Counted from the first letter of the stretch, positions 1 through 64,000 are shown. The stretch is DNA of 64,000 nucleotides from Candidatus Aminicenantia bacterium (GCA_041479905.1 JBGOYY010000003.1:16516-80515), one strand, 5' to 3'. Translations and numbers: made by a program. The notes: generated by a model from the sequence alone, not told the origin.

Positions 1-444
1 AATGCATTATTGGCTCCGGTTAGCCTTTTTGGAGAAAGATATCAAGCTTCTTTTAATTATAGAATTGTCGATAAATCAATAATCGAAGGACAGCCGATGC
101 TCGTGATAGAAGCAAAGCCTAAGAAGGGCACCGGGGAAACAAACAACCTTTACGGCTCGGCGTGGGTGGATCCAATGACAGGTGACATCTGGAAGATCGT
201 GTGGAATGAAAGTCGTGTTGGCAATTACGATGTCTTCAAAAAGCGGGGCAAAAGATTTATGCGTTTCCCTCGCCTGACAATAACGTCCGAATTTACTGCA
301 GAAAAGAACGGGATTCGATTTCCGAGTCGCCTTTTTGTCGAAGAAGCCTATGTAAATGATTTGGGAAGAGCTTTAGTGCGGTCGAAAACTACGATCGTGT
401 ATAAGGATTTTAAATTCTTTTCGGTCGAAGTAGAGACTAGGTAG
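1..444 (+). CDS. hypothetical protein, C-terminal part (ORF open to the left window edge); visibly AT-richer than the rest of the window
   Basis: Frame 1 is open from base 1 and stops at 442-444. Beta-rich sequence with no motif I recognise. Low GC suggests foreign origin. Confidence 0.5.
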   Translation, partial: NALLAPVSLFGERYQASFNYRIVDKSIIEGQPMLVIEAKPKKGTGETNNLYGSAWVDPMTGDIWKIVWNESRVGNYDVFKKRGKRFMRFPRLTITSEFTAEKNGIRFPSRLFVEEAYVNDLGRALVRSKTTIVYKDFKFFSVEVETR

Positions 445-936
445 GACTGTGTCGACTTGAGCATGCCATTTCGCTTTCACCATAGCCTTCTTTAGGTCGC
501 CGCTTGGACGGCTAGAAAAGAGCGACTTCGCGCTCGGGCCTCCCATCACCAAATGATGATATCGCCGGCCTGCGATCCCGGCGGGGGAGGACCGCGGCTG
601 TCGGGCGCCGCGCTGGAGCGTGGATTGGGCCGGTTGGAAGCTGCTGTGGTCTTCCTCACTCGCGAGCCGCGCTAGATCCGTATCACAAAGGGCTCCCACG
701 ATCGCCCGTGGCTCAAAGCCAGGTGAAGATTGGTGCCAGCCACGTGCCGAGTTTTTGTCGAGTTGGAAGCTAAAAAGGGCTTAATCGGACTTAAAGCCCG
801 ATTGATCGAGGGACTCCCATAAGTGATTTAATAATCGGCCCTATTCGGCCCTATATGGGGAGATTTTATGAGGTCAATTGTAACTATCCCCTGTCGCGAG
901 GGATTATATTATAATAGTTTACTAGGCCGTCGAAAC

Positions 937-1863
937 ATGTTTGAAGATTGTCTTCCCGCCCCGAAGAAGAACGGCCGGCCGCTGCGCGACAAGGCCGTCG
1001 GCGCCCTGGTCACTCTGCTCTTCCACGGACTTCTGGGGATCGCTGTCTACCATGGCCGGTTCACGGTCAAGATCCTGTCCTTCGGGAAGGAAGAGGTCCG
1101 CGCCGTCATGATCGTCCCCCCGCTGAAGGTGAATATTCCGAAGATCGTCGGCGGCCGGGGTTTGACGACCGAACCCGCCGGCTTGCCGGAGAAAGCAGGC
1201 CCTCCCGGGACGGCTCGGCAGGCCGAAGATGTCCGGCAGAAGCTGGCGGAGGGCCCGGGAACACCGGCCAAAGCCCCCCCGGGCGAGGCCCCTCCCGCCA
1301 CGACCGGCGCCAGCTCCGCCATCCCTTCTCTCTCCTCTAAATACCAGGAAATGATCGACAAACCCAAGCCGGCCCGTGAATATGGCCTGACAATCGCGCT
1401 CGCGCCGCCGGGCACCCCTCCCGGCCCCCCCGGGGTCGGCGGCGGCCCCCTACTCCCGGATTTTTCGAAGTACGGCCGGGGCGCCTACGGGGGCGGCGAA
1501 TACGGAAGGGGCGGAGGCCGAGGCGGCAGCGGAACGGGAGGCCGCCAACGGGTCGGCATCTCCATCGCGCTCAAGGGCTATGACCTTTTGCCCTGGGCCT
1601 CCGTCGTTGTCGACCGGATCCAGCGCTTCTGGAACCTGCCCGCCGTGTCCGAACTGCCCGATACGGCCAAGGTTCGGTTGATCGTCGTCATCAAGAAAAG
1701 CGGCGAGCTCGATTCGATCGAAATCCTCGAGGGGACCTCCGTCGAGGTTCTCGACAGGGCCGCGCTCGAGGCGATCCGGGCCGGACTCCCCTTCCCCGCC
1801 CTTCCCGCCGATTTCCCCGGCGACCTCCTGGAGATCATTTTCGAGTTCGTCTACAATGACTAA
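937..1863 (+). CDS. TonB-family energy transducer-like protein (N-terminal TM anchor, Pro-rich spacer, Gly/Arg/Tyr-rich stretch, TonB C-terminal domain)
   Basis: TM segment ALVTLLFHGLLGIAVY. Pro-rich PPGTPPGPPGVGGGP. C-terminal RIQRFWNLP...LDRAALEAIRAGLPFPALPADF resembles the TonB_C fold. The start could instead be the ATG at 868. TATAAT at 910-915 favours 937. Confidence 0.7.
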   Translation: MFEDCLPAPKKNGRPLRDKAVGALVTLLFHGLLGIAVYHGRFTVKILSFGKEEVRAVMIVPPLKVNIPKIVGGRGLTTEPAGLPEKAGPPGTARQAEDVRQKLAEGPGTPAKAPPGEAPPATTGASSAIPSLSSKYQEMIDKPKPAREYGLTIALAPPGTPPGPPGVGGGPLLPDFSKYGRGAYGGGEYGRGGGRGGSGTGGRQRVGISIALKGYDLLPWASVVVDRIQRFWNLPAVSELPDTAKVRLIVVIKKSGELDSIEILEGTSVEVLDRAALEAIRAGLPFPALPADFPGDLLEIIFEFVYND

Positions 1864-2929
1864 ACGCATACCGGCGGCCATCTTCCTTCTGTTGGCTCTA
1901 GCGCCTCTCCTCCGCGCCGACTGGAAGTCGGAGCTCCTCTCCCGCCTGGGCCGGACGCCCGACTACCGCGCCGCCTATGAGTACCTCGTCGAAGAATCCA
2001 AGAAGCTGGAGCCGGAGGACAGGCAGACCGCCGGAGTCCTCCTTCCCTTCCTGGCCGGCAAGCTCGGCGATGTCGTGCGGGAGAGAGACCTAGCCGCCGA
2101 CTATTTCGAGACCTACCGGGACAACGACCCAAATTTCGGCTTCCTGGACGAATACACCCTGCGGGATTTTCTCGCTTTTTGGGTACGCTGGAAGCGGTCC
2201 TATCCCCTGGCCTACGACCTCAATCTCCTCTCCTACGCGAAGGGCCCGGCGACCGGCCTGCCGGCCGCTGTCGAAGTTGGCCTCGAGCTCCTGAACGAGG
2301 CCTACTACAGGATCTCGCTCGGCCCTTATATCCTCGAAGGCGGGTATTGGCCGGCGGGCTTCCACATCCTGACCATCCCCCTCAACAACCTTTTCGAACG
2401 CTCGGACACATACGATTTCATCCTCGACCTCAGGGCCGGAGATATCGTCGTCAGAAAACCCGTCCGGGTCCGGGTCGATATCGCGGACATGGTCGTCGCC
2501 GCGGCCCCCTCGCCCCGGGACACATTCTTCCGCGATGCCGGGACGCAGGTCAAGACGATCCAGGAGGGTGAGATTTCTCTCTATGTCGACGGCAAGCTCG
2601 TTTTGAGAAGCCGCAAGATCGCCGCCAAGCCCTCTTCCTTCACCTTCCCTCTCGGCGGGCCGCTCATGCCTGGCCAGAAGCCCTACATGCCGCCGCCGAA
2701 AACGGGCCCCCTGGCCAGCGGGGTCAACATCCTCGACGCCCTCGCCCTGGCCTACAAGGCCATCAAGGACCTCGTGGCCAAGAAACCGCCGAAGCCGTCC
2801 CCTCCCTCCTATAACAAGGTCGGCAGTCTGTCCTTCGCCTACTCCAGAACGACGGCCGAAGGGTTGGCCGTATCGGCCCGGGCGTCCATCGGTCTCGTTC
2901 CCTCGCGGGCCGTTATCTTGAAAGAGTAA
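1856..2929 (+). CDS. hypothetical secreted protein, translationally coupled to the TonB-like gene
   Basis: Signal peptide MTKRIPAAIFLLLALAPLLRA. The ATG at 1856 overlaps the upstream stop at 1861-1863. No recognisable domain. Confidence 0.6.
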   Translation: MTKRIPAAIFLLLALAPLLRADWKSELLSRLGRTPDYRAAYEYLVEESKKLEPEDRQTAGVLLPFLAGKLGDVVRERDLAADYFETYRDNDPNFGFLDEYTLRDFLAFWVRWKRSYPLAYDLNLLSYAKGPATGLPAAVEVGLELLNEAYYRISLGPYILEGGYWPAGFHILTIPLNNLFERSDTYDFILDLRAGDIVVRKPVRVRVDIADMVVAAAPSPRDTFFRDAGTQVKTIQEGEISLYVDGKLVLRSRKIAAKPSSFTFPLGGPLMPGQKPYMPPPKTGPLASGVNILDALALAYKAIKDLVAKKPPKPSPPSYNKVGSLSFAYSRTTAEGLAVSARASIGLVPSRAVILKE

Positions 2930-2940
2930 AACGGGTTGGG

Positions 2941-2969
2941 TTGACTTCGGCCCTGCATGTCTGCTATAT
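2941..2969 (+). promoter_or_regulatory. putative sigma70-type promoter upstream of the PilZ gene
   Basis: TTGACT (2941-2946), 17-nt spacer, CTATAT (2964-2969). Followed by a 7-bp hairpin GGAGGCA/TGCCTCC in the leader. Confidence 0.35.
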
Positions 2970-3049
2970 CTTTCATCAGAGGGAGGCATCCGTTGAATTG
3001 CCTCCGGCCGTTGACCCGATAGGAAAGCCTGGAGAAGCGGAGGTTCAAG

Positions 3050-3484
3050 ATGGGCGAAAAGGGGATTGAAAGGCGACTCTGCCAGCGGTTCAAGATCCCC
3101 GGAGCGACGGTTTCCTACAGGAAAGAGAAACTGCTTTTGTCCAAAACGAAGATCGACGAGGAGTTCTGCCCCGTCCTGGACCTCAGCCGGGGAGGCGTCC
3201 GTTTCCTGACCCAGAAACCCCTGAAATTCAAGTCCAAGGTCATCCTTCAGCTGTCCATCCCCGGCGAAAGGATCCCGCTCGACCTCAAGGGCCGCGTCCG
3301 CTGGTCGACGTTCAACGCCGGGAAGAGCTACAAGTACCAGGCGGGCGTGCAGTTCAGCCCCTACGGATTGGAGAAAAAACAGAACGTTCCCCAGACGCTG
3401 ACCAAGATCGTCGTCCTCGAACAGAAGTTCCTCGAACCGAGCGGCCCGGAGAGCCCCGGCAAGCCCAGCGAATTCGGCGCCTAG
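3050..3484 (+). CDS. PilZ domain protein (c-di-GMP binding)
   Basis: RRLCQR (RxxxR) and DLSRGG (D/NxSxxG) motifs at the spacing typical of PilZ. Confidence 0.75.
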   Translation: MGEKGIERRLCQRFKIPGATVSYRKEKLLLSKTKIDEEFCPVLDLSRGGVRFLTQKPLKFKSKVILQLSIPGERIPLDLKGRVRWSTFNAGKSYKYQAGVQFSPYGLEKKQNVPQTLTKIVVLEQKFLEPSGPESPGKPSEFGA

Positions 3485-5574
3485 CGCGGCGCCTTCGGTT
3501 TCGCCGGCTTCTCCCCTTCCACGACGACCTGCGAGTAGTCCGCGATCCCCAGGAGCATCCTGTTGATGGACTGGAGGAGACCCAGGCGGTTCTGCCGGAT
3601 CTTTTTCTCTTCGGCCATGACCAGGACCTTATCGAAGAAGGTGTTCAAGACGGGCTGGATCTTGAAATAGATGCCCTGGGCCCGGGCATAGTCGCCCTGG
3701 GCGATCATAGGCTGGGCGTTGTCGCGGATGATCGAAAACATCGAATAGAGGTCGCGCTCTTCTTTCTCGACGAAGATGTCCGGGTTGACCTTGGCGGCGG
3801 GGAGCCCTTTGAGGATGTTATTGATGCGCTTGGCCATGAGAATGAACGGCTCGAACTGCGGGCTCGATTTCAGGGCGTCCAGGGCCTCGACCCGCGGCAG
3901 GACATCGTAGACCTGGTTGACGCCCGGCCCGAGGGCCGCTCCGACGAGGTCGTAGCGGAAGCCGCGTTTCTCCAGCATGAACCGGAGGCGGCCCGCGAAA
4001 AATTCCAGGCAGGAGGCCTTGACGGCGCCGCGCTCGACCGCCAATCGGTCGCCGTAGACGGCCAGGACCTTGTCGAGCAGGAGAGGCAAGGAGAAGCGGA
4101 GTTTCCTGTCCAGGATGACTTTGCAGACGCCGTGGGCGTTGCGGCGCAATCCGAACGGGTCGCTCGAACCGCTGACCTGGATGCCCACGCCCAAGACCCC
4201 GACGATGGAATCCATCTTGTCCGCGATCGACAGCACGGCCCCGGCGAGGGAGGACGGCGAGGCGTCCTCGAGGCCGCCGGGCTGGTAGTGCTCGTAGATC
4301 GCCTGATGGACCGCGGCCGGGAATCCCTCCTGCTTGGCGTAGAGGCCGCCCATCCGGCCCTGGAGGCCAGAGAATTCCTTGACCATCTCCGTGAGCAGGT
4401 CGGCCTTGCACAACTCGGCTGCTTCGATCGTCTCGGCCTTGATCTCGGCCGCCTTGAGCTTGTCGCAGAGGTAGGACACGATTTTCTTCAAGCGCTGGGC
4501 CTTGTCCTCGTAGCTGCCGAGCTTCTCCTGGAAGACGACGTTCTTTAGGCCGGCCGCCCTTTCCTTGAGAGGAACCTTGCGGTCTTGGTCCCAGAAAAAC
4601 CGGGCATCCTCGAGCCGGGCCCGGAGGACGCGTTCGTTGCCCTTGCGGATGAGCCCTTTGCCGTCCGCGGCGGCGTCGGCGACCCCCAGGAAATGGGGCA
4701 GTTGCTTTTTGTCCCGGACGACGGAGAAGAGTTTCTGGCCTTCGCGCATGGCCGTCGACAGGACCTCGAGGGGGAGGCTCAGGTAGGCTTCCGGGAACGA
4801 GCCGAAGACGACGAGCGGGTGCTCGACGTTGAGGGTCAGGTCGTCGAGAAGCTCGGGGTCCGGGTAGACCTTGGCCTTAAGAGGGGCCAGCGCGTCTTCG
4901 ATTTGGGCCAGGATCGTCCTTTTCCGGGCCTCGGGATCGACGACGACGAAGCTCTTCTCGAGCTCAGCCTTGTATTCGGCGAAGTTCCGGGCCTTTATCG
5001 CGCCGGGCGAGGCGATCCTGTGACCGACCGTTTCGTCTGTAGCTTTGAACCCCTCGAACGAGGTCTCGACCGGAGTCCCGCCGAAGACGCATAGCAGGCC
5101 GTGGATGGGGCGGGAAAAGCGGAACGGGCTCTCCGCCCAGCGCATCATTTTGGGGAAGGACAGCCCGCCGAGGATACGGGGAACGGCCTCCTTGAGGATC
5201 TCGGCCGCGGGCGTCCCCTTGGCCTTGCGCTTGAACCCGAGGTATTCGCCGCGGGGCGTCCGGATGGCTTCGAGGAGGTTCTCGTCCACTCCCTGGGACC
5301 TGGCGAAGCCCTTCCCGGCCGGGGTCAGGGCCCCGTCCGGTCCCTTGGCGATCGCGAGCGGCGGGCCGGTGACGACTTCCTCACGGTCTTCCTGCCCGGA
5401 AGCGAGATCGGCGACGACGATGAGCCGCCGCGGCGTGGCCAGGGTCCGGAGCGAAACGATCTCGATCCTGGCGGCCGCGAGCTCTTTACGGAACCCGGCT
5501 TCGATCTGGCCGAGGGCCGAGCGGATGTGGGAGGCCGGGAGCTCCTCCGTCAGCAGTTCCAGGAGGAATTCCAT
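3481..5574 (-). CDS. glyS: glycine--tRNA ligase beta subunit
   Basis: [15 protein letters not shown]-terminus and overall GlyS-like sequence. The start at 5574 forms an ATGA overlap with the glyQ stop. The 48 codons upstream in the ORF track run into glyQ. Confidence 0.9.
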   Translation of the reverse strand: MEFLLELLTEELPASHIRSALGQIEAGFRKELAAARIEIVSLRTLATPRRLIVVADLASGQEDREEVVTGPPLAIAKGPDGALTPAGKGFARSQGVDENLLEAIRTPRGEYLGFKRKAKGTPAAEILKEAVPRILGGLSFPKMMRWAESPFRFSRPIHGLLCVFGGTPVETSFEGFKATDETVGHRIASPGAIKARNFAEYKAELEKSFVVVDPEARKRTILAQIEDALAPLKAKVYPDPELLDDLTLNVEHPLVVFGSFPEAYLSLPLEVLSTAMREGQKLFSVVRDKKQLPHFLGVADAAADGKGLIRKGNERVLRARLEDARFFWDQDRKVPLKERAAGLKNVVFQEKLGSYEDKAQRLKKIVSYLCDKLKAAEIKAETIEAAELCKADLLTEMVKEFSGLQGRMGGLYAKQEGFPAAVHQAIYEHYQPGGLEDASPSSLAGAVLSIADKMDSIVGVLGVGIQVSGSSDPFGLRRNAHGVCKVILDRKLRFSLPLLLDKVLAVYGDRLAVERGAVKASCLEFFAGRLRFMLEKRGFRYDLVGAALGPGVNQVYDVLPRVEALDALKSSPQFEPFILMAKRINNILKGLPAAKVNPDIFVEKEERDLYSMFSIIRDNAQPMIAQGDYARAQGIYFKIQPVLNTFFDKVLVMAEEKKIRQNRLGLLQSINRMLLGIADYSQVVVEGEKPAKPKAPR

Positions 5575-6422
5575 CAGGCCGCCTCCTTTACCGCGGTGTA
5601 TCTCCGGGCGACGTCGTTGACCAGGGCGCGGATCTGAGAGATCATCTTGACCCGTTCGGTGACGCTGATGGCCCCCCGGGAGTCGAGGAGGTTGAAGTTG
5701 TGGGAGCACTTCAGGCACATGTCGTAGGCCGGCAGGAGAAGGTCCTTTTCGATCAGGCGGGCCGCTTCCTTCTGGCAGGCGCCGAAGGCCTGCCGGAGCA
5801 TACCGACGCTCGCGACCGAGAAGTTATATTCCGAGAACTCCTTCTCCTCGCGGAAGCGGAGGTCCCTGTAGGTGACGTCGGCCGACCAATCGAGGTCGTA
5901 GATGTCGTCCTTCTGTTCGAGGAACATCTCCAGCCTCTCCAGGCCGTAGGTGATCTCGACCGGAACCGGCGAAAGATCGATCCCCCCGCACTGCTGGAAA
6001 TAGGTGAACTGGCTGATCTCGAGGCCGTCGAGCAGGACCTGCCAGCCGACGCCCCAGGCGCCGATCGTCGGCGATTCCCAGTTGTCCTCGTCGAAACGGA
6101 GGTCGTGGTCTTCGAGGACGACGCCCAGGGACCTCAGGCTTCGGACGTAGACGTCCTGGATGTCGGCGGGCGACGGCTTCATGATGACCTGGTACTGGAA
6201 GTGCTTCTGGACGCGGTGGGGGTTCTCGCCGTAGCGGCCGTCGTCCGGCCGGCGCGACGGTTGGACATAACCCACCCGCCAGGGCCGCTTGTCGAGGACG
6301 CGGAAGAACGTGTCGGGGGTCATCGTCCCGGCGCCGACCTCGAGGTCGTAGGTCTGGGCCAGGTAACAGCCTTGCTCGGCCCAGAACCGGTGCAGGTTGA
6401 GGATCAGGTCTTGGACGGACAT
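5574..6422 (-). CDS. glyQ: glycine--tRNA ligase alpha subunit
   Basis: [19 protein letters not shown]...[22 protein letters not shown] is the classic GlyQ sequence. 282 aa. Confidence 0.92.
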
Positions 6423-6424
6423 GT

Positions 6425-7882
6425 CTAGGGCTTCTTTTCCCAGCGCAGGACGGGGAACTTGGCCGCGGTCACTTCGTCGAGCCGGCTGACATAGGCGACG
6501 TGCGGGGCGGAGTGGAGGATCTCGGGATTCTCCCGGGCCTCCCGGGCGATGGCCTTCATGGCGTCGATGAACAGGTCCAGGTCGCGCCGGCTCTCCGTCT
6601 CCGTCGGCTCGATCATCAGCGCGCCGTGGACGATGAGCGGGAAGGACATCGTCGGCGGATGGAGGCCGTAATCGATGAGCCGCTTGGCGATGTCCAGGTT
6701 GGTGACGCCGAATTCCTTCTGGATCTTGTCCGAGAAAACGCACTCGTGCATCGAAGGGGTGGTGTACTTGAGGTGGTACTCCCCTTCGAGGCTCTTGCGG
6801 ATGTAGTTGGCATTGAGCACGGCGAACTCGGCGATCTCGCGCACGCCCTTGGGCCCGAGAGTCAGGATGTAGCACAGGGCCCGGACGATCACGGAAAAAT
6901 TCCCGAAGTAGCTCCTGACCCGGCCGATCGTCGCCGGGCGGTCGAAATCGAGGACGAATCGGCCGCCCTTCTCCCCTATCACGGGGACCGGGAGGTAGGG
7001 CACGAGCTCCTTCTTGACGCCGACCGGGCCCGACCCGGGACCGCCGCCGCCGTGGGGCGTGGAGAACGTCTTGTGGAGATTGATGTGGAGGACGTCGATG
7101 CCCATGTCGCCGGGCCGGACGATCCCCGTCAGGGCGTTCATGTTCGCCCCGTCCATGTAGACGAGGCCGCCTTTCGCGTGGACGATCTCGGCGACGCGGC
7201 AGATGTCGGACTCGAAGACGCCGAGCGTGTTCGGGTTGGTCACCATGAGCGCGGCGACTTCGTCCGTCATGGCCGCCTCGAGGGCCTCGACGTCGATCGT
7301 CCCCTTTTCGTTCGACTTGACTTCCTTGACGGAGTAGCCGCAGATGTGGGCCGAAGAGGGGTTGGTCCCGTGGGCCGAATCCGGGATGAGGACGTACTTG
7401 CGGGCGCCGCCCCGCGCTTCGAGAGCGGCCCGGATGAGCATCATGCCGGTGAGCTCGCCGTGAGCCCCGGCCGCGGGATGGAGGGTGAAGGCGTCCATTC
7501 CGGCGATCTCGCAGAGGTAGGTCTCGAGCCTTTTCAGGACCTCGAGGCTCCCCTGGACCAGGTCCTCGGAGGCGAGGGGGTGGGAGGCGGCGAAATCGGG
7601 CAGGCCCGACAGGCGCTCGTTGACCTTGGGGTTGTATTTCATGGTGCAGGAGCCGAGCGGGTAAAGGCCCATGTCCACGCAGTAGTTTTTCTGGGAAAGC
7701 CGGGTGAAGTGCCGGGTGACTTCCGTCTCCGAGACCTCGGGAAAGCCTTCGAGCTCGCGGCGCAGGGGGACGCCGGCGAGGAGGTCCTTTTTATCGGGCA
7801 CATCCAGGGCGGGCAGTTCGACGGCCCGCTTGCCCGCTTCGCTCAATTCGAAAATGAGGGGCTCACGGATTTCTTTGATCAT
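6425..7882 (-). CDS. gcvPB: glycine dehydrogenase (decarboxylating) subunit 2
   Basis: P-protein C-terminal half with the NLHKTF PLP-lysine region. ATGA overlap with gcvPA. Confidence 0.9.
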
Positions 7883-9225
7883 GACAGGACCTCCTGGAGC
7901 GCTTGGGCCAGCCTGTCGATCTGGTCCCTAGTTTTCAGCTCGGTGACGCAGACGAGGGCGCAGTTCTTGAGCTCCGGATAGGAGGGCTCGAGGCCGTAGC
8001 CCCCGATGAGCCCCTTGCCGCGCAGGCCGGCGTCGACGGCGGGCCAGGGCTTGGCCAGCTCGATGACGAACTCGTTGAAGACCGGCCCGGAGAATCTTTT
8101 CCTGACGCCCGGGACGGCCCCCAGGCGGTCGGCCGCATAGGCCGCTTTCTGGACGTTCTGCCAGGCCATTTCTCTCAAGCCCTGCTTGCCCAGGCTTTCC
8201 ATGAAGATCGTCGCCCGGAGGGCGCAGAGGCCCTGGTTCGTGCAGATGTTCGACGTCGCACGTTCCCGGCGGATGTGCTGTTCCCGGGTCGAGAGCGTCA
8301 GGACGAAACCGCGCCGGCCTTCGGTGTCGACCGTTTGCCCGGCGATGCGGCCCGGCATCTGCCGCAGAAACTCCTTTTTGCAGGCCATGAAGCCGAGGTA
8401 GGGCCCGCCGAAGCTCACGGGGATGCCCAGTGACTGGCCCTCGCCCGTGACGATGTCGGCGCCGAGCCGGCCCGGGGCTTCGAGGAGCCCCAGCGAGACG
8501 GCCTCGGCGACGATGGCGACGGACAACGCTTTGCGGCCGTGGGCGGCATCGGAAAGCGCCTGGACGTCTTCGACGACACCGAAGAAGTTGGGCGACTGGA
8601 AGACGACCGCCGCCGTGCTCTCGTCGAGGGCCCGGCCGAGGGCGTCCTTGTCGACGCGGCCGTCGGGCCCGTACGGAACGTCGACGGCTTCGAGGCCGAG
8701 GTTCTTGATGTAGGTCCGGACGACCTCGCGATACTGCGGGTGGAGCGTCCGGGCGAGGAGGACCTTGTTCCGGGTCGTTATCCTCTGGGCCATAAGGACC
8801 GCTTCGGCGGTGGCCGTGGCGCCCTCGTAGAGGGAGGCATTGGCGATATCGAGTCCCGTGAGCTGGCAGACGAGGGTCTGGAACTCGAAGACGACCTGGA
8901 GCGTGCCCTGGCTGACTTCGGGCTGGTAGGGCGTGTAGGGACTGACGAATTCGCCCCGCGAGCTCAGGTAATCGACGACGGTCGGGATGAAGTGCTCGTA
9001 GGCTCCGCCGCCGAGGAAGGAGAGGTGGCGGGAGTACGCGTTCTTCCGGCCGATCGCCTCGATCGTCCGGACGAGCTCGAGCTCGGACTGGGCCGCGGGC
9101 AGCCTGAGCTCCCGCTTGAGCCGGACGGCGTCCGGGATGCAGCAGAACAGGTCGTCGGTCGACCCGACGCCCACGGCCGCCAGCATCTCCTTCTTGTCCT
9201 TGTCGCTGAGAGACAGGTAACTCAT
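7879..9225 (-). CDS. gcvPA: glycine dehydrogenase (decarboxylating) subunit 1
   Basis: P-protein N-terminal half (PYTPYQPEVSQGTLQ). The start overlaps the gcvH stop (TGATG). Confidence 0.9.
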   Translation of the reverse strand: MSYLSLSDKDKKEMLAAVGVGSTDDLFCCIPDAVRLKRELRLPAAQSELELVRTIEAIGRKNAYSRHLSFLGGGAYEHFIPTVVDYLSSRGEFVSPYTPYQPEVSQGTLQVVFEFQTLVCQLTGLDIANASLYEGATATAEAVLMAQRITTRNKVLLARTLHPQYREVVRTYIKNLGLEAVDVPYGPDGRVDKDALGRALDESTAAVVFQSPNFFGVVEDVQALSDAAHGRKALSVAIVAEAVSLGLLEAPGRLGADIVTGEGQSLGIPVSFGGPYLGFMACKKEFLRQMPGRIAGQTVDTEGRRGFVLTLSTREQHIRRERATSNICTNQGLCALRATIFMESLGKQGLREMAWQNVQKAAYAADRLGAVPGVRKRFSGPVFNEFVIELAKPWPAVDAGLRGKGLIGGYGLEPSYPELKNCALVCVTELKTRDQIDRLAQALQEVLS

Positions 9226-9611
9226 CAGTGCTCGAGCCCTTCCAGGAATTTTTCGTAGTCGCCCGCGGTCAGGAGCCCGTCGATCTCCTTCTTGTCCTTG
9301 ATCTTCAGGCGGACGATCCAGCCCTTCCCGTGGGGGTCCTTGTTGACCAGGTCCGCGGTCTGGGCGAGCTCGCCGTTGACGGCGACGACCTGGCCGGAGA
9401 TGGGCGCGTAGACGTCGGACACCGACTTCACGGATTCGACGACGCTGATCGACTGGCGCACGGCGAGCTCCTTCCCCACCGGGGGGAGTTCGACGTAGAT
9501 GATGTCCCCGAGCTGGTGCTGGGCGAAATCGGTGATGCCGACGAGGGCCTCATCGCCCGCGACCTTGATCCACTCGTGTTCCTTGGTGTAACGAAAATCA
9601 TTCGGATACAT
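9225..9611 (-). CDS. gcvH: glycine cleavage system H protein
   Basis: 128 aa. Lipoyl-lysine motif VESVKSVSDVYAP. Confidence 0.92.
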   Translation of the reverse strand: MYPNDFRYTKEHEWIKVAGDEALVGITDFAQHQLGDIIYVELPPVGKELAVRQSISVVESVKSVSDVYAPISGQVVAVNGELAQTADLVNKDPHGKGWIVRLKIKDKKEIDGLLTAGDYEKFLEGLEH

Positions 9612-9637
9612 GGATGCCTCCTCGACGATGGAACGTG

Positions 9638-10732
9638 TTATTTCTTGTCGGCCCTTTTGTAGAAGGGCGTGGGAATGACTCTGGCCTTGATCCGCTTCGT
9701 CCGGATCTCGATCTCGAACTCCGCGCCCACGGCCGTGGCCTCTATGGGCAGGTAGACGAGTCCGATGGCCTTCCTCAGGAGCGGCGAGAAGGTCCCCGAC
9801 GCGACCTCGGACACCTTCTGTCCCTTGACGTAGACGGGGTAGTGTGGCCTGGCGACGCCCGGCTCGGCCAACTCGAAGCCGACGAGTTTTCTCCTGAGCC
9901 CCTCGGCCAGCTGCTTCTCGACGACCGGCCTGCCCAGGAAGTCCCCCTTCTGCAGCTTGACGATCCACTTGAGGTCGGCTTCGAGGACGGTCGTCTTGTC
10001 CGAAATGTCGTTGCCGTAGAGCATGAGCTTGGATTCGAGCCGAAGGGTGTCGCGGGCGCCGAGGCCGATGGGCAGGAGCCCGAGAGGCGTCCCCTTCTCG
10101 ATGAGAGTCGTCCAGACGACTCCCGGATCGGGGTCCATCGTGTAGATCTCGAAGCCGTCCTCGCCCGTGTAGCCGGTCCGCGACACGAGGCAGTCCTTGC
10201 CGAGCACCTTGCCCTTGGCCCAGTGGAACGATTTCATCCCGGCCAGGGCGATGTCGGTCAGCGGCTGGAGGATCTTTTCGGCCAGCGGCCCCTGGAGGGC
10301 GAGCTGGGAGTAGGCGTCGCTCTGGTTCTCGACCTTGACCTCGAAACCCTTGGTGTGGCCGGCGATCCAGGCGAAGTCCTTGTCGACGTTGGCCGCGTTG
10401 ACGACGAGGAAGTATTCCTCGGGGCCGATGCAGTAGACGAGCATGTCGTCGACGAAGGTCGATTCGGGCGTCATCAGCGCCGTGTACTGGACCTGGCCCG
10501 GGGCCAGACGGGCGGCGTCGTTCGGGGTCAGCCACTGGACGTAGGCCAGGGCCTGCTTGCCCGTGACCAGGACCTCGCCCATGTGGCTGACGTCGAACAG
10601 GCCGGCCTTGGTCCGGACGGCCATGTGCTCGGGGATGATGCCCGAGTATTCGACCGGCATCTCCCAGCCGCAGAACTCGATCATCTTGCCGCCGAGCTTT
10701 TTATGCAGTTCGTTGAAGAGGGTCTTCTTCAT
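9638..10732 (-). CDS. gcvT: aminomethyltransferase (glycine cleavage T protein)
   Basis: MKKTLFNELHKKLGGKMIEFCGWEMPVEY and the rest are GcvT-like. AGGAAGGGA lies upstream of the ATG at 10732. Confidence 0.9.
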   Translation of the reverse strand: MKKTLFNELHKKLGGKMIEFCGWEMPVEYSGIIPEHMAVRTKAGLFDVSHMGEVLVTGKQALAYVQWLTPNDAARLAPGQVQYTALMTPESTFVDDMLVYCIGPEEYFLVVNAANVDKDFAWIAGHTKGFEVKVENQSDAYSQLALQGPLAEKILQPLTDIALAGMKSFHWAKGKVLGKDCLVSRTGYTGEDGFEIYTMDPDPGVVWTTLIEKGTPLGLLPIGLGARDTLRLESKLMLYGNDISDKTTVLEADLKWIVKLQKGDFLGRPVVEKQLAEGLRRKLVGFELAEPGVARPHYPVYVKGQKVSEVASGTFSPLLRKAIGLVYLPIEATAVGAEFEIEIRTKRIKARVIPTPFYKRADKK

Positions 10733-10813
10733 GGTCCCTTCCTTTCTCAAAAAGAAGCTCAAAATTATCACATCTCCGCCCTTCTATCAAGTCCACAAGC
10801 AATGTCCCGATGC

Positions 10814-10841
10814 TTGCCCTCGGGGGCGATTTTGCTATAAT
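10814..10841 (+). promoter_or_regulatory. putative extended -10 promoter of argS
   Basis: TTGCCC, 16-nt spacer, TGcTATAAT (TATAAT at 10836-10841). The ATG at 10854 lies 12 nt beyond the -10, so the leader is very short and has no Shine-Dalgarno sequence. Confidence 0.45.
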
Positions 10842-10853
10842 AAGTGGCCGAAC

Positions 10854-12791
10854 ATGATCAGCTTCAAAACCCGCTTGAAAGAAACGATTTACGAACGGCT
10901 GAAGGGCGTCTATCCGATCGCGATCGAGGACCTCGACATGGCCCCGACGCCCGACCCGAAGATGGGCGACCTGGCCCTGACCTTCCCCTTCCAGCTGGCC
11001 AAGACGCTCAAGAAGGCCCCCCGCGCCATCGCCCAGGAGGCCGCCCCGCTTCTCGGTTCGGTCGAAGGCGTCGTCAAGGCGGAAGTCGCCGGCGGCGGCT
11101 TCCTCAACATCTGGCTCGACAAGGCCGCCGTTTTCGCCGAGGCCCTCCGCGGCGCCGGCCGGTCGTCGCTCGTCCCCGAAGAGGACAAGATCATCATCGA
11201 GCACACCAACATCAACCCGAACAAGGCCGCTCACATCGGTCATCTCCGCAACGCCTGCCTCGGCGACACGCTGGCCCGCTGTCTGCGCTTCAAGGGCGAG
11301 AAGGTCGAGGTCCAGAATTACATCGACGACACGGGCGTCCAGGTCGTCGACGTCGTCTTCGGCTTCATGGAGCTCGAGAAAAAGACTCTCGACGACCTCG
11401 AGAAGCTCTCCGGCAAGTTCGATTACTATTGCTGGGACCTCTACGCCCGGGCGTCCGTCTATCTCGGCGAGCACCCCGAAGCCCAGACCAAGAAGGCGGC
11501 CATCATCAAGAAGATCGAGAACGGCCAGGACCCGGAATACGCCCTGTCCCGCTATGTTTCCCGGCGCATCGTGCGCGCCCACCTGGCCACGATGAAACGG
11601 CTGGGCATCGCCTACGACGTCCTGCCCTGCGAGAGCACCATCCTCCACTTGAAGTTCTGGGAGAAGGCCTTCGACCTCCTCAAGGAGCGGCAGGCCATAT
11701 ATTTCGCCGCGCAAGGCGAGAACAAGGGCTGCTGGGTGATGCGTCTCGAGGAGGACGAGGAACGGGAGAAGGTCATCGTCCGTTCCGACGGCACCGTGAC
11801 CTACGTCGGCAAGGACATCGCCTACCAGCTCTGGAAGTTCGGCCTGCTCGGCCGCGACTTCTATTACGAGCCCTTCGCCGAGGAGGACGGCCGGACCCTG
11901 TGGATATCGACGTCGACGCCCACCGCGGGCGGCCCGGGCTTCGGCGAGGCGAGCAAGGTCTACAACGTCATCGACACGCGGCAATCCTACCTCCAGAAGA
12001 TCGTCGTCCAGGGCTTGCGCTCCTTGAAATACGAAACCCAGGCGGCCAAGTCGGTTCACTTTTCCTATGAGATGGTCGCCCTCTCGCCGAAGAGCCTCAA
12101 AGAGCTCGGTTACGCCGCATCCGAAGAAGAGAAGGAAAGGTCCTTCCTCGAGGTCTCGGGACGGAAGGGTCTCGGGGTCAAGGCCGACGACCTCCTCGAC
12201 CGGCTCGAAGACAAGGCCCGGGCCGAGATCGAGAAAAGGAACCCCGCCCTGCCCGCCGACGAGAAGCAGCGCATCGCCCGGGACATCGCTTCGGGGGCCC
12301 TGCGCTACTTCATGCTCAAGTTCGCCCGGAACTCGCTCATCATCTTTGATTTCGATGAAGCCCTGAACTTCGAGGGAGAGACCGGACCGTACCTCCAGTA
12401 CACCGCGGTCAGACTGAACAGCATCTTCCGCAAGCTCAAGGAGCGGGACGGCGTCGTCGAATCCGACATCGTCCCCCCGACCGACGGCCGGGCGCTCCTC
12501 CCGCCGGGACTCTCGGAAAAAGAGACGTCCGACTTCTGGGGCCTCATCGTCGCCGCCGCGTCGCTCGATGAGGAGGTCCTCCGGTCCGTCGCCGGCCTGG
12601 AATTCTCCCACCTGGCCAAGTTCGCCTTCCTCCTCTGCCAGAAGTTCAACGGCTATTACCATAAATACCCGGTCCTCGCCGAAGAGAATAAAGAGGTCAA
12701 GGCCTTCCGGCTGCTGACCATCCGCACCACCAAGGAGCAGCTCCAGTGCGCCCTGGCTCTCATGGGCATCCCCCTGCCCGAGCGCATGTGA
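10854..12791 (+). CDS. argS: arginine--tRNA ligase
   Basis: HTNINPNKAAHIGHLRN (HIGH) motif and overall ArgRS sequence. The upstream 99 codons of the ORF are antisense to gcvT. Confidence 0.9.
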   Translation: MISFKTRLKETIYERLKGVYPIAIEDLDMAPTPDPKMGDLALTFPFQLAKTLKKAPRAIAQEAAPLLGSVEGVVKAEVAGGGFLNIWLDKAAVFAEALRGAGRSSLVPEEDKIIIEHTNINPNKAAHIGHLRNACLGDTLARCLRFKGEKVEVQNYIDDTGVQVVDVVFGFMELEKKTLDDLEKLSGKFDYYCWDLYARASVYLGEHPEAQTKKAAIIKKIENGQDPEYALSRYVSRRIVRAHLATMKRLGIAYDVLPCESTILHLKFWEKAFDLLKERQAIYFAAQGENKGCWVMRLEEDEEREKVIVRSDGTVTYVGKDIAYQLWKFGLLGRDFYYEPFAEEDGRTLWISTSTPTAGGPGFGEASKVYNVIDTRQSYLQKIVVQGLRSLKYETQAAKSVHFSYEMVALSPKSLKELGYAASEEEKERSFLEVSGRKGLGVKADDLLDRLEDKARAEIEKRNPALPADEKQRIARDIASGALRYFMLKFARNSLIIFDFDEALNFEGETGPYLQYTAVRLNSIFRKLKERDGVVESDIVPPTDGRALLPPGLSEKETSDFWGLIVAAASLDEEVLRSVAGLEFSHLAKFAFLLCQKFNGYYHKYPVLAEENKEVKAFRLLTIRTTKEQLQCALALMGIPLPERM

Positions 12792-12843
12792 CGCAACTCC
12801 TCGCGGTCATCGGCGGTTTATCAATCTGACAGCGGAGGTGAAA

Positions 12844-13763
<920 letters not shown>

Positions 13764-13767
<4 letters not shown>

Positions 13768-14531
13768 GAAACATCTGGTCCCTGATGAAAAAAGAGATCG
13801 GGGCCTACTTCAGCTCGCCCATCGCCTACGTCGTCATCTCCGGCTTCCTCCTCCTCGTCGGCTACTTCTTCTACAGCCTCGTCTCGTGGTTCAACGCCCA
13901 GGCCATGCAGATGGCCCAGAACCCCTACTACGCCCAGCAGATCAACATCAACGAGATGGTCTTCTCGCCGCTCTTCCACAACATGAGCATCATCCTCATC
14001 CTCGTCGCCCCGCTCCTGACCATGCGGTTGCTGGCCGAGGAGAAAAAGAACGGCACCGACGAGCTCCTCTACACCTCCCCGCTCTCGATCGGCCAGATCA
14101 TCCTCGGCAAGTATTTCGCCGCCTTGGTCATGCTGGCCGCGATGCTCGGGCTGACCGCCCTTCTCTCGATCTTCGCTTTCGCCTTCGGCAACCCGGAAAT
14201 CGCCCCGTGGCTCACCGGCTACCTGGGGCTCTTCCTGATGGGGGCGACGTTCATCGCCATCGGCCTCTTCTTCTCGTCGCTGACCGAGAACCAGATCGTC
14301 GCCGCCTTCCTGACCTTCGTCACCCTGCTCCTTTTGCTCGTCCTGAACTGGGTGGCCTCGTCAGGAAGTGGAACTTGGCAGAGCGTCCTCAGCTATCTCT
14401 CGTTCTCCCAGCACTTCGAGGACATGACCCGCGGCATCCTGGACACCAAAGATGTCGTCTATTACCTGAGCTTCTCGTTCTTCGGCCTCTTCCTGGCCCA
14501 CTCCGTCATCCAGTCGAGGCGGTGGAGATAA
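13764..14531 (+). CDS. ABC-2 type transporter permease
   Basis: Six predicted TM helices. ATGA overlap with the ATPase gene. Confidence 0.8.
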
Positions 14532-14534
14532 GCC

Positions 14535-16094
14535 ATGACCAGCCTGAAAAAAAACCTCAACACCATCGCCCTGGCCCTCATCGCCGCGGCCGTCGTCGGC
14601 GGCATCGTCTGGCCCCAGAAAAAGACCCTGGTCGTCGCGATCGGTGCGCTCGGCCTTCTGGCCCTGGCCGCGCACATCGCTTTTAACTTGAAATCCCTCA
14701 AGCAGAGCTTCCGGCGCAAGTCCTTCATCTATTCGGGGAACCTCCTCCTCGTCGTCGTGCTCGTCATGGCCATCCTCGGCCTCGTCAACTACTTCCTCTC
14801 GAAAAACCACTACCGGATGGACTTCACCACGGCCAAGCTCCACAGCCTGTCCGGCCAGTCCGTCACCGTCCTCAAAAACCTCAAAACGGACATCGCTTTC
14901 AAGGGCTTCTTCCGCGAGGGGAACTACGGCCGGGCGGCCATGGAAAACCTGCTCAAGATCTACGCCTACCATTCCGGGAAGGTCAAGTACGAGTTCATCG
15001 ACCCCGACAAGAACCCCGGCCTGGTCAAGCGCTATGGCGTCACCCAGGACGGGACGACCGTCATCGAGGCCGGCGACAAGGAGAGCCGGATCACCACGAC
15101 CACTGAGGAGGACGTCACCAACGCCCTGATCAAGGCCACCCGGACCGTAAAAAAGGTCATCTATTTCCTCGAAGGCCACGGCGAGGAGTCCGTCGAAGAA
15201 GCCGGCGACAACGGCTATGCCACCGTCAAGACCGAGCTCGAAAAACTCGGCTACGAAGTGAAGAAGCAGACCCTGGCCCTGGCCGACAGGTTCCCCAAGG
15301 CCTGCGCCCTCCTCGTCGTCCCCGGGCCGCAGAAGGACCTTTTGCCGAACGAGTACGAGACGATCCGGGCCTACCTCAAGGACGGCGGCCGCATCTTGTT
15401 CATGGTCGACCCCGAGACGGCGACGACGTTGCCGTCCTTCCTGGCCGAGTACGGCTTCAAGCTCGAGAACGACATCGTCGTCGACACCGTCTCGCGGCTC
15501 CTCGGCGGCGACTACTTCATGCCCGTCGTCAGCGAGTACGAAACCCACGCCATCACCGAAAAGTTCACTTACGCGACGTTCTTTCCCTTCGCCCGGTCCG
15601 TCGAGATCGCGGAACCCAAGCCCGAGGGCGTGACGCTCACAGTCCTGGCCAAAACGAGCCCGAATTCGTGGTCGGAGCGCCAGCTCGACCAGAAAGAGGT
15701 CAAGTTCACGCCGGACAAGGACAAGCAGGGACCGGTCGGCCTCGCGGCCGTAGCCACCTTAAAAACCAAATCCGGCCAGCCGGCCGCCGAAGAACCGAAG
15801 ACCAAACCCGAAGCAGCGGAGAAGGAGGCCCGCATGGCCGTCGTCGGCGACTCCGACTTCGCCAAGAACCGCTACTACGGCGTGTCCGGCAACGGCAACT
15901 TCTTCCTCAACATCGCCAACTGGCTGACCGAGGAAGCCGACCTCATCGCCATCCAGCCCAAGACGCAGACGCCGCGGACGATCCAGCTCACGCCGTCGCA
16001 GGGACGCCTGCTCTTCCTCGTCAGCGTCATCATCCTCCCCCTGGCCGTACTTCTCCTCGGCGTCTCGGTCTGGGTCCGGAGGAGGTCGTTGTGA
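14535..16094 (+). CDS. GldG-like ABC-transporter auxiliary protein
   Basis: N- and C-terminal TM anchors around a large periplasmic domain. This is the usual position after the ABC-2 pair. Confidence 0.7.
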   Translation: MTSLKKNLNTIALALIAAAVVGGIVWPQKKTLVVAIGALGLLALAAHIAFNLKSLKQSFRRKSFIYSGNLLLVVVLVMAILGLVNYFLSKNHYRMDFTTAKLHSLSGQSVTVLKNLKTDIAFKGFFREGNYGRAAMENLLKIYAYHSGKVKYEFIDPDKNPGLVKRYGVTQDGTTVIEAGDKESRITTTTEEDVTNALIKATRTVKKVIYFLEGHGEESVEEAGDNGYATVKTELEKLGYEVKKQTLALADRFPKACALLVVPGPQKDLLPNEYETIRAYLKDGGRILFMVDPETATTLPSFLAEYGFKLENDIVVDTVSRLLGGDYFMPVVSEYETHAITEKFTYATFFPFARSVEIAEPKPEGVTLTVLAKTSPNSWSERQLDQKEVKFTPDKDKQGPVGLAAVATLKTKSGQPAAEEPKTKPEAAEKEARMAVVGDSDFAKNRYYGVSGNGNFFLNIANWLTEEADLIAIQPKTQTPRTIQLTPSQGRLLFLVSVIILPLAVLLLGVSVWVRRRSL

Positions 16095-17485
16095 AATTCA
16101 AGACGACCCTGGTCCTACTCGCGGTCTTCACCGGCCTTATGGCGATCGTCCTCTTGTTCGACACCCGGAGCGAAAATAAAATGGCGGCCGACGAGAAAAC
16201 GAACACGCTCATCAGCCTGGCTTCGGGCGATATTCGGAAAGTGAGTCTCGTCCGGGACGGCGAGACCCTGACCTTCGAGCGGGACGAGGCGGGACCGTGG
16301 CGGCTGACCTCGCCGCTCCAAGCGGCGGCCGACGACATCGAAGTCGGCAGCGTCGTCGACTCCCTCGCTTCCCTGCGCATCGAGCGCGTCGTCGAGAAGG
16401 AGGCCAAGGACCTGGCCGCTTACGAGATCCCTAAAATAGAGGTCTCCGTCTGGGTCAAGGGCAAGGATGCGCCCGTCCGGCTCTTCGTCGGCATGGAGAA
16501 TCCCCTCGATAAGACCCTCTTCGCCAAGCGCGAGGACGACCCGCGGGTCGTCCTCCTGGCCGCGACGCTCAAGACGACGCTCGACAAAAAGATCTTCGAC
16601 TTCCGGCAGAAAGACGTCTTCAAGTTCAGCACGGCCGACGTCGAGACCGTCCGGGTCCGGGCGAAAAACATCGCCTGGCAAGCCCAGCGCGAAAAGGCAG
16701 GCTGGTTCCTGAAGACGCCCGTCGCCGCGCTGGCTGCCAAAGGCAAGGTCGACTCCCTCCTCGACTCCCTATCGGGGCTCCGAGCCAAGGCGTTCGTCAC
16801 AGAGAGCAAGAATGCCGAGGCCCTCAAGAGATTCGGCCTCGAAAAGCCCGAATACGAGGTCGTCCTGTCCCTCCCCGGGTCAAACCAGGAGATCGTCTTC
16901 TCCCTGCACCAGGAGGGCGAGGCCTTCTATGCGACGACTTCCCTCTCGACCAAGGTCGTCGCCTTCGAGGGCGCTCTCCTGACCAACCTCGACCGGACGG
17001 TCGACGGGATGAGGGAGACAAAGGTCGCCGATTTCTATTCCTGGGAAGCGGACAAGGTCGTCCTCAAGAGGGACGGTTTCGAGCTCGCCGCGGTCAAGGA
17101 AAAAGTCGGCGAAGAGGAAAAATGGCTTCTCGACCCGGCGACCAAGGAAGAAGCCGACCGAACCAAGGTCGAAGATTTCATCCGCAAGCTCGAGGGCCTC
17201 GAGGCCGCCGCCTTCATCGACGATCCCGGCCCGCTCTCCGCCTACGGGCTGGATGGCGGCGCAGAAGTCCGGATCCGGACGAAGGACGCCCAGGGCAAGG
17301 TCAAGGAGACGGTCCTTCTCATCGGCCAGGAGGACGCCGAGAAAAAGCAGGTCGTCGTGAAGACCGCGGAGCTCGCGTATCTCTTCCGCGTCGATTCGGG
17401 CTTTCTCCAGGATTTCCCCAAGGACAGGAAAGACTGGAAAGTCGTGCCGCCGAAAACAGAAGAAGGCAAGACCGATAAAAAATAA
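16091..17485 (+). CDS. DUF4340-like protein, fourth gene of the ABC/GldG module
   Basis: The GTG start overlaps the GldG stop. N-terminal TM anchor, repetitive beta-rich body. Family assignment rests on context and architecture. Confidence 0.6.
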   Translation: MKFKTTLVLLAVFTGLMAIVLLFDTRSENKMAADEKTNTLISLASGDIRKVSLVRDGETLTFERDEAGPWRLTSPLQAAADDIEVGSVVDSLASLRIERVVEKEAKDLAAYEIPKIEVSVWVKGKDAPVRLFVGMENPLDKTLFAKREDDPRVVLLAATLKTTLDKKIFDFRQKDVFKFSTADVETVRVRAKNIAWQAQREKAGWFLKTPVAALAAKGKVDSLLDSLSGLRAKAFVTESKNAEALKRFGLEKPEYEVVLSLPGSNQEIVFSLHQEGEAFYATTSLSTKVVAFEGALLTNLDRTVDGMRETKVADFYSWEADKVVLKRDGFELAAVKEKVGEEEKWLLDPATKEEADRTKVEDFIRKLEGLEAAAFIDDPGPLSAYGLDGGAEVRIRTKDAQGKVKETVLLIGQEDAEKKQVVVKTAELAYLFRVDSGFLQDFPKDRKDWKVVPPKTEEGKTDKK

Positions 17486-18527
17486 ATTCGCCGCTGAGCT
17501 CCTCGCTTGGTACCGGGTCAACCGGAGGAAGCTCCCCTGGCGCCGGACCCGTGATCCTTACAGGATCTGGGTCTCCGAGGTCATGCTCCAGCAGACGACC
17601 GTCCCAGCGGTCATCCCCTATTATGAGCGCTGGTTGAAGGTTTTCCCTGACATAGGAAGCCTGTCCCGGGCCTCTCTCCGGAAAGTCTTGAGAGAATGGC
17701 AGGGCCTCGGCTATTACCAAAGAGCCAGAAACCTCCATAAAGCCGCTAAGACGATCGTTCGTGAGTACGGCGGAAGGATCCCCGACGATGAGTGTTCGCT
17801 CGGGAGTCTTCCCGGCTTCGGGCCCTACACCACGGCGGCCGTACTGAGCCTCGTCTACGGTAAACCGCAGCCCGTCATCGACGCCAACGTCCGGCGGGTC
17901 CTCATGCGGGTCCTCGGCCTCCGCGGGACGGCCAAAGCCAGGGTCGACAAGACGCTCCGCGCCTTCCTCGAGACGGTCTTTTCCAAGGACTCGCCCGGCG
18001 ATTTCAACCAGGCCATGATGGAGCTCGGGGCGCTCGTTTGCCGGAGCCGGAACCCCCAGTGCCTAGCCTGTCCATTGCGGGAGTTCTGCCGAGCGGCGCG
18101 AGAAGGGACGCAGGAGATCATCCCCCGGCCTCGGCCGCTGGGGCTCGCGAAGATCGAAGCGGTGGTCGCGGTCATCGAGAAGGACGGCCGGATCCTCATC
18201 CAAAAACGGCCTTCTCGCGGACTTCTCGCCGACCTCTGGGAATTCCCGGGAGGGAAGGTTGAGAGGGGCGAGAGCTCGACATGCGCCCTGAGGCGCGAGA
18301 TCCGCCAGGAGCTCGGAGCTGAAATCGAGGATGTCCGGCGCCTGACGACCGTCCATCATGCCTACACCCGTTTTCAGGTGACGCTCCGCGCGTATGCCTG
18401 CAAACTGCGGGATAAGGATTTCAAAACGGGGCCCCGGCGCCGCTGGGTCACCCTGGATTCCATCCGCAGGTATCCCCTCCCCTCGGGGAGCGTCAAGATC
18501 GTCGATTTCCTGGCCGCCCGGCGTTAG
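17475..18527 (+). CDS. mutY: A/G-specific adenine DNA glycosylase; 5' boundary unresolved
   Basis: KFAAELLAWYRVNRRKLPWRRTRDPYRIWVSEVMLQQT, the HhH-GPD region, the 4Fe-4S Cys cluster CxxxxxxCxxCxxxxxC and a NUDIX-like C-terminal domain. The conserved N-terminus lies upstream of the first ATG (17583). There is no ATG, GTG or TTG in frame back to the stop at 17358. Confidence 0.85.
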   Translation: MKNKFAAELLAWYRVNRRKLPWRRTRDPYRIWVSEVMLQQTTVPAVIPYYERWLKVFPDIGSLSRASLRKVLREWQGLGYYQRARNLHKAAKTIVREYGGRIPDDECSLGSLPGFGPYTTAAVLSLVYGKPQPVIDANVRRVLMRVLGLRGTAKARVDKTLRAFLETVFSKDSPGDFNQAMMELGALVCRSRNPQCLACPLREFCRAAREGTQEIIPRPRPLGLAKIEAVVAVIEKDGRILIQKRPSRGLLADLWEFPGGKVERGESSTCALRREIRQELGAEIEDVRRLTTVHHAYTRFQVTLRAYACKLRDKDFKTGPRRRWVTLDSIRRYPLPSGSVKIVDFLAARR

Positions 18528-19711
18528 GCCATCAGGCCTAGTTCCCGGTGCTTCGCCGCGACCGCCTCGGCCAGCTTGTCGATAGCTTCCAAGTCGGACG
18601 GCTTCGGCAAACCCTTGCAGATGACCGGCGGCAGCAGCTCGACCTTGAGGTTAGGCATGGCGGCTATGACGGTGTCGGCCATTTTCCCGGCCCAGCCGTA
18701 GGAGCCGACGATCGAGGCGAACCGGACCTTCGGCCGGAGCGCATTGGCCAGCACGACGGCGTTGAGGACCATCGGATGGGGTCCGACGTGGACCGTCGGA
18801 ACTGCCACGATGAGCGTCGCCGCGTCGACGAGACTCATGGCCAGTTTGCCGATGTCGGCCGTGGCCATGTTGAAAGGAAAGACGGTGATGCCCCGCTCGG
18901 ACAGGGCGTTGACGAGCCGCTCGACCATGATGGCGGTCGAGCCGTGCATGGTCACCCAGGGAATGACCACGGTGTTATGGGGCATGTCATCCGTCCAGTC
19001 CCGGTAGGCCTGGATGATGGATTGGGGGTCGCGATGGACGGGGCCGTGGCTCGGGGCGATCAGCCGGATGTCGAGGTCACGGATCTTCTCGAGGTTCTTC
19101 TGGACGATCTTGCGGAAGGGCATCATGATCTCGGCGTAATACCTTTTCGCTTCGGCCAGGATGCAGTCGGCACCGTCGACGAAGAGCTCGGTCGAAGCGA
19201 TGTGTGAGCCGAACCAGTCGCAGCTGAAGAGGACCTTGTCCTCTTCGAGGTAGGTCGACATCGTCTCCGGCCAGTGGACCCACGGCGTGGAGATGAAACG
19301 AAGGGTCTTTCCCCCCAGGTCGAGTCTCTCCCCGTCGCCGACCGTCCGGATCCTGGCCGCGTCAAGGCCGAGGTGGTCGACGAGCATGGGTTTGGCCGGT
19401 TCGGAGCAGAGCAATCGGGCTTCCGGATAACGCTCCAGGACCCAGGGGATCCCGCCCGAATGGTCCTGTTCGGTGTGGTTGGAAATGAGATAGTCGATCC
19501 GGGTGACGTCCTTCAGGTGAGCCTGGAGCACATGGAGCATCGCCGGCTCGACCGTGTCGATGAGGGCGACCTTGTCCCGGCCCCGGACGAGATAGGCGTT
19601 ATAGCTCGTCCCGTCGGGAAGCGGTATCAGGGCGTCGAACAGTCTCCGGTCGAAATCCTGGGCCCCCACGGCCAGCACGTCGGGTACGATCTCTCTGGGC
19701 TTCATGACCAT
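18524..19711 (-). CDS. flavodiiron protein (FprA-type: metallo-beta-lactamase-like plus flavodoxin-like domains)
   Basis: HTEQDHSGG di-iron motif and a flavodoxin-like C-terminal half. Confidence 0.85.
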   Translation of the reverse strand: MVMKPREIVPDVLAVGAQDFDRRLFDALIPLPDGTSYNAYLVRGRDKVALIDTVEPAMLHVLQAHLKDVTRIDYLISNHTEQDHSGGIPWVLERYPEARLLCSEPAKPMLVDHLGLDAARIRTVGDGERLDLGGKTLRFISTPWVHWPETMSTYLEEDKVLFSCDWFGSHIASTELFVDGADCILAEAKRYYAEIMMPFRKIVQKNLEKIRDLDIRLIAPSHGPVHRDPQSIIQAYRDWTDDMPHNTVVIPWVTMHGSTAIMVERLVNALSERGITVFPFNMATADIGKLAMSLVDAATLIVAVPTVHVGPHPMVLNAVVLANALRPKVRFASIVGSYGWAGKMADTVIAAMPNLKVELLPPVICKGLPKPSDLEAIDKLAEAVAAKHRELGLMA

Positions 19712-19791
19712 GAATCTCCTCGCAGGGAATGATCAATTCCTAGTTATTTTATAGTATTAAGATCGAAAAAGAAAGAGGATAGGTCGGCGCT

Positions 19792-20910
19792 TCAGACTTT
19801 GAAAAAGATCCTGCGCCGATGGAGGAAGAGAAGACACGCCCATTTCGCCGCCAGGGCCCCGACCGGAATGATGAGCGGGACGAGGAGGCCGGCGTTCCGC
19901 TCGACCCCGGACAGGAAAAACCTCGCGATCCCGTCGAAGTCCACGATCTCCTGGCCGAAATAGACGAGGATGGCGTTTGTCCCGATGACGACGAAGACGA
20001 AGGCCCAGCGGCTCCAGCCCTTGACGTCGATGAGCCAATAGAAGAGCGCCATCAGGAGAAGGCACCAGCCGCCGGCCCAGAGCACGTACGAGCTCGTCCA
20101 GATGTGCTTGATGATGGGAAAGACCAGCCCCCACGCGTATCCGACGCCCAAGCAGAAGATGCCGCCGACGACGAGGCCGAGCGTCTTGGCGTTACCGCTT
20201 CGATTGGACTTCAGCCAGTATCCGGCGAACACGCCCAGCAGGAGGGAACAGGCCGCCGGAAAGGTCGAGGCCGCCCCGAGGCTGTCGCCCGGCCCGTAGA
20301 ACTCGGCCGAAATCTTCCCCGGCATGACCTTCTGGTCGATAAAGCTGTGGAGGGACCCTTCAGGCGTCATCACCCCTGCCCCGTGCCCCGGGACGGGGAT
20401 GAGCGCCATCGCGGCCCAGTAGAGCAGCAAAACCCCCACGAACACGCCGACCTGCGTCCTGACCTTCGTGTTGAGCACCAGGACGGCGACGAGCAGATAG
20501 CATATCCCGATCCGCTGCAGGACTCCCGTCCAGCGCATGTTGGCGAAGTCGAACCTCAGCACGCCGCCGGCGATGAGCCCCAACACGATGAGGATGAGCG
20601 AACGCTTGACGACGTGGAGATACAGGCGCGTTCGGTCCTTTCCCGTTTCGGCCCGCTTCAGCAGAGAGAACGGGAAGACGGCTCCGATGATGAAGAGGAA
20701 CAGGGGGAAGATGAGGTCGTAGAACGTGAAGCCCGCCCAGGCATTGTGCTCGACCTGACCGGCGAGGAAGCGCGTCCAGGGCGCATCCTGGATCGCCGGC
20801 AGGCTCCGGCAAATCGCGTCTCCCCCGATGATCCAGAACATGTCGAAGCCGCGCAGGGCGTCGAGCGACATGATGCGGGCCGCCGCCGGTCCCGGTTTCT
20901 GGGCCTCCAT
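19792..20910 (-). CDS. DUF5009 / heparan-alpha-glucosaminide N-acetyltransferase-like membrane protein
   Basis: SLDALRGFDMFWIIGGD N-terminal signature and about 10 TM helices. Confidence 0.7.
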   Translation of the reverse strand: MEAQKPGPAAARIMSLDALRGFDMFWIIGGDAICRSLPAIQDAPWTRFLAGQVEHNAWAGFTFYDLIFPLFLFIIGAVFPFSLLKRAETGKDRTRLYLHVVKRSLILIVLGLIAGGVLRFDFANMRWTGVLQRIGICYLLVAVLVLNTKVRTQVGVFVGVLLLYWAAMALIPVPGHGAGVMTPEGSLHSFIDQKVMPGKISAEFYGPGDSLGAASTFPAACSLLLGVFAGYWLKSNRSGNAKTLGLVVGGIFCLGVGYAWGLVFPIIKHIWTSSYVLWAGGWCLLLMALFYWLIDVKGWSRWAFVFVVIGTNAILVYFGQEIVDFDGIARFFLSGVERNAGLLVPLIIPVGALAAKWACLLFLHRRRIFFKV

Positions 20911-20922
20911 CGTTCCTCTCCC

Positions 20923-22635
20923 CTACCGTCCGCCGTTGCCGTGGTCGCGGACCGCGGCCTTCTCCAGGGCCGTTTCCATGGAATCGTACATCCACTGCAT
21001 CATCTCCGCCGTACGGGAGGGTTTCACCTCTATGGAGACGGCCGCCTCAGTTTCCTTGCGGAGAGCCCGGAGCACTTCGAGGACCCGCCCGGCCTCGGCC
21101 GCGATCTCCGGGCCGGCCCCGCTCTGCCGCGCCTTCAGGAGAATCCTCGAGGCCTCGGCCCGGTTGATGAGGTTCCTGGCCGCGAGATCCCAGGCACCAA
21201 GCTCGTCGCTCCCCGTTTTCGCCGCATTCGCATAGGCGCCAAGCTGGGCCAGGCCCTCCCGATATTCCTTGAGCCTCGTCTCGCAAGTCGCGAGTTCCGT
21301 CTCGAGCTCGCCTTTCTTCGCTATCTCCTCGATCCGGTCCGCGACGTAGCCTCTGGGCGCCGGCTGGGCGTCCTTGAAAAAGCCCAGGTCTGCGGCGTAA
21401 TTGAACAAGCCCCTCCTCGCCAGCCGCCCCGCGGCGACGAAGAACCCCGTGTCGTCGACGCCGAAATGCTCGCGGACGTAAGCCTTTTCGAAGGCCGCCA
21501 GGTCGCCGTCGGGATGAGCGGCGATGAACTGCGGCAGCTCGATCGACGTCCTCTGCAGTTCCCAGGGGAAGAGATGCACCGTCCAGCTCGTCAGGACGGC
21601 GCCTTTCAGCGGCCCGGACGTCCCTTTCCGGAACGAATCGTAGGTGTTCCTCATGTGGAAGTACGTCCGCGGGGCGAACACGCTATCGCCGTAACAGCTC
21701 GAGCTCGGGCAGACGACGACGTCGAACCCGTTCGCCGCCAAGTAATCCGCCGTGTAGAACACGTCCGGGTCGCGGCCGGGTTCGTCGCCGAGCGGGTAGA
21801 GGTAGGCGCCGAACCGATCGAGGGTCGCAGCGTCGAGTTCCTCCCTGGTCTTATTCCCCAGGCCCCACACATGAACCTCCCCGAACCCGTAGTACCTGTC
21901 GTAAAGCCAATCGAAGATCACGACGTTTCTCGAAAGTTTATCGAGGGCCTCGGGGTGATGGAGAAGCATGTCGCCCCAGATGACCGGACGGATCCCTTTT
22001 TCGATCAATGGAATGCTCATGGCGTTCATGTGGTCGATGTAGAGCTCCGAAAGCGAATGCTCCGCGGCGTAAGCCCTGCATCGAGGGCATTCCCCCAGGG
22101 TATAGGCTTCGTCCGCGCCCAGATGGAAATACTTGACCTCTCCAAAGAGCTCCAGATACTCTTCGATCCACTTGCGCAGGAACGGCACGACGTCCGGATT
22201 CCGCGGGCAATACTGGTCGATCCGGTCCGGAACCTCCGCCAGCGGCTTGTATCGGTCGTTCTTGAGGACGTATTCACAATGACCGATCGTCTGGAGCAGG
22301 GGGATCGGTTCGAGCCCGAGCGACCGGCTGTAGGTGAGAATGTCCTTGAACTCAGCCTTCGTGAACGCGTCCGGCGAGACGCACTCCGGGCAGGTCTCCC
22401 AACGGATGTTATTTTCGACCTCCCAGATGATCGTGTTGTAGCCCAGGTCGGCCAGCGTCTTCAATTCCCTCATCAGGTAGGGGCCACGGAACTGGGCGAT
22501 GTTCATGTCGATATGAAAGCCCCTCATCCGCGCGGGCGCGGCGCCGGTCGCCGACTTGGCCCCGCAGGCAGCGGATCCCGCCGCCGCCAGCATGAGGATT
22601 GCCAGCCAGACGCATCGACTCTCCGTTCTGATCAT
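20923..22635 (-). CDS. GH20-like beta-N-acetylhexosaminidase, lipoprotein
   Basis: Signal peptide plus lipobox (LAAAGSAAC). TIM-barrel region with a HLGADE catalytic-type motif. Confidence 0.7.
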   Translation of the reverse strand: MIRTESRCVWLAILMLAAAGSAACGAKSATGAAPARMRGFHIDMNIAQFRGPYLMRELKTLADLGYNTIIWEVENNIRWETCPECVSPDAFTKAEFKDILTYSRSLGLEPIPLLQTIGHCEYVLKNDRYKPLAEVPDRIDQYCPRNPDVVPFLRKWIEEYLELFGEVKYFHLGADEAYTLGECPRCRAYAAEHSLSELYIDHMNAMSIPLIEKGIRPVIWGDMLLHHPEALDKLSRNVVIFDWLYDRYYGFGEVHVWGLGNKTREELDAATLDRFGAYLYPLGDEPGRDPDVFYTADYLAANGFDVVVCPSSSCYGDSVFAPRTYFHMRNTYDSFRKGTSGPLKGAVLTSWTVHLFPWELQRTSIELPQFIAAHPDGDLAAFEKAYVREHFGVDDTGFFVAAGRLARRGLFNYAADLGFFKDAQPAPRGYVADRIEEIAKKGELETELATCETRLKEYREGLAQLGAYANAAKTGSDELGAWDLAARNLINRAEASRILLKARQSGAGPEIAAEAGRVLEVLRALRKETEAAVSIEVKPSRTAEMMQWMYDSMETALEKAAVRDHGNGGR

Positions 22636-22727
22636 GGCGCGGCTCCTTGCCGGCATGATATCGCATCGGAATTGGATTGACAAGGTGTCGGGGCTCCGTC
22701 TAGAGTAAGGGCGGAAAGCGTGTCGCG

Positions 22728-24011
22728 ATGAAAGGAACAGGCTCGGGTATGGGGTTCGAAGAAGAGCTTTCGGCGACCATCCGTTCCCGCGGAGACTGGG
22801 CGCGGGACCTCCTATGCCGGCTGATCGCCTTCCCCAGTACGACCGGCACGGAGGGCGGTGTGCAGGATTACCTGTATCGTTTTCTCTCGAGTTCGGGCTT
22901 CACGGTAAGACTCTCCCCCATCGACGAGTCCATCGTCGACGACCCGGATTACACGCCCGTCCCCGGGCATGAAAGCTATCGGGGGCGGCCGAACGTCCTC
23001 GTCGCCCTCGCCGGCGCGGGCGGCGGGAGAAGCGCCATCCTCAACTCCCACACCGACGTCGTCCCCGGCCCGGACGGGATGTTCGAGGCGAGGTCCAAGA
23101 ACGGCGTCGTCCACGGCCGTGGAGCCTGCGACGCCAAGGGCCAGGTCGTTACGATATTGCTGGCCCTCTCCGCGCTCAAGGAGCTCGGCGTCCGGCTCAA
23201 AGGGGACGTCGAGGCCCAATTCGTCATCGAGGAGGAGGCCGGCGGCAACGGCTCCCTCGCGGCCATCGCCGGGGGCCGTCGGGCCGACGCCGCGGTCGTG
23301 CTCGAGCCGACCGGCCTCGGCGTCCGTCCCGCGAATCGAGGGGCCGCTTGGTTCAAGCTCACCGTCTCGGGCCGCTCCGTCCACATGGGCCGTTACCGCG
23401 AGGGCGTGAACGCGTTCGACGAAATGCTCGGCCTCGTCCCAGTCCTCAAGGAGTACGAAGCTTCTCTCCGAGAAGCTTCGAAAGGATACCCCGGGTTCCC
23501 CGACGACCCCAGCCCGGTCGTCGTGAACATCGGCCGGGTCCGGTGCGGAGACTGGCCCTCGACCGTACCCGCCGAGTGCATCGTCGAGGGCGGGATCGCC
23601 TTCCTCCCGAATCGGACCGCCCGGCGGATCGAAGAAGAGGTCCGGGCCCTGATCGAAGCTAAAGCGACGCCCTGGGCACGGGAGCACGCCCGTTTCGAGC
23701 TCGCGGGACTCCGTAACGAGGCCTTTGAAACTCCGGCCGGCGATCCGGCCGTCCGGTCGTTCCACAGGGCCGCCGAGTCGCTGCTGGGGCCGCGGCCGCT
23801 CGAGGGCTGGGTCGCCTCGTGCGACGCGCGTCTCTTTTTCCATCGCGGCGGGATGCCGACGCTCGTCTTCGGCGCCGGGGACCTCGGCCAGGCCCACGCG
23901 CTCGACGAGCGGGTCGAAATGGACGATATCCTCCGCGCCGCCGAGGTGCTGGCAAGGTTCCTCACGGATTGGTGCGGTGTCGAGGGGAAGGAGGCGAGGA
24001 ATGCCTGTTAG
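22728..24011 (+). CDS. M20 family metallohydrolase (ArgE/DapE/ACY1-type deacylase)
   Basis: NSHTDVVP, GACDAKG and EEEAGGNGS metal-ligand motifs. Confidence 0.85.
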   Translation: MKGTGSGMGFEEELSATIRSRGDWARDLLCRLIAFPSTTGTEGGVQDYLYRFLSSSGFTVRLSPIDESIVDDPDYTPVPGHESYRGRPNVLVALAGAGGGRSAILNSHTDVVPGPDGMFEARSKNGVVHGRGACDAKGQVVTILLALSALKELGVRLKGDVEAQFVIEEEAGGNGSLAAIAGGRRADAAVVLEPTGLGVRPANRGAAWFKLTVSGRSVHMGRYREGVNAFDEMLGLVPVLKEYEASLREASKGYPGFPDDPSPVVVNIGRVRCGDWPSTVPAECIVEGGIAFLPNRTARRIEEEVRALIEAKATPWAREHARFELAGLRNEAFETPAGDPAVRSFHRAAESLLGPRPLEGWVASCDARLFFHRGGMPTLVFGAGDLGQAHALDERVEMDDILRAAEVLARFLTDWCGVEGKEARNAC

Positions 24012-25074
24012 GATCGCCGTCGTGGGAGCGGGAAAGTTCGGCGAGACGCATCTGGACGTGTTCACCCAGCTCGGATCGACCGGCCAAGCCGAGCTTGCCG
24101 CCATCGCCGAGACAAACCCGGAGCGGGCGGCAGAGCTCCGCGACCGGTACGCCTGCCCCGTCTACGGAGATTACCGCGAGATGCTCGGAAAAGAAGCCCT
24201 GGACGCGGTCAGCATCGCCACCCCCGATCATCTCCATCGCGAGATCGCCGTCGCGGCCGCCGCGGCGGGAAAGCACGTCCTGGTGGAGAAACCCCTGGAC
24301 GTAACCGTCGAGGGCGCGGCCGAAATGGTCCGGGCGGCCCGGGACGCCGGCGTCCTTCTCCAAGTCGACTTCCACAAGCGCTACGACCCCGACCATCAGA
24401 CGATCGAGCGGCGCGCGAGGTCCGGCGACCTCGGCGATATCCTCTACGGCAGCGTCCACATGGAAGACCGCATCGAAGTCCCGACCGTATGGATCCCGCA
24501 CTGGGCACCCCGCTCTTCCCCGGCCTGGTTCCTGGGGGTGCACTTTTACGACCTCGTCCGCTGGATCGTCAAGTCGGAGGCAAAGACCGTTTACGCGACA
24601 GGAACCAAGAGCACTCTTCTCAAGGACCATGGCATCGACACCTGGGACTGCATCAACGCCAAGGTCGACTTCGAGAACGGGGCCGCCTTCACGTTCGACA
24701 CGAGCTGGGTCCTGCCCAAGGGGTTCGAGGCCATTGTGAATCAGGGCCTCCGGGTCGTCGGCACGAAGGGTGTCTTCGAGTGCGACAGCCAGGACCGCGG
24801 CACCCGCTCCTGCATCGACCGGGAAGGCATGGCCACCTACAACAACAACTTCAAGCACGAATCCGTCGACCGGCAGGGCCGCAAGGTCCTCCGCGGATAC
24901 GGCATCGAGAGCATCGAGGACTTCGCCGGGAACGTCGCCTTCCTCAAGAGCGGCGGGCGGCTCGAAGACCTCAAAGGGATCTGGGCCTCGGGCGCGGACG
25001 GGCTCGAGGCGACGCGCATCGCCGTCGCCGTGCACGAGAGCCTAGCGACCGGCCGGGTCGTCCGACTGAGGTAG
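24001..25074 (+). CDS. Gfo/Idh/MocA family oxidoreductase
   Basis: N-terminal Rossmann IAVVGAGKFG and an EKP motif (VLVEKPL). 11-nt overlap with the upstream gene. Confidence 0.85.
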   Translation: MPVRIAVVGAGKFGETHLDVFTQLGSTGQAELAAIAETNPERAAELRDRYACPVYGDYREMLGKEALDAVSIATPDHLHREIAVAAAAAGKHVLVEKPLDVTVEGAAEMVRAARDAGVLLQVDFHKRYDPDHQTIERRARSGDLGDILYGSVHMEDRIEVPTVWIPHWAPRSSPAWFLGVHFYDLVRWIVKSEAKTVYATGTKSTLLKDHGIDTWDCINAKVDFENGAAFTFDTSWVLPKGFEAIVNQGLRVVGTKGVFECDSQDRGTRSCIDREGMATYNNNFKHESVDRQGRKVLRGYGIESIEDFAGNVAFLKSGGRLEDLKGIWASGADGLEATRIAVAVHESLATGRVVRLR

Positions 25075-25078
25075 GGCT

Positions 25079-26446
25079 ATGGCCATCTACGATCTCACCC
25101 CCGTCGACGTGCCGCGCGTCGAAACGCGGTATCGGTCCATCCGGACGAAGATCCCCGTGCCGGAATCGCTTCCCATCTTCGAGACGCTCGCGGCGAGCGA
25201 GCCGCGGTCCATGTCCGGCCAGCCGCCCGTCGTGTGGCACAGGGCCGAGGGCTTCACCATCCACGACAAGTGGGGCAACCGCTGGATCGACTGGTCGAGC
25301 TGCGTCCTCGTCGCCAACGCCGGTCACGGCCGACCCGAGATCCGGGAGGCCCTGAAAAGGGTCATCGACCAGGGCCTCGTCGCGAGTTACGTCTTCGTCC
25401 ACGAGCAGCGGGCCGAGTTCTGCGGCATGCTGAGATCGCTCTCCCCGGACCCGGAGGCTTACAGAGTCTTCCTTCTTTCGACGGGAAGCGAGGCGACCGA
25501 GAACGGCATCAAGCTCGCCCGGACCTACGCCTTGGAAAAATACGGCCCCCGGCGGAAATATTTCGTTTCCTTCCGGAACGCCTTCCACGGCCGGACGATG
25601 GGCGCCCAGCTCGCGGGCGGCATGGACGGGCAGAAAAAGTGGATCGGCGACAGGGACCTCGGGTTCGTCCAAGTCCCATTCCCGGACGGCTATAAGAACA
25701 CGGACACGAGCTTCGGCCTGTTCCTGGCGACCCTCGAGGAGAAGGGGATCGCCCCGGGCGAGATCGCCGGGGTGATGACAGAAAGCTACCAGGGCGTCGG
25801 GCCGGACTTCCTCCCGGTCGAGTACGCCAGACGCCTTGAGGCGTTCTGCCGCGAGCACGACATCGTCACGATCTACGACGAGGTCCAGTCGGGCTTCGGC
25901 CGGACCGGGAAGATGTTCTGCTACGAACACTACGGCGTCAAGCCGGACATCATCTGCTGCGGCAAGGGCATCTCCTCTTCCCTGCCGATCTCGGCGGTCG
26001 TCGGTCGGGCGGACATCCTGGGGCTCTACCCGCCGGGGGCGATGACCTCGACGCATTCGGCCTCCCCGCTGCCGGTCGCAGCGGCCATCGCCAACCTGAA
26101 GATCCTCCTCGGGGAGAACCTGGCGGCAAGGGCCGCCCGGATGGAGGGGGTCCTCATGCCCCTCCTGGCCGAGGTTCAAAAAAAACACGCGGCGAGGCTC
26201 GGCTGCCTCAACGGCAAGGGACTGGTCGCGGGCATCCAAGTCGTTAGATCCGGAACGAAAACCCCGGACCCGGATACCGCCCTGGCCATCAACATCGCCT
26301 GCATGCGCAAGGGCGTCCTGATGTTCGCGCCGGTCGGGGTCGCCGGGGAATGCTTGAAGATCGCCCCGCCGCTCATGATCGCCGAGGACGCCCTGGTGGA
26401 ATCGGCGCAGGCTTTCGGGGAAGCCGTCGACGAGGTGCTGGGATGA
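25079..26446 (+). CDS. class-III (aspartate aminotransferase family) PLP-dependent aminotransferase
   Basis: STGSEATE, DEVQSGFGRTG and CCGKG (PLP lysine) motifs. Confidence 0.85.
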   Translation: MAIYDLTPVDVPRVETRYRSIRTKIPVPESLPIFETLAASEPRSMSGQPPVVWHRAEGFTIHDKWGNRWIDWSSCVLVANAGHGRPEIREALKRVIDQGLVASYVFVHEQRAEFCGMLRSLSPDPEAYRVFLLSTGSEATENGIKLARTYALEKYGPRRKYFVSFRNAFHGRTMGAQLAGGMDGQKKWIGDRDLGFVQVPFPDGYKNTDTSFGLFLATLEEKGIAPGEIAGVMTESYQGVGPDFLPVEYARRLEAFCREHDIVTIYDEVQSGFGRTGKMFCYEHYGVKPDIICCGKGISSSLPISAVVGRADILGLYPPGAMTSTHSASPLPVAAAIANLKILLGENLAARAARMEGVLMPLLAEVQKKHAARLGCLNGKGLVAGIQVVRSGTKTPDPDTALAINIACMRKGVLMFAPVGVAGECLKIAPPLMIAEDALVESAQAFGEAVDEVLG

Positions 26447-27291
26447 ACAAAGACATTTTCGGACTGAACGGAAAGACCGCCGTCATCACCGGCGGCGGGG
26501 GCGCCCTGGGCGGGGCCATGGCCATCGCTCTCGCGAAGCGCGGGGCAGCCGTCGCCCTTCTCGACCTAAGGGAAGCGGCCGACGCCGCCCGCCGCGTCGC
26601 CGCCGCCGGCGGCCGGGCGATCGGCGTCCCCTGCGATGTCCTCGACGAACAAAGTCTGACTGACGCCGCGGCGAAGGTCGTCGGTGAATTCGGGCGCGTG
26701 GACATCCTGGTCAACGCCGCGGGCGGGAACGGCCCAGCGGCGACCACGTCCAAGGAAACCGTCGAGCGCGCGGACCTCCACGAAACGCCCGGCGGGCCCA
26801 CGACGTTCTTCGACCTCGACGCCGAGGCATTCCGGTCCGTCTTCGACCTCAACGTCCTCGGCACGTTCCTCGCGTCCCGGACGTTCGGGCGCTTGATGGC
26901 GGAACGCGGCGGGGGCGTCATCGTCAATATCTCGTCGATGACCGCCTCGCGGCCGCTCACCCGGGTCCCGGCCTACTCCGCGGCCAAGGCCGGCGTGTCC
27001 AACTTCACCCGGTGGCTGGCGACGCACCTGGCCCCGGTCCATATCCGGGTCAATGCCATCGCCCCCGGCTTCTTCCTGACCGAGCAGAATAAGTTCCTGC
27101 TGACGGACGAGAAGACCGGCGGCCTCTCGGCGAGGGGCACGGTCATCATCGCCCACACGCCGATGGGCCGCTTCGGGACGGGCGACGACCTGGCCGGGGC
27201 TCTGATCTGGCTCGTCTCCGACGCTTCGGCCTTCGTGACCGGCGTCGTAATTCCCGTCGACGGCGGCTTCTCCGCTTACTCGGGAGTATAG
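26443..27291 (+). CDS. SDR family oxidoreductase
   Basis: TGGGGALG cofactor motif and the YSAAK catalytic motif. ATGA overlap with the upstream gene. Confidence 0.88.
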   Translation: MNKDIFGLNGKTAVITGGGGALGGAMAIALAKRGAAVALLDLREAADAARRVAAAGGRAIGVPCDVLDEQSLTDAAAKVVGEFGRVDILVNAAGGNGPAATTSKETVERADLHETPGGPTTFFDLDAEAFRSVFDLNVLGTFLASRTFGRLMAERGGGVIVNISSMTASRPLTRVPAYSAAKAGVSNFTRWLATHLAPVHIRVNAIAPGFFLTEQNKFLLTDEKTGGLSARGTVIIAHTPMGRFGTGDDLAGALIWLVSDASAFVTGVVIPVDGGFSAYSGV

Positions 27292-27298
27292 GCCCAGC

Positions 27299-28414
27299 AT
27301 GATCACTAACCAACTCCTACCATCCGCGATGAAGGCGGTCGTGCTCGAAGCGCCGCGGAGGCTGGCCCTTCGCGACATTCCGATCTGGCCCATCGAGGCC
27401 TACGGCGACCCGGACATGGTCCTCGTCAAGGTCGCGGCCTGCGGCGTCTGCGGTTCCGACTACCGGTATTACGGCGGTGAGAATCCGTGGGCCATGCACA
27501 CCCTCGGGCGCCACGTCGACAACCCGCCGGGAATCGTCCTCGGCCACGAATTCGCGGGCGAGGTCGTGGCCGTCCTCGACGAGAAGAACGCCCGCCTTCT
27601 GGGCCGGCGGGTCGCCCCGGTCTGTTCGAAGGTCTGCGGCACCTGCCCCGAATGCGTCTCGGGGCGGACGGAGCTCTGCCCGAACACCGTTCACATGGGT
27701 CACGGTCAGGGGTGGGGAAAGCGCGATTTCTATCCCGGCGCGTACGCCGAATACGTCCCCGCCTGGGGCAGCGGCTGTTTCGCCATCCCGGACGGGTTGA
27801 CCTACGGGGAGGCGGCGATGATGGACATCCTGGCCGTCTGCGTCCATGTCGCCCATCAAGGGAACGTCCAGCCGGGCCGGCCCGTTTTGATGATGGGCGC
27901 CGGCCCCGCCGGTAACGGCATCGCCCAGGCTGTGCTTAATCTCGGGGCCAGCCGGGTCGTCGTCACCGACATCGCCGACGCGCCCCTCGAAGCGGCCCGG
28001 AGGAAGGGGTTCGACGCCGTCGTCGACGCGCGAGGCAAGTCGCACCGGGCCCTCGTCGAGGAACTGTCGGCGCTCGCCCCGGAGGGGTTCGGCAGCGTCT
28101 TCGACAGCGTCGGCGGCCGGGAGAGCTTCGAGCTCGGACTGCGGCTTCTCGGGAAGAAAGGCACGCTCGTCAACATGGCCGTCCACGACCTGGACATCCC
28201 GGTGAACTTCCTTCGCCTCGGCAGCGAGCGCCGCATCACGACGAGCTCAAATTTCGCGACGGGCGACTACCCCTGGGCCCTGAGCTGGCTCGAAAGCGGG
28301 CGGTTCTCGGTCAAGGATTGGTTGACAGAGGTCCGGCTCGAGGACGTCCCACGCCTGTTCGCCGAAGCCGACGCGGTCGGTCGGCGCGCCTTCAAGCTGG
28401 TCATAGAATTCTAA
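27299..28414 (+). CDS. zinc-dependent alcohol/polyol dehydrogenase (MDR family)
   Basis: CGVCGSD, GHEFAGEV and the structural zinc motif CGTCPECVSGRTELC. Confidence 0.85.
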   Translation: MITNQLLPSAMKAVVLEAPRRLALRDIPIWPIEAYGDPDMVLVKVAACGVCGSDYRYYGGENPWAMHTLGRHVDNPPGIVLGHEFAGEVVAVLDEKNARLLGRRVAPVCSKVCGTCPECVSGRTELCPNTVHMGHGQGWGKRDFYPGAYAEYVPAWGSGCFAIPDGLTYGEAAMMDILAVCVHVAHQGNVQPGRPVLMMGAGPAGNGIAQAVLNLGASRVVVTDIADAPLEAARRKGFDAVVDARGKSHRALVEELSALAPEGFGSVFDSVGGRESFELGLRLLGKKGTLVNMAVHDLDIPVNFLRLGSERRITTSSNFATGDYPWALSWLESGRFSVKDWLTEVRLEDVPRLFAEADAVGRRAFKLVIEF

Positions 28415-28457
28415 GAATCAGGGCTTTGGTTCCCAGCTGCTGGCCAGATACGCGAAA

Positions 28458-28937
28458 TTAGACCCCGGGATATTTCCGTTTGGCGAAGTAAATGATCTCC
28501 GGGTGCTTCTTGTAGCCCAGTTTCTCGAACACCGCCATAGAGACGTCGTTATCGTCCTCGATGAGGCAGGCGAGGATGTCCATCCCCTGGACCTCGAGCC
28601 GCCGCTCGGCTTCGCGGACGAGCCGGGCGCCGATGCCCTGCTTCCTCAGAATCGCATCCACGGCCAGACGGTTGATCCAGCCCTTGCGCCCGTCGTGGGT
28701 GGCCAGCACGGTGCCGATGATCCGCCCCTCCTCCCCTTCCTCGGCCACGAGAAAGAGGACGTTGGGCATCTTGATCTGCCGGGCAATATTATCGCGACTA
28801 TCGCGGCCGGCGGGCTTGAGCGGCAGGCCGCCCTCGGCCCAGAGCTCCATGACCCGGGCATAGTCCTCGATGCGGAATTCCCGGACTCTAAGGCCGTCTG
28901 GCTTCCTGTCGTCAGGCATCATCGTTCCCCTTTTCAT
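28458..28937 (-). CDS. GNAT family N-acetyltransferase
   Basis: RKQGIGARLV acetyl-CoA binding motif. Confidence 0.8.
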   Translation of the reverse strand: MKRGTMMPDDRKPDGLRVREFRIEDYARVMELWAEGGLPLKPAGRDSRDNIARQIKMPNVLFLVAEEGEEGRIIGTVLATHDGRKGWINRLAVDAILRKQGIGARLVREAERRLEVQGMDILACLIEDDNDVSMAVFEKLGYKKHPEIIYFAKRKYPGV

Positions 28938-28983
28938 CGCTCCAGTTCATTCCCCGCCGGTCTTCCCCGGACCGGAGTCGCCA

Positions 28984-29592
28984 TCAGCGGATGAAAGCGA
29001 CGAAGGCCCCGATAGCCAAAGCCGCAGCCGCAAGCCCGGCCATAACGGCGCCCAGCCCCGATTTCTTCCGGAGAAGCCGGGCGGCGAGCGTGAAGTTGCG
29101 GAGGGCCAGCGCCGCGGCGACCGCGTAGAAAACAAGATAGGTCGTCTGCCAGATGCCGGGCTGGGACAAGATACCCACCCATTCGCCCTGGCCCATGCCA
29201 AAGGCCATGAACGCGGCCTCGACGGAGGAAGGGATACAGGCCAGGAAAAGCGATGAGCTCAGCGCGACGCCGGCAAGCGCCGCCGTCCCGCAGAAATCCG
29301 TCCCGCCCTTTTCCCGCCGCCCCAGCGCATGGATGACTCCCGCCACGACAAGCCAGACCGCCAGGATCATGGGCAAGACGAAGATCATCTGCCAGAAGTA
29401 GTAGTTATCGGTGCCCATTCCGAAAAAGATGGGCGCCGTCGGCACGGCCCCGGTGACGGCCAGGGTGGCCGACGTGATGATATATAGGAAGCCCACGCCC
29501 CCGACGGCGAGGATGGCTCGGCGCGCCGGATGCTTCATCTTGAGGAGCCCGCGCATGGTCTGGCCGGGCTTGAAGATCGCGCTCGTCAACAT
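28984..29592 (-). CDS. hypothetical integral membrane protein (about 5 TM)
   Basis: Hydrophobic helices throughout. No recognised family. Confidence 0.55.
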   Translation of the reverse strand: MLTSAIFKPGQTMRGLLKMKHPARRAILAVGGVGFLYIITSATLAVTGAVPTAPIFFGMGTDNYYFWQMIFVLPMILAVWLVVAGVIHALGRREKGGTDFCGTAALAGVALSSSLFLACIPSSVEAAFMAFGMGQGEWVGILSQPGIWQTTYLVFYAVAAALALRNFTLAARLLRKKSGLGAVMAGLAAAALAIGAFVAFIR

Positions 29593-29602
29593 CTATCCTC
29601 TC

Positions 29603-31120
29603 TCATCCCACGAAAAGGTGCTTGCTCGAAAAATTAGGCTCGGTCGTCAGGTTCGTCCCGAAACGCCGCAGGCCCGCTTCGTCCCCCGGCGTCGGGATGT
29701 GGGTGATGTGGACCTCGCAGCCCTGCAGGTCCTTCATCTTCTCCAGGGCCAAGTGGGCCATGGGGTTGGTGGACGCGTTGATGCTCAGGCAGATCAGGAC
29801 CTCCGAGAGGTCGAGGCTGACCGTTTTGGCCCCGAAGATGTTTTTCTTGAGTTCCCCAACGGATTCGATGATCGACGGGGAAAGAAGATGGATCTTTTCC
29901 GGGATCTCGGCCAGCATTTTCACGGCGTTGAGGACCAGGGCCGACGAGGCGTGCATGAGGGGGGAGTTCTTGCCCGTGACGATGGTGCCGTCACGGAGCT
30001 CCATGGCCGCGCCGACGAAAACCCCTTTGTTCCCTTTGCCCGTCTCCCGGGCCTCCTCGGCTGCTCGCCGGGCCGGCTCGACGACCCGCCTGTCCTCGGG
30101 CTTGACCCCGAGCTCCTTCATCAGGAGCTCCGAACGCTGGACGGTCTCCTTCTCGACGAAGCCCAGGAGATATTCGCAGGAGTAGCGGAAGTATCTCCGG
30201 ATGAGCTCCTGCTTGGCGGCGTCCCGGACGACGTCGTCGTCCTTGATCCCGAAGCCGGCGGCGTTGCAGCCCATGTCGGTCGGCGACTTGTAGAAGGACG
30301 GGCCGCCGGTGATCTTCTCGATGATCCGCCTCAGCACCGGAAAGACCTCGACGTCGCGGTTGTAGTTGACGGCGGCCTTGCCGTAGGCCTCGAGGTGGAA
30401 AGGGTCGACGAGGTTGAAGTCGCCGAGGTCGGCCGTGGCCGCCTCGTAGGCGACGTTGACCGGGTGCTTGAGGGGCAGGTTCCAGATGGGGAAGGTTTCG
30501 AATTTGGCGTACCCGGAAGCGAGCCCTCGCCGGTATTCGTGGTAGATCTGGGACAGGCAGGTGGCCAGCTTGCCGCTCCCCGGCCCCGGCCCGGTGACGA
30601 TGACAAGGGGATGCTCGGTCTCGATGTAATCGTTGGCCCCGTAGCCCTCGTCGCTGACGATGACGTCGACGTCCGTGGGGTAGCCCTTGGTGAAACGGTG
30701 GGTGTAAACGCGGATGCCCTGCCGCTCGAGCTTGTTCTTGAAGATGCGGGCGGCCGGTTGGTTGTCGAAACGGGTGATGACCACGGCCCGGATCTGGATG
30801 TCCCACTCCCGCAGGTCGTCGATGAGCTTCATGGCGTCGACGTCGTAGGTGTGACCGAAATCGGCCCGCATCTTCTTCCGTTCGATGTCCCCCGCGTAGA
30901 TGCAGAGCAGAAAATCCGCCTGGCTCCGGAGCTCCTGCAGGAGCTTCATCTTGACGTTGGGGTCGTAGCCGGGCAGAACCCTGGCGGCGTGATAGTCGAA
31001 GAACAGCTTGCCGCCGAATTCGAGGTAGAGCTTGTTCGGGAAACGCGTCATCCGGTCGAGGATGGCCTTCTTCTGTTCCTGAAGGTAGAAGCCGTTGTCG
31101 AAGCCTGATGTGTTATTCAT
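29603..31120 (-). CDS. DUF1846 (UPF0371) family protein
   Basis: GFDNGFYLQEQKKAILDR...LYLEFGGKLFFDYHAARVLPGYDPN matches my recollection of the family. ATGA overlap with the upstream glycosidase gene. Confidence 0.7.
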   Translation of the reverse strand: MNNTSGFDNGFYLQEQKKAILDRMTRFPNKLYLEFGGKLFFDYHAARVLPGYDPNVKMKLLQELRSQADFLLCIYAGDIERKKMRADFGHTYDVDAMKLIDDLREWDIQIRAVVITRFDNQPAARIFKNKLERQGIRVYTHRFTKGYPTDVDVIVSDEGYGANDYIETEHPLVIVTGPGPGSGKLATCLSQIYHEYRRGLASGYAKFETFPIWNLPLKHPVNVAYEAATADLGDFNLVDPFHLEAYGKAAVNYNRDVEVFPVLRRIIEKITGGPSFYKSPTDMGCNAAGFGIKDDDVVRDAAKQELIRRYFRYSCEYLLGFVEKETVQRSELLMKELGVKPEDRRVVEPARRAAEEARETGKGNKGVFVGAAMELRDGTIVTGKNSPLMHASSALVLNAVKMLAEIPEKIHLLSPSIIESVGELKKNIFGAKTVSLDLSEVLICLSINASTNPMAHLALEKMKDLQGCEVHITHIPTPGDEAGLRRFGTNLTTEPNFSSKHLFVG

Positions 31121-34100
31121 CGCACGACACCCTTGAGTACCTTGAAATCGTCGAAGAGCCCGTAGTCGACAAAGCCGTATTCCGAGCCGGGCGGCAATCC
31201 TCCCTTGGCCCCCTGCTGGAAAGAACGGGGCCAAGCCCGGCCGAGGGGCTGGTTGTTATGGAACGGTCCGAGCGTGTTCTTGAGCGTCCCATAGACGACG
31301 ACGGAGACCTCGTTCGGACCGGCGACGAGGGCGTCCGTCAAGTCCACTTCGTACGGCGCGAAAGCGGCTGTGCCGACCCGTTTGCCGCCGACGAAAACCT
31401 CCGCCGTCGCCCCGAGCCATGCGCCGAGCTTGAGGCGGTAAGCCGGCCGGGGCTCGTCCTGCGGAACGATATAGGTCTTCCGGTAGCGGACTCCCGCCCC
31501 GTAGAAAGGCAGGCCCTGGGCTTTCCAGGACCCGGCCGCGAGGGGCGCGGGCGGGTGGAGCTCGAAGCCGCGGACGGCGCCGGCGAGGCGGAAATCCCCG
31601 AGGAGGTAGACCGGCTCGAGCTCGGAGTGGATGGTGAACGGCTTGGCCTTGACCGTGATCTTATTCTTTCCGGAGACGACATGGGGGCCGACGGGGAAAA
31701 CGCCGAAGGCCCGGTCGAGCCACCATTCTCCCGCAAGGGCCTTGACCTCACGGTCGTTGACGAAGACGCGGAAGAGCTCGGGACGCTCGACCACGGCTTT
31801 CAAGGCCGCAAAATCCTGGGCGTCTCCCTTGACCGCCCGGAACCAGAAAACCGCCTCGAAGCCGGAATTCGCCGGGAATTTGTCGCGGTCGAGGATGTTC
31901 GTCTTGTACTGGACGGCGCTGTCCCAGGGGTTCCGCCCCAGCCCATGGGCCTCGAACGTCTTTCTCTGGGCGTCATAAAAATAGAGGTCTTTTTCGGTCC
32001 GGCCGCCGAGGACGAGGTCGCAGTAGTCCAGGGTCAGGACGTTCGGCGCCAGAGGCTCAACCGCGAGACCCCCGTCGGCCGCGACATCCTCCCAAACGAT
32101 GGCGGGGGCCGGCGCCGGTTTCGCCCGCTCATTCTTGAGACAGAGAAGCAGGCTCCCGCCCGGCGGAAGGGAAAAGGCGACGTCCACCTTGCTGCCGCGC
32201 CGGACGAAAGGATAGGCCTTGACCCGGCCGGTGAATGCGTCCCACTCTTCGGCCGAGCCGCCGGCCAAGGTCATCGTTCCCGCGGCCGTCTCCGCGGCGT
32301 CGGAGTTGGCCAGGAAGACGAACCGGCCGCCGTCGAACTCCCGCCGCTGGTGGAAGATGCGGCCGTTCGCGGACGTCCCGGCGAAAACGACGGCCGACGG
32401 GCTGAACATCCGGACCTTGTCGAAGCCGCTGCCCGGTCCGGCGTTGACCCAGCGATCGCCGAAGGAATCCTGCAGGAGCCGGAGGTCTTCGGTGACGATG
32501 CCGTTGATATAATCGGGCGGCGCGACCCAGGAGACGATCCTGCCGTCGCGGATGAGGTAGTCGCGAATGAGGGCCACGGTCGAATCCTCGAGGTTGCGCA
32601 GTCCGGGAGGGAAAATGACCAGGCTATACGAGCGGGAACCGATGTTGAGCTTCCCGTGGCTGACCGAAGCGAACTCCTGGAGGGTTTTTTCGCTGACGAG
32701 GTCGTACTCGGCCTGCTCGGCCTCGAGGAGGTGGACGAAGGCCTGAAAATCCCGGCCGACCGTCTGGAAATCCTCCGACTCCGCGGCCGGAGAATAATAC
32801 ATCCAGGCGGTCGTCGTCGGCTCGACGACCAGGATCTTATTGACCTGCTCGCCCAGGCTCATGACGACGGACAGCCGGCCGAAATAGTCGGCCAGGGTGT
32901 TGTAGTAGGGCCACCAAGGTTCGTGGTCGGAGAAGGACAGCGGGTGGTCGCGCTTGCGGGCGCCCTTGATCGTGGCGTAGGACAGGTGCTGGTTGAGGAA
33001 GTTCACGCCCAGGGCGTACTCCCAGTCGCCGATCCGCTTCTGGTCGGCGAAGGTCAGGTCCCAGCCGCCGGCCCCGTACGTTTCCGACATCGTCCGCTTC
33101 CGTCCCATCTGATTGGCGGCGCTCCGGATCTCGCGGACCGCGCGGGCGTTGCCGAACTGGGCGTCGGGGCCGGTTTCCCAATCGTTCATCAGGATGTCGA
33201 TGCCGGGCATGTGGGCGTAGGCGGCCATGGCCAGGTTGTCCGGGGAGCTGCGGGGCGAAGGCCATTCGTGCTCCCAGTAGTGGCCGGTGAAGGCGAGGTT
33301 GTTGTCCGTGGCGTAGGCGTAATAGGGCTTGGCCCAGTTCTCGATGAACAGGTCGAGGAGCGTCGCGTAATAGTCGTGACGGACCCGCCGCCAGTTGCCG
33401 ACCTCCTCGAAAAGGGACACGAGGTTCGGCCGGAGCTCATAGCCCCAGCGCGTCTGGAATGTCTGGAAAAGGGCCGGCGTGTAGTTCAGGGCCTCCCGGC
33501 CGCCGGCGGGCGAGATCTCGGCCTCGTCCTGGAAGACGCCGGGAACGGTCAGACCGAATTCTTTGCCGATCACTCTCTTGTAGCCGTTGAGGGTCAAGTC
33601 GATGAACTTCTCGGTGACGTCCTTGCGCATGATGTCGACGTAGGTAAAGCCGCCGTGCCAGGGCGAAGGGGCGGCCCGGACGACGTCGAAAACATAATAG
33701 GCAGCCCCGTCCTTCGCCGCCGGCCTAACCTTGCCCGTCACGTCCTCGAAGCCGGTCAGGGTCTTGCGCAGGACGACCACAGGTTCTGCGTCGAAGGCTT
33801 TCGGGGGACCCTCGAACCGCCTCATCCTCAGCCCCGAGCGCGCCGCGTCCGGCATCTCCGCCGGCACGTGACCCCCGGCGAACCCGGAGGGATAGGAGTT
33901 CTCGTCATAGAGCCAAACCCGGAGCCCGAGAGCCTTCCCGGTCTCGACGGCGTAGGCGCAGAGCGAAAACCATTCGTCCGTGAGATAGGGCGTGATCAGG
34001 CCGGGCCTCGGGTGGATGAACGCGCCGCCGATGCCGCGCGCCTTGAAGTCCTCGAGCTGGCGCTTGATCTCGTCGCGGGTCATCAGGTCGTTCCAGACCC

Positions 34101-34263
34101 AGAGAGGAGCGCTCCGGTATTCGGCCGGCGGGTCGGCGAACAACCGGAGAATCCCGTCGTAGGAATCGGCCACGGGCTTCTTGGCGCAAGCGGCGCCGGC
34201 GGCCGCGAGGGCCAGGGCCAAAGCCAGGAGGGTCAGAGTCGGGCTTCGACGGTTCTTAATCAT
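31117..34263 (-). CDS. large secreted glycoside hydrolase, lipoprotein (GH106-like; exact family uncertain)
   Basis: Lipobox LAAAGAAC. The N-terminal PPAEYRSAPLWVWND...ARGIGGAFIHP pattern is typical of this glycosidase class. 1048 aa. Confidence 0.55.
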   Translation of the reverse strand: MIKNRRSPTLTLLALALALAAAGAACAKKPVADSYDGILRLFADPPAEYRSAPLWVWNDLMTRDEIKRQLEDFKARGIGGAFIHPRPGLITPYLTDEWFSLCAYAVETGKALGLRVWLYDENSYPSGFAGGHVPAEMPDAARSGLRMRRFEGPPKAFDAEPVVVLRKTLTGFEDVTGKVRPAAKDGAAYYVFDVVRAAPSPWHGGFTYVDIMRKDVTEKFIDLTLNGYKRVIGKEFGLTVPGVFQDEAEISPAGGREALNYTPALFQTFQTRWGYELRPNLVSLFEEVGNWRRVRHDYYATLLDLFIENWAKPYYAYATDNNLAFTGHYWEHEWPSPRSSPDNLAMAAYAHMPGIDILMNDWETGPDAQFGNARAVREIRSAANQMGRKRTMSETYGAGGWDLTFADQKRIGDWEYALGVNFLNQHLSYATIKGARKRDHPLSFSDHEPWWPYYNTLADYFGRLSVVMSLGEQVNKILVVEPTTTAWMYYSPAAESEDFQTVGRDFQAFVHLLEAEQAEYDLVSEKTLQEFASVSHGKLNIGSRSYSLVIFPPGLRNLEDSTVALIRDYLIRDGRIVSWVAPPDYINGIVTEDLRLLQDSFGDRWVNAGPGSGFDKVRMFSPSAVVFAGTSANGRIFHQRREFDGGRFVFLANSDAAETAAGTMTLAGGSAEEWDAFTGRVKAYPFVRRGSKVDVAFSLPPGGSLLLCLKNERAKPAPAPAIVWEDVAADGGLAVEPLAPNVLTLDYCDLVLGGRTEKDLYFYDAQRKTFEAHGLGRNPWDSAVQYKTNILDRDKFPANSGFEAVFWFRAVKGDAQDFAALKAVVERPELFRVFVNDREVKALAGEWWLDRAFGVFPVGPHVVSGKNKITVKAKPFTIHSELEPVYLLGDFRLAGAVRGFELHPPAPLAAGSWKAQGLPFYGAGVRYRKTYIVPQDEPRPAYRLKLGAWLGATAEVFVGGKRVGTAAFAPYEVDLTDALVAGPNEVSVVVYGTLKNTLGPFHNNQPLGRAWPRSFQQGAKGGLPPGSEYGFVDYGLFDDFKVLKGVVR

Positions 34264-34426
34264 GGGATGTCCCTTTCGCTCTCTCACGGGAATGCGGCCT
34301 CGGGCCGAACGATATTTATGAACGAAAACATACGGCCTCAAATTTAAGGGAACATAACCTCAAAGTCAAGCCGAGGGCAGGTCGTGATGGATCTCGAAAA
34401 AGACGTTCGTCACGTGAAAATATTAG

Positions 34427-34520
<94 letters not shown>

Positions 34521-34542
34521 GCGGTCTCGGAAACGTGGGGCT

Positions 34543-34551
34543 ATTCTAGCA
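34543..34551 (-). promoter_or_regulatory. putative extended -10 element (TGcTAGAAT) for tRNA-Ser(GCU)
   Basis: The minus strand reads GTGCTAGAAT, 22 nt upstream of the tRNA 5' end. Confidence 0.35.
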
Positions 34552-34587
34552 CGGGGTGCGGGACAAATCCAGACGCGTCCGGCCCGA

Positions 34588-34878
34588 TCAGCACGGGCCC
34601 CACTTATGGCGGGGGTGGCGCTTCTTGTATTCCCCGGCCGTGTTTTTCGTGATGCGGTGCCACGGCTCCCCCGTTTTTGCGCCGACGATCCCGGCCAGGG
34701 CGCAGCGGCAGAGCGTCGGGTCGACCTTGGTCCGCAGCTTGTGGAAGACGTCGTAGGGGTCGCGCTTGAGGAAGTCCTCTTTTGTCCGGATGCCGATCTT
34801 ATCAAGCTTGGCAGCCGTTGTCTTGCCGATGTTCGGCAGGTCGGTCAGCTTCGCCGGCTTCTTGGCCATTGGGTTCAT
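34588..34878 (-). CDS. small helix-hairpin-helix protein (TfoX_C / Cdd1-like)
   Basis: LTDLPNIGKTTAAKLDKIGIRTKEDF HhH motif. GGAGG upstream of the ATG at 34878. Confidence 0.6.
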   Translation of the reverse strand: MNPMAKKPAKLTDLPNIGKTTAAKLDKIGIRTKEDFLKRDPYDVFHKLRTKVDPTLCRCALAGIVGAKTGEPWHRITKNTAGEYKKRHPRHKWGPC

Positions 34879-34915
34879 GGGACCTCCTCTCCCCTCCCCG
34901 CGTTCCTCTGCCGTG

Positions 34916-35380
34916 TCAACGCGTTCCGGAAAGTTCCTGAAAACGAGCGTAGGCCGCTTTTCTTTTGCCCTTGAGAATCCGGGACTCCTCAGCCAACCCA
35001 TCCAAGTCAGCATTCTTATTTTGGATTTCGCTCCTGTAGACTCTGAGACCCTCAAGCTCTCTGCGCGCGAAATCCGCGACCTCGATGGCTTGGTCCATGA
35101 GTTCGGCGTCGTTCTTGATCAAAGAAGAAAGTCTCAAAGATGCTTTGGCACTAAGGTCGATTACGGCGTTGCCGACCTTGCTCTCAATGTCATCGGCCCC
35201 GCTCATGGAAAGATCGGAAATGGCTTTATCGAACCTTTCGTAGGAAGCAATAAAACCCCGAAGTGTCTTAATGTCGTCATGATACATACGGTAAAAGAAG
35301 AAAAAAACGCCGGCTGACGCCGCCACGATCAGGATAAAGATGAGCAACCATTTGTATCTCCTAATGATCCTCATGTTCAT
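34916..35380 (-). CDS. hypothetical membrane-anchored protein, AT-richer than its neighbours
   Basis: N-terminal TM WLLIFILIVAASAGVFFFF followed by a helical soluble part. No recognised family. Confidence 0.5.
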   Translation of the reverse strand: MNMRIIRRYKWLLIFILIVAASAGVFFFFYRMYHDDIKTLRGFIASYERFDKAISDLSMSGADDIESKVGNAVIDLSAKASLRLSSLIKNDAELMDQAIEVADFARRELEGLRVYRSEIQNKNADLDGLAEESRILKGKRKAAYARFQELSGTR

Positions 35381-35441
35381 GAATCTGCGAGGGCGATCTT
35401 CTTATGGCCGCCGACATTAATCCCACGAAGAAAAGCGATAG

Positions 35442-35531
35442 TGGCGGAGGGAGAGGGATTCGAACCCCCGTTCCGGAGGACCGGAAAGCGGTTTTCAAGA
35501 CCGCCGCCTTCAACCACTCGGCCATCCCTCC
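35442..35531 (-). tRNA. tRNA-Ser (anticodon UGA), CCA encoded
   Basis: Acceptor GGAGGGA/TCCCTCC, anticodon stem GCGGT/ACCGC with loop CTTGAAA, a long variable arm and T-loop TTCGAAT. Confidence 0.92.
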
Positions 35532-35540
35532 GTCTTATTG

Positions 35541-36880
<1,340 letters not shown>

Positions 36881-36887
36881 AGACGCA

Positions 36888-37409
36888 ATGGCCGGCTACA
36901 TCCAGGTCTACACAGGGAACGGCAAGGGCAAGACGACCGCGGCCCTGGGCCTCGCCCTTCGGGCGGCCGGCCGCGGTTTCAGGACGTATATCGGCCAGTT
37001 CCTCAAGGGACAGCCGACGGGCGAGGTCGAAGCCGCGAAACGACTCGCTCCCCTCGTCCGCATCGAGCGGTTCGGACGCGAAGGTTTCATCACGGTCAAG
37101 GACAGCCCGGACGACGAAGACGTCACCCGGGCCAGGGCCGGGCTCGAAAAGGCGCTCGAGGCCATGCTCTCAGGCGACTACCGGATCGTCGTCCTGGACG
37201 AGGTCAACACGGCCGTCCACTTCAAGATCCTGCCCGAACAAGAGGTTCTGGACTTCCTCGACAAGCGCCCGGCCGGCGTCGAGGTCGTCCTGACCGGGCG
37301 TTACGCCCCGGATTCCTTCATCGCCCGGGCCGATCTCGTCACCGAAATGACGGCCCTCAAACACTATTACGACCGGGGCATCAAGGCCCGCGAGGGCATC
37401 GAAAAATGA
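36888..37409 (+). CDS. cobO: cob(I)yrinic acid a,c-diamide adenosyltransferase (CobA/CobO/BtuR family)
   Basis: YTGNGKGKTTAALG P-loop and the VLDE motif. 173 aa. Confidence 0.85.
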   Translation: MAGYIQVYTGNGKGKTTAALGLALRAAGRGFRTYIGQFLKGQPTGEVEAAKRLAPLVRIERFGREGFITVKDSPDDEDVTRARAGLEKALEAMLSGDYRIVVLDEVNTAVHFKILPEQEVLDFLDKRPAGVEVVLTGRYAPDSFIARADLVTEMTALKHYYDRGIKAREGIEK

Positions 37410-37825
37410 CGCGGAAGCCGAACCCCTTCGGCCGGAGCCCGTTCCGGCCGTCCATAGACCGGGCCCGCTTCGAGGAGCTCGTCGGAGAGGCCCTGGCCGA
37501 GATCCCCAAAGGCTTCCGCAAGCTCATCGACAACGTCACCGTCATGGTCGAGGACGATTGCCCCCCGGGGACTTCCCTGCTCGGGCTTTATCACGGCGTC
37601 CCCTACCCCCATCGGAGCCCCGGTTCCTACGGCAACCTCCCGCCCGATGTCATCGTCATCTACCAGCGGCCGATCGAGTCGATCTCGCGGACCGACGACG
37701 ATATCAAGGACCACGTCCGCGACACCGTGCTCCACGAGGTCGGCCACTATTTCGGGCTCGGAGAAGCCGAACTCCGGGAGATCGAGAGGGCCGTCCGGGA
37801 ATCGCGAAAAGGAGAGAGAACTTGA
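37406..37825 (+). CDS. small metallopeptidase-family protein (zincin, DUF1025-like)
   Basis: HEVGHYFG zinc motif. ATGA overlap with the upstream gene. Confidence 0.7.
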   Translation: MTRKPNPFGRSPFRPSIDRARFEELVGEALAEIPKGFRKLIDNVTVMVEDDCPPGTSLLGLYHGVPYPHRSPGSYGNLPPDVIVIYQRPIESISRTDDDIKDHVRDTVLHEVGHYFGLGEAELREIERAVRESRKGERT

Positions 37826-38706
37826 GCAAACCCCTCGAAGGCGTCTACGCCGCCCTAACCACCCCCTTCGCCGGGGACGAGATCGCGGCGGACAAGCTCC
37901 GGGACAACGTCCAAAAGTACAATCGCACGGACCTCGCGGGATATCTCGTCCTCGGCTCGACCGGGGAGAGCGTCTCCCTGACGGATGGGGAATCGTTACA
38001 ACTCGTCGAAGCCGTCGTCGCGGCCGCCACGCCGGAAAAAAAGATACTCGTCGGGACGGCCCGCGAATCGACCAAGGGCACGATCGACTTCACCAACAGC
38101 CTGGCCGGCCGCGGGATCGCCGCGGCCCTCGTCCGGCCGCCCTCCTACTTCAAGTCGAAGATGACGCGCGAGGCGCTTAAAACGCACTATTGGGCCGTGG
38201 CCGAGGCGAGCAAGCTGCCGGTCCTCATCTACAACATGCCCCAGAACACCGGCATTTCCCTCGAGCCCCAGCTCATTATCGATCTGGCCCCGCATCCGAA
38301 CATCATCGGGCTCAAGGAGAGTTCGGGCAGTCTGGCCTTCCTGGGCGAGGTCGTCCGCGAAGTGCCCGACCGTTTCCATTACTTCCTGGGTTCGGGGCAC
38401 GTCATCTACCCGGGCCTGGAGATGGGGGCGTGCGGCGCCATCCTGGCCGTGGCCAACGCCGCGCCGGAGATGAGCGCCGAGATCTTCAGGCTGTTCAAGG
38501 CCGGGAAGAAAGACGAAGCCCGCCGGCTCCAACTCGACCTCGTCCCCCTCAACAAGGCGCTGATGGAAGTTTACGGCATCGCCGGGCTCAAGTATGCCCA
38601 GGACCTCCGGGGCTATTACGGCGGGCCGGCCCGGCTTCCGCTTCTCCCGGTCGGGGAGCAGGCGAAGCGGGATATCGCCGCCCTGCTCAAGAAAATGGGC
38701 TTGTAA
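37822..38706 (+). CDS. dihydrodipicolinate synthase/N-acetylneuraminate lyase family protein
   Basis: The TTG start overlaps the upstream stop and AAGGAGAG lies upstream. GSTGE, IYNMP and GLKESSG (Schiff-base Lys) motifs. Confidence 0.8.
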   Translation: MSKPLEGVYAALTTPFAGDEIAADKLRDNVQKYNRTDLAGYLVLGSTGESVSLTDGESLQLVEAVVAAATPEKKILVGTARESTKGTIDFTNSLAGRGIAAALVRPPSYFKSKMTREALKTHYWAVAEASKLPVLIYNMPQNTGISLEPQLIIDLAPHPNIIGLKESSGSLAFLGEVVREVPDRFHYFLGSGHVIYPGLEMGACGAILAVANAAPEMSAEIFRLFKAGKKDEARRLQLDLVPLNKALMEVYGIAGLKYAQDLRGYYGGPARLPLLPVGEQAKRDIAALLKKMGL

Positions 38707-38725
38707 ATCCGGCAGGCGCGGCAGG

Positions 38726-38750
38726 AAAAAAAAGCGACCGTGCACCCTGC
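38726..38750 (-). terminator. intrinsic terminator formed by the SRP RNA terminal helix plus U8
   Basis: GCACGGTCGC is followed by TTTTTTTT on the minus strand. Confidence 0.6.
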
Positions 38751-39007
38751 TCCGACAGCACTCTCCCTGCGTGTCCCGAGCCGCCGGCTCAGGCGAGGCT
38801 GACTGCCGCACAAGGGACCGTCCCGTTGCCGCTGCTACCTTCCGGTCCTGACGGAGTTCGCGGGAAGCCCTTCGCGCAGGGCCCCGGCCTTCAACGCCAC
38901 GTGCAAGGGCACCGGCCAGAAAGAGGGAAGCCTCGGCAGGGGATTCGACCCCACTGGAGCGGATTGTGGGCCACAGGGCACCGCTACCTCCCCGTCTAGC
39001 ACGGTCG
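38730..39007 (-). ncRNA. ffs: signal recognition particle RNA, long (Alu-domain, Bacillus-type) form
   Basis: The minus strand carries three matching regions. The Alu-domain 5' region is GACGGGGAGGUAGCGGUGCCCUG...CAAUCCGCUCCAG...GGGGUCGAAUCCCC. The S-domain core is GUCAGGACCGGAAGGUAGCAGC. The 5'/3' closing helix is CGACCGUGC/GCACGGUCG, followed by U8. TATAAT lies 6 nt upstream of the predicted 5' end. Confidence 0.9.
38975..39000. repeat. 26-nt exact direct repeat, copy 1 (inside the 5' part of the SRP RNA gene)
   Basis: AGGGCACCGCTACCTCCCCGTCTAGC is identical to 40368-40393. Confidence 0.95.
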
Positions 39008-39013
39008 ATCCCT

Positions 39014-39019
39014 ATTATA
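39014..39019 (-). promoter_or_regulatory. -10 hexamer (TATAAT) of the SRP RNA gene
   Basis: The minus strand reads GTATAATAGGGATCGACCGTGC. The hexamer is correctly spaced from the first base of the terminal helix. Confidence 0.5.
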
Positions 39020-39115
39020 CATTTTTTCTGATCATCCCGCCTCTCATCCCGGCATTTTACGCCCCGGCCTCTTACCAGTTCTTACAGACGGCCGGCGCTG
39101 ATACCCAAGTTGATT

Positions 39116-39529
39116 CTAACGATCTGACTGTTTCGCAAAGACGTATGAAAAGGGTATTGCTATCAAGTCTCCAATGATATAGACGGCGAAAAACACGACA
39201 TACGCTATCACATAGACCTGAAATTTGCCCGCAATCAGAACAGGGAGCAAAACACCAATGAACCAGACCACCTTATAGCTCAGTTGTAACAACAAAACTG
39301 GCGAATATTTTAGAGGAGACCGGAGACCTAATATGGATAGGAGGCCGAACGCAACCCAGACGCTGCCACAGATTCCAAAAACGATAGGATCTTGACTCGG
39401 CCAGCCAAAGATAGATCGTACGATACTTGGGATTAGAATTATTCCCAAACCTGATCCCCCTGCATGAATGATGGTGAAAATATACATTCCCTTGAGCCAC
39501 CCCCACCTAACATTCATTTCTCTGGACAT
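39116..39529 (-). CDS. small 4-TM membrane protein, hypothetical (AT-rich cassette)
   Basis: 137 aa with four hydrophobic helices. GC is clearly below the flanks. Confidence 0.6.
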   Translation of the reverse strand: MSREMNVRWGWLKGMYIFTIIHAGGSGLGIILIPSIVRSIFGWPSQDPIVFGICGSVWVAFGLLSILGLRSPLKYSPVLLLQLSYKVVWFIGVLLPVLIAGKFQVYVIAYVVFFAVYIIGDLIAIPFSYVFAKQSDR

Positions 39530-39571
39530 TTTTTCCCCTTTCGTTAGTTAGATAGATACTGACTCAACCAA

Positions 39572-39991
39572 TCAGCCGCCTCCCTTGTGGGGGAGGAACA
39601 AATCCTTTAGACGAATCTCATCACTTATCAATGTCAGCCCGATATAGAGAATCGACCAAAGTAAGTCAACAATGCCAGTCCACAAGAATGTCTTCGGAAA
39701 ACCTGGGATGCCGAGAATATAAGCAAACAACAAAACCACATAGAAGATCCTTCCTATGGTCACACAACCTATATTTAAAAGATAACGTCGAATGTTGAAA
39801 GCGGAGAGGATTTGCAAGTAGGCAAAGCAAAACAAAAATGATGCAATGAATATGGCGTAGAAACGGTGAACCGGTGGCTCTGTAAAGACCGTTCCGATCA
39901 TAAATAGGTAAACGAGTCCTGCAATGATGTCCCATATACCGCTTAAAAAGAAAGTAATCGACAAAGGCTTTGTCGATTTTATTTTTTTCAC
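39572..39991 (-). CDS. small 4-TM membrane protein, hypothetical (AT-rich cassette)
   Basis: The GTG start at 39991 is preceded by AAGGAGG. 139 aa, with size and topology similar to the neighbouring gene. The GC-rich 5' extension of the ORF track (to 40351) is probably not coding. Confidence 0.55.
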   Translation of the reverse strand: MKKIKSTKPLSITFFLSGIWDIIAGLVYLFMIGTVFTEPPVHRFYAIFIASFLFCFAYLQILSAFNIRRYLLNIGCVTIGRIFYVVLLFAYILGIPGFPKTFLWTGIVDLLWSILYIGLTLISDEIRLKDLFLPHKGGG

Positions 39992-40367
39992 AATGACCTC
40001 CTTAAATTCCTTTTTCGCAACGCGCACAAATCCGGCCCACAAGGCTTGGAACCGATGCCACCCCTCACAAAATGATGATATCGCCGGCCACGAGTCGTAG
40101 TCAAGAACCAAAAAAACTACCAGAACAGGGCCTTCCCCCTGGATGACTGCTCCGCGCGGCTGAGGAACTGCCCGGACGACGGCAGACCGCCTCCCTTCTT
40201 GAGATGACCCGCTATTCGTACTCCCCGCTCCCGCGGCCGTCATCAGGGCCGCCTGTTCGAAGACGTGGGCGAATTGATTTCCAACCCCTCCCCTGCTATC
40301 CTTGGCCCTTGAGATCCGGTCTTTACGCGATCGCGCCGAGGGAGGAATCATGAATCTGAAAAACGTA

Positions 40368-40393
40368 GGGCACCGCTACCTCCCCGTCTAGCG
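40368..40393. repeat. 26-nt exact direct repeat, copy 2 (orphan fragment of the SRP RNA 5' region)
   Basis: Identical to 38975-39000. Flanked by the 9-nt inverted repeat CTGAAAAAC / GTTTTTCAG. Confidence 0.95.
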
Positions 40394-40404
40394 AGGACAG
40401 CGAC

Positions 40405-41427
40405 ATGTTTTTCAGGGAGGGAACTCGCTTGCGCGCAGGGCGAAAATTCGGTTCGTTCGTTCTTGCCCTGGCCTTGTGGGGCGTTTCCCTTGCCGGTCAG
40501 GCAGGTCTCGGAAAGGGCCGTTTGACCGGTTTCGTTAAAAATGAGGATGGGCGTCCCATTGCTTCAGCAAAGGTTGTTCTCCGATTCTTGGAATCAGAAA
40601 AGCTCAGCAGCAGAGGAAATGTGACCAGGGCCACGAGCAGGGAATCGGCGGTATTCGAGACCAAGGCCAACAAGAAAGGGAGTTGGAATTACAACGGCCT
40701 AGCCGCGGGAACATGGGAGATTACGGCCTCCGCGGAGGGATTCCATTCGGCCAGCCGGGAGTGCAGGATCTATCAGCTCCAGGACAACCCTAGAGTGGAA
40801 TTGGTCCTGGAGGAGCTGGAGCAAGGCACGAACACCCTGGCGCCCGGTCTTCTTGAAAGAGCCGATGGCCTGGCCATCCTGCAAAAATACGACGAAGCGA
40901 TGGCCCTCTACAGGCAATATCTCGAACAGGACCCCGAAGCCGTCATGGTGATGCTCGCGATCGCCGATTGCTTGATGGAGAAGGGCGACCTGGAAGAAGC
41001 CGTCAAGCATTATCAGATTTTTGTCGATAAAACCTCGGCAGATCCCCGCGATAAGGCGCTGACGGCCCGGGCCATGGCCCGAATGGGAGAATGCTTCTTG
41101 AAACAGGGCGATCGGCTATCTGCCGTCAAGTATTGGAAGGCTTCGGTCGTCCTGTCCCCAATCGACGCAGAAGTACCTTTCAATTTGGGAGAGGTCCTTT
41201 TCGCCGAACGAAATCTGGAGGAGGCGGCCCGATATTATCGGATCTCGGCCGAGATCTCACCGGGCTGGGGTGAGCCCCATTACAAGCTTGGGCTCATCTC
41301 CATGAGCCAGGAAAATTACGACCTGGCCAGAAAATCCTTCCAAAAGCTTATTGAGATCGAACCATACTCGGCGCTCGCCGATAAGGCAAAGGGGATCATC
41401 AAGGAGCTCGACAGGCTCAAGAAGTAG
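40405..41427 (+). CDS. secreted protein with a carboxypeptidase-regulatory-like domain and TPR repeats
   Basis: Signal peptide FVLALALWGVSLAGQA. The GRLTGFVKNEDGRPIASAKVVL beta-sandwich start is followed by several TPR-like repeats. An alternative TTG start lies at 40429. Confidence 0.7.
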   Translation: MFFREGTRLRAGRKFGSFVLALALWGVSLAGQAGLGKGRLTGFVKNEDGRPIASAKVVLRFLESEKLSSRGNVTRATSRESAVFETKANKKGSWNYNGLAAGTWEITASAEGFHSASRECRIYQLQDNPRVELVLEELEQGTNTLAPGLLERADGLAILQKYDEAMALYRQYLEQDPEAVMVMLAIADCLMEKGDLEEAVKHYQIFVDKTSADPRDKALTARAMARMGECFLKQGDRLSAVKYWKASVVLSPIDAEVPFNLGEVLFAERNLEEAARYYRISAEISPGWGEPHYKLGLISMSQENYDLARKSFQKLIEIEPYSALADKAKGIIKELDRLKK

Positions 41428-41483
41428 GACTCCCAGTTGATTTCAGGCCGCTCCCCTGTTATCTTTCGCCACAAAATCCGGTC

Positions 41484-41900
41484 ATGACGCATCGGCGTGA
41501 ATGGAGGATCAAAGGTATCATCCGGGCCGCCTACGAGTCGGGCCTGAACTACTTCGACACGGCCGAGGAGTACCCGGGTCACCATCGTGTCCTGGCCAAG
41601 GTCATTAAAGACATGGACCGCAAGAAGGTCTTCATCGCGACCAAGCTCGAGGCCACCAAAGGCGAAACCAAAGAGGGCTTCCTCAAGAGGGCCCGCAAGG
41701 CCCTGGAGGAACTCCAGACCGAATACATCGACTGCCTGATGATGCACTGCCCGGAGAAGGCCGAGACGCTCGCGGACATCCCCGGCGTCCGGGCCGACGT
41801 CTGCCGCGACTGCGGCGCTCCCTGCGAAGCTGCCTGCCCCTACGGCGTCCCGGTCCAGGGCATGCTCCTCGTCGCCCACGATACCCTCTCCATGCCCTGA
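41484..41900 (+). pseudogene. aldo/keto reductase (Fe-S C-terminal type) remnant
   Basis: IRAAYESGLNYFDTAEEY...IDCLMMH matches AKR N-terminal blocks. It joins directly to a CxxCxxxCxxxCP Fe-S tail. About 35 N-terminal residues and roughly 150-180 central residues of typical family members are absent. Confidence 0.5.
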
Positions 41901-41993
41901 TCGCACGCGTCCGTCAGTCCGGTTCGGACTTTCCTTGACAGTCCCGGGCCCGGGTGATAGAAAGACCTCTTCGATCTTCCGCAGGAGGTCTCC

Positions 41994-44624
41994 ATGAATA
42001 AATCTCCGATCATGACCCGGACGCTGCTCGTCCTGACTCTCGTCTTCCTGGCCGTCGGCCGACTCGCGGCCCAGACGCCGCCGGACAAGTTCCTCGGCCA
42101 CAAGGTCGGCGAGGACCGCAAGCTTGCCGATTACTCCCAGATCAAGGCCTACTTCGAGAAGCTGGCCCAGGAATCCCCGAAGATCAAGCTCTTCACGATC
42201 GGCGAGTCGGTGCTCAAGAAGCCCATGATCATGGCCGCCATATCGACCCCCGAGAACCTGGCCAAGCTCGACCGCTGGCGGGAGATCACCCACAAGCTCC
42301 GCGACCCGCGCGTGACGCCCGTCGAGGAGGCCCGCAAGCTGGCCAAAGAAGGCAAGGCCATCGTCCTCATCACCTGTTCCCTCCACGCGACGGAGATCGC
42401 CGCCTCCCAGATGTCGATGGAGCTCGCCTACGACCTCGTCACCGGCCGGACCTTCTTCGACGCCGGAAAGATCCTCAACGACGTCATCGTCCTCCTCGTC
42501 CCGAGCCATAACCCGGACGGCAACCAGATGGTCGTCGATTGGTACCGGAAATACGTCGGCACCCAGTACGAGGGCGGCAACATGCCCTGGCTCTACCATC
42601 ATTACGCCGGGCACGACAATAACCGCGACTGGTACATGTTCAACCTGCCCGAGACAAGGGCCGTGACCAAGGTCCTCTACCACGACTGGCTGCCCCAGAT
42701 CCACGTCGACGAGCACCAGCAGGGCAGTAACGGCGCCCGGCTCTTCATCCCGCCGTTCATGGACCCGCCCCTGCCCAACATCCAACCCATGGTCTGGCGG
42801 GGCGTCAACCTCATCGGGACGGAGATGGGCTACGACCTCCAGAAGCACGGTTACAGCGGCGTCGTCAACGGACGGTCCTATACGGCCTGGTGGATCGGCG
42901 CCTGCGACGACACGTCCTGGCTCCACAACGTCATGGGCATCCTCAGCGAGGCGGCCTCGGTCCGCGTCGCCAGCCCCATCTCCATCGAGCCCACCGAAAT
43001 CCCGACGAGCTACTACGAGAAGCGGATGGACTTCGTCGATCCCTGGCCGGGCGGCTGGTGGCGGCTCCGCGACATCGTCGACTACGAACTCGTCCTGTCG
43101 AAGAGCATGATCAAGACGGCCGGCCTCCACAAGGAGGACCTCCTCTTCAACTTCTACCAGATGTACAAGAACTCCATCGAGAAGGTGGACAAGGGCCAGC
43201 CCTACGCCTTCGTCATCCCGGCCCTCCAGCGGGACACGCCGACGACGCTCAAGATGCTCGAGGTCCTGCAGATGGGCGGCGTCGAGGTCCATCAGGCCAA
43301 GGCCGACTTCGTCGCCGGAGAAAGGCTCTACGGCGCCGGCTCGTTCGTCGTCAAGACCGCCCAGCCCTACAAGACCTACGCCTGGGCGCTTCTTGAAAAA
43401 CAGAAGTACCCCGACATGAGGCAGTACCCCGGCGGCCCGCCTGTCCCCCCTTACGACAACGCCGCCTGGACTCTGCCCCTCCAGATGGGCGTCGCCTGCG
43501 ACGAGGTCGACGAGGCCTTCGAGGCCAAGCTCGAAAAGCTCGACAAGGTCCCCTACCCCAAGGCCCCTGCGAAACAGGGCCAGGGCGCCTACGTCCTCCT
43601 GAACTCCCAGGTCAACGCGTCCTACGCGGCCGCCTTCGCCCTGCTCAAAGACAAGGCGGAGATGTGGCGCACGACAGCGACGGTGAAATTGAAGGGCGCC
43701 GACGTTCCGGCCGGGAGCTTCATCGTCAAGAACTCGGCCGAGGTCGGGAAGTCCCTGCCGGCGCTTCTCGATAAACTCCACCTGACCGTCCTCGACCTCG
43801 ACGACGTCGCCGCCCTGCCGAAGGCGTCCCTCAAGTCACCGCGTATCGGGCTTTTCCAGTCCTGGCGGGGCAATGCTGACGAGGGTTGGACGCGCTACGT
43901 TTTCGACGACATGGGCATCCTCTTCAAGACCCTGCACAACGACGACATCAAGGGAACGAAAGACAAGAAGGCCGACCTGCGGGCCGACTACGACGTCATC
44001 GTCTTCGCCGACGAGAATATCAACACCATCAAGGGCACCCGGCCCGGCGCGACGCCCGGCGCGGGCGGCGCCGAGTCGCCCATGGCCCGGATGTTCCGTC
44101 AAGGCGCCGTGCCTCCCGAGTACGAGGGGGGGATCGGACAGGAAGGCGTCGACGCCCTCAAGGCCTTCGTCGAGAAGGGCGGCATCCTGGTCGCTCTCAA
44201 CGGCGCATCGGAGTTCGCCATCGCCGAATTCGGCGCGCCGGCGCGCAACACCCTGACCGGCATCGACCGGACGAAGTTCTTCTGCCCGACCTCGATCCTC
44301 AGGATCCTCGTCGACAACGAGACGCCCATCGGCTACGGCATGCCCAAGGAGGCCGCGGCCATGTTCGTCAACAGCCTGGCCCTGGACACATTCTCGCCGC
44401 CCTTCGATTGGAACCGCAAGGTCGTTGCCGCCTATCCCGAGGACGAGGTCCTGCTCAGCGGCTGGCTCTTAGGCGAGGAGTACCTGACCCGCAAGGCCGC
44501 CGTCGTCGATACGAAATGGAAGGCCGGCCGGATCATCCTCATCGGGATCAGGTGTCAGAACCGGGCCCAGGCCCACGGAACGTACAAGTTCCTCTTGAAC
44601 GCCCTGCTCTATCCGGAGATGTGA
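41994..44624 (+). CDS. M14 family zinc carboxypeptidase-like protein, secreted, large
   Basis: Signal peptide. HATE zinc-ligand motif and SHNPDGN. GGAGG upstream of the ATG. Confidence 0.75.
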   Translation: MNKSPIMTRTLLVLTLVFLAVGRLAAQTPPDKFLGHKVGEDRKLADYSQIKAYFEKLAQESPKIKLFTIGESVLKKPMIMAAISTPENLAKLDRWREITHKLRDPRVTPVEEARKLAKEGKAIVLITCSLHATEIAASQMSMELAYDLVTGRTFFDAGKILNDVIVLLVPSHNPDGNQMVVDWYRKYVGTQYEGGNMPWLYHHYAGHDNNRDWYMFNLPETRAVTKVLYHDWLPQIHVDEHQQGSNGARLFIPPFMDPPLPNIQPMVWRGVNLIGTEMGYDLQKHGYSGVVNGRSYTAWWIGACDDTSWLHNVMGILSEAASVRVASPISIEPTEIPTSYYEKRMDFVDPWPGGWWRLRDIVDYELVLSKSMIKTAGLHKEDLLFNFYQMYKNSIEKVDKGQPYAFVIPALQRDTPTTLKMLEVLQMGGVEVHQAKADFVAGERLYGAGSFVVKTAQPYKTYAWALLEKQKYPDMRQYPGGPPVPPYDNAAWTLPLQMGVACDEVDEAFEAKLEKLDKVPYPKAPAKQGQGAYVLLNSQVNASYAAAFALLKDKAEMWRTTATVKLKGADVPAGSFIVKNSAEVGKSLPALLDKLHLTVLDLDDVAALPKASLKSPRIGLFQSWRGNADEGWTRYVFDDMGILFKTLHNDDIKGTKDKKADLRADYDVIVFADENINTIKGTRPGATPGAGGAESPMARMFRQGAVPPEYEGGIGQEGVDALKAFVEKGGILVALNGASEFAIAEFGAPARNTLTGIDRTKFFCPTSILRILVDNETPIGYGMPKEAAAMFVNSLALDTFSPPFDWNRKVVAAYPEDEVLLSGWLLGEEYLTRKAAVVDTKWKAGRIILIGIRCQNRAQAHGTYKFLLNALLYPEM

Positions 44625-46975
44625 GCGGGCTTCAAAAGGAGTCGCTCTCCCGGCCGCATGTCGGCTTCGATGACTGGGCCGGTGTCACGCACGGCGTCTG
44701 CCGTAAGGCCTGAGGCCTTGTAGGCTCCGCCCGGGAACGGGTTTTCGAGCTTGAGCCGGCCGCCTTTCTCCGATGTCACCCGGACCTCGACGACTTTCCC
44801 GGCTTTCATCTTCGCCGAGACGAGGAACGCGCCCTGGGCCCGGAGGGAGTCGAAAGAGGCGTCCTGCCACGCCCGCGGGACGGCGGGAAAGACGCGGACG
44901 ACGCCCGAGTGGCTCTGGAGGAGCATCTCCTGGACCGCCGCCGCGAAGGCGAAGTTCCCTTCGAGCGTGAACGGGCGATAGGTCATCTTCGATTTGCCGC
45001 TCTTCGACTGGTCGCCGTTCACGTGGAAGCTGTTCGGCAAACAGAAGCAATCGGCGAATGTCCGGAGCGCCGCGGCCGCTTTGTCCCCGTCCATGGCCCT
45101 CGCCGCCATGTTGCCGAGCCAGCTGTAGGAATAGCCGCACCACCCGTCGGGGCCGAGGCGGTCGAGCTCGGACAGGGCGGCGCGAATCGTCCTCCGGCCC
45201 GCCTCTCCCCCGCTCCAGTCGACGAGACCCAGCGGATGAATGGCCATGAGGTGGGAGAAATGGCGGTGGGATTCCTTGAGCGGATAGCCCGGCGCGACGA
45301 GCAAGCGGCCGTCGTCCTCGGCCAGCGCCAGCTCCGGCCACTCGCCGAGGATCCCCAGCCAGAGCGTCTTCTCTTCGGTGAGCCCCAATTCGCCGGCCAG
45401 CTCGGCCGCGGCCCCGAAGAGCCAGCGGACGAGGGCCAGGTCGAAATTCGTCGTCTCCGCGAACCAGGCGTCGATGCGGTTGTCGTTGATCTCAGGGCTC
45501 GAGCTCAGCGGGAGCTTCCGTTTCCCATCCGCCCGTCGCTCGGAGAGTCGGTCGAGGAACACGGCCACGGCCTTGAGATAAGGATAAGCCCGTTCTTCGA
45601 GAAACGCCCGATCGCCGCTGAATCGCCAGTGGAGATAGAAATGGTGGGCCAGCCAGGCCGAGACCGTCGGCCCGAGCGAGTACTGGATCCAACCGCCCAT
45701 GGGCGAGCCGTCGAGCGTGGCGACGCCGGGGACGTTGAGGCCCTCGACGCCGAAATAGAGCTTCGTGAATTCTTCGCAACGGGGCTTGATCGCCCACAGC
45801 CAGTCCAGGAAAGCTAATCCTTCGTCCAGCCGGTTGCCGCTGTAGCACGGCCAATAGCTGAGCTGGGTGTTGAGGTCGTTGTGGAAGTCTCCTTTCCAGG
45901 GCGGGAGACTGCCGTCGTCGGCCGTCCAGACGGCCTGGAGGGTGATCGGCGGCGCGCCCCGGCGGGAGGCGGCCCCGAACTTGTAGGTTTCGAGATACCA
46001 CTGTTTCTCGAGCACCGGGTCGGGGAGCCTGATCGTCGACTTGGCCCAGTATTCCTTCCACCAGGCCTCGTGGGATTCGAGGTCGCGCAGGAGCGATCGC
46101 TTGAGCGCTTCGGCGGCGGATTGGGGGGCGAACTGGGACGCACCGAATCCCCCCGTCAACGCTCCTTCCTTCTCCGGATAGAGAGAACTGATGCTCCAGA
46201 CTCCGGTAAGAGTGCCGGCCGAAGGCCGTTCCCATTCTACGGCGACCTCGTAGCTCATCCCGCCCCAGCCCTCCTGATGGTAGCGGACCGACGTGATATC
46301 ACGGGCCAGTTCGGGGGCCGGATAGCCGAGGCTGGCCAAGGTTTTTCCGGTCAGCGAGTTTTTTTCGGCATCCGACGCCGGGACCGGGGCCGCATAAGCG
46401 GGGGGGACCAGCCGGGGCATCAAGGCCGCTGGCAGGCCTTCGAACGTGAACCAGCCCACGGGCTCGGTCGCATGGACGAAGGCCGTCAGCCTGGCCCCGT
46501 TTTTCCATCTCACCCGGCAGACGGCCTCGGCGACGGAGAGCCGCACGGACTCGATCTCTCCAAGCGCCGAAATGTCGAACTCCAAGGCCGCGGCCGGGAC
46601 CTTGGTCGGGGCCGGGTCACGGTCGTAGGGGATGTCGCCCATCCTATGGACCGGTTCGAAATCCTTTTTCAAGACCTGTTTCCGGACCCAGGCGAAACGG
46701 AATTCGGGGCCTGCGAATTCGGCCACGGGACGGAGGTCCCAGAGGTCGGCCCGGTCGAGGGACATCCGGAGAGAATCCCCTTTCTTCCAGACGAGGGCCC
46801 CGATCAAACCATTCCCCAGCGGGATGCCTTCGTCCCATGTCCCGGCCAGGGACTTGAAGACGAGGTCGTGGCGAAAGTCCGGGAGCGGGGTTTTCCCGGC
46901 GGGGGGGGCGCAGGCCGCGGCCAGGAATAGCGCCGGGAAAAGAAGGGCGTAACCCATTTTTGTTTTTCTTTTCAT
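44609..46975 (-). CDS. GH95-like glycoside hydrolase (alpha-L-fucosidase-like), lipoprotein
   Basis: Lipobox LAAAC. N-terminal GIPLGNGLIGALVW and the central FHNDLNTQLSYWP block are typical of the GH95 fold. Confidence 0.6.
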   Translation of the reverse strand: MKRKTKMGYALLFPALFLAAACAPPAGKTPLPDFRHDLVFKSLAGTWDEGIPLGNGLIGALVWKKGDSLRMSLDRADLWDLRPVAEFAGPEFRFAWVRKQVLKKDFEPVHRMGDIPYDRDPAPTKVPAAALEFDISALGEIESVRLSVAEAVCRVRWKNGARLTAFVHATEPVGWFTFEGLPAALMPRLVPPAYAAPVPASDAEKNSLTGKTLASLGYPAPELARDITSVRYHQEGWGGMSYEVAVEWERPSAGTLTGVWSISSLYPEKEGALTGGFGASQFAPQSAAEALKRSLLRDLESHEAWWKEYWAKSTIRLPDPVLEKQWYLETYKFGAASRRGAPPITLQAVWTADDGSLPPWKGDFHNDLNTQLSYWPCYSGNRLDEGLAFLDWLWAIKPRCEEFTKLYFGVEGLNVPGVATLDGSPMGGWIQYSLGPTVSAWLAHHFYLHWRFSGDRAFLEERAYPYLKAVAVFLDRLSERRADGKRKLPLSSSPEINDNRIDAWFAETTNFDLALVRWLFGAAAELAGELGLTEEKTLWLGILGEWPELALAEDDGRLLVAPGYPLKESHRHFSHLMAIHPLGLVDWSGGEAGRRTIRAALSELDRLGPDGWCGYSYSWLGNMAARAMDGDKAAAALRTFADCFCLPNSFHVNGDQSKSGKSKMTYRPFTLEGNFAFAAAVQEMLLQSHSGVVRVFPAVPRAWQDASFDSLRAQGAFLVSAKMKAGKVVEVRVTSEKGGRLKLENPFPGGAYKASGLTADAVRDTGPVIEADMRPGERLLLKPAHISG

Positions 46976-47032
46976 GACTATCGCCTTCAGCACGAACGGT
47001 CCGTCGGTCGGCATTGCCGGCCGGGGTCGTCC

Positions 47033-48259
47033 CTATTCCGTCAGGCCGGCGACGAAACCCGAGGCCCAAGCCCAGGCGAGGTTGTAGCCGCCACGGCCGC
47101 CCTGGACGTCGAGGACCTCGCCGGCGAAATAAAGGCCTCGCCGGAGCTTCGATTCGAGGTTCCGCGGCTTGACCTCGCGGGCGTCCACCCCCCCGGATGT
47201 GAACTCGGCTTCGTTCCAGCCGCGCGTCCCCAGGACGGCGAACTTCTTGGACTTGAGCGCCGCGGCCAGCCTTCGGCCCGCTTCTCCATGGCTCATATTT
47301 CCGGCCGAGGCACCGGCATCTTCGAGGAATTGCGGCATGACCAGGGCGAATTTTTCAGGCAGGAGCCCCGCCCCGAGGTCCTTCGCCGACCACCCGGCTT
47401 CCATTCTTCTCGATAATTCGGCGGCCAGGTCCTCCTCGGACATGAACGGGACGAGGTCGACGATGACGGAGGCGTCTTTTTTGCCGTTCCGGTTGACGGC
47501 GATGGAGAGACTTTCACTGACGTCGAGCGCCGCGGTCCCCGAGAGCCCGTAGTGGGCGAAGAGAAGCTCGCCCTCGGTTTTCTGCCCGGCTTGGCCGGCG
47601 ACCAGGCTGACGGCGCGGACCATGAGCTTCTGCCCCTGGAGGGCATGACACATCGGGTCCTTGACCAGCAAGGGCACGGCGCTCGGCACCGGAGGCACGA
47701 CATGATGCCCGAACCTCCCGGCCAGCGCATAACAGCTTCCGTTAGCGCCGAGAGCAGGGTAGGATTTGCCGCCGCCCGCCAGGATGACGGCCCGGGCCTC
47801 GACCGTCCGGCCGGCCGCGGAAGCGACCGAAAAGCCGCTCGACGATGCGGTGATGTCCGCCGCTTCGAAATCCGCCTTAACTGAAATGCCGAGCCGTCCG
47901 ATCTCGAGTTCCAGGACCTTGAGGATCGAGGCGGCCTGGTTCGTCGCCGGGTAGACACGGCCGTCTTCTTCCGTCCGCAGCCGAAGGCCGAGGCCTTCGA
48001 AGAAAGCGCGGATCTCCGCCGCACCGAACCTGTCGAGGACGGATGCGACGAGGCCGAGGTCGGACGAAGTGAAAGCCGAGGCGGCCAGGTTTTCGTTGAG
48101 GAGATTGCCGCGGCCGCCGCCTGTAGCCAGGAGCTTCTTTCCCGTCCGCGGCAGGCGTTCGAGGACGGCGACGGAAGCCCCCCGCCGCGCTCCGCTCGCG
48201 GCGGCGACAAGGCCCGCCGCGCCGCCGCCGACGACGGCGATGTCGAAACGTTCAGGCAT
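47033..48259 (-). CDS. HI0933/BaiN-like NAD(P)/FAD-dependent oxidoreductase
   Basis: DIAVVGGGAAGL dinucleotide motif, GKKLLATGGGRGN, and C-terminal YFAGEVLDVQGGRGGYNLAWAWASG. Confidence 0.85.
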   Translation of the reverse strand: MPERFDIAVVGGGAAGLVAAASGARRGASVAVLERLPRTGKKLLATGGGRGNLLNENLAASAFTSSDLGLVASVLDRFGAAEIRAFFEGLGLRLRTEEDGRVYPATNQAASILKVLELEIGRLGISVKADFEAADITASSSGFSVASAAGRTVEARAVILAGGGKSYPALGANGSCYALAGRFGHHVVPPVPSAVPLLVKDPMCHALQGQKLMVRAVSLVAGQAGQKTEGELLFAHYGLSGTAALDVSESLSIAVNRNGKKDASVIVDLVPFMSEEDLAAELSRRMEAGWSAKDLGAGLLPEKFALVMPQFLEDAGASAGNMSHGEAGRRLAAALKSKKFAVLGTRGWNEAEFTSGGVDAREVKPRNLESKLRRGLYFAGEVLDVQGGRGGYNLAWAWASGFVAGLTE

Positions 48260-48325
48260 GGGACAAGCTTAACTCATTGCACCGGGGCCGGTAAAGGGAC
48301 CTCTAAAAATGTCCGGGCGGCCGGC

Positions 48326-48709
48326 TCAGGCCCCGAGGAGCGCGCAGGCCCGCTCGATGTCCGAAACGTCCATGACGACCGTGACCTGGCTGCCCTTGCG
48401 GGCCAGCGTTCCGTAGCAGTATTCGATGTTGATCCCTTCGTCCCCGAGCTTGGTCGTCATCTCGGCCAGGGCGCCGGGCCTGTTCTCGAGGTCGATCTTG
48501 AGCACGTCGCGAAGCTCCGTCGTGTAGTTGAGCTTCGCCAGGAGCTTGACGGCCTTGTTGAGGTTCTGGACGCAGAGCTTGGCGGTGTCGTGGAACACGC
48601 CGATTGCGTCGATGTTGATCTCGTTCTCGGCCAGGTAACTGCACAAGTCACCAAGTTGGGACGGCTTGTTATCCAGGATGACGTAGATTTCGGTGATCCG
48701 TTCGATCAT
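48326..48709 (-). CDS. ACT domain protein (tandem ACT)
   Basis: Two beta-alpha-beta-beta-alpha-beta units (VILDNKPSQLGDL... and LENRPGALAEM...). Confidence 0.75.
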   Translation of the reverse strand: MIERITEIYVILDNKPSQLGDLCSYLAENEINIDAIGVFHDTAKLCVQNLNKAVKLLAKLNYTTELRDVLKIDLENRPGALAEMTTKLGDEGINIEYCYGTLARKGSQVTVVMDVSDIERACALLGA

Positions 48710-48861
48710 GCGTGACCCCCTAATCGTCCAGGATTTTCTTACCCCTATTCTGTATTAATATCATGAACTTCCCTGCAACGCAAACCAACGATCCATCGTC
48801 CACTTCGCGCAGGAATGTTCCCAGAGGAGGCCGCTGAATTAGGGGGCCGAGGGGCGTCGTC

Positions 48862-48936
48862 GGAGGGAGCGGCGGGGAGCGGAGTCTTCGTAGCGACCAG
48901 CAGAATTGTGGCGGAGTACCCGAAGCTACAATTCTG
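48862..48936 (+). repeat. 75-nt structured element, copy 1 (GGAGCGG boxes plus hairpin)
   Basis: GGAGGGAGCGGCGGGGAGCGGAG...CAGAATTGT-[GGCGGAGTACCCGAAGCT]-ACAATTCTG. About 76% identical to the reverse complement of 48987-49061. Confidence 0.8.
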
Positions 48937-48986
48937 GTAAATATCTGAAAAGAAATTTCTTTCCTGGGCTTGCTTAAGATGTTTCC

Positions 48987-49061
48987 TAGAAGTGCGGCTC
49001 CGGGTACTCCGCCGCACTTCTATCGGTCGCTCCCCAGAGTCCGCTCCCTGCCGCTCCTCCC
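48987..49061 (-). repeat. 75-nt structured element, copy 2 (inverted orientation)
   Basis: The minus strand reads GGGAGGAGCGGCAGGGAGCGGAC...TAGAAGTGCGG-[CGGAGTACCCGGAG]-CCGCACTTCTA. Confidence 0.8.
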
Positions 49062-49187
49062 ATCGAATCCGGCCCGGGAAGGCGTAAGAAATCACCGCAG
49101 CGGACAGAGACGATGCCCGAGGCCCCTCTGCGGCCGACGGCGGGAACACCCTGAGCGGAAAAGGGTGGACGATGGCCGGTCTGGGAG

Positions 49188-50606
49188 TCAGTCGAAAATC
49201 TTTCCGGGATTCATGATCCCGTTCGGGTCGAAGACGCGCTTGATGCCGCGCATGAGCTCGATCTGCCGCTCGTCGAGGACGATGGAGAGGTACGGCTTCT
49301 TGACCAGGCCGATGCCGTGCTCGCCGGATATGACCCCGCCGCGTTCGCGGCAGTCCCGGAAGAGCTCATCCCGAACAAGGTCGGCCTTGTCCTTCCATTC
49401 GCTCTCGGGCACGGGCACCATTTTGCCGTCCTCATAGCGGGCCTTCATGATGTGGGTGTGGACGTTGCCGTCCGCGGCGTGGCCGAAGGTCGGCAACCAC
49501 ATGCCGTACCGGGCGGCGACCTCTCTGACCTTGCGGACGTGCCCGGCCACTTCAGCCCGGGGGACGGAGATGTCGAGGATCTCGACCGTCCCGGCCTTGA
49601 TGGCTTCGTAGATCTTCGAACGGATGTCCAGGACCTCGTCCTGCTTGCTCGGCGTGTCGGCGACGAAAACGTCGATGGCGCCTTTCTCCAGGCAGACTTC
49701 GGCGACGGCCTCGGACAGCCGGTCCATTTCCGCCTCGGATGGGGCGTCGAGAATGACCAGAAGATGGGTCTTCCCCAGCTTGGTCGGCCACTTTTTCCGG
49801 ATGTGCTCTTCGGTCAGGGTGATGGGTTCGACCTCGAGGAACTCGACGGCGAGCGGCACGACCCCCCGTTTCATGATGAGCGGAACGGTTTCGAGGGCCG
49901 GCTCGAGTTCGGCGAAGGGCACGACGAACGAGCGCATGATGCCGGGCTTGGCTTTGACGTGGATGACGGCCTTGGTGACGACGCCGAGCGTCCCCTCGGA
50001 GCCGATGAGCAGGTGCATGAGGTTGTAGCCCGTGCTCGATTTTTCAAGCTTTCCGCCGAGCTTGAGAATCTCGCCCGTGGGCGTGACGACCTCGAGGCCC
50101 CGGACGTAATTGCGGATGGTGCCGTATTTGACGGCCCGGCTGCCCCCGGCGTTGGTGGCGATGAGTCCGCCCATCATGGCGCTCTCGTCGCCGGGATGGG
50201 GCGGGAAATAGAGGCCTCCCTCTTCGACGGCCCGGGTGAAATCGGACAGGCGGACGCCCGCTTCGGTCACGGCCATCTGGTTGTCGGCGTCGATCTCGAG
50301 GACCCGGTTCATCCGCTCGAGGGAGAGGACGATCCCGCCGTGGACCGGGACGCAGCCGCCGCAGAGCCCGGTTGCCCCGCCCCGCGGGGTCACCGGGATG
50401 GCCCGGGTGTTGGCGATGCGCAGGACCGCCGCGACTTCATCCGTCGTCCCCGGCTTGACGACGACGTCGGGCTCATGGGCGATCTCGCGGAGCGAGAATT
50501 CGTCGTGGCCGTAATCGATGATCCTTTCCGGGTCGGAGAGGACGTTTTCCGGGCCGACGACGGCCTCGAGGGATCCTCTGACGGCAGGCGTTATCTTCGA
50601 GGTCAT
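49188..50606 (-). CDS. FAD-linked oxidase (GlcD / D-lactate dehydrogenase family)
   Basis: FAD-binding PCMH-type domain (PRGGATGLCGG) and C-terminal GEHGIG. Confidence 0.85.
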   Translation of the reverse strand: MTSKITPAVRGSLEAVVGPENVLSDPERIIDYGHDEFSLREIAHEPDVVVKPGTTDEVAAVLRIANTRAIPVTPRGGATGLCGGCVPVHGGIVLSLERMNRVLEIDADNQMAVTEAGVRLSDFTRAVEEGGLYFPPHPGDESAMMGGLIATNAGGSRAVKYGTIRNYVRGLEVVTPTGEILKLGGKLEKSSTGYNLMHLLIGSEGTLGVVTKAVIHVKAKPGIMRSFVVPFAELEPALETVPLIMKRGVVPLAVEFLEVEPITLTEEHIRKKWPTKLGKTHLLVILDAPSEAEMDRLSEAVAEVCLEKGAIDVFVADTPSKQDEVLDIRSKIYEAIKAGTVEILDISVPRAEVAGHVRKVREVAARYGMWLPTFGHAADGNVHTHIMKARYEDGKMVPVPESEWKDKADLVRDELFRDCRERGGVISGEHGIGLVKKPYLSIVLDERQIELMRGIKRVFDPNGIMNPGKIFD

Positions 50607-50619
50607 GGAGATACCCCCT

Positions 50620-51510
50620 TCAGTCGACCCATTCGCCTCCCCGGTCTGAGGCCCGGGGTATGCTCAGGGTTGATACTGAGCGGCGCCACCCCCGATTTAC
50701 AAAAACGGGGGTGGTGCTGCCGAACGTATCGACGCGCTTGAGCTGGACGGGGACGCCGATCATGATCTGGGGGCGCCCCTTGTAGAGCTCGATGAGACCC
50801 GTCGCCTCGATCGTCCGTCCGGAGAAATCGAGCGAACCGGGGAGCGACTTGAAGACCTCGAGCGGGATGACCGCGTCGAACTCCGCCCCATCGGCTTCGA
50901 GGATGTGGAAGCCGCCGCGCTTGAACGAACGCAGGCAGCGGAAACGGACGGTCAGGATCTCGCCGGGATGACGGCCTGTCTCCGGGGCGCCGATGACGGG
51001 GTAGGGCCCCTCCTGCCAAAGGCCTTTCCCCGACCGGCGGGCCGCGCTCTCCGCTTCCTTAAGTTTCGTCTTCCAAGCCTCGTCGAAGGGGAACTTGAGA
51101 TAGGCGTGTGCATAACCTTCCCGGACCAGGGTTTCGTTGAACATCTCCCCGTCCGCCGTCCGGATGTAAGCCAGGAGCCGGCCGTAGACATCGCGCTTTT
51201 CCGGGCCCGGGAGGAGTTCCACCGTGGACTGATAAAGCCGGCTGAAGGTGAAACGCTTGGCCAGGAAGGCCATGAGCCGGACCTGTTCCCGGGCGTCGTC
51301 GAGCTCGGGCGTATCGACGCCGATGAGCCGGACACGCTCGTCCTTCCGGTCGGCCAGGCGGACCCGGACCGTGTCTCCGTCGTAGACGACGGTGACCGTC
51401 CCTCTTAGCGGTTCCTTGGCTGGAGCGGACAACGACGAGGTCGGGATGAGGATCGCGGCGGCGAGGACGATAACCGAAAAGGCGGACCGAACGAGGCGGA
51501 TCTTCTTCAT
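50620..51510 (-). CDS. secreted thermonuclease (SNase) family protein with an extra C-terminal domain
   Basis: Signal peptide. VYDGDTVRVRL...RVRLIGVDTPE...YGRLLAYI nuclease motifs. Confidence 0.8.
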   Translation of the reverse strand: MKKIRLVRSAFSVIVLAAAILIPTSSLSAPAKEPLRGTVTVVYDGDTVRVRLADRKDERVRLIGVDTPELDDAREQVRLMAFLAKRFTFSRLYQSTVELLPGPEKRDVYGRLLAYIRTADGEMFNETLVREGYAHAYLKFPFDEAWKTKLKEAESAARRSGKGLWQEGPYPVIGAPETGRHPGEILTVRFRCLRSFKRGGFHILEADGAEFDAVIPLEVFKSLPGSLDFSGRTIEATGLIELYKGRPQIMIGVPVQLKRVDTFGSTTPVFVNRGWRRSVSTLSIPRASDRGGEWVD

Positions 51511-53336
51511 CCGCGGACGAGCTCCCGTGCGGCCCGGACGATGTTCGAGGCGCTGATGCCGTACCGTTCGAGGAGCTCGTCCGGCTTTCCGGACCTGGGA
51601 AGTTCGCGGACGCAGAGATGCATCAGCGCGGCTTTTCCGGCCAGGGCACTGGCCACGGCCTCGCCCAGCCCGCCGCCGGCGTAGTGGTCCTCGACGACGA
51701 CCGCCCGGCCGCTCGTCTCCGCGACTTCCCGCAGGATCGTCGCCTTGTCCAACGGCTGGACCGAATACGCATCGATGAGCCGGACACCGATGCCCTCTTT
51801 TTTAAGCTCGTCGCAGGCCTTGATCGCCTCGTGGAGCGTGATCCCGGCGGCGATGACCGTGACCGCGTCCCCCTCCCCTTTCCGCAAGACCTTGGAGCCC
51901 CCGATGGAGAACATTTCTCCGGCCGGATAGAGGATCGGCGCCGCCGGTCGCGACATCCGCAGGTAGACCATGCCCTGGTGCGAGGCCGCGGCCGCCACGC
52001 ACGCCTCCGACGAAACCGCGTCACCCGGGTAGAGGACGACACATCCGGGGATAGGCCGGAACATGGCCATGTCCTCGAGGCCCATCTGGGAGGGGCCGTC
52101 CTCGCCGATGCTCACGCCGACGTGGGAGCCGCAGACCTTGATATTGGAAAAGGAATAGGCGGCCATGCGGAGCTGGTCGTGGGCCCGGGTCAGGAAGGCG
52201 GCGAAGGTGGCGATGAAAGGGATATACCCTTTGGCCGCGAGGCCCATGCCCACGCCGACCATGTTCTGCTCGGCGATGAACGCCTGGAAGGAGCGCCCGG
52301 GGAAAGCCTCGAAGAACTTGTCGGCGTAAGTCGAGTTCTTGACGTCGCCGTCGACGGCCACGACATACGGGTTGACCTTCCCCAGGCTGAGGAGGGCGTT
52401 CCCGTAGGCCAGGCGCGTCGCCGTTTTATCCTTGTAAACCGTTCGAGGGAAGTCGAAGGACGAAGCGGCTTTCTTTTTTTGGAAGGGCTTGGGTTTGTGG
52501 ACGAACTTCTGCGAGTCAACGTCGGGAAGACCGCCGATCTCCCCGAGCGCCCGGGCCAGTTCGTCGGCCTTGAGGGGCTTTCCGTGCCAGCCGTTCTTGT
52601 CTTCGATGAAGCTGACGCCCTTGCCCTTGAGCGTCCGGGCCAGGATGACCGTCGGCTTGCCCTTCTTTCCGGCCTCTTTCAAGGCGGCGAGTATCCGATC
52701 GATCTTATGGCCGTCGATGATGGCGGCGTCCCAGCCGAAGGCGCGGAACTTGCGGGCCAGGGCGGCGAGGTCGTGCTGGTGCATGGTCGGGTCGGACTGG
52801 CCGAGCCGGTTGACGTCGACGACGGCGCAGAGGTTGCGGAGTTTCCAGTAGGCGGCGGAATTGGCCGCTTCCCAAACCTGGCCTTCGGCGCACTCGCCGT
52901 CGCCCATGAGGACGAACGTCCGGGCCGGCGACTTGTCGAGCCGCTGGGCCAGGGCCATGCCGACCCCGACAGACAGCCCCTGGCCCAGGGAACCCGTCGC
53001 CGCCTTGACCCATTTCATCCGCGGCGTGGGGTGGCCTTCGAGCTCGCTCGAGATCTTCCGCAGGTCGAGCAGGTGTTCGAGGGGGATGATCCCGGCCTCG
53101 GCATAAACGGCCCAGAGGAGCGGCGCGGCGTGGCCCTTGGACAGGACGAACTCGTCGCTCGCCGGGTCGACCGGGTCAGCCGTGTTCCAGCGCATCTCTC
53201 CGAAGAAAAGGCCGGCGGCGATGTCGGCCGCGGACAGGCATGTCGTCGGGTGTCCCGACCCGGACGCGGTCGTCATGCGCAGGGAGTGGATGCGCAGCCG
53301 GGTCGCTATTTTGCGAAGGTCGTCGATTCTGGCCAT
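51507..53336 (-). CDS. tkt: transketolase, short (about 610 aa, mammalian-like) form
   Basis: SGSGHPTTCLSAADI, VLSKGHAAP, GSLGQGL and GDGECAEG motifs. 609 aa. Confidence 0.9.
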   Translation of the reverse strand: MARIDDLRKIATRLRIHSLRMTTASGSGHPTTCLSAADIAAGLFFGEMRWNTADPVDPASDEFVLSKGHAAPLLWAVYAEAGIIPLEHLLDLRKISSELEGHPTPRMKWVKAATGSLGQGLSVGVGMALAQRLDKSPARTFVLMGDGECAEGQVWEAANSAAYWKLRNLCAVVDVNRLGQSDPTMHQHDLAALARKFRAFGWDAAIIDGHKIDRILAALKEAGKKGKPTVILARTLKGKGVSFIEDKNGWHGKPLKADELARALGEIGGLPDVDSQKFVHKPKPFQKKKAASSFDFPRTVYKDKTATRLAYGNALLSLGKVNPYVVAVDGDVKNSTYADKFFEAFPGRSFQAFIAEQNMVGVGMGLAAKGYIPFIATFAAFLTRAHDQLRMAAYSFSNIKVCGSHVGVSIGEDGPSQMGLEDMAMFRPIPGCVVLYPGDAVSSEACVAAAASHQGMVYLRMSRPAAPILYPAGEMFSIGGSKVLRKGEGDAVTVIAAGITLHEAIKACDELKKEGIGVRLIDAYSVQPLDKATILREVAETSGRAVVVEDHYAGGGLGEAVASALAGKAALMHLCVRELPRSGKPDELLERYGISASNIVRAARELVRG

Positions 53337-53505
53337 GGGGTGGCTCTCCTCAGTCGTTCGGGGCTATGTCCTTCAAGGGAGGGATGATAGCATGAAACAA
53401 GGACCGGGCAAAGCCGGGGGCGGCGGCCGCGGGCTAGCGGGTAAATGGCGTGTCGGGGAATATGACGCGACGCGTTTTCGCCCGGCGCGCAGGTCCGGCC
53501 AGCCT

Positions 53506-54537
53506 CTACAAAATCGGCCAGGATTTCGGCAGGAAGACCTGCTCGTAGAGGGACATGGCATAGCGGTCGGTCATCCCGGCGATGAAATCCCCGGCCCGGA
53601 CGATGACCGGGTCGCCCACCGGGTAGTCTTTGATGTACTCCTCCGGCTTCTCCATGATGTAGGCGAAGAGATCCCTGATGATCTTCTCCGTCTTGCGCAG
53701 CTCGTCGCGGGCCGTGGAGTTGAAGTAGACGTTCTGGTAAAGGAACTCCCGCAGCTCGAGGACGGCCTTCATGATCCGGTCGCTCATGGCGATGCGGTCG
53801 AGCTCCGCGCCCAGGCTGGCCTCAACGACGTCCATGACCATCCGGTCGATGCGCGTCGCGTGCCACTTGCCCAGGACCCGGACGAGTCCCGCCGGGATGT
53901 CCTCCTCCTTGATGATACCGGCCCGCAGGGCGTCGTCGATATCGTGGTTGACATAGGCGATGACGTCCGAGACGCGGACGATCTGGCCTTCGAGCGTCGA
54001 AGGCATGTCCTCCGGGTCCTCGTCGAAGATCTCGCCGCGGCCCTTGGAATGCCGCTGGATGCCGTCCCGGACCTCGAAGGTCAGGTTCAGCCCCTTGCCC
54101 TCGTATTCGAGCTTCTCGACGACGCGCAGGCTCTGGTCGGCGTGGTGGAAGCCGAGGGGCAGGAGCTTGCTGAGCGTCTCCTCGCCTGAGTGGCCGAAAG
54201 GGGTATGGCCGAGGTCGTGTCCCAGGGCGATGGCCTCGGTCAGGTCCTCGTTGAGGCGGAGGGCCTTGGCGATCGTCCGGGCGATCTGGGAGACCTCGAG
54301 GCAGTGCGTCAGCCGCGTCCGGTAGTGGTCCCCGAAAGGGGAGAGAAAGACCTGGGTCTTGTGCTTGAGGCGGCGGAAGGACTTGGAGTGGATGATCCGG
54401 TCGCGGTCGCGCTGGAAATCCGTGCGCAGGACGTGCTGGGCCTCGGCCCTGACCCGGCCCTTGGAGCGCGCGCTGAGGCAGGCCTTGGGCGACAGGATCT
54501 TCTGCTCGGTCTTTTCAAGCTCTTCGCGGATAGTCAC
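53506..54537 (-). CDS. dGTP triphosphohydrolase-like HD-domain protein
   Basis: [15 protein letters not shown]...[14 protein letters not shown] motifs. GTG start with GAGGAG upstream. Confidence 0.85.
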
Positions 54538-54561
54538 GGATTCTCTCCTCGTCGTGCGCCA

Positions 54562-54570
54562 ATTATAACA
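54562..54570 (-). promoter_or_regulatory. putative extended -10 promoter (TGtTATAAT) of the dGTPase-like gene
   Basis: The minus strand reads TTGTTATAAT, 24 nt upstream of the GTG start. Confidence 0.4.
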
Positions 54571-54596
54571 AAAAGCGGTGGGCCGCCGCCAGCTTC

Positions 54597-54649
54597 AAGA
54601 GGGGGTCAAACCTGCCTTTTGCTGCAAAAGGCAGGTTTGACCCCCTCTT
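54597..54649. repeat. perfect 53-nt palindrome (26-bp arms, 1-nt centre)
   Basis: AAGAGGGGGTCAAACCTGCCTTTTGC-T-GCAAAAGGCAGGTTTGACCCCCTCTT. I checked it base by base. Confidence 0.97.
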
Positions 54650-54712
54650 AACTTGCATTTATCGTCGCAATCGCCTAAATATTGTCTGAGCACGCTTCGG
54701 CCAGGAGCCGCC

Positions 54713-55366
54713 ATGATCAAAGACAACGTCACCGCGATCCTCGGGCAACTGCCGCCGGGCGTCGAACTCGTCGCCGCCGCCAAGACGCGGACGGCCGCCG
54801 AGATCATCGAGGCCATCGAGGCCGGCGTAGGGATCATCGGCGAGAACTACGTCCAGGAGGCGGCAGGCGTTTTTCCGGCCGTCGGCCGCCGGGCCCGCTG
54901 GCACTTCATCGGACATCTGCAGACGAACAAGGTCAAGAGAGCCGTCGAGATCTTCGACCTGGTCGAGACCGTGGACTCGGTCGCCCTCGGCCGCGAGATC
55001 GACCGGCGCTCGGCCGCGGCCGGAAAGACCATGGACGTTTTCGTCGAGGTCAACAGCGGACGCGAGCCCCAGAAAGCCGGTGTCCTTCCCGAGGAGGCCG
55101 AACCTCTCGTCCGGGCCCTGGCGGGCTTCCCCAACCTCCGCGTCCTGGGACTCATGACCATGGGCCCGTTCGAAGGCGACCCCGAAGACTCCCGTCCCTA
55201 TTTCAAGGAAACAAAAAAGGTTTGGAGTGCGCTGAAGGCGCTCGCCATCCCGGGAGCCGAGATGCGGAACCTGTCCATGGGTATGACCAATTCCTGGCGG
55301 GTGGCCGTCGAAGAGGGGGCGACCATGGTCCGCATCGGCACGGCCATCTTCGGCCCGCGAACCTGA
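54713..55366 (+). CDS. yggS: YggS family pyridoxal-phosphate homeostasis protein
   Basis: LVAAAKT (PLP Lys), GENYVQE, HFIGHLQTNKV and SMGMTNS motifs. AGGAG upstream of the ATG. Confidence 0.9.
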   Translation: MIKDNVTAILGQLPPGVELVAAAKTRTAAEIIEAIEAGVGIIGENYVQEAAGVFPAVGRRARWHFIGHLQTNKVKRAVEIFDLVETVDSVALGREIDRRSAAAGKTMDVFVEVNSGREPQKAGVLPEEAEPLVRALAGFPNLRVLGLMTMGPFEGDPEDSRPYFKETKKVWSALKALAIPGAEMRNLSMGMTNSWRVAVEEGATMVRIGTAIFGPRT

Positions 55367-55382
55367 AGCTCCGGAACGCGCC

Positions 55383-56618
55383 CTACCTCGGCCCTTCTTT
55401 TTCCTCGGCTTCGTCGAGGGCCTGCACTTCGGCCTCGCCCAGGGCGATCTCAGGCTCGATCCCCTTCAGCCGCCTGAGGTCCTCGATCTTCTGGAGGGGC
55501 CGTTCGAGCTTGTTGCGGCGGGTCGTGGCGAGCTTCTGGAATTCGTCCCGGGCGTCGTCGATCTTGCGGCCCATGTTGTCCATGGACTTGCAGAACTTCT
55601 CCCATTCTTTGTTGAAGCCGCCGATGAGTCGGAGCATGTCGTTGGCCGCCTTGGCCGTGCTGAAGTTGTCCATGGCCTGACGGATGACGGCCAGGATGGC
55701 GAAGAGGGTGAACGGGGAACAAAGGATGACCTTGTTCCGCAGGGCCTCGTCGATGATGACGGGGTCGTTCTGGTTGATGAAGGCGTAGACCTGTTCGTTG
55801 GGGATGAAGACGAGGACGTAGTCCAGGGTCTCGTCGTCGGGGTTGATGTAGTCGCGGGTCGTGACCTCTTTGATCCGGCTCCGGACGTCCCTCAGGAACT
55901 GGCCCTTGTGGACCTCGCGCTCCATGTCGTTCTCCGTCTCGAGGTAGCGGAGGTAGCTGTTCAGGGGGAACTTGACGTCCATGTTGACCTTCCGGCCCTG
56001 GGGCAGCTGGAAGGTGTAGTCGGGACGCGACCCCGCCCCCTCGAGGGTTTTCTGTCTGAGGTAATTGACGCCCTCGATGAACCCGGATAGCTGGAGGACG
56101 TCCTCGGCCATCCGTTCCCCCCACATGCCCCGGGCCTTGGTGCTGACCAGGGCCTGCCGAAGGTGGTTGGCCGTGTCTTGGAGCTTGGCCGTCTGTTCCG
56201 CGGCCGTTTTCAGGTGGGCGGACAGCTCGCCGTACTTCTGGACGCGTTCCTTCTCGAACCCGGAGACGACGTCCTGCATTTTCTGGAGGTCGCCCCGCAT
56301 GGATTCGAGGGTCTGGTCGATCAGCTTCTTTTTCCCTTCGAGGTCCTTCTCGCCGGACTGGGTCTGCTGGCCGAGCACGGACCCGGCCAGTTTCATGAAT
56401 TCCTCCGAGTTCGTCTTCAGGGCCGCGAGGGACAGCGAGCCCATGGAGTCCTTGACCCGGCCGAGGATGACCTCGATATCCTTGACCTTCTCGTTTTCCG
56501 TTTCGCTGACGAGCTCGCGGGCGATCTCCCGCGCCTCCTTCCTCTTCAACCGCTGGATGATGAGGACAACCGCTGCGCCGAAGACGCCCCCGCCGATGAA
56601 CAAATAGACACCCATCAT
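55383..56618 (-). CDS. rmuC: DNA recombination protein RmuC
   Basis: N-terminal TM, a long coiled coil, and a C-terminal RmuC nuclease-like region (PDYTFQLPQGRKVNMDVKFP...VLVFIPNE). Confidence 0.85.
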   Translation of the reverse strand: MMGVYLFIGGGVFGAAVVLIIQRLKRKEAREIARELVSETENEKVKDIEVILGRVKDSMGSLSLAALKTNSEEFMKLAGSVLGQQTQSGEKDLEGKKKLIDQTLESMRGDLQKMQDVVSGFEKERVQKYGELSAHLKTAAEQTAKLQDTANHLRQALVSTKARGMWGERMAEDVLQLSGFIEGVNYLRQKTLEGAGSRPDYTFQLPQGRKVNMDVKFPLNSYLRYLETENDMEREVHKGQFLRDVRSRIKEVTTRDYINPDDETLDYVLVFIPNEQVYAFINQNDPVIIDEALRNKVILCSPFTLFAILAVIRQAMDNFSTAKAANDMLRLIGGFNKEWEKFCKSMDNMGRKIDDARDEFQKLATTRRNKLERPLQKIEDLRRLKGIEPEIALGEAEVQALDEAEEKEGPR

Positions 56619-56974
56619 GTTTCGACTCCTTCATCGCCGCCCGGCCCTGCCCCACCTTCCGCCTCGTCCATGGCCCGATCGACGTCCTCGTCGAAGTCCT
56701 CGTCCGTCTCCTCGCCCATCTCCCGCCCCATTTTCTTCATCCAGCGGGCGACGCTCTTCGGGTCTTTCTCGTCGAGCCCGGCCAGGGACGAGGGGTCGGC
56801 CAGGCTCTCGAGCCGGCTTTCCTCGGACCGCCGGACGGCGACGCGGGAGACGAGCTTGGCCAATTTCCTCCCGCCGCAGTGCTGGCACACCGGGTCGACG
56901 GCCGTGTTGACGGACAGCGTCATGACCGTCGTCTTCCGGCGGCAGTCGGCGCAGCGGTATTCGTAGATGGGCAT
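56615..56974 (-). CDS. FmdB-family zinc-ribbon protein with an acidic tail
   Basis: MPIYEYRCADC...CQHCGG, a CxxC...CxxC ribbon. Confidence 0.8.
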   Translation of the reverse strand: MPIYEYRCADCRRKTTVMTLSVNTAVDPVCQHCGGRKLAKLVSRVAVRRSEESRLESLADPSSLAGLDEKDPKSVARWMKKMGREMGEETDEDFDEDVDRAMDEAEGGAGPGGDEGVET

Positions 56975-56976
56975 GT

Positions 56977-57882
56977 CTAGATCAGGATCCCTTCGTCGAA
57001 GCCGAGCTTGACGAGCTCGATCCGGTTCGGGTCGCTCACGCCCAGGTGATGGCGCGTGTCGGCCAGTTGGATGTGGTGCGGCGTCGGCTTCAGGAGGCCG
57101 TCGTCCTTGAAGTGCTCGCGACGCTTGGCTTCGAGCACGCGAAGTCCCGTCGTGTCGGCCGCGACAGGGTCCCGGCTGACGATGAGGCCCTTATATTCCC
57201 AGGTAAAATCCTTGTTGTATTGCTGGGTTCCGATCATGTGGAACAGGGGGTTGAACATGACGAGAATATTGAGCCGCGTTTTGCCCTTGACGATCGGCAG
57301 GTTCCAGATCGTGGCCAGGTCGGCGCAGGTGTCGCCATGGTAGGCCGAGGGCTGGGGGACGAACATGATATAGTTCTTGATGCAGCTCCCCATGCCGGAC
57401 CATTGATGGGTCCTGGCCGGGCGGGCGTTGATCAATGCGGTGGCGTTCTGGAAGACCGGGTTCCTGAGGACGCCCCGGTCATCGACGGAGAGCTTGTCCT
57501 CGGCGACGCCCGCGTCCATGACCCGACGCTTGATGGCCTGTTCGACCTGAGCCGTCGTCGGAAGCTTCCCCCAGGAGTTGGTCTTGATGCCGACGACGTC
57601 CTCGGGACGGATGAGCGTTTTCCAGGCCTTGACGGCGTCGCGCTCGTCGAGCAGGGCGCAGACCGCATCATCCAGCATGCGCTGGACGACCTCGGCGTTG
57701 GGCGCTCCGGACGCGTCCAGGGCGTTCGCGTCACGGACGAGGACGACACGGACCTTCTCTTCAACAAGCCGGGGAACCGGGCCCCGTTCTGTCCGATACG
57801 CGGCGGGGATCAGGGCCCCGGCCAGAGGCGCCACGGAGGCGGCTTTCAGGAATTCCCTACGGGTGATCGGTTTCCGGCTCAT
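56977..57882 (-). CDS. DUF362-like protein with a twin-arginine signal
   Basis: TRREFLKAAS Tat motif. The body resembles DUF362 (family call from memory). Confidence 0.55.
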   Translation of the reverse strand: MSRKPITRREFLKAASVAPLAGALIPAAYRTERGPVPRLVEEKVRVVLVRDANALDASGAPNAEVVQRMLDDAVCALLDERDAVKAWKTLIRPEDVVGIKTNSWGKLPTTAQVEQAIKRRVMDAGVAEDKLSVDDRGVLRNPVFQNATALINARPARTHQWSGMGSCIKNYIMFVPQPSAYHGDTCADLATIWNLPIVKGKTRLNILVMFNPLFHMIGTQQYNKDFTWEYKGLIVSRDPVAADTTGLRVLEAKRREHFKDDGLLKPTPHHIQLADTRHHLGVSDPNRIELVKLGFDEGILI

Positions 57883-58835
57883 TTTTTTTCTCCTCCTTTA
57901 GTTCGGTCGGCTTGGCCTTTCATCAGAGCCACGACGTCATCCAGTCTGTCCGCGGCTGTTCGCTCCGAAATCATGTCAAAAACGATGACGACGTATCTGT
58001 CATGGACGCGGACGGCCGTCCACTTGCCGTTCTCCGTTTTGACCGCCCCCTTCTCCCGGGCTTCGGGCATGGTGACCGGCGCGAACGATCCCCCGGCCTT
58101 GGCGGCCGCCGCGGCATCGGCGTAGGCGACGACGAGAAGGCGGCTCCGATCGTCCTTGCCGCCATAGTCCGCCAGGACCGCGTCAGTCTTCTGGTCGAGA
58201 AGGAGGATGTTCGTGTCGGCGACGAAATAATGGTAATTGAGGACGGAATGGTTGTGGAAGAAGCGGACCCGCCCCGTATCCAGCCCTTCGGGAGGCAGGA
58301 ACCGCAAAAGAACCGGCTTCTCCCCCCGGTTCGGTATGGCGGCGGCGATCCTCCGGCCGAGCTCGAGGACGAGCCCCTTGGCCTCGACCGTCTCCTCTTC
58401 GGCGTAGACGGAGCCGAAATAGCGGTCCTTCCAGAAAGAGAGGAGCCCGGCTTTGTAGTTCGATCCCTGGCCGACCCCGGCGTCCTCGCCGTCGAGGTCG
58501 TGGGTGAAGACGCCGAAGGCGTCCTCCGGCGATCCCATGTCGAAGAGGTCGACGACGATGTCGGGCTTGCCGTCCTTGTGGAAGCGGCGGGCGACGAGGA
58601 ATCTCATGTTGTAGGACCGGTAGACCTCGCCCGCGCCGTCGATGTAGTCGAAGATCGACTCGGCATCGAAGGTCTGGTCGGCCTCCGAAACATAGGGGCC
58701 GAGCGTCGGGGGGATGAGCGCGGCGAGCTTTTGGACGTCGGGCACGATCGGTTCGGTCATCAGAACGAGTCCTCCCAGCAGGGCCAGGACAGCGGCGATA
58801 ACGACAACCCTCTTCATTCCCGTCGATTGTATCAC
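57879..58835 (-). CDS. hypothetical exported/membrane-anchored protein
   Basis: N-terminal hydrophobic segment VVVIAAVLALLGGLVL. ATGA-type overlap with the DUF362-like gene. No recognised domain. Confidence 0.55.
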   Translation of the reverse strand: MIQSTGMKRVVVIAAVLALLGGLVLMTEPIVPDVQKLAALIPPTLGPYVSEADQTFDAESIFDYIDGAGEVYRSYNMRFLVARRFHKDGKPDIVVDLFDMGSPEDAFGVFTHDLDGEDAGVGQGSNYKAGLLSFWKDRYFGSVYAEEETVEAKGLVLELGRRIAAAIPNRGEKPVLLRFLPPEGLDTGRVRFFHNHSVLNYHYFVADTNILLLDQKTDAVLADYGGKDDRSRLLVVAYADAAAAAKAGGSFAPVTMPEAREKGAVKTENGKWTAVRVHDRYVVIVFDMISERTAADRLDDVVALMKGQADRTKGGEKK

Positions 58836-58966
58836 GCCGCCCCGGACGAGACAAGGGAACGGGGCGGACGGGAGCGGGCGTTTGCAAATTTCGGCGTTTC
58901 AGGGAATAATAGACGCGGTTTGCGTGATCCGATGACGTTCCGACGTCCGACCAAAGGAGACTTCGC

Positions 58967-60310
58967 ATGACTCTGCGCCGCCTGAAGGTCCCCGCCCTCC
59001 TCGTCGTGGTCCTCGCCGGCTTCCTCAGCGCCTGTTCCACGACGCCCCAAAACGGCGGCGTCACCCCCGTCGATATCCCCGCGGCCTCCATGTCTTACAT
59101 CGTGCTCGCCTGGAACGACCTGGGCATGCGCGACCTCAACCCGAGCTACGACAAGGAAGTCCTCCTGCCGCCCTACAATAATGTCTGGGCCCAGGTGATC
59201 AAGCGCGGCAACCCGCCCGAGATCGTGACGACGGGCGTCACCCTGGAATACCGGATCATCGACAACACCTATTCCTACGGCAAGGGGACGGCGTCGCCGC
59301 TTCGCAGTTACGGCCAGTTCTGGGACAACTCCTTCGACCTCTTCGGCGTCTCCCTCGCCCACGACACGGGCCTCAACCTGGTCGACCCGGACATCCACAA
59401 CGGACTCTCGGGAACGATGCTCCTCAAGGGCAACCACTTCGAGGTCGACGGCGTCCCCGTCGTCCCCATCAACGACGCCGGGACGTGGGACCCCTACCAA
59501 ATCGCGGAGATCGTCGTCCGCGACGCCTCGACAAGCGCCGAGCTGGCCCGGACCCGGGCGACCGTCCCGACGTCCGACGAGATCAATTGCGCCAAGTGCC
59601 ATGGCCAGACGGTCAACACTGTTGCGATCCTGTCGGTTCTGGCAGAACACGATAAAGCCGAAGCGACGACGTTCGTCGCCGACGGCGTCCCCGTCCTCTG
59701 CGCCGACTGCCACGGCAGTCCCGCCCTCGGGCAGACCGGTTCGGGTTCGTCGGAATTGTATCTCTCCCAGGTCATACACGGCTTCCACAGCACCACGAGT
59801 GCGGCTTGCTACGACTGCCATCCCGGGACGACCACGAAGTTCAGCCGGAGCACGGCCCACACGGCGACAGGCGGCAACTGCACGAACTGCCACGGCGCGC
59901 TGGCCAACGTCGCCACCACGATCAGCGCGGGCCGGATCCCCTGGGTGAGCGAGCCGAAATGCGTGGACTGTCACACCTTCGTCGCCGAAGTCGACACGGG
60001 CTCGACGCTCTACCGCAACGCCAACGCCCATAACGGCATCTCCTGCCCCGCCTGCCACGGCAGCCCCCACGCCCAAATCCCCTCGGACAAGGCCGTGGAC
60101 CACTACCAGGCCCTTCAATACCAGAACAAGGCCCTGCCTCTCGGCAGCTGCCAGGTCTGCCACAGCGGGTCAAAAGGCGGCGGTTTGGTGAATATCGTGG
60201 ATGCCCACGGCGGAAGCCGGCCGACGGCGTGCACCGTCTGCCACACAGGGCCCATCTCGACGAACAATCCGCTGGGGTACCCTCACCGTTTCCAGCAGAA
60301 GAACCGCTGA
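58967..60310 (+). CDS. octaheme c-type cytochrome lipoprotein
   Basis: Lipobox FLSAC. Eight CxxCH motifs: CAKCH, CADCH, CYDCH, CTNCH, CVDCH, CPACH, CQVCH and CTVCH. AAGGAGA upstream of the ATG. Confidence 0.85.
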   Translation: MTLRRLKVPALLVVVLAGFLSACSTTPQNGGVTPVDIPAASMSYIVLAWNDLGMRDLNPSYDKEVLLPPYNNVWAQVIKRGNPPEIVTTGVTLEYRIIDNTYSYGKGTASPLRSYGQFWDNSFDLFGVSLAHDTGLNLVDPDIHNGLSGTMLLKGNHFEVDGVPVVPINDAGTWDPYQIAEIVVRDASTSAELARTRATVPTSDEINCAKCHGQTVNTVAILSVLAEHDKAEATTFVADGVPVLCADCHGSPALGQTGSGSSELYLSQVIHGFHSTTSAACYDCHPGTTTKFSRSTAHTATGGNCTNCHGALANVATTISAGRIPWVSEPKCVDCHTFVAEVDTGSTLYRNANAHNGISCPACHGSPHAQIPSDKAVDHYQALQYQNKALPLGSCQVCHSGSKGGGLVNIVDAHGGSRPTACTVCHTGPISTNNPLGYPHRFQQKNR

Positions 60311-60317
60311 CGTCTCT

Positions 60318-62666
60318 CTACGAGTCTGATTTCCGGGACATGTGCCCGACGTAAGTCCGCAGGAAGCGGACGGCCTCGTCGGCCCGCCTAAAAACAGGGA
60401 TCCCGGCGCGCTCGAGACATCCGGCCAAGGGGGTATAGAGCTCTCCGGCATCGATATTGACGACGAACGGCTTGTCCGTCGATCGGAAAAGCTCGATCGT
60501 CCGCGAAGCGAAGCTCCCGGGCCGGTTGAGATCCTCCCGATGCCCCTCCCCCGGCGGCAGTGTGTTCTGGGCCGGGGTCATGGGAACGTTCGAGACGACC
60601 GCGCAATCCACGTCCGGGTCCTCCAGGATGGCCCGCGCACACTCCACGAAGACGGCGTCGTCGGCGACCGGAGTCACGTCGAGGGGGTTGTGGACGTCCT
60701 GGAGGCGGTCGATGCCGAGCGGCCGGAGAACCGCCGCGATCCTCTTCCGGGTCGCGGGCGTGAGCGGAGCGAGTTCGAGGCCCGCCCCGTTTTTCAGGTT
60801 GTCGGCCAGCACGACGCACTCGAACCCGGCGTTGCTGATGAGCCCGACCCGGCGGCCGCGGACCGTCCGGCCTTCGAGGAATGACAGTCCCTTCATGAAG
60901 CTCTCGAACTCGAAGATGTCCCCGGCCACGATCGCGCCGGCTTGTTCCAGGACGGCCCGGAAGACGCCGTAGTCGCCGGCTACGGAAGCCGTGTGACTCG
61001 ACGTCGCCGCCCGGCCTTCGGGGCTCCGGCCCGCCTTGTAGACGAGGACCGTCCGGCCGGTCGCCGTGATCTCGCCGACGGCCCGGGCGAAAGCCAATCC
61101 GTCGCCCGGCTTGAACCCTTCCATATAGACGGCGAACAGCTTGACGGCGGGGTCGTCCTTGAGGAACGTCAGGTAATCCGAGGCGGTCAGATCGAGCTGG
61201 TTCCCGAGGGAGACGGCGTAGAGCGGCTCGACCTCCGGCAGCTTGCTCATCCGGCAGATCATGAAGGCGCCGCTCTGGCTGATGACGGCCATGTCCGAGC
61301 GCGTGCTCTTCGGCCGGGACAGCTTGTGCTTGGGGATGAAGGTCGTGTCGTAACGGCCGGGCTTAGAGGCGATGCCCAGGCAGTTGCCGCCGTTGACGAC
61401 GGGCGTCGTCTTCGCGCTCCGGCGGCCTTCGCGGAGAAGCTCCCGGATCTTTTCCTCGATCGACGCCCCGCCCTCCTTCTCGCCCATGCCGCCGGCGATG
61501 AGGATGACCGAACGCGCCTTCTCGTGTTCGACGAGGTCCTTCATCACCACGTAGCACTGGTCGGCGGCGAGGGTCAGGACGAAGAGGTCGACCGTCCGGG
61601 GCATGGCCTCGACCGACGGGACGCAGAGACAGCCTTCGATCGACTCGAGCCCGGGCTTGACCACGATAACGTTCTCGGCCGGAAAACCGTTCTGCAGGGT
61701 GTTGTTGAGGATGAGGTGGCCGATGTTCATCTTCTCCGAGACGCCGATGATGCCGATCGACGCGGGCCTGAGGAGCGGCCCTATGGCGGCGACAGGCCGG
61801 GCGGATACGCTCGCTTTGTCGCGGGAAAATCGGCAGACCCCATCCAGGGGGACGAGCCGGCCGCGGCGAACGACGAAGGGGTTGACCTCGGCTTCCTCGA
61901 GGACGAAAGGAGAGTCGGCGGAAAAGGGCGAGAAGGCGGCGGCCAGGTCGCGGAAGCGGAGGAGGGTTTCGGCCAGGACCTTGGGGGAGACGAGAGCTTT
62001 CCGTCCCCGGAATTCGGCGGCCAGCTTGCCATAGAAGGCCAGCGGCTCGAGAAGGCCCTGAACCTTTCCGCCGGCGAGGAGGTGGGCGGAGGCGACGGCC
62101 ACGGCCCGCCCCTCACGGAGACGCTCGTTCATGTACTCGACGTCGAGCCCGCCGTTCCCCATCGTCAGCACGGGCCCGAAGTCACGGGAATTCCTCAGGC
62201 CGAGGAGGATCTCCGAGCCGAAGCCGACATTGTCGAAGGCGATTTTCTCGGCGACGAGGAAACCCCGGATGGATTCCCGGACGGCCTTCAGGGACGAAGG
62301 CTGTCCGGCGGCGCCGTGGCTTCGGCCCCTTTTCTCCCATCCGACATAGCGGAGGGGCACGGTCCGGAGCATCGAAGCGCAGGCCTTGTTCACCGACGCG
62401 GCATCGGGCTTGACGAAGGCGACGCCCCCGACGTCGGACTTGTGGATGATGAGCGGAGAAACGATTTTGAGGACGACGGCGTCGGTCCCGAGGCCGATCA
62501 AATCCTTCCGGCCGACGGCCTGACCGGCCGGGACGAAGACATGGCGGGGCGCGGGGATCCCGGCCTCCTCGAGGACCTCGTAGACTTCGTGTTCGAGCAG
62601 GAAATTCCGGCCGTCCCGCTCCGCCGCCTCGAGCGTCCGGTGGACCCTTTTCCAGTCCGTTTTCAT
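60318..62666 (-). CDS. ADP-forming acyl/acetyl-CoA synthetase (fused ATP-grasp plus CoA-binding/ligase domains)
   Basis: N-terminal ATP-grasp (EHEVYEVLEEAGIP...VLKIVSPLIIHKSDVGGV), then CoA-binding (SIGIIGVSEK) and succinyl-CoA-ligase-like domains. ATGA overlap with iorB. The remainder of the 1150-aa ORF is read-through into iorB/iorA. Confidence 0.8.
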   Translation of the reverse strand: MKTDWKRVHRTLEAAERDGRNFLLEHEVYEVLEEAGIPAPRHVFVPAGQAVGRKDLIGLGTDAVVLKIVSPLIIHKSDVGGVAFVKPDAASVNKACASMLRTVPLRYVGWEKRGRSHGAAGQPSSLKAVRESIRGFLVAEKIAFDNVGFGSEILLGLRNSRDFGPVLTMGNGGLDVEYMNERLREGRAVAVASAHLLAGGKVQGLLEPLAFYGKLAAEFRGRKALVSPKVLAETLLRFRDLAAAFSPFSADSPFVLEEAEVNPFVVRRGRLVPLDGVCRFSRDKASVSARPVAAIGPLLRPASIGIIGVSEKMNIGHLILNNTLQNGFPAENVIVVKPGLESIEGCLCVPSVEAMPRTVDLFVLTLAADQCYVVMKDLVEHEKARSVILIAGGMGEKEGGASIEEKIRELLREGRRSAKTTPVVNGGNCLGIASKPGRYDTTFIPKHKLSRPKSTRSDMAVISQSGAFMICRMSKLPEVEPLYAVSLGNQLDLTASDYLTFLKDDPAVKLFAVYMEGFKPGDGLAFARAVGEITATGRTVLVYKAGRSPEGRAATSSHTASVAGDYGVFRAVLEQAGAIVAGDIFEFESFMKGLSFLEGRTVRGRRVGLISNAGFECVVLADNLKNGAGLELAPLTPATRKRIAAVLRPLGIDRLQDVHNPLDVTPVADDAVFVECARAILEDPDVDCAVVSNVPMTPAQNTLPPGEGHREDLNRPGSFASRTIELFRSTDKPFVVNIDAGELYTPLAGCLERAGIPVFRRADEAVRFLRTYVGHMSRKSDS

Positions 62667-63241
62667 GCGCCGAGGGCCGCTTTCTTCCCGAGCTCGAAAG
62701 CCTTGAGGTTGGCCTCGAGCACGGCGGCCCCGCGGCCGCGGAAAAGGGCGTCGATGGTCGCGAGCAGGCTCGTCTCCTTCAGGATCAGGGAGCCCGCGGC
62801 CGCCCCTAGGAGGACGATGTTCTGGGCCTTGACCGTCCCGGCTTCCCGGGCCAGCTTCTCCGAGTCGACGACGACGCTCCTCGGCGCCTTGCGGACCGCC
62901 TCCAGGACCCGGTCGATGTCCGGATAGTCGGGGATGTTCCGGTACGGCGTCGAGCTCGTCACGACGATCCCGCCCGGCCGGAGGTATTCGAAGTAGCGCA
63001 GGGCTTCGAGCGGCTCGACGCTCAGGATCATGTCGGCCTCGCCTTTGGGGATGAGGTCGCTCCAGATCGCATCGTTCGAGAGACGCATGTGCGACTGGAC
63101 GGCCCCTCCCCGCTGGGCCATGCCGTGGACCTCGGCCTGTTTGAAAAAGAGCCCGTCGGCGAGGGCCGCGTTGTCGATAACGTAAGCGATGGACAGGATG
63201 CCCTGACCGCCGACGCCCGCGAGAATGATGTCCTGCTTCAT
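62663..63241 (-). CDS. iorB: indolepyruvate:ferredoxin oxidoreductase beta subunit
   Basis: ILAGVGGQGILS...EVHGMAQRGGAV motif. 192 aa. Confidence 0.85.
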   Translation of the reverse strand: MKQDIILAGVGGQGILSIAYVIDNAALADGLFFKQAEVHGMAQRGGAVQSHMRLSNDAIWSDLIPKGEADMILSVEPLEALRYFEYLRPGGIVVTSSTPYRNIPDYPDIDRVLEAVRKAPRSVVVDSEKLAREAGTVKAQNIVLLGAAAGSLILKETSLLATIDALFRGRGAAVLEANLKAFELGKKAALGA

Positions 63242-63244
63242 GGC

Positions 63245-64000
63245 CTAGCTCCTTTTCTTCCGCGTTTCCTGGACGCACTCCCGGACGGCGACGATGACGG
63301 ACAGCCCGCGGTGGTCGATCTCTTCCTTGATGACCTGGATATTCTTTTCGTGGTTCTTCGGCAGCGGCTCGATCGTCCGGATATGCTCCTTGGCCACGCC
63401 CACGCCTTCGATGATGCGGAGAAGGCGGTCGCCGGTCCCGTAGCTCGGCTGTCCCCCCGTCATGGCCGTCGTCGCGTTGTCGAGGACGATAACGGTCATG
63501 TCGGTGTTGGCGAAGGCCGCTCCGAGAAGGGGGGTGATGCCCGAATGGGCGAAGGTCGAGTCGCCGATGACCGAGACGGCCGGGTGGAGGCCGACGTCGG
63601 ACGCGCCCCGGGCCATGCCGACGCTCGCCCCCATGCAGACGCATGTATGGACGGCGTTGTAGGGAGGCAGGGCGCCCAGAGTGTAACAGCCGATGTCGCT
63701 GAACACGTTCGCGCCGGGGTAGTTTTCGAGGGCCTTGTTGAGGGCCTTGAAGGTGTCGGCGTGGGGACACCCGACGCAGAGCTGGGGCGGACGGCCGGAG
63801 AGCGGGAGCCCGCTCGCCGCGACGGCCGGGAGAGGGTCTCGGCCGAGCGCCCGGCGGACGATGTCCGGGGAGAGCTCCCCGGAGGCCGGGAAGGCGCCGC
63901 TGAGCTTTCCCAGAACGGTCTTGCCGGCGATCCCGAAGAGCCCCTTCAACTGCCGTTCGATGAAAGGATAGCCGTCTTCGATGACAAGGACGGCGTCGAC
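63245..64000 (-). CDS. iorA: indolepyruvate:ferredoxin oxidoreductase alpha subunit, C-terminal part (gene continues beyond the window)
   Basis: The TPP-binding region GDSTFAHSG...LDNATTAMTGGQ and CVGCPH. The frame is open to base 64000. Confidence 0.85.
   Translation of the reverse strand, partial: VDAVLVIEDGYPFIERQLKGLFGIAGKTVLGKLSGAFPASGELSPDIVRRALGRDPLPAVAASGLPLSGRPPQLCVGCPHADTFKALNKALENYPGANVFSDIGCYTLGALPPYNAVHTCVCMGASVGMARGASDVGLHPAVSVIGDSTFAHSGITPLLGAAFANTDMTVIVLDNATTAMTGGQPSYGTGDRLLRIIEGVGVAKEHIRTIEPLPKNHEKNIQVIKEEIDHRGLSVIVAVRECVQETRKKRS

What the first reader, a model, noticed from the sequence alone, without database searches (positions are those of the whole stretch)
48862..49061. 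Convergent pair of 75-nt elements with a covariation-supported hairpin and phased GGAGCGG boxes: candidate novel structured RNA or recombination/regulatory site
In the 478-nt gap between the FAD-oxidase stop and the ACT-gene start, 48862-48936 (plus strand) and 48987-49061 (minus strand) are about 76% identical (57/75 by hand alignment). They face each other across a 50-nt AT-rich spacer containing the palindrome AAAGAAATTTCTTT.

Each copy contains:
- two GGAGCGG boxes spaced 10 nt apart
- a hairpin whose loop core GGCGGAGTACCCG is identical in both copies

The hairpin stems differ: CAGAATTGT/ACAATTCTG in copy 1 and TAGAAGTGCGG/CCGCACTTCTA in copy 2. Three stem positions changed on both sides so that pairing is kept (C-G to U-A, U-A to G-C, U-A to C-G), and a G-U became G-C. 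Compensatory change within each arm argues for selection on the local hairpin, not just on a long inverted repeat.

I do not recognise the motif as any known RNA family, MITE or terminator, and no U-tract follows the hairpins. A minus-strand transcript reading out of the oxidase gene would contain copy 2 in sense and copy 1 in antisense, so the two could also pair into a roughly 75-bp duplex.

Alternatives are two convergent sRNA genes, a MITE with long terminal inverted repeats, or an iteron-like protein-binding or recombination site (inverted boxes around an AT-rich core).
Basis: seen in the sequence. Interest (0 to 1): 0.7.

Follow-up and report, generated by a model that had tools for sequence, protein, structure and literature searches.

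The report
Copy of a mosaic palindromic repeat
The two facing 75-base elements are real and their hairpins are conserved, but they are one cassette of a hairpin-rich repeat family scattered across many loci in Aminicenantes-type genomes, so this is a small mobile-DNA-like element and not a one-off regulatory RNA or recombination site.

Summary
Arms 48857-48949 and 48974-49066 form a 93-nt, 76% inverted repeat, and each arm has its own 12-bp hairpin.

It is not a unique locus:
- The pair is the inner cassette of a ~400-nt nested palindrome (~48787-49187). That palindrome fills the gap between the FAD-oxidase and ACT genes and is absent from the same site in relatives (gaps of 82-84 nt).
- The 84-nt hairpin module occurs 63 times in 48 fetched loci.
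- The convergent pair recurs in 10 different gene contexts with a 24-29 nt spacer.
- The hairpin stem shows strong compensatory variation (96.5% paired; 9 of 12 pairs changed on both sides).
- Cassettes differ at orthologous sites with identical flanks. A 105-nt module shows filled and empty sites with a 2-bp duplication.
- There is no Rfam family, promoter, terminator, viral or plasmid match, and no nearby transposase.
- Core orientation relative to flanking genes is about random.

Best reading: a non-autonomous mosaic repeat, comparable to REPIN/BIME and MITE elements, in an uncultivated lineage. It is a new member of a known kind and of modest interest.

The parts
48787..49187 (.). Whole mosaic palindromic element: the DNA present here but absent from the orthologous site in relatives.
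   Evidence: In L003 and L005 the FAD-oxidase stop and the ACT start are 84 and 82 nt apart, with the same flanking genes, against 478 nt here. The sequence shared with the empty sites ends at 48786 (GGTTTGCGTTG on the minus strand). The region folds as one long hairpin, z about -10.
48793..48803 (.). Outermost inverted-repeat layer, left half (CCATCGTCCAC). Its partner is 49165-49175 (GTGGACGATGG).
   Evidence: 11 nt, 100% complementary (I9). It is homologous to the GGAATCCAC...GTGGATTCC layer of other copies.
49165..49175 (.). Outermost inverted-repeat layer, right half.
   Evidence: I9.
48806..48841 (.). Outer layer, left (CGCGCAGGAATGTTCCCAGAGGAGGCCGCTGAATTA). It pairs with 49127-49157.
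   Evidence: I3. The same moderately conserved layer (GCGCAGGGGTGTTCCCAGAGGAGGCCGCGG ... CCGCGGCCGACGGCGGGAATACCCCGAGCG) appears in many copies.
49127..49157 (.). Outer layer, right (TCTGCGGCCGACGGCGGGAACACCCTGAGCG).
48842..48865 (+). Left arm of the family's conserved core (GGGGGCCGAGGGGCGTCGTCGGAG).
   Evidence: Matches the family profile (nhmmer hit 48793-48870). Consensus from 47 copies. The same junction is seen in all 10 pair-bearing loci.
48866..48949 (+). 84-nt hairpin module, subtype 1: two GGAGCGG boxes, GTAGCGACCAG, stem CAGAATTGTGGC / GCTACAATTCTG at 48901-48912 / 48925-48936, loop GGAGTACCCGAA, tail GGTAAATATCTGAA.
48950..48973 (.). AT-rich spacer between the two modules (holds AAAGAAATTTCTTT).
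   Evidence: The spacer is 24-29 nt in all 12 convergent pairs found.
48974..49057 (-). 84-nt hairpin module, subtype 2: stem TAGAAGTGCGGC / GCCGCACTTCTA at 49011-49022 / 48987-48998 (plus-strand coordinates), loop GGAGTACCCGGA.
   Evidence: In every pair, subtype 1 faces subtype 2.
49058..49126 (+). Right arm of the conserved core (TCCCATCGAATCCGGCCCGGGAAGGCGTAAGAAATCACCGCAGCGGACAGAGACGATGCCCGAGGCCCC). It includes the 25-nt signature at 49061-49085 and the ~51 nt that have no counterpart in the left arm.
   Evidence: nhmmer hit 49054-49158, E = 3e-28. The signature hit the 120-stretch limit in metagenome contigs.
49188..50606 (-). Upstream gene (not part of the element): FAD-linked oxidase, GlcD-like.
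   Evidence: Pfam FAD_binding_4 and FAD-oxidase_C.
48326..48709 (-). Downstream gene (not part of the element): ACT-domain protein. Its ~77-nt upstream region (48710-48786) is shared with the empty sites.
   Evidence: Pfam ACT/ACT_8. Alignment by eye.

Best explanation
The feature is one copy of a dispersed, non-coding mosaic repeat family found in Aminicenantes-type (Acidobacteriota) genomes.

Architecture. The family has a conserved frame: left arm GGGGCYGAGGGG..TCGTC-GGAG and right arm CTCC-TCCCATCGRATCCGGNCCGGGAAGGCGT.AAGAATCACCGCAGCGGACGGAGACGA..CCCGAGGCCCC. This frame is wrapped in variable outer inverted-repeat layers and holds one of several interchangeable inner cassettes. In the window the cassette is a convergent doublet of two diverged 84-nt hairpin modules. 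The arrangement resembles a REPIN, that is, two REP hairpins in inverted orientation.

Shown here:
- The family is multi-copy and dispersed.
- It is present or absent at orthologous sites.
- Cassettes differ between near-identical strains.
- The hairpin stem keeps pairing through compensatory changes.

Inferred:
- Copies spread as non-autonomous mobile DNA, using a transposase encoded elsewhere.
- Copies are reshuffled by recombination or gene conversion through their conserved arms.
- The hairpins are kept because the single-stranded form is what is recognised. I think ssDNA seen by an HUH/RAYT-like enzyme is more likely than RNA, but this is the weakest step.

At this locus the element is most likely a passenger in the FAD-oxidase/ACT intergenic region. 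At most it would add a long hairpin to any read-through transcript.
For: 1. Dispersal:
- The 17-nt loop pattern found real copies on three contigs of one MAG (L018, L036, L104) and in two further MAGs (L112, L125), all in unrelated contexts.
- Profile searches found about 153 element clusters in 945 kb of fetched loci, roughly 28 beyond those selected by the pattern. That is about one per 30 kb, and the 64-kb window holds one.

2. The pair is a recurrent unit. There are 12 convergent pairs in 10 distinct flanking contexts, with a 24-29 nt spacer and always subtype 1 facing subtype 2.

3. Insertion polymorphism at this locus, with synteny kept:
- L003 (90% protein identity) and L005 (85%) are empty.
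- L002 (95%) has only a ~50-nt hairpin.
- L004 (86%) has the same frame with a different interior.

4. Turnover:
- L157 and L199, and L127 and L224, have identical or near-identical flanks but a 47-nt cassette versus the 197-nt pair.
- A 105-nt module shows filled and empty sites at GAAT^CACC with a 2-bp AT duplication (L208/L233, L158/L213).
- At one aminoacyl-tRNA-synthetase locus, close relatives (at least 93% identity) carry the element in opposite orientations and with different modules.

5. Structure. The hairpin is 96.5% paired, with 9 of 12 pairs changed on both sides and 78 such cells; 0 of 500 shuffles reach these values, and slid controls give at most 45% paired. G-U/U-G outnumber A-C/C-A 21 to 7 on the GGAGCGG strand.

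6. No strand link to genes. Core orientation relative to co-directional genes is 21 antisense to 15 sense, and many copies lie between divergent genes.

7. No Rfam family, promoter or terminator. No viral or plasmid copies.
Against: - No transposase or other recurrent gene lies next to any of about 125 loci. Neighbours are housekeeping genes, and a crude HUH-motif screen of 131 adjacent ORFs was negative. The mobilising enzyme is therefore hypothetical.
- No target-site duplication was found for the whole element or for the pair. Only the 105-nt module shows one.
- The ~140-nt core is over 90% conserved across loci. This could reflect function and not only recent spread.
- Compensatory changes in short DNA palindromes can also arise by template-switch correction, without selection.
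- The G-U excess and a 7:2 sense bias of solo modules fit an RNA role equally well.
- The cassette differences come from short-read metagenome assemblies, so chimeric joins through the repeat cannot be fully excluded.
- Copy number per genome is extrapolated, not counted.
Confidence: 0.72

Rival explanations
1. A family of functional structured RNA elements. These could be cis-acting (3'-UTR stabiliser, processing or RNase III site, or terminator/insulator) or small RNA genes. They would be multi-copy because the function is needed at many operons, and the hairpin would be selected at the RNA level.
For: - Strong stem covariation.
- G-U wobbles are three times as common as A-C on one strand.
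- The frame stem has conserved tandem G.A mismatches on the same strand (read).
- The core is highly conserved and can be drawn with a pseudoknot.
- Solo modules are 7 sense to 2 antisense between co-directional genes.
- The element sits 3' of a stop codon in the window.
Against: - Core orientation relative to transcription is about random (21 to 15), and many copies lie between divergent genes.
- In the pair, one module is always antisense.
- No promoter-like or terminator-like site and no U-tract.
- No Rfam match.
- The element is absent from orthologous sites in close relatives, and cassettes differ between near-identical strains, so it is dispensable at a given locus.
- In the window copy, the 5' halves of the two putative core helices are missing.
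- The core alignment has almost no covariation to support any fold (2 of 34 pairs).
Confidence: 0.15
2. A double-stranded DNA protein-binding or site-specific recombination site, such as iteron-like phased GGAGCGG boxes around an AT-rich core, or an attC/dif-like site.
For: - The GGAGCGGCRGGGAGCGGA boxes are the best-conserved part of the module (at least 90% at most positions) and start 10 nt apart.
- They sit as inverted termini around an AT-rich centre.
- Cassette differences have fixed GGAG...CTCC borders in one pair of loci.
Against: - No recombinase, replication or partition gene lies nearby in any locus.
- Copies are scattered singly among housekeeping genes, not in arrays.
- Conserved boxes at the ends of a mobile unit are just as expected for transposase binding.
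- The border of the differing segment is not the same in the second pair of loci (L127/L224), which fits homologous gene conversion better than site-specific exchange.
- Stem covariation indicates that pairing matters, not the duplex sequence.
Confidence: 0.06
3. A classical TIR-type MITE: an internally deleted IS moved by a DDE transposase, with fixed terminal inverted repeats and direct target-site duplications.
For: - Size of 200-400 nt, non-coding, multi-copy and intergenic.
- Highly conserved inverted termini on the pair (GGAGCGGCRGGGAGCGG) and on the frame.
- The 105-nt module shows a 2-bp duplication at filled versus empty sites.
Against: - No target-site duplication was seen for the pair or the whole element.
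- The ends of the whole element are not fixed, because the outer layers vary.
- No parent IS with the same termini was found in about 0.95 Mb of related loci.
- Stems covary instead of keeping one sequence.
- Modules also occur solo, in tandem and in other combinations.
Confidence: 0.07

Closest known systems
REP sequences and REPINs (REP doublets mobilised by RAYT transposases), Pseudomonas and Enterobacteria
   Same: - Short extragenic hairpin units with conserved unpaired flanks.
- Stems that keep pairing while their sequence varies.
- Frequent arrangement as two units in inverted orientation with a fixed short spacer, which fold into a longer hairpin.
- Many dispersed copies, with no coding capacity.

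Definitions taken from PMC3116915, PMC3337134 and PMC3733652 (abstracts).
   Different: - The unit is longer: 84 nt, with a 12-bp stem and a 12-13-nt loop.
- No invariant GTAG or CGTC tag abuts the stem. GTAG is present only in subtype 1 and lies 9 nt away.
- No RAYT gene was found.
- The doublet is embedded as a cassette in a larger conserved frame.
- Estimated density is lower (about one per 30 kb).
BIMEs of E. coli and BOX elements of Streptococcus pneumoniae (mosaic/modular intergenic repeats)
   Same: Built from a small set of modules combined in different numbers and orders. Intergenic, multi-copy, and fold into extended stem-loops. (From my own knowledge of these families.)
   Different: - No sequence relation to these families.
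- Modules here are nested symmetrically, palindrome within palindrome, and are not strung linearly.
- Different phylum, known only from uncultivated organisms.
Bacterial MITEs such as Correia/NEMIS (Neisseria) and ERIC/IRU (Enterobacteria)
   Same: - 100-400-nt non-coding imperfect palindromes with conserved inverted termini.
- Inserted close to gene ends.
- Presence/absence polymorphism between relatives.
- ERIC also has long forms with internal insertions at fixed sites. (From my own knowledge, and the review PMC3184786 listed.)
   Different: - No target-site duplication was demonstrated for the main element.
- Outer ends are variable.
- No parent IS is known.
Rfam families (release 15)
   Same: Only the generic long-hairpin shape. 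The best hit is MIR1858 at 54 bits against a gathering score of 137.
   Different: No family reaches its threshold on the window copy or on 15 other copies.

Membership tests
REP/REPIN (RAYT-associated) | Short imperfect palindrome (about 20-40 nt) forming a stem-loop | tested here: met
   12-bp stem with a 12-13-nt loop, about 37 nt in all. 96.5% of cells are paired across 52 copies.
REP/REPIN (RAYT-associated) | Conserved unpaired GTAG (or CGTC) tetranucleotide directly at one end of the palindrome | tested here: not met
   The consensus 5' of the stem is G[G/T/A]AGCGACC, followed by 3 variable nt. GTAG occurs only in subtype 1 and lies 9 nt from the stem. Definition from PMC3733652.
REP/REPIN (RAYT-associated) | Doublets in inverted orientation with a constant spacer | tested here: met
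   12 convergent pairs in 10 contexts, spacer 24-29 nt.
REP/REPIN (RAYT-associated) | High copy number within one genome | tested here: inconclusive
   At least 3 contigs of one MAG carry the exact loop pattern. Density is about one per 30 kb, extrapolated from the flanks of fetched loci. No whole genome could be scanned.
REP/REPIN (RAYT-associated) | A cognate RAYT (Y1/HUH transposase) gene flanked by the repeats | tested here: inconclusive
   None among the ORFs next to about 125 loci. A single-copy gene elsewhere in the genome would have been missed.
MITE (TIR type) | Small (under about 500 bp), non-coding, multi-copy | tested here: met
   About 400 nt here and 200-330 nt for canonical copies. 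ORFs across the element have no Pfam match. Copy numbers.
MITE (TIR type) | Defined terminal inverted repeats | tested here: inconclusive
   The pair and the frame have conserved inverted termini. The outermost layers of the whole element differ between copies.
MITE (TIR type) | Direct target-site duplication | tested here: inconclusive
   A 2-bp AT duplication is seen for the 105-nt module only. None is recognisable for the window element against the empty sites L003 and L005, but the flanks have diverged.
MITE (TIR type) | A parent IS sharing the termini | tested here: inconclusive
   None found in about 0.95 Mb of related loci. Whole genomes were not searchable.
Known structured RNA family (Rfam 15) | Covariance-model score at or above the family's gathering threshold | tested here: not met
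Intrinsic terminator | GC-rich hairpin followed by a U-tract | tested here: not met
   No terminator-like site on either strand of 48300-49600.
Integron attC array | Imperfect palindromes with RYYYAAC/GTTRRRY cores, arranged between cassettes next to an integrase | tested here: not met
   Copies occur singly among housekeeping genes. Neither core motif is present at the ends of the consensus (read).

The most novel reading that the evidence does not exclude
The family is more than selfish DNA. Its ~140-nt core (over 90% conserved across loci, able to form a pseudoknot, with conserved tandem G.A mismatches on one strand) and its swappable hairpin cassettes would act as a strand-specific single-stranded nucleic acid. 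Two forms of this reading are open. One is a new class of multi-copy structured RNA whose apical cassette is exchanged between strains. The other is a new kind of fold-back mobile element that inserts at the apex of existing palindromes, building nested hairpins, and is driven by an as yet unknown enzyme.
Probability: 0.12. Interest if true: 0.7.

Novelty: new member of a known kind. Interest (0 to 1): 0.3.

Why it matters
For this window, the result removes a candidate 'novel riboregulator' and replaces it with a repeat annotation.

More widely:
- It documents a mosaic, nested palindromic repeat family in Aminicenantes, an abundant but uncultivated sediment lineage. I found no description of such a family in the literature I could search.
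- These repeats break assemblies, since several copies sit at contig ends.
- They create strain-level structural variation in intergenic regions.
- They give a natural data set for asking whether hairpin covariation in repeats comes from RNA, ssDNA recognition or palindrome-correcting mutation.
- If a cognate transposase is found, it would extend REPIN/RAYT-like systems to Acidobacteriota.

Tried and rejected
- Rfam at permissive thresholds on the window copy and 15 other copies gave only generic hairpin or microRNA noise.
- tRNA/tmRNA scan found nothing at the locus.
- No further copy in the 64-kb window by blastn-short, nhmmer or motif search.
- The genome-collection scan with the 17-nt loop pattern was mostly wasted.
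- Search for an autonomous partner. I clustered 2514 ORFs from all loci, ran Pfam on recurrent clusters and on ORFs lying between two element copies, and screened 131 adjacent ORFs for an HUH motif. All were housekeeping genes.
- Covariation test of the conserved core failed for lack of variation, and part of the core was fixed by my own search pattern.
- Orientation analysis used crude ORF-based gene calls. It mis-called a spurious ORF in the window itself, so only gross trends count.
- Viral contigs (two patterns) and plasmids gave no match.
- Literature searches found nothing on Aminicenantes repeats.
- Ideas considered and dropped: sigma-54 promoter, inverton, retron, attC site, hammerhead-like core, and a small ORF in the core. 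The sequence did not fit their consensus features, or no required neighbouring gene was present.

Full report
**1. Checking the observation**

The sequence is as described.
- The repeat finder reports inverted arms 48857-48949 and 48974-49066: 93 nt, 76% complementary, 24 nt apart. It also reports two local hairpins with 12-nt arms, 48901-48912/48925-48936 and 48987-48998/49011-49022.
- The 13-mer loop core is exact only at these two places in the window.
- The GGAGCGG boxes start 10 nt apart.
- This is far beyond chance. The gap's self-versus-reverse-complement score is 53, against 11 +/- 2.2 in shuffles. Either strand folds with z about -10.
Further collinear inverted repeats (I3, I6, I9; alignment) show that almost the whole 478-nt gap is one nested palindrome. 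The right arm carries about 51 extra nt.

**2. Context and source**

- The flanking genes are all on the minus strand: transketolase, SNase-like, FAD-linked oxidase (49188-50606), then the gap, then an ACT-domain protein (48326-48709), an HI0933-like flavoprotein and GH95.
- The window comes from contig JBGPRP010000001.1 of GCA_041489665.1.
- Several homologues of the oxidase at 81-85% identity are named Candidatus Aminicenantes by their sources.
- No Rfam family matches. MIR1858 scores 54 bits against a threshold of 137, which is a generic long hairpin.
- There is no promoter-like or terminator-like site.

**3. The orthologous site in relatives**

Synteny is the same in L003, L004 and L005; the L002 contig differs upstream and ends inside the ACT gene. 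The gap between the two genes varies as follows.

| Locus | Oxidase identity | Gap | Content |
|---|---|---|---|
| Window | - | 478 nt | Nested palindrome with the convergent pair |
| L002 | 95% | 143 nt | Only a ~50-nt hairpin |
| L003 | 90% | 84 nt | Empty |
| L004 | 86% | 494 nt | Same outer arms as the window, different palindromic interior |
| L005 | 85% | 82 nt | Empty |

- The sequence shared with the empty sites ends at 48786, and the stop codon of the oxidase is at 49188-49190. About 395 nt are therefore an insertion-type polymorphism.

**4. Dispersed relatives**

- A genome-collection scan with the loop pattern was mostly noise. It did find true copies on three contigs of one MAG (L018, L036, L104) and in two other MAGs (L112, L125), each in a different gene context.
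- These copies revealed a shared outer frame. A 25-nt signature from that frame (49061-49085 in the window) hit the 120-stretch limit in metagenome contigs, giving 127 instances with essentially no chance expectation.
- Most instances carry a 'canonical' form. Its ~140-nt core is over 90% conserved (consensus) and is flanked by less conserved inverted layers.
- Profile searches give about 153 element clusters in 945 kb of fetched DNA. About 28 of them were not selected by the pattern, which is roughly one per 30 kb. The 64-kb window holds exactly one.
- No copy was found in viral contigs or plasmids.

**5.

- nhmmer finds the module 63 times in 48 loci. It occurs solo, in tandem, next to a GGGGACA...TGTCCCC hairpin module, or as the convergent doublet.
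- The doublet occurs 12 times in 10 distinct flanking contexts. The spacer is always 24-29 nt and subtype 1 (stem CAGAATTG.GGC) always faces subtype 2 (stem TAGAAG.GCGGC). It always sits between GGAG and TCCCATCG of the frame.
- The two window copies therefore differ because two module subtypes diverged before the doublet spread. They did not diverge in place.

**6. The hairpin**

- On 52 distinct copies (alignment A3) the 12-bp stem is 96.5% paired.
- 9 of 12 pairs show changes on both sides, in 78 cells. No shuffle of 500 reaches the observed pairing or covariation score, and slid controls give 30-45% pairing.
- G-U/U-G cells outnumber A-C/C-A cells 21 to 7 on the GGAGCGG strand. This hints that this strand folds as a single strand, RNA or ssDNA.
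- Caveats: the copies are related, and short DNA palindromes can be 'corrected' by template switching, which mimics compensation.
- The loop is not universal. GGAGT-ACCCGRA (16 copies) alternates with GGAGCGRCTCGGA and others.

**7. Turnover**

- L157 and L199 have 100% identical flanks for hundreds of nt. Between GGAG and CTCCTCC one has a 47-nt cassette and the other the 197-nt doublet. L127 and L224 show the same difference with a slightly different left border.
- A 105-nt module shows clean filled and empty sites at GAAT^CACC with a 2-bp AT duplication (L208/L233, L158/L213).
- Upstream of one aminoacyl-tRNA-synthetase gene, relatives with at least 93% identical enzyme carry the element in opposite orientations and with different accessory modules.
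- These differences point to mobility plus recombination between copies. The chance of assembly chimeras must be kept in mind.

**8. What argues against an RNA gene or regulatory site**

- Core orientation relative to co-directional flanking genes is 21 antisense to 15 sense. A further 20 copies lie between divergent genes and 10 between convergent genes (crude gene calls).
- Solo modules are 7 sense to 2 antisense, which is too few to decide.
- The core alignment has almost no informative variation: 2 of 34 predicted pairs covary.
- In the window copy, the 5' halves of the two long putative core helices (GCGGTGATT and CCTTCCCGG) are replaced by the doublet. Whatever the canonical core folds into cannot form here.

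**9. No partner gene found**

Clustering 2514 ORFs from all loci, running Pfam on recurrent clusters and on ORFs lying between copies, and screening 131 adjacent ORFs for an HUH motif returned only housekeeping genes. The mobilising enzyme, if any, is encoded elsewhere.

**10. Verdict**

The finding is a real, well-structured sequence, but it is one copy of a mosaic palindromic repeat family. It works most like REPIN/BIME-type or MITE-type non-autonomous elements.
- Strict REP membership fails on the GTAG/CGTC tag.
- Strict MITE membership is unproven, because neither a target-site duplication nor a parent IS was found.

It is a new member of a known kind in a poorly studied phylum, of modest interest. 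The residual novel reading, a strand-specific functional core with swappable cassettes or a palindrome-apex-targeting mobile element, keeps about 0.12 probability.

Noticed in passing
L237, L244, L135 and about 45 other loci (canonical copies); consensus: The canonical 47-nt inner cassette (GGAGCATAAAGCGGTGATTTAGCC...) carries stop codons in all three frames of one strand (TAA, TGA, TAG within 16 nt). Its 5' part can pair with the frame's right arm (GCGGTGATT/AATCACCGC and CCTTCCCGG/CCGGGAAGG). Together with GGAGGGAG/CTCCTCC this would form a pseudoknot if it were RNA.
   Followed up: partly
L208 vs L233 and L158 vs L213; also L132, L139, L226, L036, L018, L242: A 105-nt module ((T)AAACCCATTCGACTCCCCGGCC...GGTTGGTGGCAGCGAACGT) is inserted at the same GAAT^CACC position of the frame's right arm. 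Filled and empty orthologous sites exist, with an apparent 2-bp AT duplication.
   Followed up: partly
L157 vs L199 and L127 vs L224: With identical or near-identical flanks, the inner cassette differs: a 47-nt canonical cassette versus the 197-nt convergent doublet. This looks like strain-level cassette exchange. An assembly chimera is not excluded.
   Followed up: partly
L229, L240, L243, L193, L180: Upstream of the same class II aminoacyl-tRNA-synthetase gene (at least 93% identical protein), the element is present in opposite orientations and with different outer layers and modules.
   Followed up: partly
Frame stem, e.g. window 48842-48860 with 49109-49126; all canonical copies: The closing stem has conserved tandem G.A/A.G mismatches (GGGGCYGAGGGG opposite CCCCGAGGCCCC). 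On the other strand these would be C.U/U.C. The same motif recurs in an outer layer of some copies (GGGGCGAGGGG ... CCCCGAGCCCC).
   Followed up: no
L002 4431-4481: The closest relative found (95% identical oxidase) has a ~50-nt hairpin (GGCTCGGGGCAATGCCCGGGCAGCG...GTCGTGCCGAGC) at the same intergenic site. Part of it (TGCCCGGGCAGCGTCC) recurs in the flanks of other family copies (L148, L179, L220). It may be another module or a remnant.
   Followed up: no
L112 (CAZGJS010000009.1): A contig of a MAG labelled 'uncultured Eubacteriales bacterium' carries a typical family copy (hairpin module plus GGGGAC hairpin). This suggests a mis-binned or mislabelled contig.
   Followed up: no
L104, L137, L197, L230, L207, L149 and others: Many copies lie within about 100 nt of a contig end, as expected if the repeat breaks short-read assemblies.
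   Followed up: no
window 34427-34520, 35442-35531, 35541-36821: Two tRNA-Ser genes (GCT and TGA anticodons) lie directly next to a seryl-tRNA synthetase gene, all on the minus strand.
   Followed up: partly
window 38000-42000: A stretch of lower G+C (0.55-0.58, against about 0.64 elsewhere). ORFs at 37996-38811, 38190-38999 and 39572-40351 have no Pfam match. A TPR/CarboxypepD_reg protein lies at 40405-41427.
   Followed up: partly
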